Part shown: one piece after another, positions 1-64,000 of the stretch
How positions within the stretch are numbered: position 1 is the first letter of the stretch
How the letters are laid out: each line of letters starts with the position of its first letter
Assembly (NCBI GenBank): GCA_018238545.1
Contig: JABCTC010000016.1
Span: 1-64,000, forward strand
DNA from: Candidatus Heimdallarchaeota archaeon
GTDB lineage: Archaea; Asgardarchaeota; Heimdallarchaeia; Heimdallarchaeales; Heimdallarchaeaceae
DNA: 64,000 nucleotides
Direction: 5' to 3'
The notes under the pieces: model-generated
What the model was told of the DNA's origin: nothing
What the model saw: only the letters and a program-made list of their open reading frames with translations
Database searches by the model: none
Program-made: the position numbers and the translations under genes

Positions 1-73
1 AAAAAAGACTGATTTTGTTATCATCATTGACAGACCAGTTCATTATAACCTTTCATTTATTGCTGGTGAGACT

Positions 74-340
74 ATGAAAAATGGAGCAATAGGGGCGGCT
101 TATATTACCGAATACCCCAATGATGTGAAGATTAGTTTTAGATTAAGTAAGGCTTTATCGGCTGAAGAAATTGATAAATTCAGAGTAGATTTACTAGCAC
201 AAAGCATGTCTGGTGGTGGTCATAAACCGGCTTCAGGAGCAGAAACAGAAACACTTGAAGAAGCATTGACTAAGATTGAAAACTGGGTAAAAAACCTTAA
301 TTTTGAAATGGAAATTATTGATTTAAGAGAAAAAGAATAA
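74..340 (+). CDS. Small hypothetical protein
   Basis: 88-aa ORF with GGTGA SD-like element upstream; converges on rtcB; no family recognised. Confidence 0.6.
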   Translation: MKNGAIGAAYITEYPNDVKISFRLSKALSAEEIDKFRVDLLAQSMSGGGHKPASGAETETLEEALTKIENWVKNLNFEMEIIDLREKE

Positions 341-348
341 AAAAGAAG

Positions 349-1824
349 TTACCCCTTTACATTTCCAATTGGTGTAACTCTTACTACAGGGTGACTAATC
401 TGAGCTAATTTTAGGGCGTTAACAACTTCATTAACATCTTTATATGCAAAACCCGCTTCTTCTGCTAATCCTGGCATTGATGCTCCCTTGACATAAATAC
501 CTCTTTCTCTCATTGCTTTTTGTAAAAGATCACCTCTAACTTGTCTTTTGGCTTTGCTTCTACTCATGGTTCTTCCTGCACCGTGTGCTGTAGATCCAAA
601 ACTAACTTCCATTGACTTTTCTTTTCCAGTTAGAAGATAGGAGCCAGTCTCCATTGATCCACCAATAAGGATTGGTTGACCTATGTCGCGGTATTCTTGT
701 GGAATTTCATTATGATTGGGTGGAAAGCTTCGTGTTGCCCCTTTTCTATGCACCATTAATTTCTTCTTTATACCGTCAACTGTATGTTCTTCAATTTTAG
801 CAATGTTATGTGCAACATCATAGACAAGATTCAGTCCTAGTTCATCTTCATCTTTGCTAAAAACTTCAGAGAAAACTTTTCTAACATTATAAGTGATAAT
901 CTGTCTGTTTGCGAAAGCCATATTAGAAGCACAACCCATTGCTGCAAAATAGTTTTCACCCTCTTTTGACTTAACAGGAACACTAGCAAGTTCCTGATCA
1001 AGAATAGGAATTTTGTATTTTTGCATAGCTGTAAGACTTGATCGCAGATAATCTGTAGCTACTTGATGTCCAAAACCTCTTGAACCACAATGGATCATAA
1101 CAGTTACTTGATAAGGTTTTACAATCCCCAATTTTCTTGCAATATCTTCATCAAATATACCACCAGGTTTAACGACTTGAATTTCACAATAATGATTTCC
1201 TGAACCCAATGTACCTAGTTGTCTGAGTCCTCTATTTTTCGCTTTATCACTAACTTTTAAGGCATCAGCTTCAGACATTTTTCCTTGACTCTCAATACGA
1301 CGAACATCCTCTTCTCTTGCATAACCATTCTCTAAACACCATCTAGCCCCATTTTCAAGGACTGAATCAAATTCAGAACGTGATAGATTAGCTAATTTTG
1401 GATCGTGTTTGAGCTTAACCCCTACTCCAGCAGGAACCTTTTGATATAACTTATCAACTAGCTCCTTAATCTTAGGTTTGACATCTCTTTCTTCTAATGT
1501 GGTTGTAAGCATGCGGACTCCACAATTAATGTCAAAACCCACACCACCAGGGCTAATAACCCCTTCTTCCATATCAAAGGCTGCTACGCCGCCTATAGGA
1601 AAACCATATCCTGCATGGGAATCAGGTAGTGCTAGTGCATACTTTTGAATACCTGGAAGTGTCGCAACGTTGGTTATTTGGTCAACTACTCGTCTTTCTA
1701 TGCCTTGTTTAAGAGCTGGAGTGAGAATCATTCTTGCAGGTACTCTCATACCTTTCTTGAAAGACATAGGAATTTCCCATGTTACTTCATTTATTTTTCT
1801 CATTGGAATATTTTCAGCTGACAT
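349..1824 (-). CDS. rtcB: tRNA-splicing ligase RtcB
   Basis: PDSHAGYGFPIGG, GFDINCG, GSGNHY, HCGSRGFGHQ, HRKGAT and STAHGAGR motifs. Confidence 0.97.
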   Translation of the reverse strand: MSAENIPMRKINEVTWEIPMSFKKGMRVPARMILTPALKQGIERRVVDQITNVATLPGIQKYALALPDSHAGYGFPIGGVAAFDMEEGVISPGGVGFDINCGVRMLTTTLEERDVKPKIKELVDKLYQKVPAGVGVKLKHDPKLANLSRSEFDSVLENGARWCLENGYAREEDVRRIESQGKMSEADALKVSDKAKNRGLRQLGTLGSGNHYCEIQVVKPGGIFDEDIARKLGIVKPYQVTVMIHCGSRGFGHQVATDYLRSSLTAMQKYKIPILDQELASVPVKSKEGENYFAAMGCASNMAFANRQIITYNVRKVFSEVFSKDEDELGLNLVYDVAHNIAKIEEHTVDGIKKKLMVHRKGATRSFPPNHNEIPQEYRDIGQPILIGGSMETGSYLLTGKEKSMEVSFGSTAHGAGRTMSRSKAKRQVRGDLLQKAMRERGIYVKGASMPGLAEEAGFAYKDVNEVVNALKLAQISHPVVRVTPIGNVKG

Positions 1825-1924
1825 TTATCTCAAGAGAACTGGATATTGGTATTTAATAAATCTCGTGATTAGACATAAAATTATCAAGAAAGAATGATTT
1901 TTATTTTGAACTTTATTTCTACAG

Positions 1925-2362
1925 ATGAAGCTCATGTTCAAATATACGATCCTTGATGATGAAGTGAAATCAGATTTTGCTTTTGAAGTAATTGCAGACA
2001 CTCTTTCAGAACTGTTTCGTGGAGCTGGAATCGCTTCTATGGTTGCTATGGTAAACATTAGTTCTGTTAAAGTAACAAATGAATGGAATTTTGAACTTGA
2101 AGCTGAAGATGAACAATTGCTTCTTTATGATTTTTTAAGCGAACTGATATATTTGAAAGATGCAGAAACTGTACTCTTCAAAGATTTCGAAATTACCATT
2201 GAAAAAAATGAAAAACTAAAACTTAAGTGTAAGGCATTAGGTTCACAGATTGACTGGGAGAATGAAGGATTACTTACTGATGTTAAGGCTGTAACTATGT
2301 ACGAATTCAGGATTGAGAAGAAAAAAAATCAATGGTCTTGTCATGTAATCTTAGATCTTTAA
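1925..2362 (+). CDS. Archease (RtcB activator)
   Basis: LLYDFLSELIY, DVKAVT and terminal ILDL motifs; divergent from rtcB; start may be ATG 1934. Confidence 0.92.
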   Translation: MKLMFKYTILDDEVKSDFAFEVIADTLSELFRGAGIASMVAMVNISSVKVTNEWNFELEAEDEQLLLYDFLSELIYLKDAETVLFKDFEITIEKNEKLKLKCKALGSQIDWENEGLLTDVKAVTMYEFRIEKKKNQWSCHVILDL

Positions 2363-2511
2363 CAGTTGTTCTTTTTGTGAATTCTTACTAACAGCATCTT
2401 GCTTTCTATAAGGTTTTATTGCACAAATAACATAGATTAGACCTACTGAATAAAGTTTATAAAGCAACCTTTTCTTCGTTAAACATCCCTATCGAAAAAA
2501 GAGGAATCGAG

Positions 2512-2937
2512 ATGGCAGATACAACAATTAAAGACAAATATTTGATCAAGGGAGAACCTTTTCTCTACACTAAAGAATTTGAATGGGTTCTTCAAGAAGG
2601 AGAAGTTTACATATATGGTATCTCAAACTACGCCGCTGTAGAACTTGGTGAACTTGCATATGTAGAACTACCTGAAGTAGGAGACACCTTCGAAGAAGGA
2701 AAATCTATGGGAATAATAGAGGCATTAAAAACAGTCGTAGACTTCTATGCACCTTTTGACTGTGAAATCGTTGAAGTTCATACAGAACTTGAAGATGATG
2801 CTTCTGTCATTACTGAAGACTGCTATAATGAAGGGTGGATAGTTAAAGTCAAACCCACTGGACCAACTGATGTTCTTATAACACCAGAAAACTTCGTTAA
2901 GCAAGTTGAAAACGAGATTGAAGAAGGATCTCATTAA
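2512..2937 (+). CDS. gcvH: Glycine cleavage system H protein
   Basis: YTKEFEW, GISNYA..LGELAYVELP, lipoyl-Lys in IEALKTV, YNEGWI. Confidence 0.93.
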   Translation: MADTTIKDKYLIKGEPFLYTKEFEWVLQEGEVYIYGISNYAAVELGELAYVELPEVGDTFEEGKSMGIIEALKTVVDFYAPFDCEIVEVHTELEDDASVITEDCYNEGWIVKVKPTGPTDVLITPENFVKQVENEIEEGSH

Positions 2938-2957
2938 TTATTTAAGAGGTGATTTTT

Positions 2958-4340
2958 ATGGGTGATAACTATGCTCACCCCTATTTAGCTAATTCTAAAA
3001 AGGATATAGACGAAATGTTAGAATATCTAGGAATCAGTAGTATAGAAGAGCTATATTCTGATATCCCTGATGAAATTCGATTTAAAGGACAATTGAAGCT
3101 ACCCCATTACCAAAGTGAATTTGAACTGATGGAAGCTGTTAAGAAAAAATTAGGCAAAAACATAACTACAAGAGAAGTTCGATCATTTCTTGGTGGAGGC
3201 GTGTTAGATATTTACATGCCAGCTATTCAAGATGAAATATTACGAAGAACTGAATTTTATAGTGCTTATACACCTTATCAAGCTGAAGCAAGTCAAGGAA
3301 CACTACAAAGCATGTTTGAATATCAAAGTTTGATATGCGAGCTTGTTGGTATGGATGTTGCTAATTGCTCTTTATATGATTGGGCCACAGGAGTTGGTGA
3401 AGCAGCTCTGATGGCTTCAAGAATCACAAAACGTACAAAATTTGTTTACACAGCCGCAATTGCTCCAAACAGAGAAGATGTTTTGAAAAATTATGTCACT
3501 GGTGCTAATCTTGAACTAGAAATAGTTCCTTATGATGAGACTACTGGAAAAATGGACATAGCAAAGACCAAAGCATTACTTGATGACACAGTAGCAGGCA
3601 TCTACATCGAGAATCCAAATTTCTTCGGAATTATCGAGGATGAACTTGATGAAATTATTGCAGATGCTCATGCCAAAGGAATTAGAGTTGTTGTTGGAGC
3701 TGATATGAACTCTCTTGCATTGCTTAAACCTCCAGGAGAATATGGAGCAGACATAGCAATAGGAGAAGGTCAGTCCATAGGTGGTGGGCCATTAAATTTT
3801 GGAGGACCACTTCTAGGAATTCTTGCAATGAAATATAACAAGAAAGAATCTAGACAAATGCCTGGACGAATTGTAGGAAAAACCATCACTTCAAATGAAG
3901 GAGAAGTAGCTTATGCCAACACTCTCCAGACAAGAGAACAACACATCAAAAGAGAAAGAGCTACAAGTAATATTTGTACAAATGAAGCATTGGTTGCTCT
4001 AAGTTGTGCAATTCATCTAACTCTATTAGGACCACAAGGTTACAAGGAAACAGCTGAAACAATGTACCTTAGTGCTCATCATGTAACCAAAGAACTTGAT
4101 AAAATTGGTGTTAAGAGGGTATTTGACAGCGAATTCTTTAACACATTCATTCTTGATCTTAAAATTCCTAAAGGCAAGAAGCAAGAATTTACTCAATTCA
4201 TGTTGGAGAGAAAGATATTCCCAGGAATACCGTATTCATTTGATGGAGAAAATTATGACTACATTGTGACTACTTCTTACTTGCTTTGTGAAAAAGACCT
4301 TGATGATTTTGTTAAGGCGATTGGTGAATGGAGGAAATAA
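2958..4340 (+). CDS. gcvPA: Glycine dehydrogenase (decarboxylating) subunit 1
   Basis: YTPYQAEASQGTLQ, QTREQHIKRERATSNICTN; ATG 2958 follows GAGGTGA. Confidence 0.96.
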   Translation: MGDNYAHPYLANSKKDIDEMLEYLGISSIEELYSDIPDEIRFKGQLKLPHYQSEFELMEAVKKKLGKNITTREVRSFLGGGVLDIYMPAIQDEILRRTEFYSAYTPYQAEASQGTLQSMFEYQSLICELVGMDVANCSLYDWATGVGEAALMASRITKRTKFVYTAAIAPNREDVLKNYVTGANLELEIVPYDETTGKMDIAKTKALLDDTVAGIYIENPNFFGIIEDELDEIIADAHAKGIRVVVGADMNSLALLKPPGEYGADIAIGEGQSIGGGPLNFGGPLLGILAMKYNKKESRQMPGRIVGKTITSNEGEVAYANTLQTREQHIKRERATSNICTNEALVALSCAIHLTLLGPQGYKETAETMYLSAHHVTKELDKIGVKRVFDSEFFNTFILDLKIPKGKKQEFTQFMLERKIFPGIPYSFDGENYDYIVTTSYLLCEKDLDDFVKAIGEWRK

Positions 4341-4342
4341 AG

Positions 4343-5845
4343 ATGTACAGACAAGCAAAATACGATGAACCATTAATTTTTGAACTTGGTAAAAAAGGAC
4401 GAAGGGCCCATTTACCTCCAAGGTGTGATTTTTCTAGAGAGGATATTAACATTCCTGAAAATATGAAAAGAATCACTCCACCTGATCTACCAGAGCTTCA
4501 TGAAGGAGAAGTTATGAGACATTATGTTCATCTTTCACAGATGAATTATTGTGTTGATACTAACACATATCCACTAGGATCATGTACAATGAAATACAAT
4601 CCCAAAGTGAACGAATCTATTGTGAGATCTGAAAAAATAATGTATCTTCATCCTAACCAACCTGTTGAAACAGTACAAGGAATTCTAGAAATTCTTTATG
4701 AATTACAAACTTCATTAGGAGAATTAGCAGGATTGCCACACACTACACTTCAACCACCTGCTGGTGCAAGTGGTGAGTACACCGGATTAGCTCTCATTAA
4801 AGCATATCACGTAGATAATGGTGAAACACAAAGAGATGAGATTATTGCTCCAGATTCAAGTCATGGAACAAATCCAGCAAGTACTGTTTTGAATGGTCAA
4901 AAATTAATAGAAATCAAGTCTAATGAAGATGGCAGAGTAGACATGGATGCATTAAAAGCAGCTGTTTCTGATAAAACTGCAGGTTTGATGCTCACTAACC
5001 CAAACACTCTAGGTATTTTTGAAAAAGACATTATTGAAATGTCTAATACCGTTAGAGATGCCGGAGGTTTACTTTATTATGACGGTGCTAATTTCAATGC
5101 AATCGTTGGTAAGATTAGACCAGGTGACATGGGTTATGATGTGCTACATTTCAATTTGCATAAAACATTCGCTACACCACACGGTGGAGGAGGTCCAGGA
5201 ACTGGTGCAGTTTGCTGTAATGACATTCTCGAACCATATCTACCAGTTCCAACAATTAATCATGATAAGGACAAAGACTATTATTACTTTGATTATGACC
5301 GTCCAAAATCTATTGGAAAAGTTCATGGTTACCACGGTAATGTAGCCGTCGCTCTTAGAGCTTATGCATATATTGCTGCCCTTGGTGAGATTGGTTTGAA
5401 AAATACATCAGATCAAGCTGTTCTCACAGCTAATTATGTTATGAGAAAAATGGAAAAGATAGATGGATTAAGACTTAGTCACACATCATCAATACCAAGA
5501 AAACATGAGTCAGTTCTTGAAGCAACACCATTTTTACGAAACCACGATGTTTCAGGAATGGATATAGCAAAAATGTTAATCAGTCGAGGCTTACATGCCC
5601 CAACAGTCTACTTCCCATTAATAGCACACGAAGCTTTAATGATGGAACCAACTGAAAATGAAAACAAAGATAGACTTGACCAATATGTTCAGATCTTGGA
5701 AGAAGAGATGGATAAAGCACGAAAAGATCCTGACTATGCTCATAATGCACCAAAATGGACTTCAATTGGAAGGGTAGATGATGGATACGCCATACGAAAC
5801 TTAACTCTATCTTGGAAAATGATGAAAGAAAAACAAGAAGAATAA
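4343..5845 (+). CDS. gcvPB: Glycine dehydrogenase (decarboxylating) subunit 2
   Basis: PLGSCTMKYNP, HFNLHKTFATPHGGGGPG (PLP Lys); ATG 4343 follows GGAGG. Confidence 0.96.
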   Translation: MYRQAKYDEPLIFELGKKGRRAHLPPRCDFSREDINIPENMKRITPPDLPELHEGEVMRHYVHLSQMNYCVDTNTYPLGSCTMKYNPKVNESIVRSEKIMYLHPNQPVETVQGILEILYELQTSLGELAGLPHTTLQPPAGASGEYTGLALIKAYHVDNGETQRDEIIAPDSSHGTNPASTVLNGQKLIEIKSNEDGRVDMDALKAAVSDKTAGLMLTNPNTLGIFEKDIIEMSNTVRDAGGLLYYDGANFNAIVGKIRPGDMGYDVLHFNLHKTFATPHGGGGPGTGAVCCNDILEPYLPVPTINHDKDKDYYYFDYDRPKSIGKVHGYHGNVAVALRAYAYIAALGEIGLKNTSDQAVLTANYVMRKMEKIDGLRLSHTSSIPRKHESVLEATPFLRNHDVSGMDIAKMLISRGLHAPTVYFPLIAHEALMMEPTENENKDRLDQYVQILEEEMDKARKDPDYAHNAPKWTSIGRVDDGYAIRNLTLSWKMMKEKQEE

Positions 5846-5856
5846 TAAACAATTAT

Positions 5857-5884
5857 TCTCTTTTTTTATTTTTCTATTTTTTTA
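5857..5884. terminator. Oligo-T tract between convergent genes (archaeal intrinsic terminator-like)
   Basis: Long T-rich run immediately after the gcvPB stop. Confidence 0.5.
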
Positions 5885-6361
5885 CTTTTTCTTACGTTTT
5901 GTTGTTTCTTGTAAAGGAGGATTAATGAAAACACCAATAATAAGAATAATTGACATTCCTAATATTTCTTTGAATGCGACATTGTCAACAATGTTTACTG
6001 GCATACCATCTCTTATAACTTCTATTGCTTCGAATCCAAAAAATACTATAAGAAATTGAACAAGAAAATAAATCATAACAGCAATAAAAGCTCCTTGAAT
6101 CAAATATCTGAATATGGGTTTTTCTTTTTCTCTTTCTCTTTTATATAGATATTCTGAAATTAGTAAACCTACTGCACTTAATCCTAATGCCCCAAAAATT
6201 GGAAAAGCAATTAGTAATGTAATTTGCTCTGCATTATTGAAATTAACTATGTCACTTAGATAGTAGAAGTGTGGTACTTGTGCTAGAAAAGCTATTGAGA
6301 ATAAAGCAATAATACTGGGCCAAGCTGCTTGTCTATCCCATATTCGTTCAGTTTTACTCAT
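5882..6361 (-). CDS. Hypothetical membrane protein (about 4 TM)
   Basis: Four hydrophobic segments and a basic tail. Confidence 0.75.
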   Translation of the reverse strand: MSKTERIWDRQAAWPSIIALFSIAFLAQVPHFYYLSDIVNFNNAEQITLLIAFPIFGALGLSAVGLLISEYLYKREREKEKPIFRYLIQGAFIAVMIYFLVQFLIVFFGFEAIEVIRDGMPVNIVDNVAFKEILGMSIILIIGVFINPPLQETTKRKKK

Positions 6362-6490
6362 GATAATCGTCCTTCTGTCAACATTCTTTTTGAAATCTAC
6401 AAAATCGTTTAATTATAACTTTTGTGATGGAGAATTAAAATTGAATCATCATTTTTCTCTATAATAATAAAATAAATTGGTGAATTGAGA

Positions 6491-8056
6491 TTAATTATCT
6501 TCTTCATCAAAGGAATATCCTTTTTCAATTCTGAATTCACAGAAGTTATGACCTGTTCCATGACATTTAGTCTCTGTTACGATAGGAGGATCTTTGAGTA
6601 TGAGAGCTAATCTTCCTGCTAAGTAACCCGATTGAAAATCACAGAGAGTTTCGTTGAGATTTGTTTCTGAAAGGTTTGCACCAGATGCATATGCACATTC
6701 ATATATTCGAATGAACATTTCATCTTCATCTTCGCTATCTCTAACTTCAACAAAGGAATATCCTCTAGCTAGGTAATTTGTCGGATGAGTCATGTATTTC
6801 ATGATAATCTCTGTAGCCTTCTTTAATGAGCTGATAGGCAAGGTTTCATCATCTAGAAGCTGGTAAATAATGTTCTTTCCAGGTCCTATAACTCCAAGTT
6901 CTCTTCCAGCTGAATAGAGGAGAGCGCCACAGAAATTATCTCGGAATTTCAGAGAAATTATCTGCTGCTGTAAAGCACTAATGTGAACAAAATCAACGTC
7001 ATTAGGCCTTAGAGCTTCTTTCATAAGCAAAGAATTATGTCCGTGCTGTGTTGTTTCATGTATGAATTCATAGAAAAGTTGTCTTCTGAAATCTTCTGCA
7101 GGAATTTCACCTAGGAATTGAACACGTTTATCTCCTTCTTTAGGCTTATATACCTGATAAGGTGCTTTGCCAACTTCCTTTCCTAAGAATACTTCAATTT
7201 CAAACTCACAACAATCGTCGCCCAATCCTCTACACTTACTTTCAATAACACTAGTTGCGGAACCTATCATTGCTTCTATTGTTCCTGCAATTTCTCCTGC
7301 AGTATAATGGCATAACGTTTCTCCGATGTTGATTGCGCCAGCACTATTAACTAACTCATATATCCGAAGAGTTGCGGTGTAACCTTCCACTTTAGCTATA
7401 TCACAATGTGTAGCTAAGTATAATGGAACTACATTGTTGTGACTATAGAGTTTAGCAAGTGCAATCAAAGCTTCTTGAAATCGTTCTGCAGGTTTAACAG
7501 CTCCTACTTTAGGGTTCAAAACTGTTAAGTAATAAGGAGCAGCACCATAAATGCCTAGTTCTCTTCCACTTTGGTAAAGTAACTGGGGGATAAGTGGATC
7601 TAACTGGAGCAATGACATCATGACTTGTTGATAAATGCCGATATGGACGTAATCACCTAGATTGTTTCGTACGAGTTCTTGGGAGATTATACTGCTGATA
7701 GTATTCTTTGTTAGAATCATCATGCTCTCTCTTAGTCTAGTATCACGTTGTCTGTTAATGATGTTAGGTAGAATTGAAGACCAGAGCTTTTCTCTAATGA
7801 CATCTTCTGTTATCAAGCCTTCTGCAATCCTTTCTTCGTTCATGATTACTACAGGAACACTCATAATACCATATTGAGCAGCAATTTCCTGCTCTTCAGT
7901 AATGTCAATAGTACTTACATGAAGCATGCCTTTCATAGAAGTACCTGCGATATTCTCGATAACACGTTCAACTTCAGGACAAGCAAAACAGTCAGGGCTT
8001 GTAAAGAATAGAAGCCGCACTTTTTCTGTATCTTGAAGTGTTTCTTCATCACTCAT
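6491..8056 (-). CDS. Thioredoxin-fold plus tandem V4R domain protein
   Basis: N-terminal FTSPDCFACP and YGIMSVP; two V4R signatures (LCHYTAGEIAG...ESKCRGLGDDCCEF; LCDFQSGYLAG...ETKCHGTGHNFCEF). Confidence 0.85.
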   Translation of the reverse strand: MSDEETLQDTEKVRLLFFTSPDCFACPEVERVIENIAGTSMKGMLHVSTIDITEEQEIAAQYGIMSVPVVIMNEERIAEGLITEDVIREKLWSSILPNIINRQRDTRLRESMMILTKNTISSIISQELVRNNLGDYVHIGIYQQVMMSLLQLDPLIPQLLYQSGRELGIYGAAPYYLTVLNPKVGAVKPAERFQEALIALAKLYSHNNVVPLYLATHCDIAKVEGYTATLRIYELVNSAGAINIGETLCHYTAGEIAGTIEAMIGSATSVIESKCRGLGDDCCEFEIEVFLGKEVGKAPYQVYKPKEGDKRVQFLGEIPAEDFRRQLFYEFIHETTQHGHNSLLMKEALRPNDVDFVHISALQQQIISLKFRDNFCGALLYSAGRELGVIGPGKNIIYQLLDDETLPISSLKKATEIIMKYMTHPTNYLARGYSFVEVRDSEDEDEMFIRIYECAYASGANLSETNLNETLCDFQSGYLAGRLALILKDPPIVTETKCHGTGHNFCEFRIEKGYSFDEEDN

Positions 8057-8334
8057 TTAGGATATCCCCAGTAACAAACAATTATACCTTAACGATAAAA
8101 ATGTTGTCTTAATTTCCAATGAAAAGTTGAGATAGAGAAATAAAAAGGATGGAAGTACAATTAATCCTAAATTCGTTAAAAGATGAAAGAAACTAAAAAA
8201 CAAGTATTCAGGGATTTCAAGTCAAAAAAATAGCTTACAGCAAGATTTTGTAATTTTTAAGAAGATAGCAAAGATTATATATCAATGAAAAGAAGTCAAA
8301 AGTGAAATTTAAGTAAACATTTTATGTGATAATT

Positions 8335-9999
8335 ATGATAGGACAAGGACAAGTGCCGGTAATAATTTTGAAAGAAGGTACTGAAAGATCTAAAGGTCGA
8401 GATGCTCAAAGGAATAATATCATGGCTGCGTCTATTGTAGCAGATACTATTAAAAGCACTCTAGGACCAAAAGGAATGGACAAAATGCTAGTTGATGGTC
8501 TTGGTGACATTTTAATTTCCAACGATGGAGCAACATTGTTAGATGAGATTGATGTTCAACATCCTGCTGCAAAAATTATGGTTCAAGTAGCTAAAGTTCA
8601 GGATCAAGAAACTGGTGATGGTACAACTAGTTCAGTTATCATTGCTGGTGAATTACTCAAGAAAGGTGGCGAACTCTTAGATAAGAAAGTTCATGCATCT
8701 CTAATTGTTGAGGGATACAAAGCAGCATCAACTAAGGCTCAAGAGATTCTTGTAGAATTAGCTCAGAAGATGGAACCTTTCCAAGATGGGAATGAAGTTC
8801 TACAAAAAATTGCTGAAACCTCTCTACACAGTAAAGCTGTTCATTCAGCTAAAGAAGCATTTGCACAAATCGCTGTTAATAGTGTCAAGAGGATAGCTGA
8901 TGAAGATGAGGGTAATTATACCGTTGATTTGGATAATATTAAAATCATACAGAAAACAGGTAAATCCTTAGCTGCATCTGAACTTATTGAAGGTGTTATC
9001 ATTGACAAAGAAGTTGTTCACACAGCTATGCCTAAATCTGTAAAGAATGCTAAAATTCTTCTATTGAACCAAAACATCGAGGTTCAGAAAGGCGAATGGG
9101 ATCGCGAGATTAGAATCAATGACCCATTAGAAATGAAGTCATTTTTAGATAATGAAGAACAAATGTTACGAGATATGGTTGAAAGTGTCAAAACCGTTGG
9201 AGCTACTGTTGTAGTTTGTCAAAAAGGTATAGATGATATGGCACAATATTTCATGGCTAAAGAGAATATCTTAGCTATTAGAAGAGTTAAAAAAAGTGAC
9301 ATGGAAAAAATTTCTCGAGCTACTGGAGGAAGGATAGTTACCAATCTTAAAGATGCTAAAGCAGTAGATCTTGGTGATGCTGGGTTAGTTGAAGAAGTGA
9401 AACTTGGAGATGACGAACATGTATATATCCGTGAATGTAAAAATCCAAAGGCAGTTTCAATCATCTTATACGGCGCTGCTAAGTATATCACTGATGAAGC
9501 AGAAAGAGCATTACATGACGCTTTATGTGTTGTAAGAAATGTTGTTGAAGATAAAACCTACCTACCTGGTGGAGGTTCAATTTATACAGAACTTTCTCTA
9601 CGAATAGATGAGTTTGCTGATGAATTCAAAGACAAAAGACAATTGGCAGTTAAAGCATTCGCTGATTCTCTACTAGTTATACCATCAACTCTTGCAGAGA
9701 ATGCTGGAATAGATCCATTAGATATACTCAATGAAATCAGAGCTGCACACGCAGAAGGTAAAATAGCTGCAGGTAGTGATATACTAAAAGGCGGAAAAAT
9801 CACCGATATGCAAAAAGCTGGAATAATTGAACCACTTAGAGTTCTTTCTCAATCAATTAAATCAGCAAGTGAATCTGCTATAATGATAATGAGAATTGAT
9901 GATGTCATCGTGTCAAAATCCGATAGACCAGCTATGCCCCCAGGGGGTGGAATGCCTCCAGGTATGGGTGGAATGGGCGGTATGCCCGGCATGATGTAA
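8335..9999 (+). CDS. Thermosome (group II chaperonin) subunit
   Basis: [26 protein letters not shown]-repeat tail; alpha/beta not assignable by eye. Confidence 0.97.
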
Positions 10000-10009
10000 A
10001 AACTAACTC

Positions 10010-10052
10010 CTTTTCTCTCTTTATTTTCTTTTATTATATTTTCTTGGTTTTT
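10010..10052 (+). terminator. Oligo-T terminator-like tract
   Basis: T/C-rich runs after the thermosome stop. Confidence 0.5.
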
Positions 10053-10089
10053 AGATAATCTTATAAAAAATAGCTAAATTTGTGATTTA

Positions 10090-11439
10090 ATGTTAGAGAA
10101 AGTTGAAAAATTTCTAGGGGAAAATAATTCATTACATATTGCTTCAAGTAGTTATAATATCCCCAATCTTTCCAAATGCACATATGTTTCAGAAGGAACT
10201 ACATTAATTATTGCTGGAGAGCAAAACAGTTCGCTCATTGAACAAATACGATTTAACCCAAAAGTGGAAATAATAATCACTGATGGTGAGATTACTCTCA
10301 AATATATAGGAAGAGCTAAAATTGTTAGTGATTATCCTAATCAGGAAAAACTTACTGAAGATTTAGCGAAAAAAGATGACCTAGAAAAAAAAGGAATTTT
10401 TGGTGTTGATCTTGTACAAATTGTTCCCACAGTGATAAAAGTGTCTCAATGGGATTATAATCAAGAATTCAAAGAAAATAGACCTTCAATACTGAAAGAT
10501 TTCTTCTATTCAATAACAAAAACCCTTAAAATCTGGGCAAAGGGAATAAGATTACCATTCATTTCTGTTACAGTGTTATCAGTTGTAGTTGGAACTGCTA
10601 TAGCGTATTATAAGGATAGAAGCTTTGATTGGTTAATTTTTCTTCTAGCAGTTATTGGTATTTTAGCTTTTAATGCATGTGTTGATTTAATGAATGATTT
10701 CTTTGATCATTTATCAAGAAACGATGAAGTTAACGAAAAACTCACTCCATTTTCAGGAGGATCTCGAATGATTCAGAACAAACTTTTCTCTCCAACTCGG
10801 ACATTGGTGGGAGCTATTGTTGCTTTCCTAATCACTCTTGGAATTGGTTTATACATTAATTTTACAATCCTCGGAAACGTTGTTCTCTACATTGGCATTG
10901 GAGGGGTGTTTATAGGAATTTTCTATGTAGGAAAACCAATTAATCTTGCAAAGTTAGGATTTGCAGAAATAGGTATTTTCATCAGTCTTGGACCAGTTAC
11001 TGTTTTCAGTGCATATTACATACAACAAGAGAAATTTTCTCCAATACCAATTTATGTGTCAATAATAGTAGGACTCCTAATCTCTTTAGTGCTATTTGTT
11101 AATCAGTTTCCAGATTACGAGGCAGATAAAGAATCTGGGAGAAGGAATTTTATTGTTTTAGCTGGGAGAGAAATTTCCTCTATAGTATTTATCATTTTCT
11201 TGAGTTTAACTTATGTTATTCTTATAATATTAGTAATTCTCCAAATTCTACCCTACTTGAGCCTTATTGCTTTAGCATCTCTTCTATTTGCTGTGAAAGC
11301 TATGATAACAACCAGAAAATATTATGATGACTATTTAGCAATGATTCCAGCTCAAGCTATGACTATACTTACAACCCTAGCTTTTACTGTTCTATTAGCT
11401 ATTTCCCTATTTGTTGCTGGTGCAGTACGCACGTTATGA
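10090..11439 (+). CDS. menA: MenA-like UbiA prenyltransferase with N-terminal split-barrel (PNPOx-like) domain
   Basis: NDFFDH...D, SGGSR, NQFPDYEADKESGRR and multiple TMs; extra ~130-aa soluble N-terminus. Confidence 0.8.
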   Translation: MLEKVEKFLGENNSLHIASSSYNIPNLSKCTYVSEGTTLIIAGEQNSSLIEQIRFNPKVEIIITDGEITLKYIGRAKIVSDYPNQEKLTEDLAKKDDLEKKGIFGVDLVQIVPTVIKVSQWDYNQEFKENRPSILKDFFYSITKTLKIWAKGIRLPFISVTVLSVVVGTAIAYYKDRSFDWLIFLLAVIGILAFNACVDLMNDFFDHLSRNDEVNEKLTPFSGGSRMIQNKLFSPTRTLVGAIVAFLITLGIGLYINFTILGNVVLYIGIGGVFIGIFYVGKPINLAKLGFAEIGIFISLGPVTVFSAYYIQQEKFSPIPIYVSIIVGLLISLVLFVNQFPDYEADKESGRRNFIVLAGREISSIVFIIFLSLTYVILIILVILQILPYLSLIALASLLFAVKAMITTRKYYDDYLAMIPAQAMTILTTLAFTVLLAISLFVAGAVRTL

Positions 11440-11446
11440 AACTTGG

Positions 11447-11797
11447 TCAAACTTGCCAGAGGCGGTCTAACCGTTGTTTAAGTGGGTCCCCTCACGTGCG
11501 TTGAGGGGAAGAATCATGAGGATCATGATTGGGGAAGGAAGGAAGGGAGTGCGCATTTACTCCGACAACATTCCTGCCATTGCGCATCGTGCTGTATGGT
11601 TCAAGCTTTATTAACTGAGGGACAAGTGTTCAAACACTTGCGAACCATAAATATGGCGAGTTTTCGCCAAGCACTACCCATATATCAGCACTTTCCTATA
11701 TAAACTCGTAGAAAAATGGAAGAAAATTGGAGAGATATTAACCATCACCACCTCAACATGCAATGAGGGACAACTCAGAGACTTCTGGCAAGATTGA
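11447..11797 (+). ncRNA. Candidate structured non-coding RNA of unknown class (~350 nt)
   Basis: Ends pair (CTTGCCAGAGG / CTTCTGGCAAG); long inner helix; several hairpins; G-U pairs favour the + strand; no credible ORF. Confidence 0.6.
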
Positions 11798-11832
11798 ATA
11801 AGATTTTAATCATCTGTTGCTTACGGTAAAAA

Positions 11833-13104
11833 CTATTCCCTTATTCTCTCTTTATTTTTCATAACAATTTTTCCATCTTTGATTATCATATTTGTGTGAT
11901 TAACCGCATATTGATATGGAAGCGAAGAGACACTAGGTAAATCTAGAATCAGAACATCTGCATTCATTCCTAAATCAAGGCTACCAATTTGTTGTTCTCT
12001 GTTAAGCGATTTTGCTCCACCATAGGTTGCAGCTAATAGAGCTTCTTCTGGTAACATCTTCATCATAAAACAACCAAGAGCTACAACAAATTGCATATTT
12101 GTTAGATAACAATTAGGGTTAAAATCTGATGATAACGCTACTGTCACCTCTGCATCTTTAAACATATTATAATTTGCATATTTCTTTGACATTAGAACAA
12201 AAGGCGTTCCTGGGAGTAAATTTGCGACTACTCCTGCATCTGCCATAGAACGAGCAGAAATTGCTTCTGCTTTTAAGAGATGGTCAGCAGATGTTGCACC
12301 AATGGTTGCAGCCATCAATGCGGCTCCGACATTTTCCATCTCGTCTGCATGCACCCTTAGCTTGAAGTCGTTATCTAATGCTTCTTTCAGGAAATATTCA
12401 GATTCTTCAATTGAAAATGCACCTTGATCTGTCCAAATATCAACATATTCTGCTAAATTTCTTCTTTTGATTTCCGGCAAAAGAAGTATCATACTTTCAA
12501 TATATTCCCATTGGTTTCCTATGAAATCTTCAGGTGTAACGTGACATCCCAAGAAGGTTGGTATAACATCTATTGGATGTTTTTCATTGACTTCATTTAT
12601 TACTTCGAGGATTTTAATTTCGTCTTCGGCATTTAATCCATATCCAGATTTTGCTTCAATTGTTGTAGTACCATGTACGAGCATCTCATCTAGTCGTTCC
12701 ATAGCAAGTGCTACAAGTTCTTCTTTAGAAGCGGCTCGTGTCTGATTAACTGTATAGGATATTCCTCCTCCGCCTTTAGAGATTTCAGAATAAGTCTTTC
12801 CTTGAATTTTCAAACTTAGCTCATGTGATCGGTCACCTGCAAAAACCAAATGAGTATGAGAATCTACAAAACCAGGACATATAGTTTGTTTTGAACAATC
12901 AATTATCTCAAAATCGCTTCTTGTATACTCAGCTAGTATCCGAGAAGAATCACCTATGGCTTCTATCACTCCATTACGTATTACTAAACTATCAGGAACT
13001 TCATTTGAGTAGATAGGTTCGTATTTCGTAACATTCCCTAGAAAAAGCTCAGAAGCGCTCGTTAGAATTATACCTTCTTTTTGATTAGAAATCATGATTG
13101 TCAT
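11833..13104 (-). CDS. hutI: Imidazolonepropionase
   Basis: PGFVDSHTHLVFAGDR, GTTTIEAKSGYGL, HADE, SADHL, DFNP. Confidence 0.95.
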   Translation of the reverse strand: MTIMISNQKEGIILTSASELFLGNVTKYEPIYSNEVPDSLVIRNGVIEAIGDSSRILAEYTRSDFEIIDCSKQTICPGFVDSHTHLVFAGDRSHELSLKIQGKTYSEISKGGGGISYTVNQTRAASKEELVALAMERLDEMLVHGTTTIEAKSGYGLNAEDEIKILEVINEVNEKHPIDVIPTFLGCHVTPEDFIGNQWEYIESMILLLPEIKRRNLAEYVDIWTDQGAFSIEESEYFLKEALDNDFKLRVHADEMENVGAALMAATIGATSADHLLKAEAISARSMADAGVVANLLPGTPFVLMSKKYANYNMFKDAEVTVALSSDFNPNCYLTNMQFVVALGCFMMKMLPEEALLAATYGGAKSLNREQQIGSLDLGMNADVLILDLPSVSSLPYQYAVNHTNMIIKDGKIVMKNKERIRE

Positions 13105-13214
13105 ATTTTTAAGAAAATGCGTTAATTTAAAGTTTACTTCAAACCATTAAAAAAAGGAAAATAAAGGAAATGAGTTTTTTATCGTTTACTCATTCAATTA
13201 ATGCTTTAGAAGTT

Positions 13215-14738
13215 TCAGCCTAAGCTTCCAATTTCTTTTTCAACTTCTTCTAGAATTTCGCAAGATTTGACCAATTCTTTCATGTTGGTATGATCATCAT
13301 ACAATGGTCTGTCTATATCTAGGAACTCTACATGGCGTCTGATAACCTCTTTGGCCTTAGTGACACCATCACCGAATTTAAACTCTCGAAAGTCCAAAGC
13401 TTGAGCAGCAGCCATAAATTCTATTCCCAAAACACCATACGCATTATCCATTATTTGGAAGTTCTTTATAGCTGTATTCATACCCATAGACACAAAATCT
13501 TCTTGATCTGCAGCAGCAGGTATTGATTGAATACTTGCAGGCATAGATAGTATCCTCATTTCAACGATTTGCATATCAGCAGTATATTGACTAAGCATCA
13601 ACCCCGACATTAAACCTGCTCCTTTTGATAAAAAGGGTGGTAATCCCACGCTTAGAGCTGGGTGGTTTAATCTATTCATCCTTCTTTCAGACATTACACA
13701 AACCATTGTTATAGCAGCTCCAATCATATCCATAGGTAAACATACAGGAGTTCCTTGGAAATTGGCACCGGTTATCTGAATGTTCTCATCTGGGAAGAAG
13801 ACTGGATTATCCCCTACACCGTTCAACTCTATTTCAACCTGAGATCTAGCCCAGGCTAGAGCATCATGAACTGCACCTAGTACTTGGGGTGCTGAACGCA
13901 TGGAATATGCATCTTGAACCTTAACTTTAAGTCTCCCTTCATACAAATCTCCACCCTTGAAAAGTTTGGTTAATGATTTTGCACATCTTACTGCACCTGG
14001 AAAACCACGAGCTTCATGTAACAGCGGAGTGTATGGTTTCATATTTCCCATTAAAGCTTCAATAGACATTGCACAAGCAATTTCTGCTTGTTTTATGAAC
14101 CTAAGAGAATCATAAAGGAAGATTGCACTCATAGCTGTAAGAAGATTTGAACCGTTAATTGCTGCTAAACCATCTCGTGCTTTTAACCCTGGAACTTCAA
14201 TACCTGCCTTATCCATGGCTTCTTTACCCTCAAGTAATTCACCTTTATAATACGCTTTTCCTTCACCCATTAGTAAGAGTGCAATTTGTGACATAGGTGC
14301 TAAATCACCAGATGCACCAACAGATCCTTTTTGGCAGACAAATGGAGTTAGCCCTTTATTTAACATTGCAACTAGTGTTTCAGCAATAATTGGTCTATTT
14401 CCTGAATTACCATGGGCTAGAACATTAATTCTACCTAGCATTGCACCACGTACATATTCAATAGGTGCTGGATCCCCTATGCCTGCGGCATGGTTATAAA
14501 TTAGATATTTTTGAAATAAACCAACTTCTTCATCAGTTAGTACAACTTCGGAAAATTCTCCAATTCCAGTGTTCACACCGTACATAATTTCTCCAGCACT
14601 AATTTTTTCTTCTAGCATTGCTCGACATTTTACCATCCTTGCCATTGCATCAGGATGTAACTCGACTTTTTCATTATGTCGTGCTACCTTTACAACATCT
14701 TCAATTGTTAATTCTGAACCTTTTATAATATAAGTCAT
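13215..14738 (-). CDS. MIO-dependent aromatic amino acid ammonia-lyase (HutH/PAL family), atypical specificity residues
   Basis: YGVNTG, GASGDLAP (MIO Ala-Ser-Gly), QDAYSMR, QEDFVSMG. Confidence 0.9.
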   Translation of the reverse strand: MTYIIKGSELTIEDVVKVARHNEKVELHPDAMARMVKCRAMLEEKISAGEIMYGVNTGIGEFSEVVLTDEEVGLFQKYLIYNHAAGIGDPAPIEYVRGAMLGRINVLAHGNSGNRPIIAETLVAMLNKGLTPFVCQKGSVGASGDLAPMSQIALLLMGEGKAYYKGELLEGKEAMDKAGIEVPGLKARDGLAAINGSNLLTAMSAIFLYDSLRFIKQAEIACAMSIEALMGNMKPYTPLLHEARGFPGAVRCAKSLTKLFKGGDLYEGRLKVKVQDAYSMRSAPQVLGAVHDALAWARSQVEIELNGVGDNPVFFPDENIQITGANFQGTPVCLPMDMIGAAITMVCVMSERRMNRLNHPALSVGLPPFLSKGAGLMSGLMLSQYTADMQIVEMRILSMPASIQSIPAAADQEDFVSMGMNTAIKNFQIMDNAYGVLGIEFMAAAQALDFREFKFGDGVTKAKEVIRRHVEFLDIDRPLYDDHTNMKELVKSCEILEEVEKEIGSLG

Positions 14739-14918
14739 ATTCTAATCCCTTGATATGATTTAGAAAGACGATATGTCTTTCATTTAAAATTTTTGTCCAT
14801 TGGATTTGGATAATTACACGATGGATATATTTGTACACTTTTAGGTTTTGTATAATTATCCTCAATGTTAGAAAACGTAATGGATAAATAGCACAAAACA
14901 AAATGAGTGTAGGTAATA

Positions 14919-16460
14919 ATGGAACATGAAGATATCATTTTAGATGGAGATTCTCTTTCAATTAATAGTTTGATTGAAGTTACTAGGTTTGGAAGAAAAG
15001 TAAGAATTGGTGAGGAAGCAAAAAAGAGAATTGAAAAAGCAAGAGAGATCTTAGAGGATAAGCTTGAGAAGAATGAAACCATGTATGGTATTTCAACAGG
15101 TTTTGGAAAACTTTCTGGCACAATTATATCTCCATCAGAAAGAGAAATACTTCAAAAGAATATTATTAGATCACATAGTATAGGTTTTGGTCCTTACCTT
15201 CCTGATGAAATTGTTTTAGGATCAATGGTTATAGAACTTAATTCCTTCTGCAAAGGAGGTAGTGGAATTAGATTCAAAACTGTGGAAATGCTCAAGAATC
15301 TAATTAACAACAATGTCATACCATTAGTACCCAGTATTGGTTCTCTAGGAGCTAGCGGTGATTTATCCCCGCTTGCATATATTGCAAGAGTTCTCATAGG
15401 AGAGGGGGAGGCAAAATATGAAAACAAAGTGCAAAAGAGTTCTGATATCCTTTCGAAACTCAAGTTATCACCTATCAAACTACATGCAAAAGAAGGGATT
15501 TCGCTAATAAATGGGACACATGTACTAACTTCATTTGCTGCTCATGTTGTTCTTGATTCAGAAAACATTTTGAAGAATTCTGTACTTGCCATAGGATTAA
15601 CATTAGAAACTTTTGACGGAAATGTTAATGCATTTTCTTCATTTATTATGAATCTTCGTCCTCATAAAGGGCAGATGAGATTTGCCAAATCTGTTCTTAA
15701 TGTTCTTGCAGGTAGTGATTTGCTTACTAAACAACCTAAAAGAATTCAAGATCCATATTCAATTAGATGCTCACCTCAAGTCCATGGAGCAATTCTAGAT
15801 GTAATTGAACATAGTAAAAAACTAGTAGAAATTGAAATCAACTCAACCACTGATAACCCCTTGATAGATCAGGCAACATCAGATGTGGTATCTGGGGGGA
15901 ATTTTCATGGAGAACCAATTGGATTAGCGATGGATTATTTGGCTATAGCTATGACCGAACTAGGTAACATATCTGAAAGAAGAGTAAACCTCCTATTAGA
16001 CGCTTCAATATCAGGACTACCTTCTTTTCTTTGTGAAAATCCTGGCTTAAATTCTGGTTTAATGATGATACAATATGCTGACGCAGCTTTATCGGGAGAA
16101 AATAAAATACTTTCATCACCAGCTTCTATAGATAATACCTCTGTATCTGCAAACCAAGAAGATCATGTTTCAATGGGGTTAACAGCTAGTAAGAAAGCTT
16201 ACCATTTGGTGAAGAATGTGGCTCAAATGGTTGGGATTGAGATTTATACAGCATGTCAAGGTTTAGAGTTTGTGGAAAACAGAACTCTATCAGATATTCT
16301 TAGTAATATTTACTCATATATTCGAGAAAAAATACCTCCACTGAAGGATGATAAGCTATTTGATGAAGAAGTGTATTGGGTCATAGATCAAATAGAAAAC
16401 AGATCATTTATCAAAATTGCTGAAAAAAGTATTGGGAGAATCCTTGGTGATGTCTTGTGA
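14919..16460 (+). CDS. hutH: Histidine ammonia-lyase
   Basis: YGISTGFG, RSH specificity motif, GASGDL, SGGNFHG, NQEDHVSMG. Confidence 0.92.
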   Translation: MEHEDIILDGDSLSINSLIEVTRFGRKVRIGEEAKKRIEKAREILEDKLEKNETMYGISTGFGKLSGTIISPSEREILQKNIIRSHSIGFGPYLPDEIVLGSMVIELNSFCKGGSGIRFKTVEMLKNLINNNVIPLVPSIGSLGASGDLSPLAYIARVLIGEGEAKYENKVQKSSDILSKLKLSPIKLHAKEGISLINGTHVLTSFAAHVVLDSENILKNSVLAIGLTLETFDGNVNAFSSFIMNLRPHKGQMRFAKSVLNVLAGSDLLTKQPKRIQDPYSIRCSPQVHGAILDVIEHSKKLVEIEINSTTDNPLIDQATSDVVSGGNFHGEPIGLAMDYLAIAMTELGNISERRVNLLLDASISGLPSFLCENPGLNSGLMMIQYADAALSGENKILSSPASIDNTSVSANQEDHVSMGLTASKKAYHLVKNVAQMVGIEIYTACQGLEFVENRTLSDILSNIYSYIREKIPPLKDDKLFDEEVYWVIDQIENRSFIKIAEKSIGRILGDVL

Positions 16461-17314
16461 CGATAGCAGTTATTGGAGACATTCACGGTTCACTCAACAA
16501 TCTAAGTAGACTTATTCCAAAAATCAAACATGCAAAGGCACTTTTTGTTACGGGAGATATCACAGGTACGATTTCATACTCTTTAATTGTGAAATCAATA
16601 CTTGAAACCAAAACCATTTCCCGTGAAAAATATACTGACCTTGTCTATGGAAAATATAGGGAGAAGTTTGTTAAATTTCAAATTAAATCAGCAGTTAAAT
16701 TTCTTAAGCTTGTTCGGAAATTGGAGTATCCTGTATTCTTTACGCACGGAAACAGTGAGACTGAAGAGGTTAGAGAATTTTTCACATCACAATCTAAAGA
16801 CAATGATAACTTATACTACTTAGGTAATTCCGTTATCAGACATGATGAATGGATAATTACTGGATATGGATATTGTTCTCCAGCTGTTTATAGAAAAGCT
16901 TTGCAGACACCTGGAGAGAAGGAAAACAATGAAATCATCAAAGAATTGCAAACTTTGGAAACTAAGTTATTAAGCATTAATTCAGATATTGATTATACTA
17001 AATTTGCTTTGTTTCATGAACCTCCATACAATACAAAAGCAGATTATCTCCCATTTCTGAAAACGCATGGGGGTAGCAAAAATATTCTCGCCCATATTAA
17101 TCGTGTAAAGTATGATTATGTTTTTGCAGGTCATATTCATGAATCTCAAGGGTATGAGACTAGGGAAGGATCAACAATCCTGAATCCTGGAGCTTTAGTG
17201 AATGCTCAATGGGCTATCTTAAAACTCAAAGAAAAAACCGTGCAATGCAACAAATTACTGTCGCTTTTCAATCTGAAGAGTTTCATCTATAATACTCGCC
17301 AACATTATCAATGA
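16457..17314 (+). CDS. Calcineurin-like metallophosphoesterase
   Basis: GDIHG, GD, GNSE, HEPP, GHIHE, NPG; GTGA overlap with the hutH stop. Confidence 0.9.
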   Translation: MTIAVIGDIHGSLNNLSRLIPKIKHAKALFVTGDITGTISYSLIVKSILETKTISREKYTDLVYGKYREKFVKFQIKSAVKFLKLVRKLEYPVFFTHGNSETEEVREFFTSQSKDNDNLYYLGNSVIRHDEWIITGYGYCSPAVYRKALQTPGEKENNEIIKELQTLETKLLSINSDIDYTKFALFHEPPYNTKADYLPFLKTHGGSKNILAHINRVKYDYVFAGHIHESQGYETREGSTILNPGALVNAQWAILKLKEKTVQCNKLLSLFNLKSFIYNTRQHYQ

Positions 17315-17395
17315 TGCTACTGGTAAGGTAAAAGAATAAACCACAATATTAATAAGGATTTATTTTTACTCAAAAGTAGGTAATTGTTCAGAGTG

Positions 17396-18535
17396 ATGAT
17401 GATGATACCAGTTGTTGATGTAGATATTAAAGAAAAAGAAGTTCAAGCAGTTCAAGATGTAGTAAGGAGCAAGTATTTAGTGGAAGGGAAGAATGCGCGT
17501 TCCTTTGAACAAAAGTTTTCTGATTTTACGGGAACAAAACATGTTACAACTGTAGTTAATGGAACTAGTGCTTTGCACCTAGCGTTGACAGCTTTAGATA
17601 TTGGTCCAAAAGATGAAGTAATTACAACACCATTTACATTTATAGCATCTTCAAACTCAATTCTCTTTACTGGAGCAATTCCAGTTTTTGTTGACGTAGA
17701 TCCTGAAACATATAACATAGACCCTGAGAAAATCGAAAATAGCATTACAAAAAACACCAAAGCAATAATGCCAGTTCATATCTTCGGAAATCCTTGCGAC
17801 ATGGGCGCTATAAAAGACATAGCTGAGGACAGGAATCTAGTTGTAATAGAGGATTGTGCTCAGGCACACGGAGCATCTATTGATGGTAAGCATGTTGGTA
17901 ATTTCAGTGAAGTATCAGGATATTCATTTTATGGAACAAAGAATCTTGTTGGAGGAGAAGGAGGAGCAGTTACAACAAATAATGAAGAATTATTTGAGAA
18001 GATAAAGAGCACAAAAAATCATGGCAGAAGTCCTGCAGGTGGTTATTCACACCATTTAATTGGTTACAATTATCGTATGACAGATATGACAGCTGCAATA
18101 ATGAATGTACAAATGGACAGAGCAAAAGAAATCTTATCAAAAAGACATCATAATGGAGATAAATATAGAGAGCTCCTCAAAGATACCGAAGAGATTCAAT
18201 TACAAAAAATCTTACCAGGAAATCAACACTCAGACTATATAATGGCGCCTATTATTATGAATGATGGTGTGTCTCAAGAACAGATAATCGAGTATCTTAA
18301 GTCAAAGAAGATAGGATCAAGAACAATCTATTCTATATTAGCATATCAACAACCATGTTATATGGATTTGTCAAAGTGGGCTTTATCCAGAGTTATCGAG
18401 TATCCAGATTATTCCATTGTTAAATGCTCAGTAGCTGAAAACATTGCAAAACAGCATTTTGAACTACCGATGGTTACTTCCTTGACCGAAGAAAACGTAG
18501 ATTACATTGCAGAAACCCTTAAACAATACTTTTAA
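17396..18535 (+). CDS. DegT/DnrJ/EryC1/StrS aminotransferase
   Basis: NGTSALHLAL, EDCAQAHGA, SFYGTKN, GYNYRM. Confidence 0.93.
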   Translation: MMMIPVVDVDIKEKEVQAVQDVVRSKYLVEGKNARSFEQKFSDFTGTKHVTTVVNGTSALHLALTALDIGPKDEVITTPFTFIASSNSILFTGAIPVFVDVDPETYNIDPEKIENSITKNTKAIMPVHIFGNPCDMGAIKDIAEDRNLVVIEDCAQAHGASIDGKHVGNFSEVSGYSFYGTKNLVGGEGGAVTTNNEELFEKIKSTKNHGRSPAGGYSHHLIGYNYRMTDMTAAIMNVQMDRAKEILSKRHHNGDKYRELLKDTEEIQLQKILPGNQHSDYIMAPIIMNDGVSQEQIIEYLKSKKIGSRTIYSILAYQQPCYMDLSKWALSRVIEYPDYSIVKCSVAENIAKQHFELPMVTSLTEENVDYIAETLKQYF

Positions 18536-18625
18536 CTTGATCCCCTGAGCTAGAAGTTCGCACTTTTTTTCTTATAACTGATTAATAGTTCCGAAAACCT
18601 TTTTTGAGCAAAAAGATAATTAGGT

Positions 18626-19537
18626 ATGAATAACATGAGTGGTACGAATGAGGATGATTTTCCTCTTTATATGTCATCAGTTAACGTAAAAGAAGATAAA
18701 AACGTCGAACTAGAGCTAACGTATAGTGGAGAGTATACAGGAATTGACAATATTTTTCTTATTGGAAATAAAAATGGTCTTGTATCTGATTTAGGCAAGG
18801 CAAAGGTTTTTACAAAAGAAGAGGAACCATTTGTCACTTTCAAAATTACTATCCCAATATGGGAAGACGGTAATTTTCAAGCAGTGGTTGAGAAAGAGGG
18901 AAAATACATCTATGAGCCAGGAGAAGCTCATAACATAGTATTTAGGGGGCGCGGTATTTTTCTAGATCTTCGAAAAATATTTCATTTAACTTCGGATGTC
19001 AAACCACCAAAAGGTGAAAAAGTATCCAAAAAAGATAAAAAAGCAATAAAAGCTCAAGAGGAGATTCAAATCGAAGACAGTGGATTACCTCAGGCCTACG
19101 ATGAAGAAAACATGTTATCACTCATGCCCCGTGACTTCAAAATTTTTGGTCCAGATATGAAAAACAACATGCTTCAATTGTTAGATTACTTAGCAAATTC
19201 AAAATGTAAGCAACTTATTTGTGATAGAGTTATACTCCCAGATATCGCTAGATCTTTGAAACAATGTATCGCTCAAGAAGGAAGAGCATCCGTTTATGAT
19301 ATCTGTTTTCCAGTCATAATTTTTATTGAAAAAGCATTGATTCTAAGTGGAATGATACACAAAGAAGTTGTTGATGAAGAGAATCTGCAGAGATATCAAA
19401 AAGAAGTTGTCAATAATATTCCTGAAATCGTTAAAAGAATCAAGAATACAGAATTTCGTAATTCAACGGATTTAATAAAGAAAGAATATGACGACGATGT
19501 TCATGAACTACGAAATAGGTTAAGAGAAGAAATTTAG
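18626..19537 (+). CDS. Hypothetical protein (beta-rich N-terminus, helical C-terminus)
   Basis: 303-aa ORF; no family recognised. Confidence 0.75.
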   Translation: MNNMSGTNEDDFPLYMSSVNVKEDKNVELELTYSGEYTGIDNIFLIGNKNGLVSDLGKAKVFTKEEEPFVTFKITIPIWEDGNFQAVVEKEGKYIYEPGEAHNIVFRGRGIFLDLRKIFHLTSDVKPPKGEKVSKKDKKAIKAQEEIQIEDSGLPQAYDEENMLSLMPRDFKIFGPDMKNNMLQLLDYLANSKCKQLICDRVILPDIARSLKQCIAQEGRASVYDICFPVIIFIEKALILSGMIHKEVVDEENLQRYQKEVVNNIPEIVKRIKNTEFRNSTDLIKKEYDDDVHELRNRLREEI

Positions 19538-20649
19538 TTTACTTGAACATATATTTTCTTCAATTTATATTGATGATAACCAATCAGTACTCTAATGAAA
19601 CCATTCTTGATATTCTCAAAAGTTACAGGTTGTTCCAAATCGATTTCAAGCTTATCAATAGTTGTTAATTTCTGCTCTGAAGAGACGACGATTAATTGAA
19701 ACATTGAAACTCTATTTAGAACTCTTGAACTAATTTGTTGATTACCTCGTCCTAATAGAAAACCTTGACCTCCAATAGGTGTCAGTATAACTTTTACTTC
19801 TTTTTCAACAGTAATCTTGTGCAATTGCTCTTCATTAACATCTCTGTGTTTTATTTTACCATCTATAAGTACATCAATGCCTAGTAATGTTTTCTCAATA
19901 TCGATGGCTTTCATAATATGGTATACTGTACTTCCTGTACCCAATATTACTATACCCTTGAGAATATCATATTCATTAACTAATTCTTCGAAAAGAGGAT
20001 AAAAATCTTCGATAACTCCTCCAGAAGAAGAAATTTTTCCTCCTTGAATTAAGCCTGTTTTTTGAGGAACAATTAATTGACCAAAAAGAGAAGATTGTAC
20101 CCTATTCTCCCTGAACAATTCTTCGTTTACATCCATAACATCTTCTGGAGCTAGAACGAGCTCTTCATGAACCATTTCATCAAGAATCTCTCCCAAATCG
20201 TTTGGTCTATACAAAAAACAACCACTAAACATCTTTACACCAGAAGGGATTCCCAAGGCAGGAATTTGATCTCCAACTACGGAAGCAACATCTCTAGCTG
20301 TTCCATCTCCACCAACAAAAAGGATTAAATCTAAATCTAACTTCAAAAACGCCTTACAAGCTTCTTGTGTGTCATTTGCGGTTGTTCGTTGTTTGGAAGG
20401 ATTGAACACAAGTTCGCTCTTGAAATCATAGTTGGAAAGAATAGATTTGCCCATTGGATCATCACAATAATAGAAGGATATAGGAAGAGACGAGTCTATT
20501 GAGTCTAAAGCTTGTTCCACTCTTTCAAAAGCGTAAGTTTCGCCACTTTCAAAGAATCCCCAAGCTTCTTGAATAAGATCAGTGCCTTTCCAAGCCTTTT
20601 TTCCACCAAGACCAGCAATAGGATTAATAATAAAACCAATTTTAAGCAT
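19534..20649 (-). CDS. ATP-NAD kinase family protein
   Basis: GFIINPIAGLGG, GGDGTARD, GIPSGVKMFSG, TPIGGQGFLLGRGNQQ. Confidence 0.9.
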   Translation of the reverse strand: MLKIGFIINPIAGLGGKKAWKGTDLIQEAWGFFESGETYAFERVEQALDSIDSSLPISFYYCDDPMGKSILSNYDFKSELVFNPSKQRTTANDTQEACKAFLKLDLDLILFVGGDGTARDVASVVGDQIPALGIPSGVKMFSGCFLYRPNDLGEILDEMVHEELVLAPEDVMDVNEELFRENRVQSSLFGQLIVPQKTGLIQGGKISSSGGVIEDFYPLFEELVNEYDILKGIVILGTGSTVYHIMKAIDIEKTLLGIDVLIDGKIKHRDVNEEQLHKITVEKEVKVILTPIGGQGFLLGRGNQQISSRVLNRVSMFQLIVVSSEQKLTTIDKLEIDLEQPVTFENIKNGFIRVLIGYHQYKLKKIYVQVN

Positions 20650-20715
20650 TAGGAACAAAATATTTCAGTAGTTAGATTAAACTTTCTATTGAGCATTAAG
20701 AAAGTGTTAAATTTT

Positions 20716-21135
20716 TTATTTCTCCTCTTTAGAAGGAGTTGGTTTTTCTTTAGTTTTAACTGATTTCTTTTTCTTAGGGGATGGAAAGTAGAGATCAATA
20801 AGTTTTGAGAAACCCACTTTTTTTTCATACCGCTTCTCAACAACCATTTTGTGTAAAAAGAAAACACCAACCAATACTACAATGATTATAGCATATCCAA
20901 AAAGAGCTAGTAGAGGATTATATGCTAAGAAATTAGAATTAACATCATTTATGAACATAGGGTAAGCAAACATAGATATCAACCAGATTAGTCCCCAGAT
21001 GCTAAAAGTAACAAGGATATTATGAAGAGAGAAATCACTTAGAATGAAGAGGAATAAAACGGTAATCAAAATAGCAATAAGCAAATAAGCACCACCGTAA
21101 AAAAGCAAAAGCTCTCTTTTCTTAAAGTCAGTCAC
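20716..21135 (-). CDS. Hypothetical membrane protein (3 TM)
   Basis: Three hydrophobic segments and a Lys-rich tail; GTG start. Confidence 0.7.
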   Translation of the reverse strand: MTDFKKRELLLFYGGAYLLIAILITVLFLFILSDFSLHNILVTFSIWGLIWLISMFAYPMFINDVNSNFLAYNPLLALFGYAIIIVVLVGVFFLHKMVVEKRYEKKVGFSKLIDLYFPSPKKKKSVKTKEKPTPSKEEK

Positions 21136-21189
21136 AAGATTATGAAAGTGAAGATAGTTTTAAATTTAACTAATGGTCTGCTTTTTGTT

Positions 21190-21858
21190 TCAAGGATGTA
21201 TTTTCTGTTTGGATAAATAGGCAAGTGAAATGAAAGAGAGTAAGACGATAATCAGAGTCATAGAAGTGGAACTAACAGAATCATCAACAGAATCAACAGT
21301 ATAGATAGTTGTTCCCCAGGTAGGAGGGATAGGTTCTTGAAAGATAATAGTTTCCTCGAATGTTCTGATAACATAGGTGGAAAAGGATACAACTGTATAA
21401 TAACCTTCATAGTAAAAATCCAAATCAACCCAGAAAGCATAATGACCATAAGGAAGAGTGACCAAATCTGTAGAATTAACAATTACAACAAGATCAGTAA
21501 AAGTAGTTGTCAATCCGGGTTCAAAAAGAAAGGTATTCGGTGCGGGATAAACTCCCCGAGGGATAGAGAGATCTAAAGACACATTATCTGGTCGAAAATC
21601 ACCGCTAACATTAACCAGATTCTGATTAGGAGTGTGAATTTCAATACTTTGAGAATATGGATTCCAAACTTCATATAAAATTGGAAAAGTGAAGTAAGTG
21701 ATAGTAGCATAATCAATAACCTCTCTTAATGGAGACCAAGGAAAATCAGTTATCTTAAAATCTATAATAATTTCATCAGAGGGCGAGTATAAGGAAAAAG
21801 CAGAATTACAACAGAAAAGAAAAAGAAGAATAAGTGGGAACATTTTGGGAAAGGACAA
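21190..21858 (-). CDS. Secreted, C-terminally anchored hypothetical protein
   Basis: Signal-peptide-like N-terminus, beta-rich body, Ser/Thr linker, C-terminal TM and basic tail. Confidence 0.7.
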   Translation of the reverse strand: MSFPKMFPLILLFLFCCNSAFSLYSPSDEIIIDFKITDFPWSPLREVIDYATITYFTFPILYEVWNPYSQSIEIHTPNQNLVNVSGDFRPDNVSLDLSIPRGVYPAPNTFLFEPGLTTTFTDLVVIVNSTDLVTLPYGHYAFWVDLDFYYEGYYTVVSFSTYVIRTFEETIIFQEPIPPTWGTTIYTVDSVDDSVSSTSMTLIIVLLSFISLAYLSKQKIHP

Positions 21859-22258
21859 CTATTTCACTAGAAAAAGAAGGTAAAGGCAGTAAAAAACATT
21901 TCCAAAAATAAGAAGAAAATTTTTGTTGCAATAACCAAAAATGCAAATTTTCAACAAATAGTAGCGAGAAAATTTAAATTCTCACACAATTTTTGGAAAG
22001 GTATATATAGGAAAAATGGCATATAATATTGCTAGAACGTTAGAGTCTGACAAATTCCCAAAAAAAGGGAAGGAATTCATACGTATTGACAATATGTATG
22101 GAAACGGCTTGAAACTCATTAGAGTAGAGGTATTTGGTTCTCCTAAAAGTTTATAAGGACTGATGATAGGAGAGAATAACACAATAAAAAATTACGACTC
22201 TTAGAGAGGCTCTAATGAGTAAGACAACCAAGGATAACTTGGTTGAAAGTAAAAATAG

Positions 22259-22546
22259 GTGAAAATCATGAAAAGACGCAAACTTCCTCGTGGTGGAGAA
22301 GATATCATGAAGGTCCTGGATATTAGTGGACCAATGACACAAAAGCAGATATTGGGTTCTGTCGACCAGCCTGAAAGAACTGTAAGATATGGTATTAGAA
22401 GGTTATTAGAAAAAGGAATCCTAAAGAAAATGTCCAATTTATCCGATATGAGATCGGTATATTACTATCTTGATTTAGATATTCGCGCAAATTTCGAATT
22501 CTTAGTTAGTTCTAAGGAAAAAGTAGAAGTTTCTCAGACAAATTAA
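22259..22546 (+). CDS. Winged helix-turn-helix regulator (MarR/ArsR-like)
   Basis: GPMTQKQI...PERTVRYGIRRLLEKGIL...DMRSVYY. Confidence 0.85.
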   Translation: MKIMKRRKLPRGGEDIMKVLDISGPMTQKQILGSVDQPERTVRYGIRRLLEKGILKKMSNLSDMRSVYYYLDLDIRANFEFLVSSKEKVEVSQTN

Positions 22547-22707
22547 TCTTATTTACTTTTGGGTCTTTTGGCCCCTTTATTCCGGGAGTGGGAGAGGGAT
22601 TTTTTTTCCTTTTTTTATATTTGTTTCTTCTTGTTTTCTTTTTTTTGAGTGGTTTTTTTCTCTCTAACAAAATATATATTAAAGTTAGTTCCTATGCCTT
22701 ATTTGTT

Positions 22708-23019
22708 ATGAGTGATATATCTCCCCTAACTGAAATTACCAATCTCAAATCTCTTGCAAACTGGATGCAGAATGTAATCAAAGCTTATGAAAGTGGAGCC
22801 ATTAATAAAAAGACTGCTGCTGCTTTAGCCAAAAGGACTTTGAAAAAATTCAATAATTACATTGCAAAACCTGAAGAGAGCGAAAATTACGAGAAATTAT
22901 CAGATTTATGTACATCACTTTCTACTATTCAGAGATCAGAGGGGAACTTCGAAACGTTTTATTTAGAAAGTTTGAAAGAAGAATTGGATATTTTGCTAAA
23001 AACTCTAATGGGGGTATAG
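22708..23019 (+). CDS. Small helical hypothetical protein
   Basis: Start re-assigned to ATG 22708 because the upstream part of the track ORF is a poly-T tract; 1 nt before the GTPase gene. Confidence 0.7.
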   Translation: MSDISPLTEITNLKSLANWMQNVIKAYESGAINKKTAAALAKRTLKKFNNYIAKPEESENYEKLSDLCTSLSTIQRSEGNFETFYLESLKEELDILLKTLMGV

Positions 23020-23020
23020 A

Positions 23021-23563
23021 ATGAGCAGTTCCCAACCAGATTATAATTTTAAGATCCTTCTTCTAGGTAGTGCAGCTGTTGGAAAAACCAGTCTGGTACA
23101 GAGATTTGTTCATGATCGATTTGATTCCAGTTACTTGATGACAATTGGTATGGAACCATCTGAAAAACGTGTACATCTTAAAGATGGAACAAAAGTAGCC
23201 TTATCCATTTGGGATTTAGCAGGTCAAGATAGATTTCGTTTCATCAGACCTACTTTTTACAAAGGTGCAAAGGCGGCAATTCTTGTTTTCGATTTAACAC
23301 GCTCAACAACTCTGAAGGATATTAAAAAATGGGATAAAGAATTCATTGACAATTGTGGCTCTAAAGTTGTCAAAATTCTAGTTGGCAACAAAGAAGACCT
23401 TCAGAAGGAGAGAGCTATTTCAGAGTCAGAGTGTGAAGCGATGAACAAGAAAATTAAGAGCAAAATACAGTTCAATACAAGTGCCTTATCTGGAAAACAT
23501 GTAGATGAAGCATTTTCAAAGATAGCTGAATTATTAGTTGAACAAGCTAAAGAGATGGATTAA
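23021..23563 (+). CDS. Rab-like small GTPase
   Basis: G1 GSAAVGKT, G2 TIG, G3 WDLAGQ, G4 NKED, G5 TSA; FYKGA and LVFDLT RabF-like motifs. Confidence 0.95.
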   Translation: MSSSQPDYNFKILLLGSAAVGKTSLVQRFVHDRFDSSYLMTIGMEPSEKRVHLKDGTKVALSIWDLAGQDRFRFIRPTFYKGAKAAILVFDLTRSTTLKDIKKWDKEFIDNCGSKVVKILVGNKEDLQKERAISESECEAMNKKIKSKIQFNTSALSGKHVDEAFSKIAELLVEQAKEMD

Positions 23564-24186
23564 TCTTTCTCTTCTTTATCCCCTGTTTTTTCTACCTCAG
23601 AGTCACTTTCTTCTTCAAAGTCATCATCAAATAGTAACACACTATCTAAAACAGATTCTAGCAAAGGTCTATCAGGTGCATTAAGAAGAACATCTTGTGA
23701 TTCAGAGACGCTCACGTCTAATGAAGAGAGATCTGCTCTGGGTCCTCTGGTTCGAGGTGTGGCAAATGTTGCGGTTCCGATATTCTTTATCATTGTTTTC
23801 ATTGAAGAAATCTCGTCTTTTAATTCAGTGAAAGCAGGGAAATCATTAAGTTGATCTATCAGCTTATCTACCTTAGCCAAATCTTTCTTAGTTTTTTCTT
23901 CAAGTTTTTTCCCATTTTCTATAATCTTTGCCATTTTTCCTTCGGTAACAGGAGAATTCATATGATTTATCGGTTGATAAACTCTCTCTGGAGGAGATGT
24001 CTGAGTTAGTTTGAAATCATCCAAAGTGCCAAATTGCTCTTTGTGATGAGATTTTATTGATTCTAAAATAGCTCTTTCTGGACTTCCATAGTGAGAAACA
24101 AGATCTTCTAGCATATCAAAGAATTCCATAGGGATAGGTAATTCTATGATTCTTGCAATTCTTTGTCTTTGCTCATCACTATACAT
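23560..24186 (-). CDS. Hypothetical protein (RHH-like N-terminus, coiled coil, acidic tail)
   Basis: Likely ATG 24186; pattern read by eye. Confidence 0.65.
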   Translation of the reverse strand: MYSDEQRQRIARIIELPIPMEFFDMLEDLVSHYGSPERAILESIKSHHKEQFGTLDDFKLTQTSPPERVYQPINHMNSPVTEGKMAKIIENGKKLEEKTKKDLAKVDKLIDQLNDFPAFTELKDEISSMKTMIKNIGTATFATPRTRGPRADLSSLDVSVSESQDVLLNAPDRPLLESVLDSVLLFDDDFEEESDSEVEKTGDKEEKD

Positions 24187-24340
24187 TAAACAGCCTCTAA
24201 GATTCAATTCTACTCTTTAACTTAAGATAGATTTCTCTATATATAGTATTTATTACTGCTACGTTATTATATCTAAAGTTTTTTGGGTTTATTCTTTAAA
24301 AATGCACAAATTTAAAAGTTTAATTTTTTTAGATGAATTA

Positions 24341-25048
24341 ATGACTGATGAGAAAAAAACCATTTTGGCTTGTTTTGCACATCCAGATGATGAGATTGGT
24401 TGTATTGGCACGCTTTCAAATCATGTTGACAAAGGAGATCAAGTTATCTTAGCTTGGACAACAAGTGGTGAAATGGCTTCCCACTTCGATAATATGTCTT
24501 TCAATGAGGTCAAAAAAATCAGAGAAGAACAAGGGCAAGCAGTAGGAGAGATTGTTGGAAGCAAGACTATGTTCTTAGGGTATGGAGATACTTCTGTTAG
24601 ATCAACAAGAGACAGTGCTCTAAAAATGGCTAAAGTAATAGCAGAAGTAAAACCTGACGCAATAATCACATGGTCAATGAACACCAGACATCCGGACCAT
24701 AGAGGAACAGCAAACATTCTTTATGACGCGTTGACATATGCCCGTATTCCAATAATAACAAACCCTCTTGACGCCTATAGACCACCTTTGCACAGCCCAA
24801 TTTTTATGTATCATGAAGAATTATCACCTTTACCTACTGTTTATGTAGATGTAACAGAAAATTTTGAAAAGGTCAGAAAAGTTGCTAAACTTTACGGAGA
24901 TTTTTACAATTGGCAACAAGTAGATGATTGGATTGACGTTGGACGACGATCTAATGGGTTAAAATGTGGAGTTAGATACGCAGAAAAATATAATATACTA
25001 ACAAGATACCCACCTGTAGACAAATTATTACCTATTAACAAAGACTAA
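24341..25048 (+). CDS. PIG-L/LmbE family deacetylase
   Basis: AHPDDE and HPDH motifs. Confidence 0.92.
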   Translation: MTDEKKTILACFAHPDDEIGCIGTLSNHVDKGDQVILAWTTSGEMASHFDNMSFNEVKKIREEQGQAVGEIVGSKTMFLGYGDTSVRSTRDSALKMAKVIAEVKPDAIITWSMNTRHPDHRGTANILYDALTYARIPIITNPLDAYRPPLHSPIFMYHEELSPLPTVYVDVTENFEKVRKVAKLYGDFYNWQQVDDWIDVGRRSNGLKCGVRYAEKYNILTRYPPVDKLLPINKD

Positions 25049-25096
25049 CTAGAGACTAAATTTTTTCAAGTAAAAATAATGGAAAAAAATAGTGAG

Positions 25097-25126
25097 TGAA
25101 AAGGCAAGCCCTTTTCAGCTCTTTTT
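25097..25126. terminator. Hairpin plus T tract between convergent genes
   Basis: GAAAAGG-CAAGC-CCTTTTC followed by CTTTTT. Confidence 0.4.
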
Positions 25127-25838
25127 AAATTGAAAGCTTGTTCTGATTTTTAGATGTAGACAATCTTCTCAGATAAGTATAAGACACAAAGAGGATAACA
25201 CTAGCTACCATTAATGCAATTCCAAAGTAAATGTAAAGATGGCCATTAATGAAATAGTTTACTCCATCGATTATATGAGATGATGTAACCATAAATGGTT
25301 GAATAAATAAGCCCATCCCAATACTCATCAGCATTAATGAAACAGTAGAGATTATAGTAGTCTTAGTATCTATTTTTTCTGTGCTATCTGAAGAAAATTT
25401 CGAAGGTGCTTCTGAATCTCTTTCGGAAGTTTTGAATCTAAGTTCGTAGAACGGCGGAAGCAACAATAATAATAGAACGATTCCATAAACAACTGTCCTC
25501 ATTAGAGAAGGAGAAAATGACATCCCATTGCTTATCACCAAAAGTGAGGGAATTAGTCCACTAGCTAAACCAACAACACTTGTTGCTAAAGCAACAGGAT
25601 AAAACCATGTCTTCCTAGAAATTAATGCCCAGATTAAGCCTCCAGAAACTATAGCAGCTACATAAGTTAGAAGCGTGGTTATTATGAAAACCCATTGTAA
25701 TTCATTCATTATGTAAAGGGCGCTAGATGTATCAGTTGTCGGATTAAATGTCGGACAACTACTACCAATAGCACTTACTATTCCAATAAATGCTGCAAAG
25801 CTTTCAAAAACTATCAATGTTCTTATTTTTCCTTTCAT
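25125..25838 (-). CDS. Hypothetical membrane protein (about 6 TM)
   Basis: Multiple hydrophobic segments. Confidence 0.75.
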   Translation of the reverse strand: MKGKIRTLIVFESFAAFIGIVSAIGSSCPTFNPTTDTSSALYIMNELQWVFIITTLLTYVAAIVSGGLIWALISRKTWFYPVALATSVVGLASGLIPSLLVISNGMSFSPSLMRTVVYGIVLLLLLLPPFYELRFKTSERDSEAPSKFSSDSTEKIDTKTTIISTVSLMLMSIGMGLFIQPFMVTSSHIIDGVNYFINGHLYIYFGIALMVASVILFVSYTYLRRLSTSKNQNKLSI

Positions 25839-25927
25839 ATATTAACCTCAATATTAATTAGCATGTTTTATTTTTTAGATTTTTAAAGTTTCTCCGAATT
25901 AGCCTATTCAACGCCTTCAAGAACAAA

Positions 25928-25945
25928 TGTGCATGCGTATGCACA
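25928..25945. promoter_or_regulatory. Inverted repeat, candidate operator
   Basis: TGTGCAT-N4-ATGCACA just upstream of a TTTTATATA TATA-like box in a divergent intergenic region. Confidence 0.5.
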
Positions 25946-26029
25946 CTGAATGCTTTTATAATAGGATTGTTGGAAAGAATTTATATTCGCTTCAAATATT
26001 AGTTTTAAGAAGTGTATTAGGTGAAAAAT

Positions 26030-26695
26030 ATGTTTATGACAGATATTCTTGGACTTGTACTGTTATTAACAACAGGTGTTGTTGCACTTCTAATGTGCAT
26101 CTGGCTAATTATTGATTATGCAAAAAACAGAAAACCATACCATATCCTTTGGGCTATAAGTATGGCCGTTTTATTTGTATCTGGTGTCTTAATCATCCTA
26201 TTTGATTGGGGTGTTCTTGAAAACGCACTGGTTCCTGCTGTGGCAGCATTAATTCCAGTAGGTTTTGCGACAGGTTTGCTATATGTAACATTTGAAAATA
26301 GATGGTATGCTAGAATTTTTGGCGTTTTGGAGGTTCTACTAATAATTACTCTTGTATTTTTACGTTATTTTGCAGAAGATCTATCAACTGCTTTCATAAT
26401 GATAATTCACATTCCTGCAGGACTTGCTATTGTAATCCTACCAATTTACACAGCGATTATCAAAGATACGGAAATGACCAGTATTATGTTCAGCATAGGC
26501 GGTTTGTTAATTTCAATTGGTGGAGCTTTGCTTGCTTTCCTAAAATTAGGTAGTGCCATCTTATCCGCAGAGACAATTTTCCTCATATTACCAGGTTTGC
26601 TTCTTATCGTAGGTGCCCTGATCTCTCTAGGAATAATATTCCCAACAAAATGGAGACCAACATTTGAGATATTTAATAAGAAGCAAAATATTTAA
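26030..26695 (+). CDS. Hypothetical 7-TM membrane protein
   Basis: Seven hydrophobic segments; first gene of the putative cyoE operon. Confidence 0.75.
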   Translation: MFMTDILGLVLLLTTGVVALLMCIWLIIDYAKNRKPYHILWAISMAVLFVSGVLIILFDWGVLENALVPAVAALIPVGFATGLLYVTFENRWYARIFGVLEVLLIITLVFLRYFAEDLSTAFIMIIHIPAGLAIVILPIYTAIIKDTEMTSIMFSIGGLLISIGGALLAFLKLGSAILSAETIFLILPGLLLIVGALISLGIIFPTKWRPTFEIFNKKQNI

Positions 26696-26736
26696 AGCAG
26701 AATATTTGATAAAAGCAAAAAGGCGGTAAAAAAGAT

Positions 26737-28239
26737 ATGTCAAATAACGAATCTGATGAAAGTAAAACATTTTCAGGTCGATTTCAAGGTATGCTTAGAT
26801 ATGGTTTTGGTACCTACAAGGGATTAGTTACGTTAATTATTGCTTATTTAACCCTAACTATCCTTTTCTTAGGTACTTTTTCACAACCAATCGTAGAGAT
26901 TATTGGAAAACCTATAATACCGATAGTATTAGACGATGCATTCCAAGTAAGTCGAATAATTATGTTATATCACTCAATTGCGATGCCATTTTTGGCAGCT
27001 GTTGTTTTCTTAGTTTTGGATACTTGCAATGTTCGAGAGAAGTTTAAACCTCATGTCAAATGGCCAATTTTAACTGGTTCTCTACTAACTTCAACAATGG
27101 GTTTGACTTTTGCATATATATTACAACGGAATATGATTGTTCATGCATTTTTTATTCTTGGACTTTGTCTAGTTTTCTATGGTGGTGTAGTTTTGCTTAT
27201 TGGAACCTTCCCAACAAAGAATTTTCCTGATTATGAGAAAAACAAAGATGGTCCTTATTTAGGTAGATTAAACCTAGAACAGCTAAATATAATGTTAGTA
27301 GCTTTTTGCTTGTTAATTACAGCTTCAATAGCAGCTATTGTGGGGGCAGATATTGGTAATTCGCAAGGACTATTTACAGACCCTCCACAAGTGTTTTCTT
27401 CTCCTTGGACACAAGTGTTTTATTTTCCATTTTTAGCAGAAGAATGGCTTAGATTTGAACATGAGACTTTGCCGTATCTCCGTATGATTATAGCTCATCT
27501 TCATAACATGCTAGCTATGATAGATGTAGCGGTACTATTGATAGTATTTCGTCGCATTAAGGTCACTAAACTATGGTACCTTGTGGCCAACATTTTAGTA
27601 ATCCCCGGAACTTTAATTACATCTATCGGAGCTTGGTTAGTTGTTCCTGGTTATGAGGATGCGCATGTAATCATCAATGTAGGCGCAGCTTTCTTGCTAT
27701 CTGCCAGTTTGATTTTAGTTATATTTGGATTTATACAGATTAGCAAAAAAGTTCTCGGAGAAAATTATGAGACAGCATCTATTTGGAAGCGTTTTATATC
27801 TATCTTCAAAGATTCTGTAAACTTTGGTCTTTACTGGCTATTTATTTGGGTTAACTTTGTGGTAACTGCTCCTGGAGTTTATACTGCACTTAATCTAGAG
27901 TATGTTAGGTCTCAACCTTGGATTCAAGAACGCACCTTTGCTTCAGGCCATTGGCATGTCTTAGCAACTTTGACTGCAATGATGGTTTTACTTTTCTATA
28001 TCGATCTCATAAATATGAAAGGTATTTTGCGCACAATCATAGGATGGTTCGTTACAGTTGGTGGTCTATTGGGCTTTGGAGCTGCTTTGTATTTCATGAT
28101 GGTTGACAATACTAGTTCTTTTGCCACTATAGTAACCGATATAGGATTATTTGCGCTATTCGCAGCAATAGGCATTTTCTGTATATACCAATTAGTCAAG
28201 ATACTAAAAGGGGATAGAAGCAAGGAAATAGAACAATAG
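26737..28239 (+). CDS. Polytopic His-rich membrane protein, possibly a divergent heme-copper oxidase subunit I fold
   Basis: About 12 TMs; intramembrane His in YHS, VHA, AHLH, AHV and GHWH; adjacent to cyoE. Confidence 0.6.
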   Translation: MSNNESDESKTFSGRFQGMLRYGFGTYKGLVTLIIAYLTLTILFLGTFSQPIVEIIGKPIIPIVLDDAFQVSRIIMLYHSIAMPFLAAVVFLVLDTCNVREKFKPHVKWPILTGSLLTSTMGLTFAYILQRNMIVHAFFILGLCLVFYGGVVLLIGTFPTKNFPDYEKNKDGPYLGRLNLEQLNIMLVAFCLLITASIAAIVGADIGNSQGLFTDPPQVFSSPWTQVFYFPFLAEEWLRFEHETLPYLRMIIAHLHNMLAMIDVAVLLIVFRRIKVTKLWYLVANILVIPGTLITSIGAWLVVPGYEDAHVIINVGAAFLLSASLILVIFGFIQISKKVLGENYETASIWKRFISIFKDSVNFGLYWLFIWVNFVVTAPGVYTALNLEYVRSQPWIQERTFASGHWHVLATLTAMMVLLFYIDLINMKGILRTIIGWFVTVGGLLGFGAALYFMMVDNTSSFATIVTDIGLFALFAAIGIFCIYQLVKILKGDRSKEIEQ

Positions 28240-28259
28240 ATACTAAAGGAAAATGAGAA

Positions 28260-29186
28260 ATGGCGAATCCAGAACAATTTCCAGTTATAACCGGAGAGGA
28301 GGTAAGAACCACAAGCAATAGGTTCTTATCCCTTCGTTTATATCTAGGTTTAATAAAAGAGAAGCAGACAATATTACTAGTTTTCACTTCGATGCTAGCA
28401 TACTTAATATCTGCTTATCCGTTTATTTCACTTTCTGATTGTCTCTGGCTTCTCTTTTCCATATTTTTGGCTGTATCAGGTACAACTCTGTTAAACATGT
28501 ATATTGATAGGGACATAGATAAAATAATGGAACGAACTAAAGATAGAGCGCTTCCTAGTGGTAAAACATCTCCACAATCTGTTGTAGGACATGGAATTCT
28601 CTATACAGTTTCAGGAATCGTGTTTGCAGGTGTTTTTCTTAACCTAACGGTTATGATCATAATTTTTCTAGGATTCTTTTTTGATATAGTAATCTATTCA
28701 ATGTGGTTGAAAAGAAAAACTCGCTTTTCCATTATTTTTGGTGGAATTGCTGGGGGGTTACCTGCACTTGCGGGAAGAGTTGTGTTTACTGGACAAATTG
28801 ATTTAATCGGAATTCTGATGGGAGTTTTTATTTTATCATGGATACCTTTGCACATACTTACGCTTGCATTATTGCCAAAAACATTAGAAGATTACAAAAA
28901 TGCTGGAGTACCAATGTGGCCTGTAGTGAGAAGCAAAAAAGAGACAATTATCGTTATTACAATATCCGCACTCATCAGTTCACTCACGGCTATTGTTATC
29001 AGTATACTTCTCAATATTTACATCGCGATTACTATAGTAGTTGTTTTTGCTGGGCTTATCCTAATTAGTTTATCAATCATGAATCTCATTAAACCAGCAG
29101 AGAAAACTACTAAATTCATTTTTATGGGTGCGTCACTGTTTATGGTTATTGCATTTTTACTCTGGTTCATTGGCAAAGTCATTTAA
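28260..29186 (+). CDS. cyoE: Protoheme IX farnesyltransferase (heme o synthase)
   Basis: NMYIDRDIDKIMERTKDRALPSG, YSMWLKRKT, WIPLH, DYKNAGVPM. Confidence 0.93.
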   Translation: MANPEQFPVITGEEVRTTSNRFLSLRLYLGLIKEKQTILLVFTSMLAYLISAYPFISLSDCLWLLFSIFLAVSGTTLLNMYIDRDIDKIMERTKDRALPSGKTSPQSVVGHGILYTVSGIVFAGVFLNLTVMIIIFLGFFFDIVIYSMWLKRKTRFSIIFGGIAGGLPALAGRVVFTGQIDLIGILMGVFILSWIPLHILTLALLPKTLEDYKNAGVPMWPVVRSKKETIIVITISALISSLTAIVISILLNIYIAITIVVVFAGLILISLSIMNLIKPAEKTTKFIFMGASLFMVIAFLLWFIGKVI

Positions 29187-29331
29187 TAATTTTCTAGAGC
29201 CATAGAATCTCCAGAATTATTTATGAAAAATATTTATCACTAAATATTTTCTCTATTAGAATTATAAGCAAGAGTTGTGTAAAAATACACTTAAGAAGTA
29301 GTTTTTTACCATTAAATCTGTTGAGATACTT

Positions 29332-29721
29332 ATGACTGCGGACGATGCATTAGACAAAATCAGGAAAAAAAAGGCTCAAGAGCTTCTTGAAATTGCTAAT
29401 CTGAGAAAGCAGCGGATGGAAGAGCTAAAGAAATCTGAGCAAGCTCCAGCTAGTGTTGAAGAGAAAGATAAACTAGCTTTGATGAGGTTCTTTTTAGTTC
29501 CAGAAGCTTATGATTATTGGTCCAGTCTCTATGAGAATCAAAACAAAAAAGTTACCGCCGAAACTATTTTTAAAAATCTACTATATATGGTTAAAATTGG
29601 TTATATGGAAGGTAAACAAATCACTAGATTAGGAATAAAGAAGCTTGAAAGAGAAATTGAGGGCATACCTCCATCAATCACTATTAAAAGGAAAGGAGAG
29701 AAGGAAAGAACTGTAGATTGA
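29332..29721 (+). CDS. PDCD5-like DNA-binding protein (divergent)
   Basis: DDALDKIRKKKAQEL N-terminus, FLVPEA (cf. LTPEA), ITIKRK C-terminus. Confidence 0.65.
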   Translation: MTADDALDKIRKKKAQELLEIANLRKQRMEELKKSEQAPASVEEKDKLALMRFFLVPEAYDYWSSLYENQNKKVTAETIFKNLLYMVKIGYMEGKQITRLGIKKLEREIEGIPPSITIKRKGEKERTVD

Positions 29722-29729
29722 AACTATTT

Positions 29730-30014
29730 CTACTTTCTTCTTTCAGAACTCTTGTAAAATATGACTAATTTCTCTTTATAGTGTTCTCTTAATCTTAGTA
29801 TAACTTCATCAATATCCTTGTTTGAATCATTCTTACTAGATTGAACTGGAATGACAAGTTTATCATAACTACTTGTTTTCTTAGTTTCTACTTCTTGTAC
29901 AATTTTATCTCTAAACAATAAAATTCTATCTCCTTTAATTTCAATTGAATTATAAAATGGAGTAATGTCTGTGTCTACTTCTTCACAGATTTGGTTAACT
30001 ACATCATAAATCAT
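29730..30014 (-). CDS. Hypothetical protein
   Basis: 94-aa ORF preceded by GGGGTG. Confidence 0.6.
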   Translation of the reverse strand: MIYDVVNQICEEVDTDITPFYNSIEIKGDRILLFRDKIVQEVETKKTSSYDKLVIPVQSSKNDSNKDIDEVILRLREHYKEKLVIFYKSSERRK

Positions 30015-30276
30015 TTAGGCACCCCTTGCGTATATTTTGCTCTGTTTTGGGCAGAAATAATTAGTAATTAATCATTCTACCTATCATAAAAATCGTAATC
30101 TCATAGTTAAGACATCATAATACATAGAGAATATCGGCATGTGTAAATAGCAGGAATTTTTGCAGTTTTAGAGATAGCAGTGTAGCGCATAATTATATAA
30201 TAGTTGCAAATCATTTGACAAGCTTTAATAATGAATAAGTCAATAATGAAATTAGAAAAGCAAAGGTGAAAATAAA

Positions 30277-30513
30277 ATGAGAATTAGTGTCGTTACTGCA
30301 ATAGGAGGAGGGTCATTGGAGCTGGACGTGGATCCCCAATCAACAGTAGCTCAATTAAAGAGAGAAGTTTCAAAAAAGAAAAAGATTCCAGCTAATACCG
30401 TGATTATCGTGTTTCATGGAAAACAACTAGATGATAGCGATATTTTGAAGCAAACTGGTATGATGGATGGAGATAAATGCTATCTAATTGCCAGAACTAA
30501 AGGCGGTTATTGA
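30277..30513 (+). CDS. Ubiquitin-like protein (precursor ending GG-Y)
   Basis: TVAQLK, IVFHGKQLDD, RTKGG; precedes E1. Confidence 0.93.
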   Translation: MRISVVTAIGGGSLELDVDPQSTVAQLKREVSKKKKIPANTVIIVFHGKQLDDSDILKQTGMMDGDKCYLIARTKGGY

Positions 30514-30665
30514 TTAAAAGCCAAATCCCTTTCTTATTTTGATTTTACAGTTTTATTCATATTTAAGTAGAATTTCAATTTTCTGAGTTTTCAATATTGT
30601 TTTAGCTGTTCAAAAAGAAACATATATCAGAAAACAATAGTATCATATCGTTGGTTTGTGATTTA

Positions 30666-31667
30666 ATGGTAGATGATCGTTACTCTAGACAGCAACTGAT
30701 TCCTGGTTGGAACCAAGAAACTCTTTCTGAGAGCACTATAGTTCTCGTTGGGGTTGGTGCAATTGGAAGTTACGTAGGAACCATTCTTGTATCATCTGGT
30801 ATTGGGAAACTAATAATAATAGACTTTGACACGATAGAAACATCTAATCTCAACAGACAGCTATTATATCGTGATGCTGATGTAGGAAACTCTAAATCAG
30901 AAACTGCCGCAAAAAGATTGAAGGAATTAAATCCAGAGGTAGACATCGAGTTCTATCATAAGAAGATGGAAAAGGTTTCTGTATCAGTATATGAGGAAGC
31001 AGATGTAATAGTCTCTTGTTTAGATACATTTCTGGGACGTAGGTGGATTAATTCAATGGCTATCAGAGTGAAAAAACCGTTAGTCACAGGAGGTATGTTT
31101 GCTTTTTTGGGAAACGCTCAAGTCATCATCCCTTACGAAACGGCGTGTTTTGAATGTCAACCTTTAGTTCCTGAAGAAGAATTAGCTCAAGCCTGTACAC
31201 CTTTTGGTGAGGAAAGAAAAAAAGAAAGGGGAGAAATCGAGAAAGAACCTCCTCTTCCAGCTGTTGCAACATTATCGTCAATTATTGGAGGCATCATGGC
31301 TCAGGAAGCCTTGAAACTGACACTAAATATTGGTAATCATCTTCAGAACTATCTTTTTTATGATGGATTAAATAATGCAACTACCATTTTGGAATTGGTT
31401 CGATCTGAAGAATGTCCTACTTGTGGAGAGTTATATAAGCTTGAACAGATAGAATTTGTAGCTCATTCAGATGAAACAGTTAAAGAGTTAGAAGTTCGGT
31501 TAGCCTTAACTTATGGATTGGAAAAACCAGAATTAATGATAAAAGGAAAATTATTAGATTCAAATGCATTAATCAAAGATTCTATCTCTAAAGGAAAAGA
31601 AACAGTGTTTGTTCTAGATAAAAATCTTGCAAAACCGATAAAAATTATACTTCAGATAACGGAATGA
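30666..31667 (+). CDS. Ubiquitin-activating enzyme E1-like protein
   Basis: RYSRQ, GVGAIG, DFDTIETSNLNRQ, CFEC/CPTC Zn motifs, ACT catalytic Cys, C-terminal ubiquitin-fold-like domain. Confidence 0.93.
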   Translation: MVDDRYSRQQLIPGWNQETLSESTIVLVGVGAIGSYVGTILVSSGIGKLIIIDFDTIETSNLNRQLLYRDADVGNSKSETAAKRLKELNPEVDIEFYHKKMEKVSVSVYEEADVIVSCLDTFLGRRWINSMAIRVKKPLVTGGMFAFLGNAQVIIPYETACFECQPLVPEEELAQACTPFGEERKKERGEIEKEPPLPAVATLSSIIGGIMAQEALKLTLNIGNHLQNYLFYDGLNNATTILELVRSEECPTCGELYKLEQIEFVAHSDETVKELEVRLALTYGLEKPELMIKGKLLDSNALIKDSISKGKETVFVLDKNLAKPIKIILQITE

Positions 31668-31694
31668 ACTGAGTTTTTGCTTTAATTTTACAAA

Positions 31695-33158
31695 TTGAAT
31701 GCAATGTTTTTTAAAGTTTCATTGTCATCATTTGATATAGAGAATTATAATAAGGTGAGACAAATATCTACAGATGATTACATCCTTGCAAATGAAACGC
31801 AGTTAATATATGAAAATGCAGCAGGATTCGAACCAGTAAGAGGTAATCTTAAACACTGGAAAGGTTATGTAGGAACAATTGAAGGAACTGAAATTCCTAT
31901 CTTTGCAAATATTTTCATTCAAGATGGGTTCCCCGATATAGCTCCTTTTGTTGATATTACACCAAAAGTGAATCATCCAAATACTGACGATGATGGAACC
32001 TTGAGCATTAAAATATTAGTAGAATGGAACAGAAGTTATCATGTTCATGACGTAATTAATGATACAAAGCAACTTTTTACACGTGTTCCAGCCAAGCCAT
32101 ATAAAACAAAGAAATCAAGGAAAAAGGAAAGATATACAGGGTTACAAAGAGCTACCATTCCTGTCAGACAGCTTCCTCAAGTTGAAATGGTTACAACTAG
32201 AAAAGAAACTACTACAGAGACTGAAAAACGGAAAATTGAAGATACAATTATGGATTATCAATCAAAGATTGACGATATAGGTAAAAAAATTGAGAAGGAA
32301 AGAACCTCTTTACTAAAAGAAGGTGGTATCAAAGTTGATAGATCAGATAAAGAAATATCAATCTCCTTAGAAGAAAATCTTAAAGCTGAAAGTTACGCAA
32401 TTCAAGATACTCTAGAAGTACTCCAAGAAAAATTTGAAGATGGAGACATGACAACTGTGGATTTCCTGAAATTATATAAACGGTACTCTAAAAATGGTTA
32501 TAAAGCTGAAAAACAGCACAATCATGTCAAAGCGAGTGGTAGTATGTCAAAACTAGATGAAAGAAATCTTGAATTAGAAGCTAACCTTTATGCCTCAATT
32601 GTAACACTAGATAATCTTGCTATAAGTTATGAAAATAATGAAATAGATCAGATTGCATATAGAAAGCAATTACGTTCTCTCATTAGAAGTATTTTCAAAT
32701 CACGAATGCAACTAGAAAAAGTTGGATTCCAACTTGAAAACTTTATCAAAAAAGAGAAGTTAGATAGCAAATATCCTAAAGGCATTCGTCATCTTCGTGT
32801 AGCTGAAGGAGTTGAAACTGCTGATGCAATATCTATACCTTTTGACTCGTTGAAGAAAATGCCCACAAAAACTGCGGATTATGTCGCTTCTGCAATTGAA
32901 TTGATCGATTTAACAAGACTTCGTTCGGTAGCCAGAGCAGATTTACTGTTAGCAGATATGGATGAGATGTTACACATTCTCAAAACATTTCCATCAATTC
33001 CTAAAGATCATTGGGTTATTGAAGATATCAGTAATTGGCGTAAAATCATTGGCAAATACAAACCTGAAGAGGTAATAAAGGAAGAAGATTGTGAAAAACT
33101 CGAATTCCAAGCAGCAAGATGGCTGAATGATTTTCGACGAGTTCTCAAAGAATTATAA
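31695..33158 (+). CDS. ESCRT-I fusion protein: UEV + coiled coil + Vps23 steadiness box + Vps28
   Basis: HPNTDDDGTLSI (E2 fold, Cys replaced by Ser); AIQDTLEVLQEKFEDGDMTTVDFLK (Vps23 core); ANLYASIVTLDNL and LEFQAARWLNDF (Vps28); start may be GTG 31755. Confidence 0.88.
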   Translation: MNAMFFKVSLSSFDIENYNKVRQISTDDYILANETQLIYENAAGFEPVRGNLKHWKGYVGTIEGTEIPIFANIFIQDGFPDIAPFVDITPKVNHPNTDDDGTLSIKILVEWNRSYHVHDVINDTKQLFTRVPAKPYKTKKSRKKERYTGLQRATIPVRQLPQVEMVTTRKETTTETEKRKIEDTIMDYQSKIDDIGKKIEKERTSLLKEGGIKVDRSDKEISISLEENLKAESYAIQDTLEVLQEKFEDGDMTTVDFLKLYKRYSKNGYKAEKQHNHVKASGSMSKLDERNLELEANLYASIVTLDNLAISYENNEIDQIAYRKQLRSLIRSIFKSRMQLEKVGFQLENFIKKEKLDSKYPKGIRHLRVAEGVETADAISIPFDSLKKMPTKTADYVASAIELIDLTRLRSVARADLLLADMDEMLHILKTFPSIPKDHWVIEDISNWRKIIGKYKPEEVIKEEDCEKLEFQAARWLNDFRRVLKEL

Positions 33159-33236
33159 TAAACGAAGAAGGATATATTCCCTCTTCTTACAATTCTTTTC
33201 AGATGAGGTCTATCGAAACATAACCAGGTGATTTGA

Positions 33237-33542
33237 CTGCTAGAAAAAAACGTTAATGACGCACAATTTACCAACATAAGACAGTTATTATTTGAATTAA
33301 TCAATCTTATAGAGATTAAAATAGACGTTGGTTACATCCTTGAAGAGATAGAGGAGATTACTTTAGAAATCGGGAAAATTAACCAAAAGGGAGAGAGATT
33401 GGGAGATGAGATGAAAGAGGTGTATAAATCTCTTTATAGAAAATACAAGAACAAGCTTGCCGCATTCCTTTCCCCACGGGAAGCAAATCAAATAATGGGA
33501 AAAATAAAGAATTGGATACAAATTTTACCAACTATCTTCTAG
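33237..33542 (+). CDS. Unannotated 101-aa helical protein with putative CTG start
   Basis: Open frame LLEKNVNDAQFTNIRQLLFELINLIE...KNWIQILPTIF*; AGGTGA SD at 33226-33231; fills the gap between ESCRT-I and ESCRT-II. Confidence 0.65.
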   Translation: MLEKNVNDAQFTNIRQLLFELINLIEIKIDVGYILEEIEEITLEIGKINQKGERLGDEMKEVYKSLYRKYKNKLAAFLSPREANQIMGKIKNWIQILPTIF

Positions 33543-33615
33543 TTTTTTCCGACTAATTTTTATTTATTTGAGAAGATATAAATAAGTGCTATACAATTAC
33601 TATTTGGAGATTGAA

Positions 33616-34341
33616 GTGGGTTTAAGAGACATAGAGAAAAAAATCAAGATAAAATCTGCTTTCCAAGTAAAAGATGCTGAATTAATGATTCAAGAATTAC
33701 AGCAAATGATGGATAATATTCAAGTTATTAAGAAACAGTTGAAAAAATTCGAGAAAAAATATGGTGATAAAATCTCGGAGAACAAAGAATATTATGACAA
33801 ACTTGCAGGTTTACGAGACGAATTAGGATTACCTGCAGAAATTGGTCGTTTTGATTGGAAAGAAGCACCTACACTCAAAGATAAATTAACAGGTAAAGGG
33901 TTTTACGATATTTTGGCAAATGAAATACTGGAACTAGGTCAGAGTTCGACTCCAGATAATGGAGGCATCATGTCAGTAGGAGAATTATTTACTCAATTAA
34001 ACAAAATCAGACCAGGAAGAATGGTTTCAATTGATGACATGTATAGATCTATTGAGAAACTTATCAATTCTAAACTCATTAGACCATACAAAAACCTTGA
34101 ATCTGGTGTCAAAATCATAGAATTTACTCCAGTTGAGTTCAGCCCAGATCACGATATCATATTGAGCTATGCATCAAGATCAGGGTATGTAACAAAAGAA
34201 AATCTTTTGATGAAAACTGACTGGTCAGAAGAAAGAATTGATAGATGTTTAACATTCTTTGAAGAAAACGGTATTGCAAGAGTAGATAGAAGCTATTCTG
34301 AAGGCACGAAATTTTGGTTCCCTGGTTTACTAGGGATGTAG
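33616..34341 (+). CDS. ESCRT-II Vps22/Vps36-like (EAP30) protein
   Basis: GFYDILANEILEL, NGGIMSVGEL, VSIDDMYRSIEKL tandem winged helices, FWFPG end; GTG 33616 follows GGAG. Confidence 0.9.
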   Translation: MGLRDIEKKIKIKSAFQVKDAELMIQELQQMMDNIQVIKKQLKKFEKKYGDKISENKEYYDKLAGLRDELGLPAEIGRFDWKEAPTLKDKLTGKGFYDILANEILELGQSSTPDNGGIMSVGELFTQLNKIRPGRMVSIDDMYRSIEKLINSKLIRPYKNLESGVKIIEFTPVEFSPDHDIILSYASRSGYVTKENLLMKTDWSEERIDRCLTFFEENGIARVDRSYSEGTKFWFPGLLGM

Positions 34342-34348
34342 TTTTTTT

Positions 34349-35104
34349 CTAAAAAACTTTATCAGCTTCAAATTGAATTATCGTTTTTTCTTTATTCAAC
34401 CATTTTGCTACTTTGTTTTCAACTAGCATTTCACAAACTATTATCAAATCATCTGCTGGCAAATCACTCCATTGTTGTTGAAGTTGTGAAAGATCAAAAA
34501 GTGAGTGTATTTCTACTACTCTCCCTGTTTCAATCATGAAATCTAACAAATTATCTGCCCATTCTTCATTTGTTTTCCAGTAAATACGAGCTCGTGTTTT
34601 TGTTTTCTCATCTAACCATTTAGCTACACTCTGCTTAACAAGATGATCTATAACCTCTCGAACTTGCTTCAAAGACATCTTCTTATTGTTTATAGTATTA
34701 TTAAATGGATGAACATTTCGGATTTCATTAATATTAATGATGTGAATAACAAAAATACGACTATAGTCAAGAACTATTGCTGACCAGCTTTCAAGCCAAG
34801 ATTCAACTTGTGATTCTTTCTTTGGTTTAATATACATCCATGGAGCTTTTACCCACTTTGGTAAACTGTCCTCAAATTCAACTTCTAAAAATGCTCTTTG
34901 TTCTTTTGAAAGATCTACTTTTGTAATAGCCTTAACAACAGGCATAGTAGTTTTTAGGTCTTCTTCAGTAATTTCCAACCCCTTGATACTTGCTTCAATT
35001 AGCTTAAGTTTATTATCGGAAATTTCTTTTTCTTCCTTAAGTTTCTTAACGTCTAATTTTTCAGTACGTTCCTTATCATTTTTTTTCTTTTTAAGGGTAG
35101 ACAT
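34349..35104 (-). CDS. ESCRT-II Vps25-like protein
   Basis: PWMYIKP...WLESWSAIVLDY, PFNN.INNKKMS, AKW...IYWKTNEEWAD. Confidence 0.9.
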   Translation of the reverse strand: MSTLKKKKNDKERTEKLDVKKLKEEKEISDNKLKLIEASIKGLEITEEDLKTTMPVVKAITKVDLSKEQRAFLEVEFEDSLPKWVKAPWMYIKPKKESQVESWLESWSAIVLDYSRIFVIHIININEIRNVHPFNNTINNKKMSLKQVREVIDHLVKQSVAKWLDEKTKTRARIYWKTNEEWADNLLDFMIETGRVVEIHSLFDLSQLQQQWSDLPADDLIIVCEMLVENKVAKWLNKEKTIIQFEADKVF

Positions 35105-35121
35105 GAGTTAGACCTCTAGTT

Positions 35122-36294
35122 TTAAGCACTACTACCGAATTCTTCGTTCCATTTGTCGTATCTATCTACTTCTTCATCACTGATTGATGGGCTGATAGCT
35201 TCTATTGCTTCTAAGAAATCATCTTGTGTAACTGAACGTGCTTTTATAGTTGTATCAGTAATTGCTCCAGCCATGTCTAACTCTCTGATAGGTGTCATTA
35301 TTGCTTCTCTGCACACCATTGCAATATCAGCACCAGAGTAACAATCAGTTATTTCTGCTAAAATAGAAAAGTCAACCTCAGAACACATTTCTATACCTCT
35401 TGTGTTATATTTGTAGATTGCTTCTCTAGCTTCAAGGTCTGGTAAAGGTATGTAAATACGTCGTTCAAATCTCCTTCTAAAAGCACCATCTATTGCTTCT
35501 GGTAAGTTTGTCGCACCTACAGTAACAATACGATCTGTTTCTGAACTAGATAAACCATCCATTGCAGTTAATAACTCAGTTTTAACCCGACGCATAGCAT
35601 CATGTTCTCCTCCCCTTGCTCCTGCTAATGCATCCACTTCATCAATGAAGATAATACTTGGCTGTTTTTCACGAGCGAGAGTAAACAATGTTTTTACTAA
35701 TTTCTCTGATTCACCTAACCACTTAGATATAATCGAAGATGCGCTAACATTGAAAAAAGTAGCCTCAACTTCAGCCGCTGTAGCCTTTGCTAACAGAGTT
35801 TTTCCACAACCGGGAGGACCAAATAACAAAATCCCCTTCCAAGGTCTTCGTGCTCCTGAAAAAAGATCTGGACGCATTAAAGGCAACACTATTGCTTCCC
35901 TCAATGTTTGTTTAGCATTTTCTAATCCTGCAATGTCTTTCAGTGTGACTGAAGGTTTCTCTGTAACGATAATATCAGAAATAGCTCCCGATAATTTATC
36001 ATCTGTGTCATCATCGCCAGCTGTTGACTTCTTCTCTTTCCGTTTTTGAAGTAATCCTCGCAACTCCTTTGAACGAGCTAAATACATCTCCGCTTTCTTT
36101 TTCAAAGTTCGAGCAATTTGAGGGTTACGTTCAAATCTAATAGCTTTCATTAAAGCTTCAGCTGCATCCAAATAATAAGGAATAGCCTCACTATAGTTTT
36201 TTTCTTTATCAAAAGTATAAGCTTTTAAAGCAAATTCTCTAGCATGATCTATTAAGCCTTGTGCTGACACGTGAGTCACAACCGTTTTTTTCAA
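35122..36294 (-). CDS. vps4: Vps4 AAA+ ATPase (MIT + AAA)
   Basis: N-terminal MIT; PWKGILLFGPPGCGKT, SKWLGESEK, IIFIDE, RRRFERRIYIPLP; start may be GTG 36270. Confidence 0.95.
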   Translation of the reverse strand: MKKTVVTHVSAQGLIDHAREFALKAYTFDKEKNYSEAIPYYLDAAEALMKAIRFERNPQIARTLKKKAEMYLARSKELRGLLQKRKEKKSTAGDDDTDDKLSGAISDIIVTEKPSVTLKDIAGLENAKQTLREAIVLPLMRPDLFSGARRPWKGILLFGPPGCGKTLLAKATAAEVEATFFNVSASSIISKWLGESEKLVKTLFTLAREKQPSIIFIDEVDALAGARGGEHDAMRRVKTELLTAMDGLSSSETDRIVTVGATNLPEAIDGAFRRRFERRIYIPLPDLEAREAIYKYNTRGIEMCSEVDFSILAEITDCYSGADIAMVCREAIMTPIRELDMAGAITDTTIKARSVTQDDFLEAIEAISPSISDEEVDRYDKWNEEFGSSA

Positions 36295-36394
36295 GTTCTA
36301 TACTATTATTATTATTATCATCAGATATAAAGGTTTTATTTTACTTTTTACTGTTCTCCACTTTCCCTTTAAAAATAAAAATAAAAAGGAAGAT

Positions 36395-37048
36395 TTAATC
36401 TTCACTCATTTTTTTCTTCAACGATTCAAGCTCTTCTTCAAGATCTGATGTGTCTTCTTCCTTTTCACCTGAGACACCAGCTGGTGTTACGGGTAATCCA
36501 GAAATATCGGGCAAACTTGTTGTTGTTCCAAGATCCATTTCAGCCTCTAGCTGTGCTAATTGATCATCAATAGCAGCATCATCTTCAAAATCTAGAATTC
36601 CTTCTGATAAACTTGGATCAGATAGTGCTTCAGTCATCATTTCAATTTGATCACGTTGTTCCATAACTGTATCCATAACGCGTTCTGTACGTTCTGGAGA
36701 TACTTGCTTGATTTTCTCGCCAACTACTTTTGTGCCAATTTCCATTGCTTTAACAGTATCAGCAGTTGATGTTGCTGTTTGGATACCATCTATCTGAGCT
36801 TGAAGGTTCATAACAGTATTATGAAGAGAGTTGAGACGTTTCATGAAAACTGCTCTTCTTTTGAGGGCTGATCTTGCTCCAGCTTTATTGCCAGTTTGAA
36901 GCATTTTAGCAGCTAATATTTTCTGCTCATCTGCTTGTCTTTCAAGATTTCTTGCCTCATGTTCCATTCTATTCATTTGTGCCTTGAGTGTTGAAAGAGC
37001 ATCAGCATCTTCCTTACGTTTTTTGCCAAAGAGCCAATTTTTAACCAT
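36395..37048 (-). CDS. ESCRT-III, Vps20/Vps32(Snf7)/Vps60 class
   Basis: WLFGKK amphipathic N-terminus, GNKAGARSALKRR, acidic C-terminal half. Confidence 0.92.
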   Translation of the reverse strand: MVKNWLFGKKRKEDADALSTLKAQMNRMEHEARNLERQADEQKILAAKMLQTGNKAGARSALKRRAVFMKRLNSLHNTVMNLQAQIDGIQTATSTADTVKAMEIGTKVVGEKIKQVSPERTERVMDTVMEQRDQIEMMTEALSDPSLSEGILDFEDDAAIDDQLAQLEAEMDLGTTTSLPDISGLPVTPAGVSGEKEEDTSDLEEELESLKKKMSED

Positions 37049-37062
37049 TATTTATCACCTAT

Positions 37063-37677
37063 TTAATCTTCTTCTCTTTTTCTTAGCTTTTGGATTTCTT
37101 GTTCTAAATCATCTGTTTCTACAACACCTACAGAAGGCAATCCTGCTTGTGTTGAGACACCTAATTCAACAGCTGTTTTTTCTATTAAACGATCTACTTC
37201 AGCTGGATCAGTGTCTGAAATCAATAAATCATCTATACCATCCTCAATAGTACCAGTAGATTCCTCAATACCATCAATAGAACCTTCCATATCCTGGATT
37301 ACTCTATCTAAATCTGGTATTTGTAACTGTTCATTAGCTGCTCTGAGAGCGGATGCTACACCGTGCATTTCTGCCGCCATACTGGCAGCAGTATCTGATC
37401 GTTCGAGTTTGAAAATTAAACCGTTTATTCTAGATACTAATTTTTGATATCCAAATTCCCAACGTTGATTTCGAACAATATCTGTAGCAAACAATCTCGC
37501 AGACTCTAAATCTCCTCGTTGAATACTTTGTTTCATTTTCAATTGCATCTTAGATTCGTCACGTTCAAGCTTTCTTTGAGCTCTTTCTAATCGACGAACA
37601 GTTAATCTTAGATTTACTATGTGGTCACGAGGGTTTTTCTTTGAACCCAATAGCCATCCCATAAAATTTCCGAACAT
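37063..37677 (-). CDS. ESCRT-III, Vps2/Vps24/Vps46 class
   Basis: LRLTVRRLER, GDLESARLFATDIVR, MIM1-like C-terminal helix. Confidence 0.92.
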   Translation of the reverse strand: MFGNFMGWLLGSKKNPRDHIVNLRLTVRRLERAQRKLERDESKMQLKMKQSIQRGDLESARLFATDIVRNQRWEFGYQKLVSRINGLIFKLERSDTAASMAAEMHGVASALRAANEQLQIPDLDRVIQDMEGSIDGIEESTGTIEDGIDDLLISDTDPAEVDRLIEKTAVELGVSTQAGLPSVGVVETDDLEQEIQKLRKREED

Positions 37678-37828
37678 CTATCTCACTGTCTAATTTGTTA
37701 AGTTATACCTATTTAAGCTTTCGTTGTTATTATATCTATTGTTTTAAACTCACATACATAAAGAAGGGTCCTTTCGAAATTTTTAAATTCAGATACTTAA
37801 AATAGAGCATGAAAATAGGTGATAATCT

Positions 37829-38140
37829 ATGCTCATGAATAAAAAAACAGCAAAATTAGCAGTGATAATCTTTAGCATTGCCGGAGCTATAATGTTGATG
37901 TCGACAGGTGTTCTTGCACAAGATCCCCCATCGGATAATTATTTAAAACCAATTGGAGCAGCCCTTGCAATAGGGATTGCTGGAGCAGCAGCAGCAATAG
38001 CAATGGGAATGGCAGGAAGTGCTGCAATAGGTGCCATAGTTGAAAATCCTGAATTATTCGGAAAAGCTTTTCTCTTCATTGTACTTATTGAAGCGGTAGC
38101 TATTTATGGGCTGCTTGTGGCAATTCTGATAGTATTCTAA
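37829..38140 (+). CDS. atpK: A/V-type ATPase proteolipid subunit c/K (single hairpin, with signal peptide)
   Basis: GAALAIGIAG, ENPELFGK, IEAVAIYGL (ion-binding Glu). Confidence 0.93.
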   Translation: MLMNKKTAKLAVIIFSIAGAIMLMSTGVLAQDPPSDNYLKPIGAALAIGIAGAAAAIAMGMAGSAAIGAIVENPELFGKAFLFIVLIEAVAIYGLLVAILIVF

Positions 38141-38175
38141 TCCCACAATCTTTTCTTATTTTTTGGGTGGAATTT

Positions 38176-38547
38176 ATGACTGATACTAACAAAATACAAT
38201 CTCCAGCAGCTATTAAGCTTGCTTCAATTAAAGATTTAGTGAAAATGATGATTTTCAGTGTAGGAACTGAAAGACCTGCAGGATACATAGGATATTTTAG
38301 AAATAATGAAAAATCTTTTTATTTCATTTTTAATACAAGTTTAGGATATTACGAACTTAATGCACTTCCTTTTGTAATCTGGGTTGAAGACTCCAAGGAA
38401 CTTGAAACAGCATTTATCAGATATAGAACATCTCCTGTTGAAGAGATGGAATTTTCTGATTTTGCAGCAGATCCAAAATGGGTTACTTTACCAGTAATTG
38501 CTTTTGAAGAAATGCCTGAATTTCTTAAGGTCTGGAAAAAGAAGTAG
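38176..38547 (+). CDS. Hypothetical protein
   Basis: Intact ORF downstream of atpK; no function recognised. Confidence 0.7.
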   Translation: MTDTNKIQSPAAIKLASIKDLVKMMIFSVGTERPAGYIGYFRNNEKSFYFIFNTSLGYYELNALPFVIWVEDSKELETAFIRYRTSPVEEMEFSDFAADPKWVTLPVIAFEEMPEFLKVWKKK

Positions 38548-38554
38548 TCTAGGT

Positions 38555-38854
38555 TTAACCAATTTTTTCACTACATTTTGGACAGAATTTATCTTCTTTC
38601 TTTATTTTTTCGCCACATTTGGAACAGAATTTGTTAACTTTCTTCTTTCTCAGTATGATTATTTGAATTATTGCCACTAATAAACCAATACTTCCTAAAC
38701 AGACCAGAATAATGTAAGCGTAATTGGTAGGAGTTGGTGTTTTTATTATGCCAAATAACCCATAACCGAGGGCAGCAATTCCAACAATCAACTCAGTAAC
38801 TATCCAAGTATATTTATCAAAGACACTTTTCTTCTTAGGCATAACACTCATCAC
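38555..38854 (-). CDS. 2-TM protein with C-terminal zinc ribbon
   Basis: FCSKCG...FCPKC. Confidence 0.8.
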   Translation of the reverse strand: MMSVMPKKKSVFDKYTWIVTELIVGIAALGYGLFGIIKTPTPTNYAYIILVCLGSIGLLVAIIQIIILRKKKVNKFCSKCGEKIKKEDKFCPKCSEKIG

Positions 38855-38885
38855 AACAAAAGAATGCTAGTATTTATGCCTTTTC

Positions 38886-40286
38886 TCAAATCTCCCACAT
38901 ATCATCGAATTCATCGCTTTTTCTGCGAATATCTTCCATTTGTTGTTTCAAACGATTGTGTTCGACAGTAAGTTTACTCAATAGTCCATCTATGCCTCTT
39001 GTACTTCTTCCTCCATATCTTCGAGATTGATTTAAACGATGAACCTTACGTTCTACCGCTAGCAGTTGTTCAAACAGCTTGTTGAACTTTGCATCTTGAC
39101 CCTCTCTCCAATATAACTCCTTTTTCAGTTCACGTTTGTTCAGCAGGTAGGATCGTAGATGATTATGGTTACGTTGAATATTGCTCTTGAGTTCACTTAT
39201 TGTGAGTGAGTAATCTTTGAGATCTTCGATTATTGAAGATTTATGAATAGAAAAATCAATATAATTGTCCACTAATTGAAAATAAGTTAAAATCTGTTCT
39301 AGTGTCGCTTTTCGACCATATAAAACGTATGAATCCAATCGAGTTTTGAATCTGAAAGTTTTTCCTGATAGCAATTTTGAAATGTATTTTTTATTAATAA
39401 TATAAGATAAACTAATAGCTTCTTTTGTTATTAATTTTACAGAAAACAATCCCTTTTCTCGCAACAAATAGAGGTTTTGGCTTGTGAAAACAAGAAGATA
39501 CTTTTTAGCAATTTTACTGTTTTTCTTTAACCAGACACGAGGAATTACAGCTATAAGTTCTTCTTTTTCATTATCTGGAAGTAATTGATGTATTTTTTTT
39601 AGAAATCCAAACTGGAACTTCAAATAGTTTACTTTCTGGTCGAGTATATCAAAATCAGCTTCAATTCCCTCAAATTTATTTTCTAACGTATTATCCAAAA
39701 GCTTCAAGCGGTTTTCCATCAAAACTAAAATTTCTTCTGCTTTCTCAATATTGTTCAGGTTCGTATATCTCATATAACCAATATTGCGAAGCTTCTCATC
39801 CATCATAGTAAAAGTTTCATTTTCAAACTTTACAAGATGATCTATGAAAGTTGCGATTTTACTTCTAAGGAGCGTTATTTCATCTTCAACATCTGCGAAA
39901 AGCATTATTTTCGCTTTTCTGATTTCGTAAACAGTATCAACAACTTCAACATAGTGTTTAGTAAGTTTCCATACTTTGGATAATTTCTTATGTAGAAGAG
40001 TTACAGCAGAAAAAATTAGCTGAGGTAACTGTTGATAATATAGCAAACCGTCCTCTACTGAAGCAGATTTACACCAATCGCAACGGTGAACAGGTTCATG
40101 CCTAGTTGTTGTTGTTTCTTTTCCACAAGTGGGACAATTTTGTTCATAACAGTCTTCCTCACAGTTATCACAATAGTACACAGTGTTTGAGATTATTATG
40201 TGATCTGAACAAAGTTTCCTCTTACATGATTTACAATAATATTGTGCAGGACTACTGCAAAAACTACAATTTGCTATAGCAGGCAT
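38886..40286 (-). CDS. Multi-zinc-finger (B-box-like), coiled-coil and PH-like domain protein
   Basis: CSFC-x7-CKSC-x4-CSDH, further CxxC pairs, long heptad region, YLLVFTSQNLYLL beta pattern. Confidence 0.7.
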   Translation of the reverse strand: MPAIANCSFCSSPAQYYCKSCKRKLCSDHIIISNTVYYCDNCEEDCYEQNCPTCGKETTTTRHEPVHRCDWCKSASVEDGLLYYQQLPQLIFSAVTLLHKKLSKVWKLTKHYVEVVDTVYEIRKAKIMLFADVEDEITLLRSKIATFIDHLVKFENETFTMMDEKLRNIGYMRYTNLNNIEKAEEILVLMENRLKLLDNTLENKFEGIEADFDILDQKVNYLKFQFGFLKKIHQLLPDNEKEELIAVIPRVWLKKNSKIAKKYLLVFTSQNLYLLREKGLFSVKLITKEAISLSYIINKKYISKLLSGKTFRFKTRLDSYVLYGRKATLEQILTYFQLVDNYIDFSIHKSSIIEDLKDYSLTISELKSNIQRNHNHLRSYLLNKRELKKELYWREGQDAKFNKLFEQLLAVERKVHRLNQSRRYGGRSTRGIDGLLSKLTVEHNRLKQQMEDIRRKSDEFDDMWEI

Positions 40287-40450
40287 TATAACACCTATTT
40301 TAGTAAAATATCAAAAATTACTTTATTTAGGGATGTAATATCTGGGAAATAGTATACTGCGTCCAACTTCAAAACAATGTGTGTAATAGTCAAACCAATA
40401 CTTTTATTTTTTGGGAGTTATCTTTTATTTATCACAGCAGGGAATAAGAT

Positions 40451-41656
40451 ATGAAGATATCAGAAAGAACTGAAAAATTTAGCTATGCTATCCGAGATGT
40501 TCTAACCGTAGCAGCAGAAGTTGAAGCACAAGGACATGAAATCATTAAACTAAATATAGGCGATCCAATAAAGTATGGCTTTAAAACCCCAAAACTACTC
40601 ACTGAACCTTTGAAGTATGCAGAAGAGGAGAACTATAATTTCTATGCCAACTCCCAAGGACTTCCAGAATTTAGAGAAGCAGTAACCATATATGAAAATG
40701 GCAAACATGGAGTAAGTGTCACAGCAGACAAAGTTGTTGCAACAGCGGGTGTGTCTGAGGGCATACAGATGACATTCATGGCTTTCACAAATCCAGGAGA
40801 TAATGTAGTTATACCAGGTATTCATTATCCTAGTTATTCAGGAAATGCTACAATTTTTGATACGAAAATTCAATATTATAAAACAGTAGTTCAAGATAAT
40901 TTTTATCCAGATGCAGAGCACATCAGATCTTTAATGAATGATAAGACAAAACTTGTCTTCCTCAACAGTCCAAATAATCCTACAGGATCAGTTTATCCAG
41001 AAAAAGTGCTAAAGGAAATCGTCGATGTTGTTGGAGAATATGATGCATGTATCGTTTCAGATGAAACCTATGATGGATTAATATTAGATGAAGGACTGAA
41101 ACACATAGCAACTGCAAAAGTTGCAAAAGATGTTCCAGTAATTGCATACAACGGCTTTAGCAAGGTGTTTTTAGCTCCAGGATGGAGGCTTGGATATGCC
41201 TACTTACACGATCCTGAAAATAAAGTAGAGGGACCTTGGGAAGGTTTGAATAAACTCACAAGAATCAGGTTGTGTGCATCTACACCTTTACAAAAAGCTG
41301 GAGCTGAAGCACTGAAACAGGATTTAAGTTCCTATCTCCCCGAAACAATCCGAATACTACGCGAAAGAAGGGACTTGATGTATAATAGGTTAGTAGAGAT
41401 GGAAGGAATAACTGTCTTCAAACCAGAAGCAGCATTCTACATTTTCCCTGTTCTAGATATGGAACAGTTTACTTGGAAAAATGATAAGGAATTTGTTTTT
41501 GACCTACTTCGTAAGAAACACGTTCTATCGGTTTTTGGCTCGGGATTTGGTCCTTATGGTGAAAATGGTTTCAGAATGGTGTATCTTCCAACATTGAATC
41601 AAATAGAGAATGCGATGAATAGATTGGAAGACTTACTAAACGTCTCTCGGATCTAA
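40451..41656 (+). CDS. Class I/II PLP aminotransferase (alanine aminotransferase-like)
   Basis: LNIGDP, NSPNNPTG, DETYD, GFSKVFLAPGWRLG. Confidence 0.92.
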   Translation: MKISERTEKFSYAIRDVLTVAAEVEAQGHEIIKLNIGDPIKYGFKTPKLLTEPLKYAEEENYNFYANSQGLPEFREAVTIYENGKHGVSVTADKVVATAGVSEGIQMTFMAFTNPGDNVVIPGIHYPSYSGNATIFDTKIQYYKTVVQDNFYPDAEHIRSLMNDKTKLVFLNSPNNPTGSVYPEKVLKEIVDVVGEYDACIVSDETYDGLILDEGLKHIATAKVAKDVPVIAYNGFSKVFLAPGWRLGYAYLHDPENKVEGPWEGLNKLTRIRLCASTPLQKAGAEALKQDLSSYLPETIRILRERRDLMYNRLVEMEGITVFKPEAAFYIFPVLDMEQFTWKNDKEFVFDLLRKKHVLSVFGSGFGPYGENGFRMVYLPTLNQIENAMNRLEDLLNVSRI

Positions 41657-42631
41657 TAGTTTTTCTTTTTCTTTTCTTTTTAAAATATACTTTTTGATTT
41701 TTGGAGAGAAGGAAGTTATGATTACTCCAGTTAAAATTATCCCTGCATAGAGAATAGTAAGAGGCGCAGGGAATTGATTAGAAAAGAACATTGCAAGAAT
41801 TGTTGCACCAATTGGTTCACCTAATATTGCAACTCCAACCACAAATGCTGGGAGTTTTTTTAAAGAATAATTGTAAGTTGCATGACCAATTAACGAAGGA
41901 CCTACAGCTGATAGAATAAATAAAACAAAAACAATTAATGGAAATACAAATAGTTCAAAATTTTCAAACTTGTTATAGATCAAGCAATAAATAAAGAGAA
42001 AGAATGCAGATGATAGATTTACAAAAGCAAAATATGGCCAAAGAGGAGCATTCTGTAAAACTTTCTTTCCAATTAGAAAATAGAAGGTAATGGTTAAAGC
42101 ACCGATTAACGATAATACTACTCCAAGTAATGAGTTGAATTGATCAGTAGAACCATTAGATGAACTGAAGGCTAATAAAACACCTCCCATTACTGCTAAT
42201 CCAATGCCTATCATTCCAAAATAATTAATTTTTTCTTTGAAAAAAATATAACCAAATACAGCTAGGAAAATTGGAACAGTGTCAACAAGAGTTGTAGATA
42301 TAGCAATAGAAGTAAAACCAAGTGAAACAAACCAAGAAGCAAAATGAATTGCTAATAGTAAACCTGCAAGGACATACCAATGGGTTTTTCTCAAAGTAGA
42401 TTTCTGGATTATCCAGTTAATCTTTTTTTTGCGAAATGAAAGAAGAAGAGCTCCAATCCCTGCAAATAAAGTCCGATACATCGCAGTAACTTCATATTTA
42501 ACACCATATGTTACATTAAGTTCCACTACAATAATTGCAGAAAATGAGACAGCAACCACTGCAATGAGAAGCAACAGAAAGGGAAAGATTAATTGAAACT
42601 TTGATTTTTCATTTTCTTCATTATGCTCCAA
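41636..42631 (-). CDS. DMT/EamA family transporter
   Basis: 10 TMs, HFASWFVSL, GHATYNYSL, LGEPIGAT. Confidence 0.9.
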   Translation of the reverse strand: MEHNEENEKSKFQLIFPFLLLLIAVVAVSFSAIIVVELNVTYGVKYEVTAMYRTLFAGIGALLLSFRKKKINWIIQKSTLRKTHWYVLAGLLLAIHFASWFVSLGFTSIAISTTLVDTVPIFLAVFGYIFFKEKINYFGMIGIGLAVMGGVLLAFSSSNGSTDQFNSLLGVVLSLIGALTITFYFLIGKKVLQNAPLWPYFAFVNLSSAFFLFIYCLIYNKFENFELFVFPLIVFVLFILSAVGPSLIGHATYNYSLKKLPAFVVGVAILGEPIGATILAMFFSNQFPAPLTILYAGIILTGVIITSFSPKIKKYILKRKEKEKLLDPRDV

Positions 42632-43850
42632 ACTTGTGCACCAATCTCATCTCGTTTAATGCTATACCCATTAAATACTTACCTACAACATGCCCCAATG
42701 AACCTTTAATCGCATAAGATTCACCGAATTTTTCAACTTCGTCTCTTCTACAATCTGAAGAATAGATGACTACTGGTACAGGATCTGCAGAATGATCCTT
42801 GAAACTACATGGGGTACTATGATCTCCAGTAACCATTATAACAATCTCTTGATCAAAATTCTCAGGTAGAAACCTATACAATTCTTTGTCAACTTTTTCT
42901 ATAAAATGTGCTTTTGCCATATAGTCTCCATCATGAGAAAGATTATCTGTTCCCTTCACATGTGCAAAAACAAAATCATAATTCTTTAGGTTCTCAAGTG
43001 TAACCTCAAATTTTGCTTCTAGATTGGTATCTATGCCTCCAGTTAGTCTTTCATCTTCAATAATATCCATCCCTAGCATTCGAGCGATGCCTTTATAGAG
43101 CCCACCTCCAGCAACACAAGCTGATTCAAGACAATATTCCTCTTCAAAATTTGGTACTTTAGGTACTTTACCAGCCCCTCTAATTAATAAAAAGTTGGCA
43201 GGTAAAAGCCCTTCTTGCACTCTTTCATCATTAATTACAGCCTTTGATAAGATATCTCTTGCCTTCATTACGTAAGTAGTAAGAACACGAGCGGTCTTTT
43301 GAGATTCAAAACTTTCGTCTAATGGTTTGCAAGTTGGTGGTTCTTTTCCTTCAACCTTCGGATCATTACCATATATTTTATCAGTCAACCCTTCTCCTCG
43401 AAGAACCAAAGCTGCTCGGTGTTCAGTTCCAGCCTTGAGTAAAAATTTTATTCCATCAATCTCAATTCCTTCAAGAAGATTCGATAACTCTTCTGTTCCA
43501 GTTTTTATTCTACCAGCTCTTCTATCAGTAATAACACCATTGTCATCTATTGTAGCAAAGTTGACTCTAAATGCAATATCTCCTTCTTTAACTTCTAATC
43601 CAACTCCTGCAGCTTCAAAGGGTCCTCTACCAGTGTAATATTCATAGGGGTTTACACCAAAAAGCGCTAAGTGTGCGGTATCACTACCTGGAGTTACCCC
43701 AGGTGCAATAACATGCAATAGACCATTCATTCCCAAGGAGGCTATTTTATCTAAATTGGGAGTATTTGCATATTCAAGTGGAGTTTTTCCACCCAAATCA
43801 GGTATTGGTCGATCTCCAAGACCATCCAATACTATAAACAAAAGCTTCAT
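42621..43850 (-). CDS. apgM: 2,3-bisphosphoglycerate-independent phosphoglycerate mutase
   Basis: DGLGDRP, PGSDTAHL, HVKGTDNLSHDG, TGDHSTP, HSADPVP. Confidence 0.95.
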   Translation of the reverse strand: MKLLFIVLDGLGDRPIPDLGGKTPLEYANTPNLDKIASLGMNGLLHVIAPGVTPGSDTAHLALFGVNPYEYYTGRGPFEAAGVGLEVKEGDIAFRVNFATIDDNGVITDRRAGRIKTGTEELSNLLEGIEIDGIKFLLKAGTEHRAALVLRGEGLTDKIYGNDPKVEGKEPPTCKPLDESFESQKTARVLTTYVMKARDILSKAVINDERVQEGLLPANFLLIRGAGKVPKVPNFEEEYCLESACVAGGGLYKGIARMLGMDIIEDERLTGGIDTNLEAKFEVTLENLKNYDFVFAHVKGTDNLSHDGDYMAKAHFIEKVDKELYRFLPENFDQEIVIMVTGDHSTPCSFKDHSADPVPVVIYSSDCRRDEVEKFGESYAIKGSLGHVVGKYLMGIALNEMRLVHKFGA

Positions 43851-44050
43851 GATATGGTTAAATATGTTATCTAATAAAATGTTTCCATTTTTTCTGTTTT
43901 TCTTTCATTTTAAATATAATTGATTATTAGTGGTAGTTTTCTGTTATCATATGTTAGCACGATAGTTTAACTTATTCCCGTTTTCTGGTTTCAATAAACT
44001 TAATAGTATAACGTTTGTTAATAATTAACTAGAAGGAACTGGTGAACATA

Positions 44051-44437
44051 ATGTCTATAGATTTAACAGCATCACAAAAAAAACAATTAGTTAAAATACT
44101 GAAACAAATTTCATTAGGTTGCGATTTAGAGGCGTTAGCTGTCGTTAATGCAGAAGGTATCAAAGTTGCATTTTTTTCGGAGAAGGGAACAGATCCTGAT
44201 TTACTCAGTGCGGTCTCTTCAGCGGTACTTTCCACAGGAAAAATGGTAACTAGTAATTTAGAGCATGGTATTTTAGAGCTAGTATTAATAAGAGGAGAAG
44301 AAGGTTTCACAATATTAGCAGGTGCATCAGATTATATATTAATAGGCGCTAGCAGGGATTTACACAATGTTGGACTAGCTATGCAAGTTATTAAGCGATA
44401 TGTGCCAGAAACAATAGAAGCTTTGTCGGAAAACTAA
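44051..44437 (+). CDS. Roadblock/LC7 domain protein
   Basis: ALAVVNAEG, LLSAVSSAVLSTG, VLIRGEEGFTIL, NVGL. Confidence 0.88.
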   Translation: MSIDLTASQKKQLVKILKQISLGCDLEALAVVNAEGIKVAFFSEKGTDPDLLSAVSSAVLSTGKMVTSNLEHGILELVLIRGEEGFTILAGASDYILIGASRDLHNVGLAMQVIKRYVPETIEALSEN

Positions 44438-44479
44438 ACTATCGCTAATTTTTATCAATTTTTTAAGAAAGAAGAATAA

Positions 44480-45472
44480 CTAGAAAATCCCATAAAATAG
44501 TAGATTGTCTCTAATTTCGGATTCAGCAAATCCTGCACTTACTCCAACAATTATTCTGATAACATCCATTACTTCTGCAAGTTTTAATTCAAAGAATCCT
44601 ATTAAAGCATCTGTTTCAAATACAGTTCCAAATCTAAAGGTCTTTTTCCAATATTTTAGCAAGTATTTCTCAACAGCAAATTCGAGGTCATGCAAAGGAA
44701 TATCTTTTGCATTAATGTATCTTGAAAAAACAGCCTTATACGGTTGATAATTATACTTTGAAAGTACTTCCGAAACACTAGTAGATTTCAGAGCTTTAGC
44801 TATAAACTTATTTGGCAGGATGTATCTATATGCAGGTATTCCCAAAGTTATACATCTAGAAAGAGCTAGGATGTTTTTCATGTTAACATATGTTTCATAT
44901 TTGTGAGAAACTTTTGGAAGTGTAGTATAGATATATTGATCTATTGCAGACTCTATAGGAGTGAAGCGTTCAGTTTCTTCAAATTCAATGTAAGCTTCCC
45001 GTAATTGCTTTTGAAGATTTGAATCTTTTTGAGATGAGATAATTTTAGTTATGGGCATCAAAAGTAGTTTAGTATAATAATCTATGGTGTAGCCAGCTAC
45101 AGGTACAATACGGGTCATAATATCATCATGTTTCATTCCTACATGAATGCCTTGTAATATTATTCGTAAATTTTCTGCGTTGTATCTTTCACTAAACAGT
45201 CTAATTTTCTTCTTAACTGAAGATGATGTTTGATTATAAAACTTAACTAATAGTTCAGCGAAATTTGTTTTTAGTTTCCTTGCAACATCTTCAAGTTGTG
45301 TTTCGAAGTTAAGATGTCCTATTATGGAATCATATCTTGTTTGGGTAAATGCTGCTCTTAGTTCCTTAAGATTTTTGGAGGATAATAAAAGACTCAATTG
45401 GGACTTTGTAAGTACATTCCCAACTATCCCATGAGCCCTGCCTAGTAGATAACTTATATCACCGAACGACAT
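44480..45472 (-). CDS. atpC: A/V-type ATPase subunit C (d/AC39 family)
   Basis: YLLGRAHG...LT, YNAENLRIIL, KLAEVMDVIRII; directly downstream of atpI. Confidence 0.8.
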   Translation of the reverse strand: MSFGDISYLLGRAHGIVGNVLTKSQLSLLLSSKNLKELRAAFTQTRYDSIIGHLNFETQLEDVARKLKTNFAELLVKFYNQTSSSVKKKIRLFSERYNAENLRIILQGIHVGMKHDDIMTRIVPVAGYTIDYYTKLLLMPITKIISSQKDSNLQKQLREAYIEFEETERFTPIESAIDQYIYTTLPKVSHKYETYVNMKNILALSRCITLGIPAYRYILPNKFIAKALKSTSVSEVLSKYNYQPYKAVFSRYINAKDIPLHDLEFAVEKYLLKYWKKTFRFGTVFETDALIGFFELKLAEVMDVIRIIVGVSAGFAESEIRDNLLFYGIF

Positions 45473-45473
45473 T

Positions 45474-48400
45474 TCAACTACCTTTTGCTGGTACTAATTC
45501 GATAAAGGATAGATTTTCTTTAAGAGGGGTGTAAATTTTGCCATCACCGACATAGAATTTTGAGAAAAATTCTACCCAATGAAGCCTTAAAGTATTCAAG
45601 AAGGACAATAAACCTTCGATAGGCACAATTATGAATAGGCCCATTGCTATTCCAACAACCCACCATAGCCAAGATTGAGCTAGTGGTGCCACTAATACTA
45701 CTGGTGTTAATGCTTCAAGAGGAAAACCAAGGGTCATAATTACAGAAGAGACAGTTATCATATTGTCTATTCCTGTAAGAGTAAATGGTAACGCGCTTAA
45801 AATTGCATGAACTAGAAGCAATGCCATGATTCGGCTGAAGGATAAGGTATTGGAAACAAGAGCAATTATATGATCAACTGCATCCATAATACCATCTGAC
45901 TTTGCGTGAATATATTCAAGAACAAACAATACAGGAACCAAGCCTACCAGAAAGATAGCCCAAGAGGGGAACAAAGGCAATGTCCAATGATCTACATTTA
46001 AGATTATTGCAACGAAATGAGATTGAACACCATCTGCCATGATATTATATAGCATTGCAAATATTCCAATGTATACTATTGAAAGTGTTAATGGAGCACC
46101 CCATGAGGCAAAACCATGCCCATACTTAATGTTTTGATAGATTTTCAACCATATTCCGATTTGAATGATAAGGAAACCAAGAAGTAAAGCGACAACAAGA
46201 AGCAATTTAGTTTCATGTAATGGATTAACTAAAGGTATCCAGTTAATGCTAATACTGTGAAAAAGATGAGGTAAGAATTCTTCATCACCCAATAAAGATC
46301 CAAACAATATTCCAAAGAATGCTGCTGCTGAGCCACAGAAAATTAATAACTCGCTACCGGAATATAGATACCCTGATATTGATTCACTAGGTTGAATCTT
46401 CTTCCTTCGTTTTCTAATAGCAAGAAATGCACCTATTAAAGCAAGCATTATACCATGTCCTAAATCAGCAAACATGACACCGAAAAGTAAAGGAAAAGTG
46501 AATTTCATGACATTGTAGGGGTCAACCTCATGAGGATTTGGTTGACCTATTCCCCCAATAATTCCTCCAATAGCACCAAATAATTTACCTCTTTTTGTAA
46601 TAGATGGATTTGGAAGAGGTACCTTGTCTGTAATAGTTATATTAATCTTAAAATTCAATTCTTTTTCTTTTTCAAATAGGGGTTCCATGGCAAAACTTGG
46701 AATCCAGCCCCATAAAATCACTTTACCTTCAGAAACTTGACAGATTTCTTCTGTAGTAATCCTATCCAATTCTACAGAGATTAGTTCTTCAACTGCAGCT
46801 ATTCTATCATTGGTTTCTTTAGTAAGTTCGGTTAATCTATTTTCCAATTGCTCAATATTCAGAGTGAGTTCATTCTTTTTGTTTTCGAGTGAATCTTCTT
46901 GCTGAAGTAATTCTATATCATATTCGATTGGTTGAAAAGTATATTCATTCAATACTCTGGAGATTGCTGTCTTATATTCCTTTAGCGCCAAAATAAACAA
47001 ATTCTTCTCGCTCTTTTTTGAACCTAAAGACTCTGTTGCCCAGAACATTATATTGCTATTTGTAACTTCATTTAAAAAGAACTTAACCGCTTTGAGATGG
47101 TTCTTTGGAATTGAACCCAAGAATGTAACTGTTTGAGAACCTCCTTCAGATAACATGAATTCCATACCTTCACCCTTCATCACTTCTATTGTAGGGAGAA
47201 ATAATTCAAGCTGATTTATTTCTTTTTTCAATTGATTGTATTCTGTGAAGGTTGTTTCAACTTCTTTCTCGTAATTATTAAGAAAGTTCTCTATAAATGC
47301 TTTAGAATGAGCTAAATCGTCAACAATTTGGAATTGTTCACAAGAATTTTCATCTGATTTCTTTAGATTTAACATCTCTCTGATTTTCTTTACTCTTGCA
47401 TGATATTGTGTAAATTCTATACGTCTCTTGGTAATAGAATCAATTGTAATAGTGTCCAAAGAACCAATCTTTACTGGATGAATTGAATTCAAAGAACGAA
47501 TAAATGAGATAAGCTGACGGGTGTATTTACTTTTAGTCACCATTTTTACAAAAGAAGCTTTTTTCGGGAAAAATGGTCCACCTTCAGGTTCAACTCCCCT
47601 ATGAGACAAGCTTGGTACATGTTTCTCCTTTTCTTTTTGAATCATTTCAGGTTTTGCTATTTTCAGCTCATCATCCTCTTTCTTTGTTTTCTTATATGAA
47701 AATGGAACATCATCAAGTACAGAAAATTTAGGCTGAATCTTCAGTGATTCTATGTCATTTACAAAAGTTTCGTAATTTTTATTCGTTACCCATCCCCAGA
47801 TTGTAAACATTTCTTCATCTGTTCGACCTTTTTCTTCTATTGTTTGAAGAATGATTTCGGTTTTTATTGAATCAATGTAGAAAACAATTGTCTTGGTTAG
47901 GTCTACTAAGTATCCTTCTAATTTTTGTTCTATTTTTTCCAATTCAGAATTTATCATGGAATATAGATCACTTACTGTTGTCGAAGATGTATAATCTTCA
48001 ATAGTTTTGAGTGACGATAAGTCTAAATTTGTAGGTTCAAAATGATTTTGTTCAAGAAGTTCTTCTACATTTTCTTTTAAGTCCATTAAGGAAATACAGA
48101 TTATTGTTTTGGTTTTCCTTCCTTCAGTTGCGACACTCCATAAAAATATCTTTCCACCAGTAATTTCATTTAAATAAAAACGAATTAGTTCTTCATAGGA
48201 TGAAGGAATTTCACCGTAAATAGTAAATGTTTTGGAATTGGAAGATAGAAGATCAATTGTAAATTTATCTTTCTCAATTTGACGTTTGAATTTGTTTAAA
48301 CCTGCAAGGATACGCTCTTCCTTCTTTAATTGCTTATGTTTGGTAACTTGAATTGATATTGCTTCTTCATGTTGGTCAATAAACGATTCTATTTCACTTT

Positions 48401-48671
48401 GCAGTGTTGAAACGTCTAAGATTTTCTCAAAAGAGTATTTCTCTTCTGCTGCAAAATCATCAAAAGGTATTTTGATTAAATTCCCTATCTTCACCAAGCG
48501 AAAGAAACAATTTTCAAGTTTATCCTTCGTTTCTTGTATTCTTGCTTGCTCTTTTGGACTTTGAGGATCTACTATAATCTGGTCATAGTAATCTAAAGTA
48601 ACAATTTTTCTAAGTAAGTTTAAGGTATTGTCCTTTGGAACCTGTATTTTAGATAAAACGACTTTTGCCAT
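45474..48671 (-). CDS. atpI: A/V-type ATPase subunit I/a, extended by a duplicated N-terminal domain
   Basis: EVDP, FPLLFGVMFADLGHG, SNTLSFSRIMAL (essential Arg), LRLHWVEFFSKFY. Confidence 0.93.
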   Translation of the reverse strand: MAKVVLSKIQVPKDNTLNLLRKIVTLDYYDQIIVDPQSPKEQARIQETKDKLENCFFRLVKIGNLIKIPFDDFAAEEKYSFEKILDVSTLQSEIESFIDQHEEAISIQVTKHKQLKKEERILAGLNKFKRQIEKDKFTIDLLSSNSKTFTIYGEIPSSYEELIRFYLNEITGGKIFLWSVATEGRKTKTIICISLMDLKENVEELLEQNHFEPTNLDLSSLKTIEDYTSSTTVSDLYSMINSELEKIEQKLEGYLVDLTKTIVFYIDSIKTEIILQTIEEKGRTDEEMFTIWGWVTNKNYETFVNDIESLKIQPKFSVLDDVPFSYKKTKKEDDELKIAKPEMIQKEKEKHVPSLSHRGVEPEGGPFFPKKASFVKMVTKSKYTRQLISFIRSLNSIHPVKIGSLDTITIDSITKRRIEFTQYHARVKKIREMLNLKKSDENSCEQFQIVDDLAHSKAFIENFLNNYEKEVETTFTEYNQLKKEINQLELFLPTIEVMKGEGMEFMLSEGGSQTVTFLGSIPKNHLKAVKFFLNEVTNSNIMFWATESLGSKKSEKNLFILALKEYKTAISRVLNEYTFQPIEYDIELLQQEDSLENKKNELTLNIEQLENRLTELTKETNDRIAAVEELISVELDRITTEEICQVSEGKVILWGWIPSFAMEPLFEKEKELNFKINITITDKVPLPNPSITKRGKLFGAIGGIIGGIGQPNPHEVDPYNVMKFTFPLLFGVMFADLGHGIMLALIGAFLAIRKRRKKIQPSESISGYLYSGSELLIFCGSAAAFFGILFGSLLGDEEFLPHLFHSISINWIPLVNPLHETKLLLVVALLLGFLIIQIGIWLKIYQNIKYGHGFASWGAPLTLSIVYIGIFAMLYNIMADGVQSHFVAIILNVDHWTLPLFPSWAIFLVGLVPVLFVLEYIHAKSDGIMDAVDHIIALVSNTLSFSRIMALLLVHAILSALPFTLTGIDNMITVSSVIMTLGFPLEALTPVVLVAPLAQSWLWWVVGIAMGLFIIVPIEGLLSFLNTLRLHWVEFFSKFYVGDGKIYTPLKENLSFIELVPAKGS

Positions 48672-48864
48672 CTATTTGCACCAATAGCTACTATAATCAC
48701 GAATAGAGAATTTTCACGGATTTTAAAATGTTCCTCTGTGGCAGAAGAAATCAGAAATAGTATCTCTCTAAAGAAAGAGTAATATTAGTTCACATAACAC
48801 GTTAACTATTATAAAATGGAAGTTAGGAAAAGAAAAAAAAGGAAAAAAAAGCATTTTAGGTATG

Positions 48865-50664
48865 TTAATTTTTATATTTCTTGAAAGCTATCATGGCGGC
48901 TAATCCTAGAAAGGATAAGAAGACTAAACCAGCGATACTGGTCTCGGTTGGGATTTCAAACTCTATTTCGAATCCAGCGTCTTCAACAAGAGATCGTGCA
49001 ACATCTAAATCGTAGGTGTATGGTTCAAGTGTATCGTCATAACCAACGACTGAATCAGGCACGGAAGTTGTAGCTGGTGCACCAAGACCATTCAAAATCT
49101 CGTCAACAATGATGTCACGAGGAGTTGCATGACTGATTGCTTGTCTAATGAATTTAGCTGCTTCAGCAGTTCCTACTGGAGTTAGTTCTCCGGTTCCAAG
49201 GATTGGATGTTTCATATTAACTGACATTTCTTGGTGTGAAGGATCCTTAACTAAAACACCTTCAATACCTGTAACACCTTCAAAATCAGATAGGTCTGGG
49301 AAGTATTGTGCATCCATAATGTCAATCTCACCTGACATTAACGAAGCAACAGCACTATCTTTACCAGAAATGAAAGTAAGATAGAAGTGTTCCAGAGTTA
49401 ATGGTGTTCCATGCCAATATGGATTAGGTATGCAATGTGCAATGCTTAGAATTGGATCATAGTCTGCTAACATCATAGGACCACAAGACATGACTAGAGC
49501 GTCACCTACATTTGCTCCTGGGTCTAATGGAACTTCGTTGAATATATCATAACCATGTGCACTGATTGCTGCTTCAACTTTTGTTTTTTGAATAAGAGGG
49601 TTGTACATGAGACTTTCAGCTAAATTGAAAACACCAGTTAATTCGAAGAGAAGTTCTCCACCGGCTACATCAGGACCAACAACTGATATTGAATCATTTG
49701 ATGCAAACCAGTATGTGTAAGTTCCATATGAACCAGAACCAACTGCAGGAGTCATATGCAATTCATAGCTGTATTCAACATCTGAAGGTAAGACAGAATC
49801 ACCATTACTAAATTTAGCATTAGGATCTAATGATAGCGAGATGTTAATTTTGTCGTTGATAATCTCGGAAACAGTCCAACTACTACCTATTTCAGGCTCC
49901 CATCCGTGTGTAACTGGGGCGCGTTTAGCAGGAGAACCGTATACACCTTGCATCCATTGTAAATCATAATATGATGAAAGTACATAGTAATTGGGTTCTT
50001 TGAGATCTGCTGGTACAGCGTATTTGATGATATGATCTGCTGGGTCATCCCAGTTTTCTACACGTTGGTTAGAACTTGCTATTAACAAATCATCAATTCC
50101 GGTTAAACCTTCTTTGAAACCAAAGAGAGATCTTGGATAGACAAGGGCTATTCCTGGAACGTCTTCATAGATTATGCTTTGTAGTTGATATCCTAACTCA
50201 GCACGAGCTGTGGGATCAACTTCTACCATAAATTCATCTAAAAGATTATCATATACATGATTGCTATATTGATAGTGATTATCTCCATAAGGGGTAATAG
50301 CAGATGTTTCATACAAGGATTGCAAATTCAGGTCTAAATCCCATGACCAACCTACGAACAGAATATCGTATCCACCTTCTGCATAAGTTGGAATGTAATC
50401 AAAATCTATCAAAGGATAATCCCATGTTCTTGGGGCAATGTTTCCCCATCCTGTAGATTCATGGAAGGATATACCAATACCAATTTTTGGTAGGGTTTGT
50501 TCCATTAACAGTGACCATTGATTACGTGCAGGGCTAGTATTTGGAGAAAGAAGGTTTATTGAAAATGCTGTCCTAATTTCTGTATCAGCCGATGTAGGTA
50601 TTATCAATGGTGACATACAAAATAGCACCAGTAGTGCTACACCAATAAAGGGTTTTTTATTCAT
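48865..50664 (-). CDS. Family 5 (peptide/nickel) ABC substrate-binding protein, circularly permuted, C-terminally anchored
   Basis: AKFSNGDSVLPSDVEYS, SCGPM, NPYW, IRQAISHA, YDLDVARSLVEDAG; signal peptide and C-terminal TM. Confidence 0.88.
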   Translation of the reverse strand: MNKKPFIGVALLVLFCMSPLIIPTSADTEIRTAFSINLLSPNTSPARNQWSLLMEQTLPKIGIGISFHESTGWGNIAPRTWDYPLIDFDYIPTYAEGGYDILFVGWSWDLDLNLQSLYETSAITPYGDNHYQYSNHVYDNLLDEFMVEVDPTARAELGYQLQSIIYEDVPGIALVYPRSLFGFKEGLTGIDDLLIASSNQRVENWDDPADHIIKYAVPADLKEPNYYVLSSYYDLQWMQGVYGSPAKRAPVTHGWEPEIGSSWTVSEIINDKINISLSLDPNAKFSNGDSVLPSDVEYSYELHMTPAVGSGSYGTYTYWFASNDSISVVGPDVAGGELLFELTGVFNLAESLMYNPLIQKTKVEAAISAHGYDIFNEVPLDPGANVGDALVMSCGPMMLADYDPILSIAHCIPNPYWHGTPLTLEHFYLTFISGKDSAVASLMSGEIDIMDAQYFPDLSDFEGVTGIEGVLVKDPSHQEMSVNMKHPILGTGELTPVGTAEAAKFIRQAISHATPRDIIVDEILNGLGAPATTSVPDSVVGYDDTLEPYTYDLDVARSLVEDAGFEIEFEIPTETSIAGLVFLSFLGLAAMIAFKKYKN

Positions 50665-51013
50665 TTTTGTTTTCCACCTTTTAATTTTTCCACCGAAGGC
50701 GTAAACCTTTCAGTAGATTAACCACACGTCACATTAGGCACTTATTAACGTTTTACCGTTATTTTAATAATTAGATTATCAGTGTTTTAATTATTGAAAT
50801 GCATTGATAGCAGGAAAATGAGGAGTTGGGAAGCATAAGGAGCATTTCACAAAAAAAGGAGCTCAGTTTAATCATTAGAAAGAAGCATTCTCACAGATTA
50901 AGACTGTGTTCTCTATTAGAGATAAGAGTGTTGTTTGACACGAGAAAGTTGGAAACGCAGAATTTTTATTAGATTAATATGTTATTAATTATAACAAGCA
51001 TTCTGCAAAGTGG

Positions 51014-51865
51014 ATGACGGGGATAATTATGAAGATTGAGTTTATACTTCAAAGCGAGGGACAAGAATATAGCTTTGAGGTAGAATCAAACGTTGAGGAA
51101 CTTAATCTTGCGTGTTTATCCATAAACAAAATTAATCTAGAATCGTTAGAATATTGTAATAACATCAAGAAAATAGATCTTAGTAATAATAATTTATCTA
51201 GTATTGATTTACTACCTGTAGTCAACTGCAAGAAATTTAAAAGCCTAGACTTGAGCAATAATCGGCTCTTATCTATAAACCTTAGTCCTTTGAAATACTG
51301 TAAAGAATTAGAGGTAATAAATCTCCAAAATAACTTCTTAGAAAGTTTGAATCTCAAACCGCTTTATAAAAATGTTAAAATAAAAATCATAAATATGGAT
51401 AATAATCTTCTTAGAGAAGTAAACTTCAGAAAAGAAACAGAGTGGAAAGCCATAGAAGAAATTCGTCTATTCAGTAATGAAATTGAAAAGATAGATTTTA
51501 AATTTCTTGAAAAAAGCAAGAATCTTCGAGAGCTAGATTTAGGTGACAATAAGCTTAGGAAAGTAAAACTTGATCCGCTTTCCAGAGACAATAAGCTTTC
51601 AGCAATTTCATTAGAAAGAAATCTCCTAAAGAATATAGATTTAAGGGGGATGGGAGAGAAGAAGAAATATGTTTTGTGCACAGACCCGAATGTGGAAATT
51701 CAAAGCATGTCAGAAATTAAATCAAAAAACAAACCTACCATAGTATACTCTAAGGGGAGTTTCTATTCAGAAGAACAAGAAAAGAGGCTGGATGAGTTTT
51801 TCAAAGAAGAGAAAAGAGAGAGAAAAGAAAGTAGAAAAGCACTTCTTAAGAGGAATTCCATCTAG
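51014..51865 (+). CDS. Leucine-rich repeat protein
   Basis: About 8 LxxLxLxxNxL repeats with a 22-aa period. Confidence 0.92.
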   Translation: MTGIIMKIEFILQSEGQEYSFEVESNVEELNLACLSINKINLESLEYCNNIKKIDLSNNNLSSIDLLPVVNCKKFKSLDLSNNRLLSINLSPLKYCKELEVINLQNNFLESLNLKPLYKNVKIKIINMDNNLLREVNFRKETEWKAIEEIRLFSNEIEKIDFKFLEKSKNLRELDLGDNKLRKVKLDPLSRDNKLSAISLERNLLKNIDLRGMGEKKKYVLCTDPNVEIQSMSEIKSKNKPTIVYSKGSFYSEEQEKRLDEFFKEEKRERKESRKALLKRNSI

Positions 51866-52125
51866 AACAAACTAGAGTCGTATTAACATTGAATCTAGCA
51901 AATATTTTCGATTATTTCTCTCAGAATTTAATTTAAATTTTTTTTTCTAGATAGTTGTGTAAAAAAAAGGCGAGTAGACCAAGAGTCTTATGATGGGCTT
52001 ATAAAAGCTACGTTAGTAATAGTAGTGTACGTGGCTAATACTATCAAAACACTTAATAAAAAAAACATGTGTAGTGAATCCATAAGACCACAATTAATAT
52101 TAACTAAATAAAAAGGTGACAAAAT

Positions 52126-53262
52126 TTGGAAGAGATGATACAAAACAAACCGCTTGTTATCGATAATGGTACGGGCTTTACCAAAAACGGTTTTGCTGGA
52201 GAAGATCAACCTAGAAGCGTTTTTCCAACGATCATTGGTTATCCTAAATATCAGATAATCATGACCGATGTAGAACATTACGTTCGCGAATATTACATAG
52301 GCGAAGAAGCTATCAACCTACGAGGTGTTTTGAAGCTTGTTTATCCTGTTGAGCATGGACAAGTTCAAGATTGGGATGCTATGGAACGCATTTGGCATTA
52401 TACTTTCTATAATGACTTACGTGTTAATCCTAATGAACATCCTATTCTGTTAACTGAACCTCCTTTGAATAAAAATCAAAACAAAGAGAAAATGGCAGAA
52501 TTAATGTTTGATACATTCAATGTACCTGCAATGTATATCTCAATGCAGGCTATTCTATCCCTATACGCATCAGGTCGTACAACTGGTATAGTTGTAGACT
52601 CTGGTGATGGTGTTACACACATTGTTCCTGTCTATGAAGGTTTCGCAATTGCTCACGCCATTCATCGTTCTGATATCGGTGGTCGTGATGTAACTGACTA
52701 TTTGAGAAGATTACTCCGACAACGTGGATATTCACTTTCTAGCAGTGCTGAGAGAGAAATTGTCCGTGACATTAAAGAACGTCTTTGCTATGTAGCTTTA
52801 GATCCTGAAAAAGAATTGAAGCTAGCTGAGAAAGTTTCTGGAATGGAAAAGACATACACTCTACCTGATGGTGAAACATTAACCATTGGTGCTGAGAGAT
52901 TCATGGCCCCTGAATTGTTCTTCAATCCTGGAGCTATTGGTTCTGAAGAGAATGCATTAGATGAATTAATTTACAGATCCATTCAAAACTGTGATGTCGA
53001 TCTTCGAAGAGATCTATACGCCAATATCGTATTATCAGGCGGATCTACAATGTTCCCAGGTCTAAAAGAACGTCTCCACAAGGAGCTTACTGAATTAGTA
53101 CCTGAAACAATGGAAGTAAAAATCATTGCCCCCCCTGAAAGAAGATATTCTGTTTGGATTGGTGGAAGTATCTTAAGTTCCCTTAAGACATTCGCAAAAC
53201 TGTGGGTTACCAAGAAAGAATACAAAGAAATTGGTGTTACCGCAGTTTACCGCTGTATCTAA
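52126..53262 (+). CDS. Actin (Asgard lokiactin-type)
   Basis: [71 protein letters not shown]. Confidence 0.97.
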
Positions 53263-53406
53263 GACATAATCCCTCTTTTTCCTTCTTTTTCTTTATTATC
53301 TTTAACTTCATGCTGAAAATAGATTCAATCCTTTCCCTTTTATCAAAACATTTATTTTTCATCTTCAAAAGCATTGTTTAGAGATTATTAGATTAGAGGA
53401 TTTAAA

Positions 53407-53748
53407 ATGGCACAACCACAATTGACACCAGAACAACAAGAAAGCCTTCAACGTTACCAACAACTAGCTCAGCAATTAGAGATAATTGGAAGACAAATCC
53501 AGCAATTAGAAATGGAAAAAAGGGATTTAGAGATAGCTAAAAAGGAAACTAAAGAGTTGGATAATTCTGCAGTTATTTATCGTTCAGCAGGTAGGTTATT
53601 ATTTAAAACAAGCCTTGAAGACGTGACTAAATATGTAGCAGAAGAATATGAGAAGGTTGAAGTAAGAATTGCTTCATTGACAAAACGACAGAATAAAATG
53701 GTCGCATCTTTTAAAGAGTTACAAACAGAACTTTCTGGGAGTCAATAA
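53407..53748 (+). CDS. pfdB: Prefoldin subunit beta
   Basis: Coiled coil-IYRSAGRLLF hairpin-coiled coil. Confidence 0.9.
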   Translation: MAQPQLTPEQQESLQRYQQLAQQLEIIGRQIQQLEMEKRDLEIAKKETKELDNSAVIYRSAGRLLFKTSLEDVTKYVAEEYEKVEVRIASLTKRQNKMVASFKELQTELSGSQ

Positions 53749-53787
53749 TCCCAGCACAGAGTTTTAAACAAAAAGGGTTGAAAGTTT

Positions 53788-54093
53788 ATGGATTTAGATA
53801 TAACTGATATTGGACTTAAATCTTTGTCCAATGATGAGCTTGAAGAGATAGTAACAATAGTTGACAACAAGTTAGAATTATTTCTTCAAAATCATAAATA
53901 TTGGAAACTCTTAACTGATTTTGGGGTTATTGTAAGTTTATCCCAGGATTCCGACAATGTTCTCACTCTAATCCTAGACTTCGACATATCTGGTGGTTTA
54001 TCTTCTTTACATTTAGATGAACTTCAACAAGAGGTTTATGAATACTCACAAGAGGCGTTAAAGGAGGAATTGCTCTGTCGGAAAAATTCTTAG
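53788..54093 (+). CDS. Small hypothetical protein (DUF3194-like)
   Basis: IGLKSLSNDELEEI; position between pfdB and the DHH gene matches a common archaeal arrangement. Confidence 0.6.
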   Translation: MDLDITDIGLKSLSNDELEEIVTIVDNKLELFLQNHKYWKLLTDFGVIVSLSQDSDNVLTLILDFDISGGLSSLHLDELQQEVYEYSQEALKEELLCRKNS

Positions 54094-55085
54094 ATATCAT
54101 AAAGATCTATCAAAAAGAAAATTTTTCTCATGTAGGAATCTTTGCTCACCAAAATGCAGATCCTGATGCAATTGCAAGTGTAGTCGGACTAAAATACATA
54201 TTAAAGCAATATTTTCCGAAATCGAAATTTACCATGTTCGCACATTCAATTAGTACAATATCAAAAAAACTACTTTCAATCGGAAATGAATTGTTTCAAA
54301 GTGATACTGTGCCTAACGACCTTGATATCATTTTCATCTGCGATGCCAATAATATTCAACAGCTTGGTAATATCTCATTAAATGATTTCACTTCTCAAAA
54401 GAAGCCAATCATTGTAATAGATCATCATGTAAAGATAGAACAATCAGATGAGATTACTCATTCAATAGTCAATGCTGAGACATCAACCGCTGAAATGATA
54501 GGAAAAATATATGAAAAATTAGAAATAGCATTAGAACCTAAAATTGCTACATTTTTGCTTACAGGTATTCTTTTTGATACTCGAAGATTCATCTATAGAA
54601 CAGCATCAACTTTTGATACTGTTCAATTTTTAATACAAAGTGGAGGCAATTACGAGAAAGCACTCTCTATTTTACAAATAGAGCCAAGTGATTCAGAGAA
54701 AATTGCTAGATTAAAAGGAGCAACAAGAACAATAATTCATAAAGAAGGAACTTACATTTATGCTTTTACTCATATTAGTTCTTATGAATCATCGTTAGCA
54801 CGAGCATTAATTGGATTAGGAGCTAGCTTTGCGGTCGTATTAGCTGTTCCTTCTGATACTCAGTTCCGCGTCAGTATGAGGTGTACCAAAACTTTTGCAG
54901 AAGGAAATAAAATCTCTCTTGGAAATCTAGCAAATGTGATTTCTGCTCAATTTGAGGGATCGGGTGGAGGTCATCAAACTGCAGCGGGGATGAATTTTAA
55001 TAGACCGAAGGAGTTTCCTAAGGATAAAAACAAAATTGTACAAATGCTTCTAAAAATGATGCTTAAAGAAATAAATCGGAAATAA
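54075..55085 (+). CDS. DHH/DHHA1 phosphoesterase with putative CTG start
   Basis: Motif I HQNADPDA lies in frame upstream of track start 54234; IDHH, GILFDT, GGGHQTAAG; GGAGG 7 nt before CTG 54075. Confidence 0.88.
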   Translation: MSEKFLDIIKIYQKENFSHVGIFAHQNADPDAIASVVGLKYILKQYFPKSKFTMFAHSISTISKKLLSIGNELFQSDTVPNDLDIIFICDANNIQQLGNISLNDFTSQKKPIIVIDHHVKIEQSDEITHSIVNAETSTAEMIGKIYEKLEIALEPKIATFLLTGILFDTRRFIYRTASTFDTVQFLIQSGGNYEKALSILQIEPSDSEKIARLKGATRTIIHKEGTYIYAFTHISSYESSLARALIGLGASFAVVLAVPSDTQFRVSMRCTKTFAEGNKISLGNLANVISAQFEGSGGGHQTAAGMNFNRPKEFPKDKNKIVQMLLKMMLKEINRK

Positions 55086-55105
55086 ATCATCTCTGGTGAT
55101 CTAGA

Positions 55106-57337
55106 TTGAAAGAACCAATAATCTCTTTCGAGAATTTTTCTTGTCAATACCATTTTCGTAACGAATGGGCACTTTCAGATATCAATCTAACGATTTCACA
55201 GGGGGAGTTCATAATAATCACAGGTTCAAGCGGCTCAGGAAAGAGTTCGCTATGTTACTCATTAGTTGGTCTCATACCCTTTTTCTATGCTGGAAAAACA
55301 AAGGGAGACGTATTTGTTGGAAAACAGAAGGTGCAAGATTCTTCTATTCTATACCTATCTAAAAGAATTGGATATATTCCACAACGCGTTGAAAATACAC
55401 TGGTTACACCTTTTGTTCTGACTGAATTAGCTTTTCCATTGGAATATAGAGATATAAAAGAGGAGGTTGTTAATGAAAAGGTTCAATCAATTGCATTGAA
55501 ATTACACATAAATAATTTACTGGAGAGTAATCCGCAGAAATTATCAGAGGGGCAAAAACAAAAAGTCGCGATTGCTTGTGGTTTGACTTCTAGTCCCAAA
55601 ATAATTATAGCTGATGAGCCTTTAGCAAATCTTGATACCAACAACAAGAAAATGATCTGCTCACTTTTAGCTGAATTGAATAGAGAAGGAAAAACCATAA
55701 TTGTATCGACCCATGATATTTCAAATTATCTGGATGTTGCAACAAGGGTTATTGAGATTAAGGAGGGGAAGATTGTAAGAGAAACTACAATAAAAAAAGA
55801 GAGAACGAATCTAAAAGAAATTGCAAGTATTCAGGAGAACGAGGAACTAAAAGAAATATCAATAAAAAGACAGTCTCTTACGCAAAAAAGCATTTTATCG
55901 GTAAAAAACCTTGAATTCGAGTTTCCAGAAGGTTTCAGAATAAATAACATTTCTTTTTCATTCAACGAAGGGGAAGTTGTAGGGATTATAGGAGACAATG
56001 GATCAGGAAAGACAACAGTAGCAAAACTTCTTTGTGGTATATTAAAACCTACAAATGGTTCTATTAAGATTAAGGGGGTGGAATTCGAAGATTTGTCTTG
56101 GGAAGAAAGAGCTAAGTGTGTATCAATGGTTTTTCAGAACCCCGAAATTCAATTCTTTGAAGATAAGGTTAATCAAGAGATCGAATTAGTTAAGGAAAGT
56201 TTAGGAATCGAATCTAAGGGCTCAGACATTGAAATCTTACTTGAAAATAGTGGCTTAGAGAAGTACAAAGACCAGAATCCACATTCGCTCTCCCATGGTG
56301 AAAAGAGAAGGTTAGCTTTTATTGCTGCAATATACCACGACCCAGACATCATTATTTTAGATGAAATCACAAATGGATTAGATATATCGAATAAAGAGTG
56401 GTTAGTTAACAAAATATGTGATTTAAGAAATGATAACAAAACCGTGGTTATTATTTCACATGACTCATCTTGGTTGAAAGATTTTTGTAATAGATTATTC
56501 CTTTTGGAAGATGGATTTATAAGAGAAATAGAAAATCTTGAGAGTTTAGGATCGAGTACCAGTGAATATAAAGAAATTCCGAATCAAATTAGGAAAAAAA
56601 GTGAGGAAAAAGTATTATCTGAAATTGGCAGTAGATGGCACTTAGATCCTAGAACAAGAGTGGTGGTTGTACTAACATTGCTTATTTCAGCACTTTATGC
56701 AAGTAATGTTTATGTTTTAATTACATTGCTTCTCTTCTCAATTTCAATTTATATCACTGGTGAAATAAAACTGAGATTTCTAACTCAAGCTGTGTTTTTC
56801 CTTACAGTTTTTTCTATAATAGCTACTATAATCGCATTCTATAGTGGTATTATAATTGACCCTCTTACAACATTTGTCCAAATAGAGGTAAGATTTGTAG
56901 TATCTCTGTTAGTAATAACTTGGTTCTTTAATTCCGTTAGTCCTTATGAACTAGCAGTAGCTTTAGAAAAGATGTATCTTCCTGCAAAACTTGTGTGGCT
57001 AATTATCTCTATTTACCAATTTGTCCCTGTATTAAGTAAAGAAGCAACAGACATCAATTCCATCAGAAAATTGAAAGGATTAATAGGAAAAAGATTGAGT
57101 TTGAGGAGACAATATTACATCATGAAGAAAACTCTTCGTCCTTTAATGGCAGGATCAATAAACAGAGGCATAGATTTAGCAGAATCCATGGTTCTAAAAG
57201 GATTCGAACCTAAAAGAAGAAAAAATCACATTTTGGATGTTCATATAAAGATAATTGATATTGTAATAATAATAATGGTTCTTACAATATTGGGTTTAGC
57301 TATCTATTTTACTGTTTATTATTCTGCACTTGTGTAA
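55106..57337 (+). CDS. ECF transporter fusion: two ATPase domains plus EcfT membrane domain
   Basis: GSSGSGKS and GDNGSGKT Walker A motifs, LSEGQ and LSHGE signatures; LDPRTR and LAESMVLKGF EcfT motifs. Confidence 0.88.
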   Translation: MKEPIISFENFSCQYHFRNEWALSDINLTISQGEFIIITGSSGSGKSSLCYSLVGLIPFFYAGKTKGDVFVGKQKVQDSSILYLSKRIGYIPQRVENTLVTPFVLTELAFPLEYRDIKEEVVNEKVQSIALKLHINNLLESNPQKLSEGQKQKVAIACGLTSSPKIIIADEPLANLDTNNKKMICSLLAELNREGKTIIVSTHDISNYLDVATRVIEIKEGKIVRETTIKKERTNLKEIASIQENEELKEISIKRQSLTQKSILSVKNLEFEFPEGFRINNISFSFNEGEVVGIIGDNGSGKTTVAKLLCGILKPTNGSIKIKGVEFEDLSWEERAKCVSMVFQNPEIQFFEDKVNQEIELVKESLGIESKGSDIEILLENSGLEKYKDQNPHSLSHGEKRRLAFIAAIYHDPDIIILDEITNGLDISNKEWLVNKICDLRNDNKTVVIISHDSSWLKDFCNRLFLLEDGFIREIENLESLGSSTSEYKEIPNQIRKKSEEKVLSEIGSRWHLDPRTRVVVVLTLLISALYASNVYVLITLLLFSISIYITGEIKLRFLTQAVFFLTVFSIIATIIAFYSGIIIDPLTTFVQIEVRFVVSLLVITWFFNSVSPYELAVALEKMYLPAKLVWLIISIYQFVPVLSKEATDINSIRKLKGLIGKRLSLRRQYYIMKKTLRPLMAGSINRGIDLAESMVLKGFEPKRRKNHILDVHIKIIDIVIIIMVLTILGLAIYFTVYYSALV

Positions 57338-57947
57338 TTAATTTGAGAACATCCTTTTGGATTTCAGAAATTTCTTTAGTTGCATCAAGTTTTATTATTA
57401 ATTTGGGGAACCTTTCTGCAAGCAATAAATAAATAGACTTAACTTTTTTCAGACTTTCTTCTTTCTCAAAAGTGTTTACGCCTTCCGTTCTTTCAGATGA
57501 AATCCTTTCTAGAGCTACATCAACAGGCAAATCCAAAAATATCACTAAGTGAGGTGCAATTGCAATTTTTTCATTCTCCTCTAAGATATATTGCCAATCA
57601 AGTCCTCTTGCACCTTGATAAGCAACTGAAGAGAAGTAGTATCTGTCAGTAACAACAATTTTTCCAGCTTTGAGTAAAGGAATCACCTCACTCTTCACAT
57701 GATATATTCTATCTTCCAGAAAGAGTCTAAATTCATCTTTAACAGGTAATCTAGTAGGAGCAAAAAAGCTATCACGAAGTTTTTTTCCTGGTTCAGACCA
57801 CCTTGTTGGTTCAGTTGTATAAACTGCATCATATCCTAAAGTGCGAAGTCGTTCAACTATTAATTTTGAATGGGTGGTTTTCCCTGAACCATCAATCCCT
57901 TCAAAACAGATAAACAATCCTGGACTGGAAGCATCAGACATTATCAC
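57309..57947 (-). CDS. tmk: Thymidylate kinase
   Basis: FEGIDGSGKTT, TEP, DRYYFSSVAYQG. Confidence 0.95.
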   Translation of the reverse strand: MIMSDASSPGLFICFEGIDGSGKTTHSKLIVERLRTLGYDAVYTTEPTRWSEPGKKLRDSFFAPTRLPVKDEFRLFLEDRIYHVKSEVIPLLKAGKIVVTDRYYFSSVAYQGARGLDWQYILEENEKIAIAPHLVIFLDLPVDVALERISSERTEGVNTFEKEESLKKVKSIYLLLAERFPKLIIKLDATKEISEIQKDVLKLITQVQNNKQ

Positions 57948-58006
57948 TCATTGAAAATGAATGAAATAAAACAGTTTTGGTGACCAACTTATAGAAGTAA
58001 AGAAAA

Positions 58007-58666
58007 TCATATTTTGACAAGTTTTTTCTTACATTCTGGGCATCTGTTATCTACAGGAGTTACATCTTTAAAACAATTCCAACAGATAATTGTTGTTTCA
58101 GAAACTCCTTTATTCAAAGATTGAAGAATGGCTTTAAGCTGTTCTGTCAAGATTTCTGCTTTTTCAATTTCATTTTTCTTTTGATACGAACGTACTATAC
58201 CACTAGTAAAATAAAAAACTAAGAATATTCCAAGAATTCCAAGGGAAACATAACCAACAGTAGACAGAGGGTTCCCAGTATCAGGTAGAAAACTTAGAAG
58301 GGAGGAACCTACGAAACCAATGATAAAAAACAGCCACCAGAAACGGAAAATTGAACCAAAAAATGATCTTTGTCGGTTACCTTGGTTTGTCCTCTTCAGT
58401 CTATTGGAAATGAGTTTATCAATTGAAAAGAAATCAATACGAGTTAGTTCGATATTGACTAAATTACCAGTTCGATCAAGCTTAATATGAAAATCAAGTA
58501 ACCATTGATAGGAATTCTGAACTACACGCAAGGTTTGATATTGTAAGTAGTCTTCTTTTGGTTTTTTAACTTTATAATCTAACTCCTTAAGTTTAGATTC
58601 TACTTCCTGCATGATAGTTTGAATGTCTTGTTCACTACAATGAACTTCTATTCTTCCTAGTACCAT
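58007..58666 (-). CDS. 2-TM protein with C-terminal zinc ribbon
   Basis: Two TMs; CWNC...CPEC. Confidence 0.75.
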   Translation of the reverse strand: MVLGRIEVHCSEQDIQTIMQEVESKLKELDYKVKKPKEDYLQYQTLRVVQNSYQWLLDFHIKLDRTGNLVNIELTRIDFFSIDKLISNRLKRTNQGNRQRSFFGSIFRFWWLFFIIGFVGSSLLSFLPDTGNPLSTVGYVSLGILGIFLVFYFTSGIVRSYQKKNEIEKAEILTEQLKAILQSLNKGVSETTIICWNCFKDVTPVDNRCPECKKKLVKI

Positions 58667-58805
58667 ATAGCAAGTATCAGAATGGCTATCTATTTGAATT
58701 TTTGCTCTATAGAATTACAAGTAGAGGCGAAAATTCAGAGAAATGTTTAAATTCAAAGTTTTTTCGTTAAGATTACCTAAGGCTAGATTTCGTTAGGATA
58801 AAATA

Positions 58806-60179
58806 ATGAGTGATTACATGTTTTCTGAAAGCTTCCAAACCATGATGGATTATGCAGAAAAAGCTCTTGAAGCTAGTTCATTTGATTCTTATGAGATGAG
58901 CTGTATTGATAGACTTCATTCTCTTACGCGTTTTGCTAACTCAACGATACATCAAAATGTCTCTGACCATACTTATAGATTTATGTTTCGGGCTTCAAAA
59001 GGCAAACGTATTGGATCTAATTCTTTAACCACTTTGACAGAAAAGGCAATTGACGATACAATAGATCAGTTAACAAATGTGCTCGAATTTGTGCCTGAAA
59101 TCCCCTTCTTTCAAGGATTTCCAGAAATGAAAAACGATCAAATACCAAAGGTTATAGCTACAGGAAACCTATTAGATGAGTTTCAGAGGGCAGACATGGT
59201 TGAATCAGCTGTAAATTCAGCCGAAGAGGTAGATAAGGATGCCAATTTAGCTGGATCGGTATACATAACAGATCTACGGTTTCGCATACTTAACTCAAAT
59301 GCTATTGATTTATCTCATCAGCTTACATACAACGGAATGATTGTTAATTCACTTACAGAAAAAGAGAACAAGGGATTCGGAAAAGAAGAACAAGTTGTAA
59401 GGGATCCATCAGAATTTAATCCAGAAGAACTTGCACGCAAAGCTACAGAACTCTCTGTTAGTACATGTTCCGCCAAAGATTACGAACTTGGCGATTATGA
59501 GGTAATTTTATCACCGTCAGCTGTTAGTACACTTGTTCGCTTTCTAGCTTTTGGTTTTAATGGAACAGGGTATCATGAATCTCAGAGTTTTGTAGCTGAT
59601 CAGATAGGGGCACAAGTATTTGATAAGAAAATTACTCTTCAAGATGATCCTCTAAATACTGAAACAATTTTAGCGACCCCATTTGATGGAGAAGGAGTAG
59701 CTAAAAAACCACTTTATATTGTAGAAGAGGGTGTTCCAAAATCAATTATCTACAACAGTTTCACTTCAGCTCGATACCTTAATGATAAGGATCAAACCAC
59801 AGGACACCAAGTTATACCTTTCTCTGATTATGTTTTTGGATGGGTGATGCCCAACAATCTTACTCTGTACACAAGAGATTCTTCACTTGTTGAGATGTAT
59901 GAAGAAACAAAACGAGGGTTTTTCGTAAACCGATTACATTACACAAACTTTGTTAATAGAAGATTAGGTGCAATTACAGGACTTACAAGAGATGGTTTGC
60001 TCTATATCGAAGATGGTGAAATAATCTCTGCGGCAAGGAACTTCCGGTTTACTGATAAAATATCTGACATCCTCAGTAATGTGCCTCTTATTGGAGATAC
60101 TCTCGATACAAATATCACAACTAGATGTCCACCATTGAAATTGAATTCTTTGAAGTTCACTGGAAAAAGCACACATTAA
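58806..60179 (+). CDS. TldD/PmbA family protein (PmbA/TldE-like, no HE metal motif seen)
   Basis: TRFANSTIHQN, YEVILSPSAV, PFDGEG, TGLTRDG, NFRF. Confidence 0.9.
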   Translation: MSDYMFSESFQTMMDYAEKALEASSFDSYEMSCIDRLHSLTRFANSTIHQNVSDHTYRFMFRASKGKRIGSNSLTTLTEKAIDDTIDQLTNVLEFVPEIPFFQGFPEMKNDQIPKVIATGNLLDEFQRADMVESAVNSAEEVDKDANLAGSVYITDLRFRILNSNAIDLSHQLTYNGMIVNSLTEKENKGFGKEEQVVRDPSEFNPEELARKATELSVSTCSAKDYELGDYEVILSPSAVSTLVRFLAFGFNGTGYHESQSFVADQIGAQVFDKKITLQDDPLNTETILATPFDGEGVAKKPLYIVEEGVPKSIIYNSFTSARYLNDKDQTTGHQVIPFSDYVFGWVMPNNLTLYTRDSSLVEMYEETKRGFFVNRLHYTNFVNRRLGAITGLTRDGLLYIEDGEIISAARNFRFTDKISDILSNVPLIGDTLDTNITTRCPPLKLNSLKFTGKSTH

Positions 60180-60225
60180 CTTTGGATTATTTGGTAAACT
60201 TGTAACTCATTGTATATACAGGTAG

Positions 60226-61197
60226 ATGTGTATGTTAAACAAGGTAGAAGAAACATATAATAGAATAAAAGATAGAATTAATCAAACACCAGTTATGAAA
60301 TCTTCAACTCTTAATGAAATGCTAAACTGCAATTGCTATTTCAAACTTGAAAACTTCCAAAAAACTGGTTCTTTTAAAATTCGAGGAGCTCTCAACGCAT
60401 TAACTAATCTTACACCTGAGCTAAAAGATAAAGGAGTTACTACACACTCTTCAGGTAACTTTGCTCAAGCACTCTCTCTAGCATCATCTTTAGCTGAAGT
60501 GAAAGCCGTAGTTGTTATGCCAGAAAATGCCCCTAAGATCAAAGTTGCGGCCACTAAAAATTATGGTGCAGAAGTAATATTTTGTGGCAATAAATCAGGA
60601 GATAGAGAAAAAGCTGTTCAAGAGCTCATCGATAAATATGGTTATACTTTGATCCATTCATCCAACGACATAGATATAATTTACGGCCAAGGAACAGCCA
60701 CATACGAGTTGATAAAAGAAGTAGGTAAATTGGACTATGTTTTTGCTCCTTGTGGAGGAGCAGGATTACTTTCAGGAACAGCAATAGCTGCTAAAAGCCT
60801 AAACAAAGAAACAAAAGTAATCGGTGTTGAACCTAAAAATGCAGATGATGCGTACAGATCCTTGAGAGATGGTAGAATTTACCCTTCTATAGACCCCAAA
60901 ACCATCGCAGATGGTTTAAAAACACAACTTGGCGATATTACTTTCAAAATAGTACAAGAATATGTAGATGAAATAATAACAATAACTGAAGAAGAAATTG
61001 TTGATGCAATGGAATTCCTATGGTCAAGAATGAAATTGGTTGTTGAACCTTCAGGAGCGGTTTCTCTAGCGGGGGTGATGTCAGGAAAAATAGAAGTTCA
61101 ATCAAAAAATGTTGGTATAATAATCTCCGGAGGCAATACAGACCTAACAGACTACTTCGAAGGTTGGAGAGAGAAAGTAGAAAAATTGAAACTCTAA
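60226..61197 (+). CDS. Serine/threonine dehydratase or serine racemase family
   Basis: KLENFQKTGSFKIRGA, HSSGNFAQ, GGAGLLSG, VEPSGA, ISGGN. Confidence 0.93.
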   Translation: MCMLNKVEETYNRIKDRINQTPVMKSSTLNEMLNCNCYFKLENFQKTGSFKIRGALNALTNLTPELKDKGVTTHSSGNFAQALSLASSLAEVKAVVVMPENAPKIKVAATKNYGAEVIFCGNKSGDREKAVQELIDKYGYTLIHSSNDIDIIYGQGTATYELIKEVGKLDYVFAPCGGAGLLSGTAIAAKSLNKETKVIGVEPKNADDAYRSLRDGRIYPSIDPKTIADGLKTQLGDITFKIVQEYVDEIITITEEEIVDAMEFLWSRMKLVVEPSGAVSLAGVMSGKIEVQSKNVGIIISGGNTDLTDYFEGWREKVEKLKL

Positions 61198-61239
61198 TTT
61201 AGATATTGTAAAAAAGAAAAAGAAAAAGAAAGAAAGGAT

Positions 61240-63660
61240 TTATGGTGTTTTTGATTTAATCTTTGGAACTATTACTTTTATGACTAACGCAGCAATACCA
61301 CCAGCTACAACAAGACCAGCTGCAATAGATATACCGATTATAGCACCAGTAGAAAGACCGCCTAATGATGTGAAATCAATAGGCTTAATCTCTGTACAAT
61401 TGTACGGAATAAATTCTATTGAAAATGTTCCATTGTAACCTGCGTGATTCACGCTAAACATGAAAATTAAATTGGGCGAGTATACACCAAATTCTACTTC
61501 CCATGTTACTTGCGAGAAATTAGAAGAATCATATTGTCTGAAGAAAGTACCGTCAAAAGAATCAAGATAGTAATATTCATTCCAGACAGCACTTCTATAG
61601 AAGTAACTAGGTCTAATAGAATCAGGATTATCGTAGGTATAATACGTACTATCACGTGTTCCATTGACTATAACAATCTTAATCTTATACCAAGTTAATT
61701 CTGGAACTGTAGCGTTAAAGAGGTATAAATCTCGATCATTAACAACATCTGTAAAGCTAGTAGAGTACGATCCTTCTCCAATTCCTGAAAGATTAGCATC
61801 GATGAAGTGAACATTTGTATTGTCAAAAGCTTCTGGTTTGCCAGGATCTTCTCTGATTCTTAGCAGGACTGATGTTTGGTTTACATAAGCATCTCCTTTA
61901 GTGGGCCAACTATAACCAGTATTATTGCAAACGTCTCTGATATATATTAACAGATAACGCACACTATTTGGTCGAATTGTGAAAAATTCCAATGCTTGAG
62001 AATTATTACTTGGATATGCTTGGAATATTCCATCATCTTCTTGATTACCTAACACAAAATTACTTGTGTATGTATTTTTAGCGTAATCACCCACAAATAG
62101 CTGGTAAGATAAGTCAACTGTATAGTTATTTTGCATAGTCATACTGAAATTGTAATTAACAAACGCAAAATTTGCCATTTCAAATTTGAGAAGTTTGTAA
62201 TTTGATACATCTCCATTCTCCTGTTCCAAATTGAAAGACATTGATGTAGTGTTAAACAACTCGAAATCAATCGCATTAAACTCAAGGTTGAAGTCATAGC
62301 TACTGATAACAGGTCTAAGGAAGGAATAGTATCCTGGATCAAGCATAATTTTAGCAGCGTCTTCACCGTATTGTTCTAAATCATAACTTTGACCTCTCAT
62401 TAAACCAGATTCCTCATGTTTAACTAACCAAACATCTGTTGTTCCGCCTAGAGAATAGTTTAGATAAATCATTTGTTTTTGCTCAATATTGATTCCAAAA
62501 TTAATCATATCGTCTTGGTATTGATATTGTTGTCCTTCTTCTAGAAGTGGAACTTCAATGTCTCTAATGGATAATAGGTAATCAAATTCAATATAATCTA
62601 TATTATCTGTTTCAGCTGTTATATAGACCAAAACTTGTGTATCAAATTCGAAGTGTAAATCAAATTTTTCAAATGATCCAGTACCTAAAGTAAAGTCCAA
62701 GAAACTGTAGTATGAACCTTCTTCATAATATACTAAAGGTACTACAATATGAGCCCTTGTAGTTATTGAGTTATCAAATCTTATATATTTGAATTGATAA
62801 TCTCCTTGAGACACATCAAAATAGTACGCGTGAACAGTTTCTTTCTTCAGATTATCTTCAAAGAGATTCTTTGTTTCATTCCAGATTAGATCAGGTTTGT
62901 TTAGGAAATACCCTGAAACCGGGATATTAACAGATCCTCTCGAAACAGAAATGTCTCTCGGCTTAATTATTATGTAGTTATCAGACGAGGAATAGAAAAA
63001 CAGTTCATAATCACCTCTTCCTCTTGAAGCTAGTAGTTGTACATCTCTAGAAATACCATTTATCGTATCTGCAGCTGCTAACTGTTCTTCAAAGTAGAAA
63101 TAATAAGTGAGTGAATCAGTTGTTTTAATATTCAGATCATATATATCATCAGCTTTCAAAGTAACAATATATCTGTAAAGAACCTCAGCTTCCAATTCAA
63201 GTGCAGTTTCTTTGTTAAGGAGGAGTTCTCCTTGATTTTTTACACCAACAGTGAAATTAAGATTTGGTCCTGTACCTGTATTATTGAATGCCTGGATATA
63301 AGTTGGGAAATTTATCCATTTATCGTCTTCCTTCACAAATTGATTATTGCTTTGATAGTAAAGTGAAGTAAAAGACGCTCGGAAATCTTTAGAGCTATTC
63401 GCCATATTTTGTGTTGTTGACCCAAGTGGTTCCCTGACATATCTTATATCTGTATCATATTGTGCTTCTAAATACTGATTTTCCATTGCATGATTACCGG
63501 TTAATACTCCATAACCTGTGTTATCATACTCCTGTAAAGTCACTGTTTGTGTTACATCCCAGTCATAAGCTTTAGTTCTAACAGAGGAAAAACTTGAAGA
63601 GATAAACAATATAACAACGACTAAACTTAGTAAGGTTAATCTTTGTTGATTTCTTTTCAT
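61240..63660 (-). CDS. Large secreted cell-surface protein with C-terminal TM
   Basis: Signal peptide, beta/Tyr-rich body, many N-x-S/T sequons, GLSTGAIIGISIAAG TM. Confidence 0.8.
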   Translation of the reverse strand: MKRNQQRLTLLSLVVVILFISSSFSSVRTKAYDWDVTQTVTLQEYDNTGYGVLTGNHAMENQYLEAQYDTDIRYVREPLGSTTQNMANSSKDFRASFTSLYYQSNNQFVKEDDKWINFPTYIQAFNNTGTGPNLNFTVGVKNQGELLLNKETALELEAEVLYRYIVTLKADDIYDLNIKTTDSLTYYFYFEEQLAAADTINGISRDVQLLASRGRGDYELFFYSSSDNYIIIKPRDISVSRGSVNIPVSGYFLNKPDLIWNETKNLFEDNLKKETVHAYYFDVSQGDYQFKYIRFDNSITTRAHIVVPLVYYEEGSYYSFLDFTLGTGSFEKFDLHFEFDTQVLVYITAETDNIDYIEFDYLLSIRDIEVPLLEEGQQYQYQDDMINFGINIEQKQMIYLNYSLGGTTDVWLVKHEESGLMRGQSYDLEQYGEDAAKIMLDPGYYSFLRPVISSYDFNLEFNAIDFELFNTTSMSFNLEQENGDVSNYKLLKFEMANFAFVNYNFSMTMQNNYTVDLSYQLFVGDYAKNTYTSNFVLGNQEDDGIFQAYPSNNSQALEFFTIRPNSVRYLLIYIRDVCNNTGYSWPTKGDAYVNQTSVLLRIREDPGKPEAFDNTNVHFIDANLSGIGEGSYSTSFTDVVNDRDLYLFNATVPELTWYKIKIVIVNGTRDSTYYTYDNPDSIRPSYFYRSAVWNEYYYLDSFDGTFFRQYDSSNFSQVTWEVEFGVYSPNLIFMFSVNHAGYNGTFSIEFIPYNCTEIKPIDFTSLGGLSTGAIIGISIAAGLVVAGGIAALVIKVIVPKIKSKTP

Positions 63661-63762
63661 TTAAATCAAAGAAACGTATATTTATTTGACTAAAAAAGCA
63701 TTATGTTTCTTTCCATGTCAATTTGTTGAATAACTCTGCTTTGAGCTCTTGAAGAAACGCTT

Positions 63763-64000
63763 TTAGCCACCACTTACATGAACATATCTTGGTTGAATTT
63801 TCACTAATACTCTAACTTCTCCCTCTTGAAGAGGGTATTCTGGTCTACCAAAGTATCGTTCTGAGAGTTTATTGATATGCTTATGAGCACCATTTTCAGT
63901 TACTTCTATTACTTCTCCTTGAATAGCAATGTAGCGATAAGGATTAGATTGATCTAATACATTAATAGCAACTTTTGCTCCCTTAGACATGTTTCGAGCC
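63763..64000 (-). CDS. PPOX-class (F420/FMN split-barrel) oxidoreductase, 5' end outside the window
   Basis: VAINVLDQSNPYRYIAIQG, HINKLSERYFG, RVLVKIQP. Confidence 0.8.
   Translation of the reverse strand, partial: ARNMSKGAKVAINVLDQSNPYRYIAIQGEVIEVTENGAHKHINKLSERYFGRPEYPLQEGEVRVLVKIQPRYVHVSGG

Follow-up and report, generated by a model that had tools for sequence, protein, structure and literature searches.

The atpI gene of this Heimdallarchaeaceae archaeon encodes an A/V-type ATPase subunit I/a with two soluble arms in tandem, an architecture that is genuine, shared across the family and new for subunit I. The gene lies in the window, by which we mean the whole analysed stretch of 64,000 nucleotides. 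Its reading frame is open over all 1065 aa without an internal stop, confirming the protein length given in an earlier note on this DNA. The protein matches the Pfam family PF01496 with 125.8 bits (cut-off 30.7). The usual architecture of this family contains one soluble domain, but two are present in atpI, which therefore represents a variant of subunit I/a. An alignment of 23 long subunit I sequences showed that the SFSR947 motif is invariant; with this motif and LRLHWVEFF both present, the membrane domain and its essential Arg are intact, as the note had said. The features are listed in Table 1, where R1 and R2 denote the first and second soluble domain and a-NT subunit a's N-terminal domain.

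Table 1. Features of the atpI locus and its surroundings (positions in the window)
Feature	Position	Strand	Basis or remark
atpI, A/V-type ATPase subunit I/a with tandem soluble domains	45474..48671	(-)	1065 aa, PF01496 E 2e-36
R1 (aa 1-323), complete extra a-NT domain	47703..48671	(-)	profile, AlphaFold2, Foldseek, VIA
DPQSP motif stretch specific to R1 (aa 29-46): loop plus beginning of a helix in the proximal lobe	48534..48587	(-)	conservation
Linker (aa 324-364)	47580..47702	(-)	length kept, sequence variable
R2 (aa 365-685), membrane-proximal a-NT	46617..47579	(-)	fold models, conservation
KIGSLD loop of R2 (aa 401-406)	47454..47471	(-)	resembles K(I/V)GTLD of the eukaryotic subunit C foot
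Membrane domain (aa 686-1065), LRLHWVEFF	45477..46616	(-)	Pfam, alignment
Essential Arg947 of the atpI membrane domain	45831-45833	(-)	SFSR947
atpC, subunit C in the prokaryotic naming (rotor cup, d/AC39 of eukaryotes; distinct from V1 subunit C)	44480..45472	(-)	
atpK, single-hairpin proteolipid without Na+ motif (putative H+ type)	37829..38140	(+)	probable partner in the same enzyme

Individual alignment of the R1 half (1-330) with the R2 half (360-700) showed 25% identity over 279 aa (BLASTP, E 5e-19). The local alignment of R1 and R2 scored 228, compared to 46 +/- 8 for shuffled sequences (maximum 80), and the family profiles of the two domains matched each other with a probability of 100% (E 1.1e-42, 320 columns). 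AlphaFold2 models, with a pLDDT of 87.6 for R1 and 82.5 for R2, displayed an identical order of strands and helices. A VIA comparison aligned roughly 300 residues of each model with N-terminal domains from subunit a (Z 18.4 for R1 and 18.3 for R2); in the alignment of R2 with 9B8Q chain a, 307 residues were aligned (rmsd 5.3 A, Z 18.3). As judged from these predicted models, both repeats are full two-lobed N-terminal folds of subunit a/I. The claim that the soluble N-terminal region occurs twice is thus borne out by self-alignment, profiles and predicted folds alike. The motif pair FTIWGWVT and VILWGWIP, which had been placed near 47798 and 46712, was found at 47784-47807 and 46698-46721, with the expected 362 codons between W292 and W654, and the connecting linker is charged and proline-containing as described (Lys/Glu-rich in its first half, Pro/His/Gly-rich in its second). 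Pfam did not detect R1, which may be why the domain has been overlooked. PDB sequence searches with the R1 profile, the R2 profile and the R2 loop revealed no significant match.

The double domain is present in 27 of 29 Heimdallarchaeaceae relatives, which represent four genera; the close relatives are labelled Heimdallarchaeota or Heimdallarchaeaceae. No atpI orthologue was found in the remaining two, whose genomes are 82% and 89% complete. Two family genomes (G015 and G016) are closed, as single contigs of 3,081,793 and 3,326,783 bp. In all complete family members R1 is fused to the rest of subunit I, and the length of the long subunit varies from 1042 to 1076 aa, compared to 681-730 aa for single-domain orthologues within the order. 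The I-C gene pair is also present in the order's other families, there with a single-domain I, and a second domain copy was not found in the other Asgard families sampled, a survey that is weak for distant families. A 1059-aa protein with the NCBI label Thorarchaeota (P0016) matches the length of the protein from G037:C26, a genome that GTDB places in the window's genus, and probably derives from a mislabelled bin. Values of dN/dS were 0.11-0.29 for R1 and similar for R2, and no DNA-level repeat is left between the R1 and R2 coding regions. An assembly chimera or a decaying duplication has a negligible probability: a single TAA lies within R1 in one genome (G021:C79:113-1087; 78% complete; a sequencing error or a broken gene), but against this reading stand the 27 genomes, including the two closed ones, the missing DNA repeat and dN/dS values below 0.3. 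Since the architecture is common to 27 other genomes and no DNA repeat remains, a chimera, already considered unlikely in the note, is excluded. The duplication is old and maintained under purifying selection.

To place the duplication, we used a tree of 57 soluble domains, from which subunit C (unalignable by sequence) and the eukaryotic subunit a were left out. R1 and R2 formed one clade (support 95/95) next to the single-domain orthologues, and the internal branching was similar within R1 and within R2. An AU test, based on a quick tree from which the long-branch rows of the second operon had been removed, rejected a topology in which R2 groups with the sister families and R1 stands outside (p=0.0002). 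The clade and this rejection therefore place the tandem duplication of the soluble arm on the Heimdallarchaeaceae stem, where it happened once. Eukaryotes are placed as sister to Hodarchaeales and not within Heimdallarchaeaceae (PMC10307638), so the long subunit I is no direct intermediate, unless genes moved sideways. The earlier note had proposed an intermediate between A- and V-type architecture; this is not supported, given the origin on the stem of the family and the one domain in the other Asgard families sampled.

A search for structural relatives with Foldseek matched eukaryotic subunit C for both repeats (best E 1.5e-7 for R1 and 1.3e-8 for R2), in agreement with the note's remark that subunit C resembles a-NT in structure. 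The TM values were 0.23-0.34 for R1 and 0.23-0.31 for R2, compared to values of up to 0.69 and 0.62 for subunit a. For R1 against 1U7L (E 1.5e-7, TM 0.23) the head-neck-foot fold is related to that of a-NT, and likewise for R2. Among the VIA matches listed, subunit C chains were present for R2 (Z 9.3 and 8.7) and not among the 50 for R1. The profile comparison with Vma5/ATP6V1C that had been suggested in the note gave hhalign probabilities below 4% for R1 (0.6%), R2 and all control groups, and the global alignments are meaningless; the R1 profile matched single-domain orthologues with E 1e-23. Compared with R2 and other a-NT domains, R1 shows no greater closeness to subunit C, which is half of the outcome that the note itself had counted against its reading. 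PF03223 did not match R1 of the query and was absent from the 25 families listed for 38 R1 sequences; in 82 Heimdallarchaeia genomes no match exceeded the cut-off. The subunit C foot motif K(I/V)G(T/S)LD, present in 111 of 119 subunit C homologues, is missing from R1, where DPQSP stands instead. These homologues, mostly fungal, came from a separate search; the pattern-derived seed set was excluded since its pattern contained the motif. R1 thus does not belong to the subunit C family but was copied from a-NT. An assignment of R1 as V-ATPase subunit C (PF03223) was considered and rejected, as it is fused and has neither the profile match nor the foot motif.

The C-like loop is found in R2. A structural alignment of R2 with human subunit C (model 38 with chain 44) starts about at the KIG loop, and K(I/V)G occurs at this loop of R2 in 49 of 52 family proteins and in 0 of 58 single-domain controls. 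Part of the match is a generic helix cap and basal family members display K(I/V)G.Q; the likeness is therefore read as convergence or chance, and the sequence offers a lead only. R1 as a surviving precursor of the eukaryotic subunit C, and so a true A-to-V intermediate, is largely refuted and highly improbable. The Asgard origin, the common fold and the C-like loop in R2 would be in keeping with it, but the R1+R2 clade and the AU test speak against an R1 older than the family split, other Asgard families are without the duplication, eukaryotes are placed as sister to Hodarchaeales, outside Heimdallarchaeaceae (PMC10307638), profile similarity to subunit C is lacking, and the K(I/V)G.Q of the basal members makes the SLD part of the match look recent.

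The two copies diverged unequally. In the 57-domain tree the stem branch of R1 (1.21) is fourfold longer than that of R2 (0.30); the conservation after the stems is similar (R1: 45%, R2: 49%). A stretch of the distal lobe is conserved in both repeats (59% and 67%), with T, G, IP, F, E, W, L, F and D as common positions. The proximal lobe of R2 retains the ancestral LFP-type start together with R385, E629, E634 and R637; R1 has lost this start and the equivalents of these four residues, which are conserved in outgroups. R1 retains a VD(P) loop and a G-R-T motif and has gained the near-invariant DPQSP motif. The corresponding stretch (aa 29-46) showed 71% mean identity in R1, the highest conservation of any soluble stretch measured, and 41% in R2. 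The linker (P323 to F368) comprises 42-47 aa in 23/23 proteins with variable sequence, and such a fixed length would be expected of a spacer. The EG-contact stretch mapped from yeast residues 347-369 is equally variable in R1 (26%) and R2 (27%) and does not discriminate between them.

The source genome contains two A/V-ATPase sets, one dispersed and one clustered on contig C39. The dispersed set comprises I and C at the 45-kb locus, K (Table 1), A, B, F and a probable G on C102, and E on C18. A, B, C(d), E, F and K were identified by Pfam; the candidate G has no Pfam G match and was assigned from its position beside F, its size and its conservation. Subunit D of the dispersed set was not located in the genome. 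The clustered operon (L001:8982-19834) encodes an I of the usual form (676 aa), which lies on a very long branch, a double-hairpin K with Glu in both hairpins and an A subunit with a LAGLIDADG intein. An unrelated 126-aa gene lies between its D and E genes, and G and C are on opposite strands. This operon is present in the source genome and many g1 genomes and absent from the closed genomes. In the closed genomes and also in G011 the long I is the only subunit I, alongside one A, one B and one E, and therefore serves the housekeeping enzyme. No free copy of the soluble domain was found in the closed genomes. The subunit A open frames of G015:C1 and G016:C1 measure 1096 aa and probably contain inteins. 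The K of the dispersed set is a single hairpin without the Na+ motif as defined in 10.64898/2026.10.01.756066, which suggests H+ coupling; the sequences thus point to a housekeeping A-type ATP synthase coupled to H+.

In the window, atpC begins 1 bp after atpI, and the two genes adjoin in 22 of 22 family loci; of 10 single-domain loci from the order, 9 show the same adjacency. In most family loci, closed genomes included, roadblock and actin genes (in the window at 44042-44437 and 52126-53262) are neighbours of atpI-atpC at a distance of a few kb. Two Snf7 (ESCRT-III) genes at 36395-37677 directly adjoin atpK.

An HMM search of 1.8 billion representatives for relatives of the long subunit I revealed six further proteins of 971-1011 aa (P0205, P0209, P0220, P0224, P0225 and P0238). 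They form a bacterial group that was missed by a word-index search, which returned the family only; the P0238 cluster is labelled Thermodesulfobacteriota/Desulfococcaceae. In these proteins the distal lobe of the host domain is interrupted by a whole a-NT domain (about aa 175-500), at the point of contact between subunit a and the C foot. In two operons (L327:4437-12180; L328:6635-17407) the gene order is G-C(d)-X-I-K-F-E-A-B-D. The X protein just upstream of I is a free-standing a-NT of 306-323 aa without a Pfam match, giving three a-NT domains per operon (two operons: L327; L328 and L329), and is possibly a prokaryotic analogue of subunit C. The bacterial domains matched among themselves with E 1e-30 to 1e-73 and to R1/R2 only with 1e-3 to 1e-8; this closer mutual likeness indicates an origin independent of R1 and R2. 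Prokaryotes have therefore extended the collar by copying a-NT on at least two occasions, an argument for the proposed function that also weakens a special link to eukaryotes. ESM Atlas clusters near R1 (score 0.93-0.94) contain proteins of 303-336 aa from Thermoplasmatota and Bacillota, which may represent either free-standing a-NT domains or one half of a split gene. At L330:6001-8019 subunit I is encoded by separate genes for a soluble part (343 aa) and a membrane part (322 aa), through a natural split or a frameshift, and adjoins an Mrp-type antiporter cluster.

The A3B3 head has three B subunits, which leaves one free site in the prokaryotic enzyme. In eukaryotes the two lobes of a-NT carry EG1 and EG2; subunit C attaches by its foot at EG2, docking at the a-NT head, and its own head holds EG3 (PMC6131620, PMC10352029). 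The best explanation, to which we give an even chance, sees in R1 an additional collar arm of convergent origin, able perhaps to hold a third EG stalk. R2, as its sequence suggests, would stay on the membrane domain and do the normal job, and R1 would be a tethered second collar arm. The distal lobe of R1, which keeps the shared conserved surface, would most likely bind the third EG stalk at the B subunit that is left free; the remodelled proximal lobe may dock on R2 or on a shared stalk, and the linker of fixed length would span the distance. R1 would then work like the eukaryotic subunit C, yet as a convergent invention, and being covalent it could not be released for regulation. Since the linker starts and ends at proximal lobes, several geometries are possible: R1 may occupy the subunit C position, dock with its distal lobe on the KIG loop of R2, or point away from a proximal-proximal joint.

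Several observations argue for such an extra arm. R1 is a second full arm, and its conserved distal and remodelled proximal lobe fit reaching the free site; it is kept in the family with low dN/dS and constant linker length, and belongs to the sole subunit I of three genomes. Its long stem was followed by conservation, with proximal residues lost and a motif gained. EG3 sits on the head of subunit C, which has the a-NT fold, and the bacterial operon type multiplied a-NT independently. On the other side, conservation of the distal lobe could mean folding or contact with the rotor (subunit d), the outgroup-conserved Arg/Glu residues are lost from R1, and the C-like loop belongs to R2. R1 ends, and R2 starts, in its proximal lobe, so the exact position of subunit C needs a linker run as long as an arm. 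A genome cannot give the stalk number. A predicted complex of R1 with the E N-terminus and the putative G, run without controls, scored 0.00 and weighs neither for nor against a third stalk. The functional idea of the earlier note, a covalent subunit-C-like arm with a possible third EG stalk, is plausible and our best guess. A three-stalk Heimdallarchaeaceae ATP synthase, with the collar extended independently here, in eukaryotes (by subunit C) and in bacteria, and with R2 converging on the C foot loop, is a more tentative proposal that falls somewhat short of an even chance.

Two stalks only, with R1 as a brace or brake on the rotor cup (d/C) or the head that regulates or stabilises the enzyme, in analogy to eukaryotic a-NT in free V0, is unlikely. 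In free V0, a-NT locks subunit d (PMC10352029). Subunit a of free V0 gives the best fit to the R1 model (rmsd 3.7-4.0 A, compared to 5.4-5.8 A for holoenzymes) and the R2 model differs little between states (4.7-5.5 A), but hinge angles in predicted models are not reliable; atpI always adjoins atpC, but this adjacency is ancestral and also seen with single-domain orthologues. Rather unlikely is a sharing out of two stalks, in which R1 takes over or reinforces one existing EG site. The VD(P) loop and G-R-T motif of R1 and the LFP start and Arg/Glu set of R2 would agree with such a division; however, both lobes of R2 are conserved at least as well as R1, and thus neither EG site looks abandoned. 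We consider it improbable that R1 is a docking platform for a partner outside the motor, such as ATPase dimers or rows or the cytoskeleton. The new R1 motif, the best conserved soluble stretch measured, and the actin and roadblock genes beside atpI-C in most family loci would suit a platform, but synteny alone proves no contact and the distal lobe would not need stalk-like conservation.

Prokaryotic subunit I (Thermus thermophilus 6R0Z, 6QUM and 5GAR; Meiothermus ruber I-NT 3RRK; PF01496) has in common with the Heimdallarchaeaceae protein the two-lobed soluble domain, the membrane domain with the essential Arg and the partners A, B, C(d), E, F and K, but has one soluble domain where the latter has two. 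The eukaryotic V-ATPase collar of subunits a and C (Vma5/ATP6V1C, PF03223, 1U7L) likewise contains two arms of a-NT fold per complex; however, subunit C is free-standing, whereas R1 is covalent, an in-family copy of R2 and without sequence or profile similarity to C. A 2026 preprint describes subunits C and H as eukaryote-specific (10.64898/2026.10.01.756066). The bacterial operons also carry extra soluble-domain copies in subunit I, but there the copy is nested in the distal lobe with a third free copy upstream, whereas the Heimdallarchaeaceae copy is in tandem. The F-ATP synthase of Chloroflexus aurantiacus, with two peripheral stalks, is another prokaryotic enzyme departing from the textbook count of its class; it is F-type with a second proton-conducting a subunit, in contrast to the double soluble arm and single channel of Heimdallarchaeaceae (PMC12002316). 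Most subscription papers lay outside our literature search, which found no description of the Asgard duplication or the bacterial nested form.

Rotary ATPases are classed by stalk number, with one stalk in F-type, two in prokaryotic A/V-type and three in eukaryotic V-type enzymes (PMC3639240). The Heimdallarchaeaceae duplication does not reveal the actual eukaryotic ancestor. If R1 holds a third stalk, however, a second collar arm in a prokaryote would break the rule of stalk number, and an origin of subunit C by copying of a-NT would become testable in living parallels. These could show which changes a copied a-NT undergoes, and whether a third stalk works without regulated disassembly.
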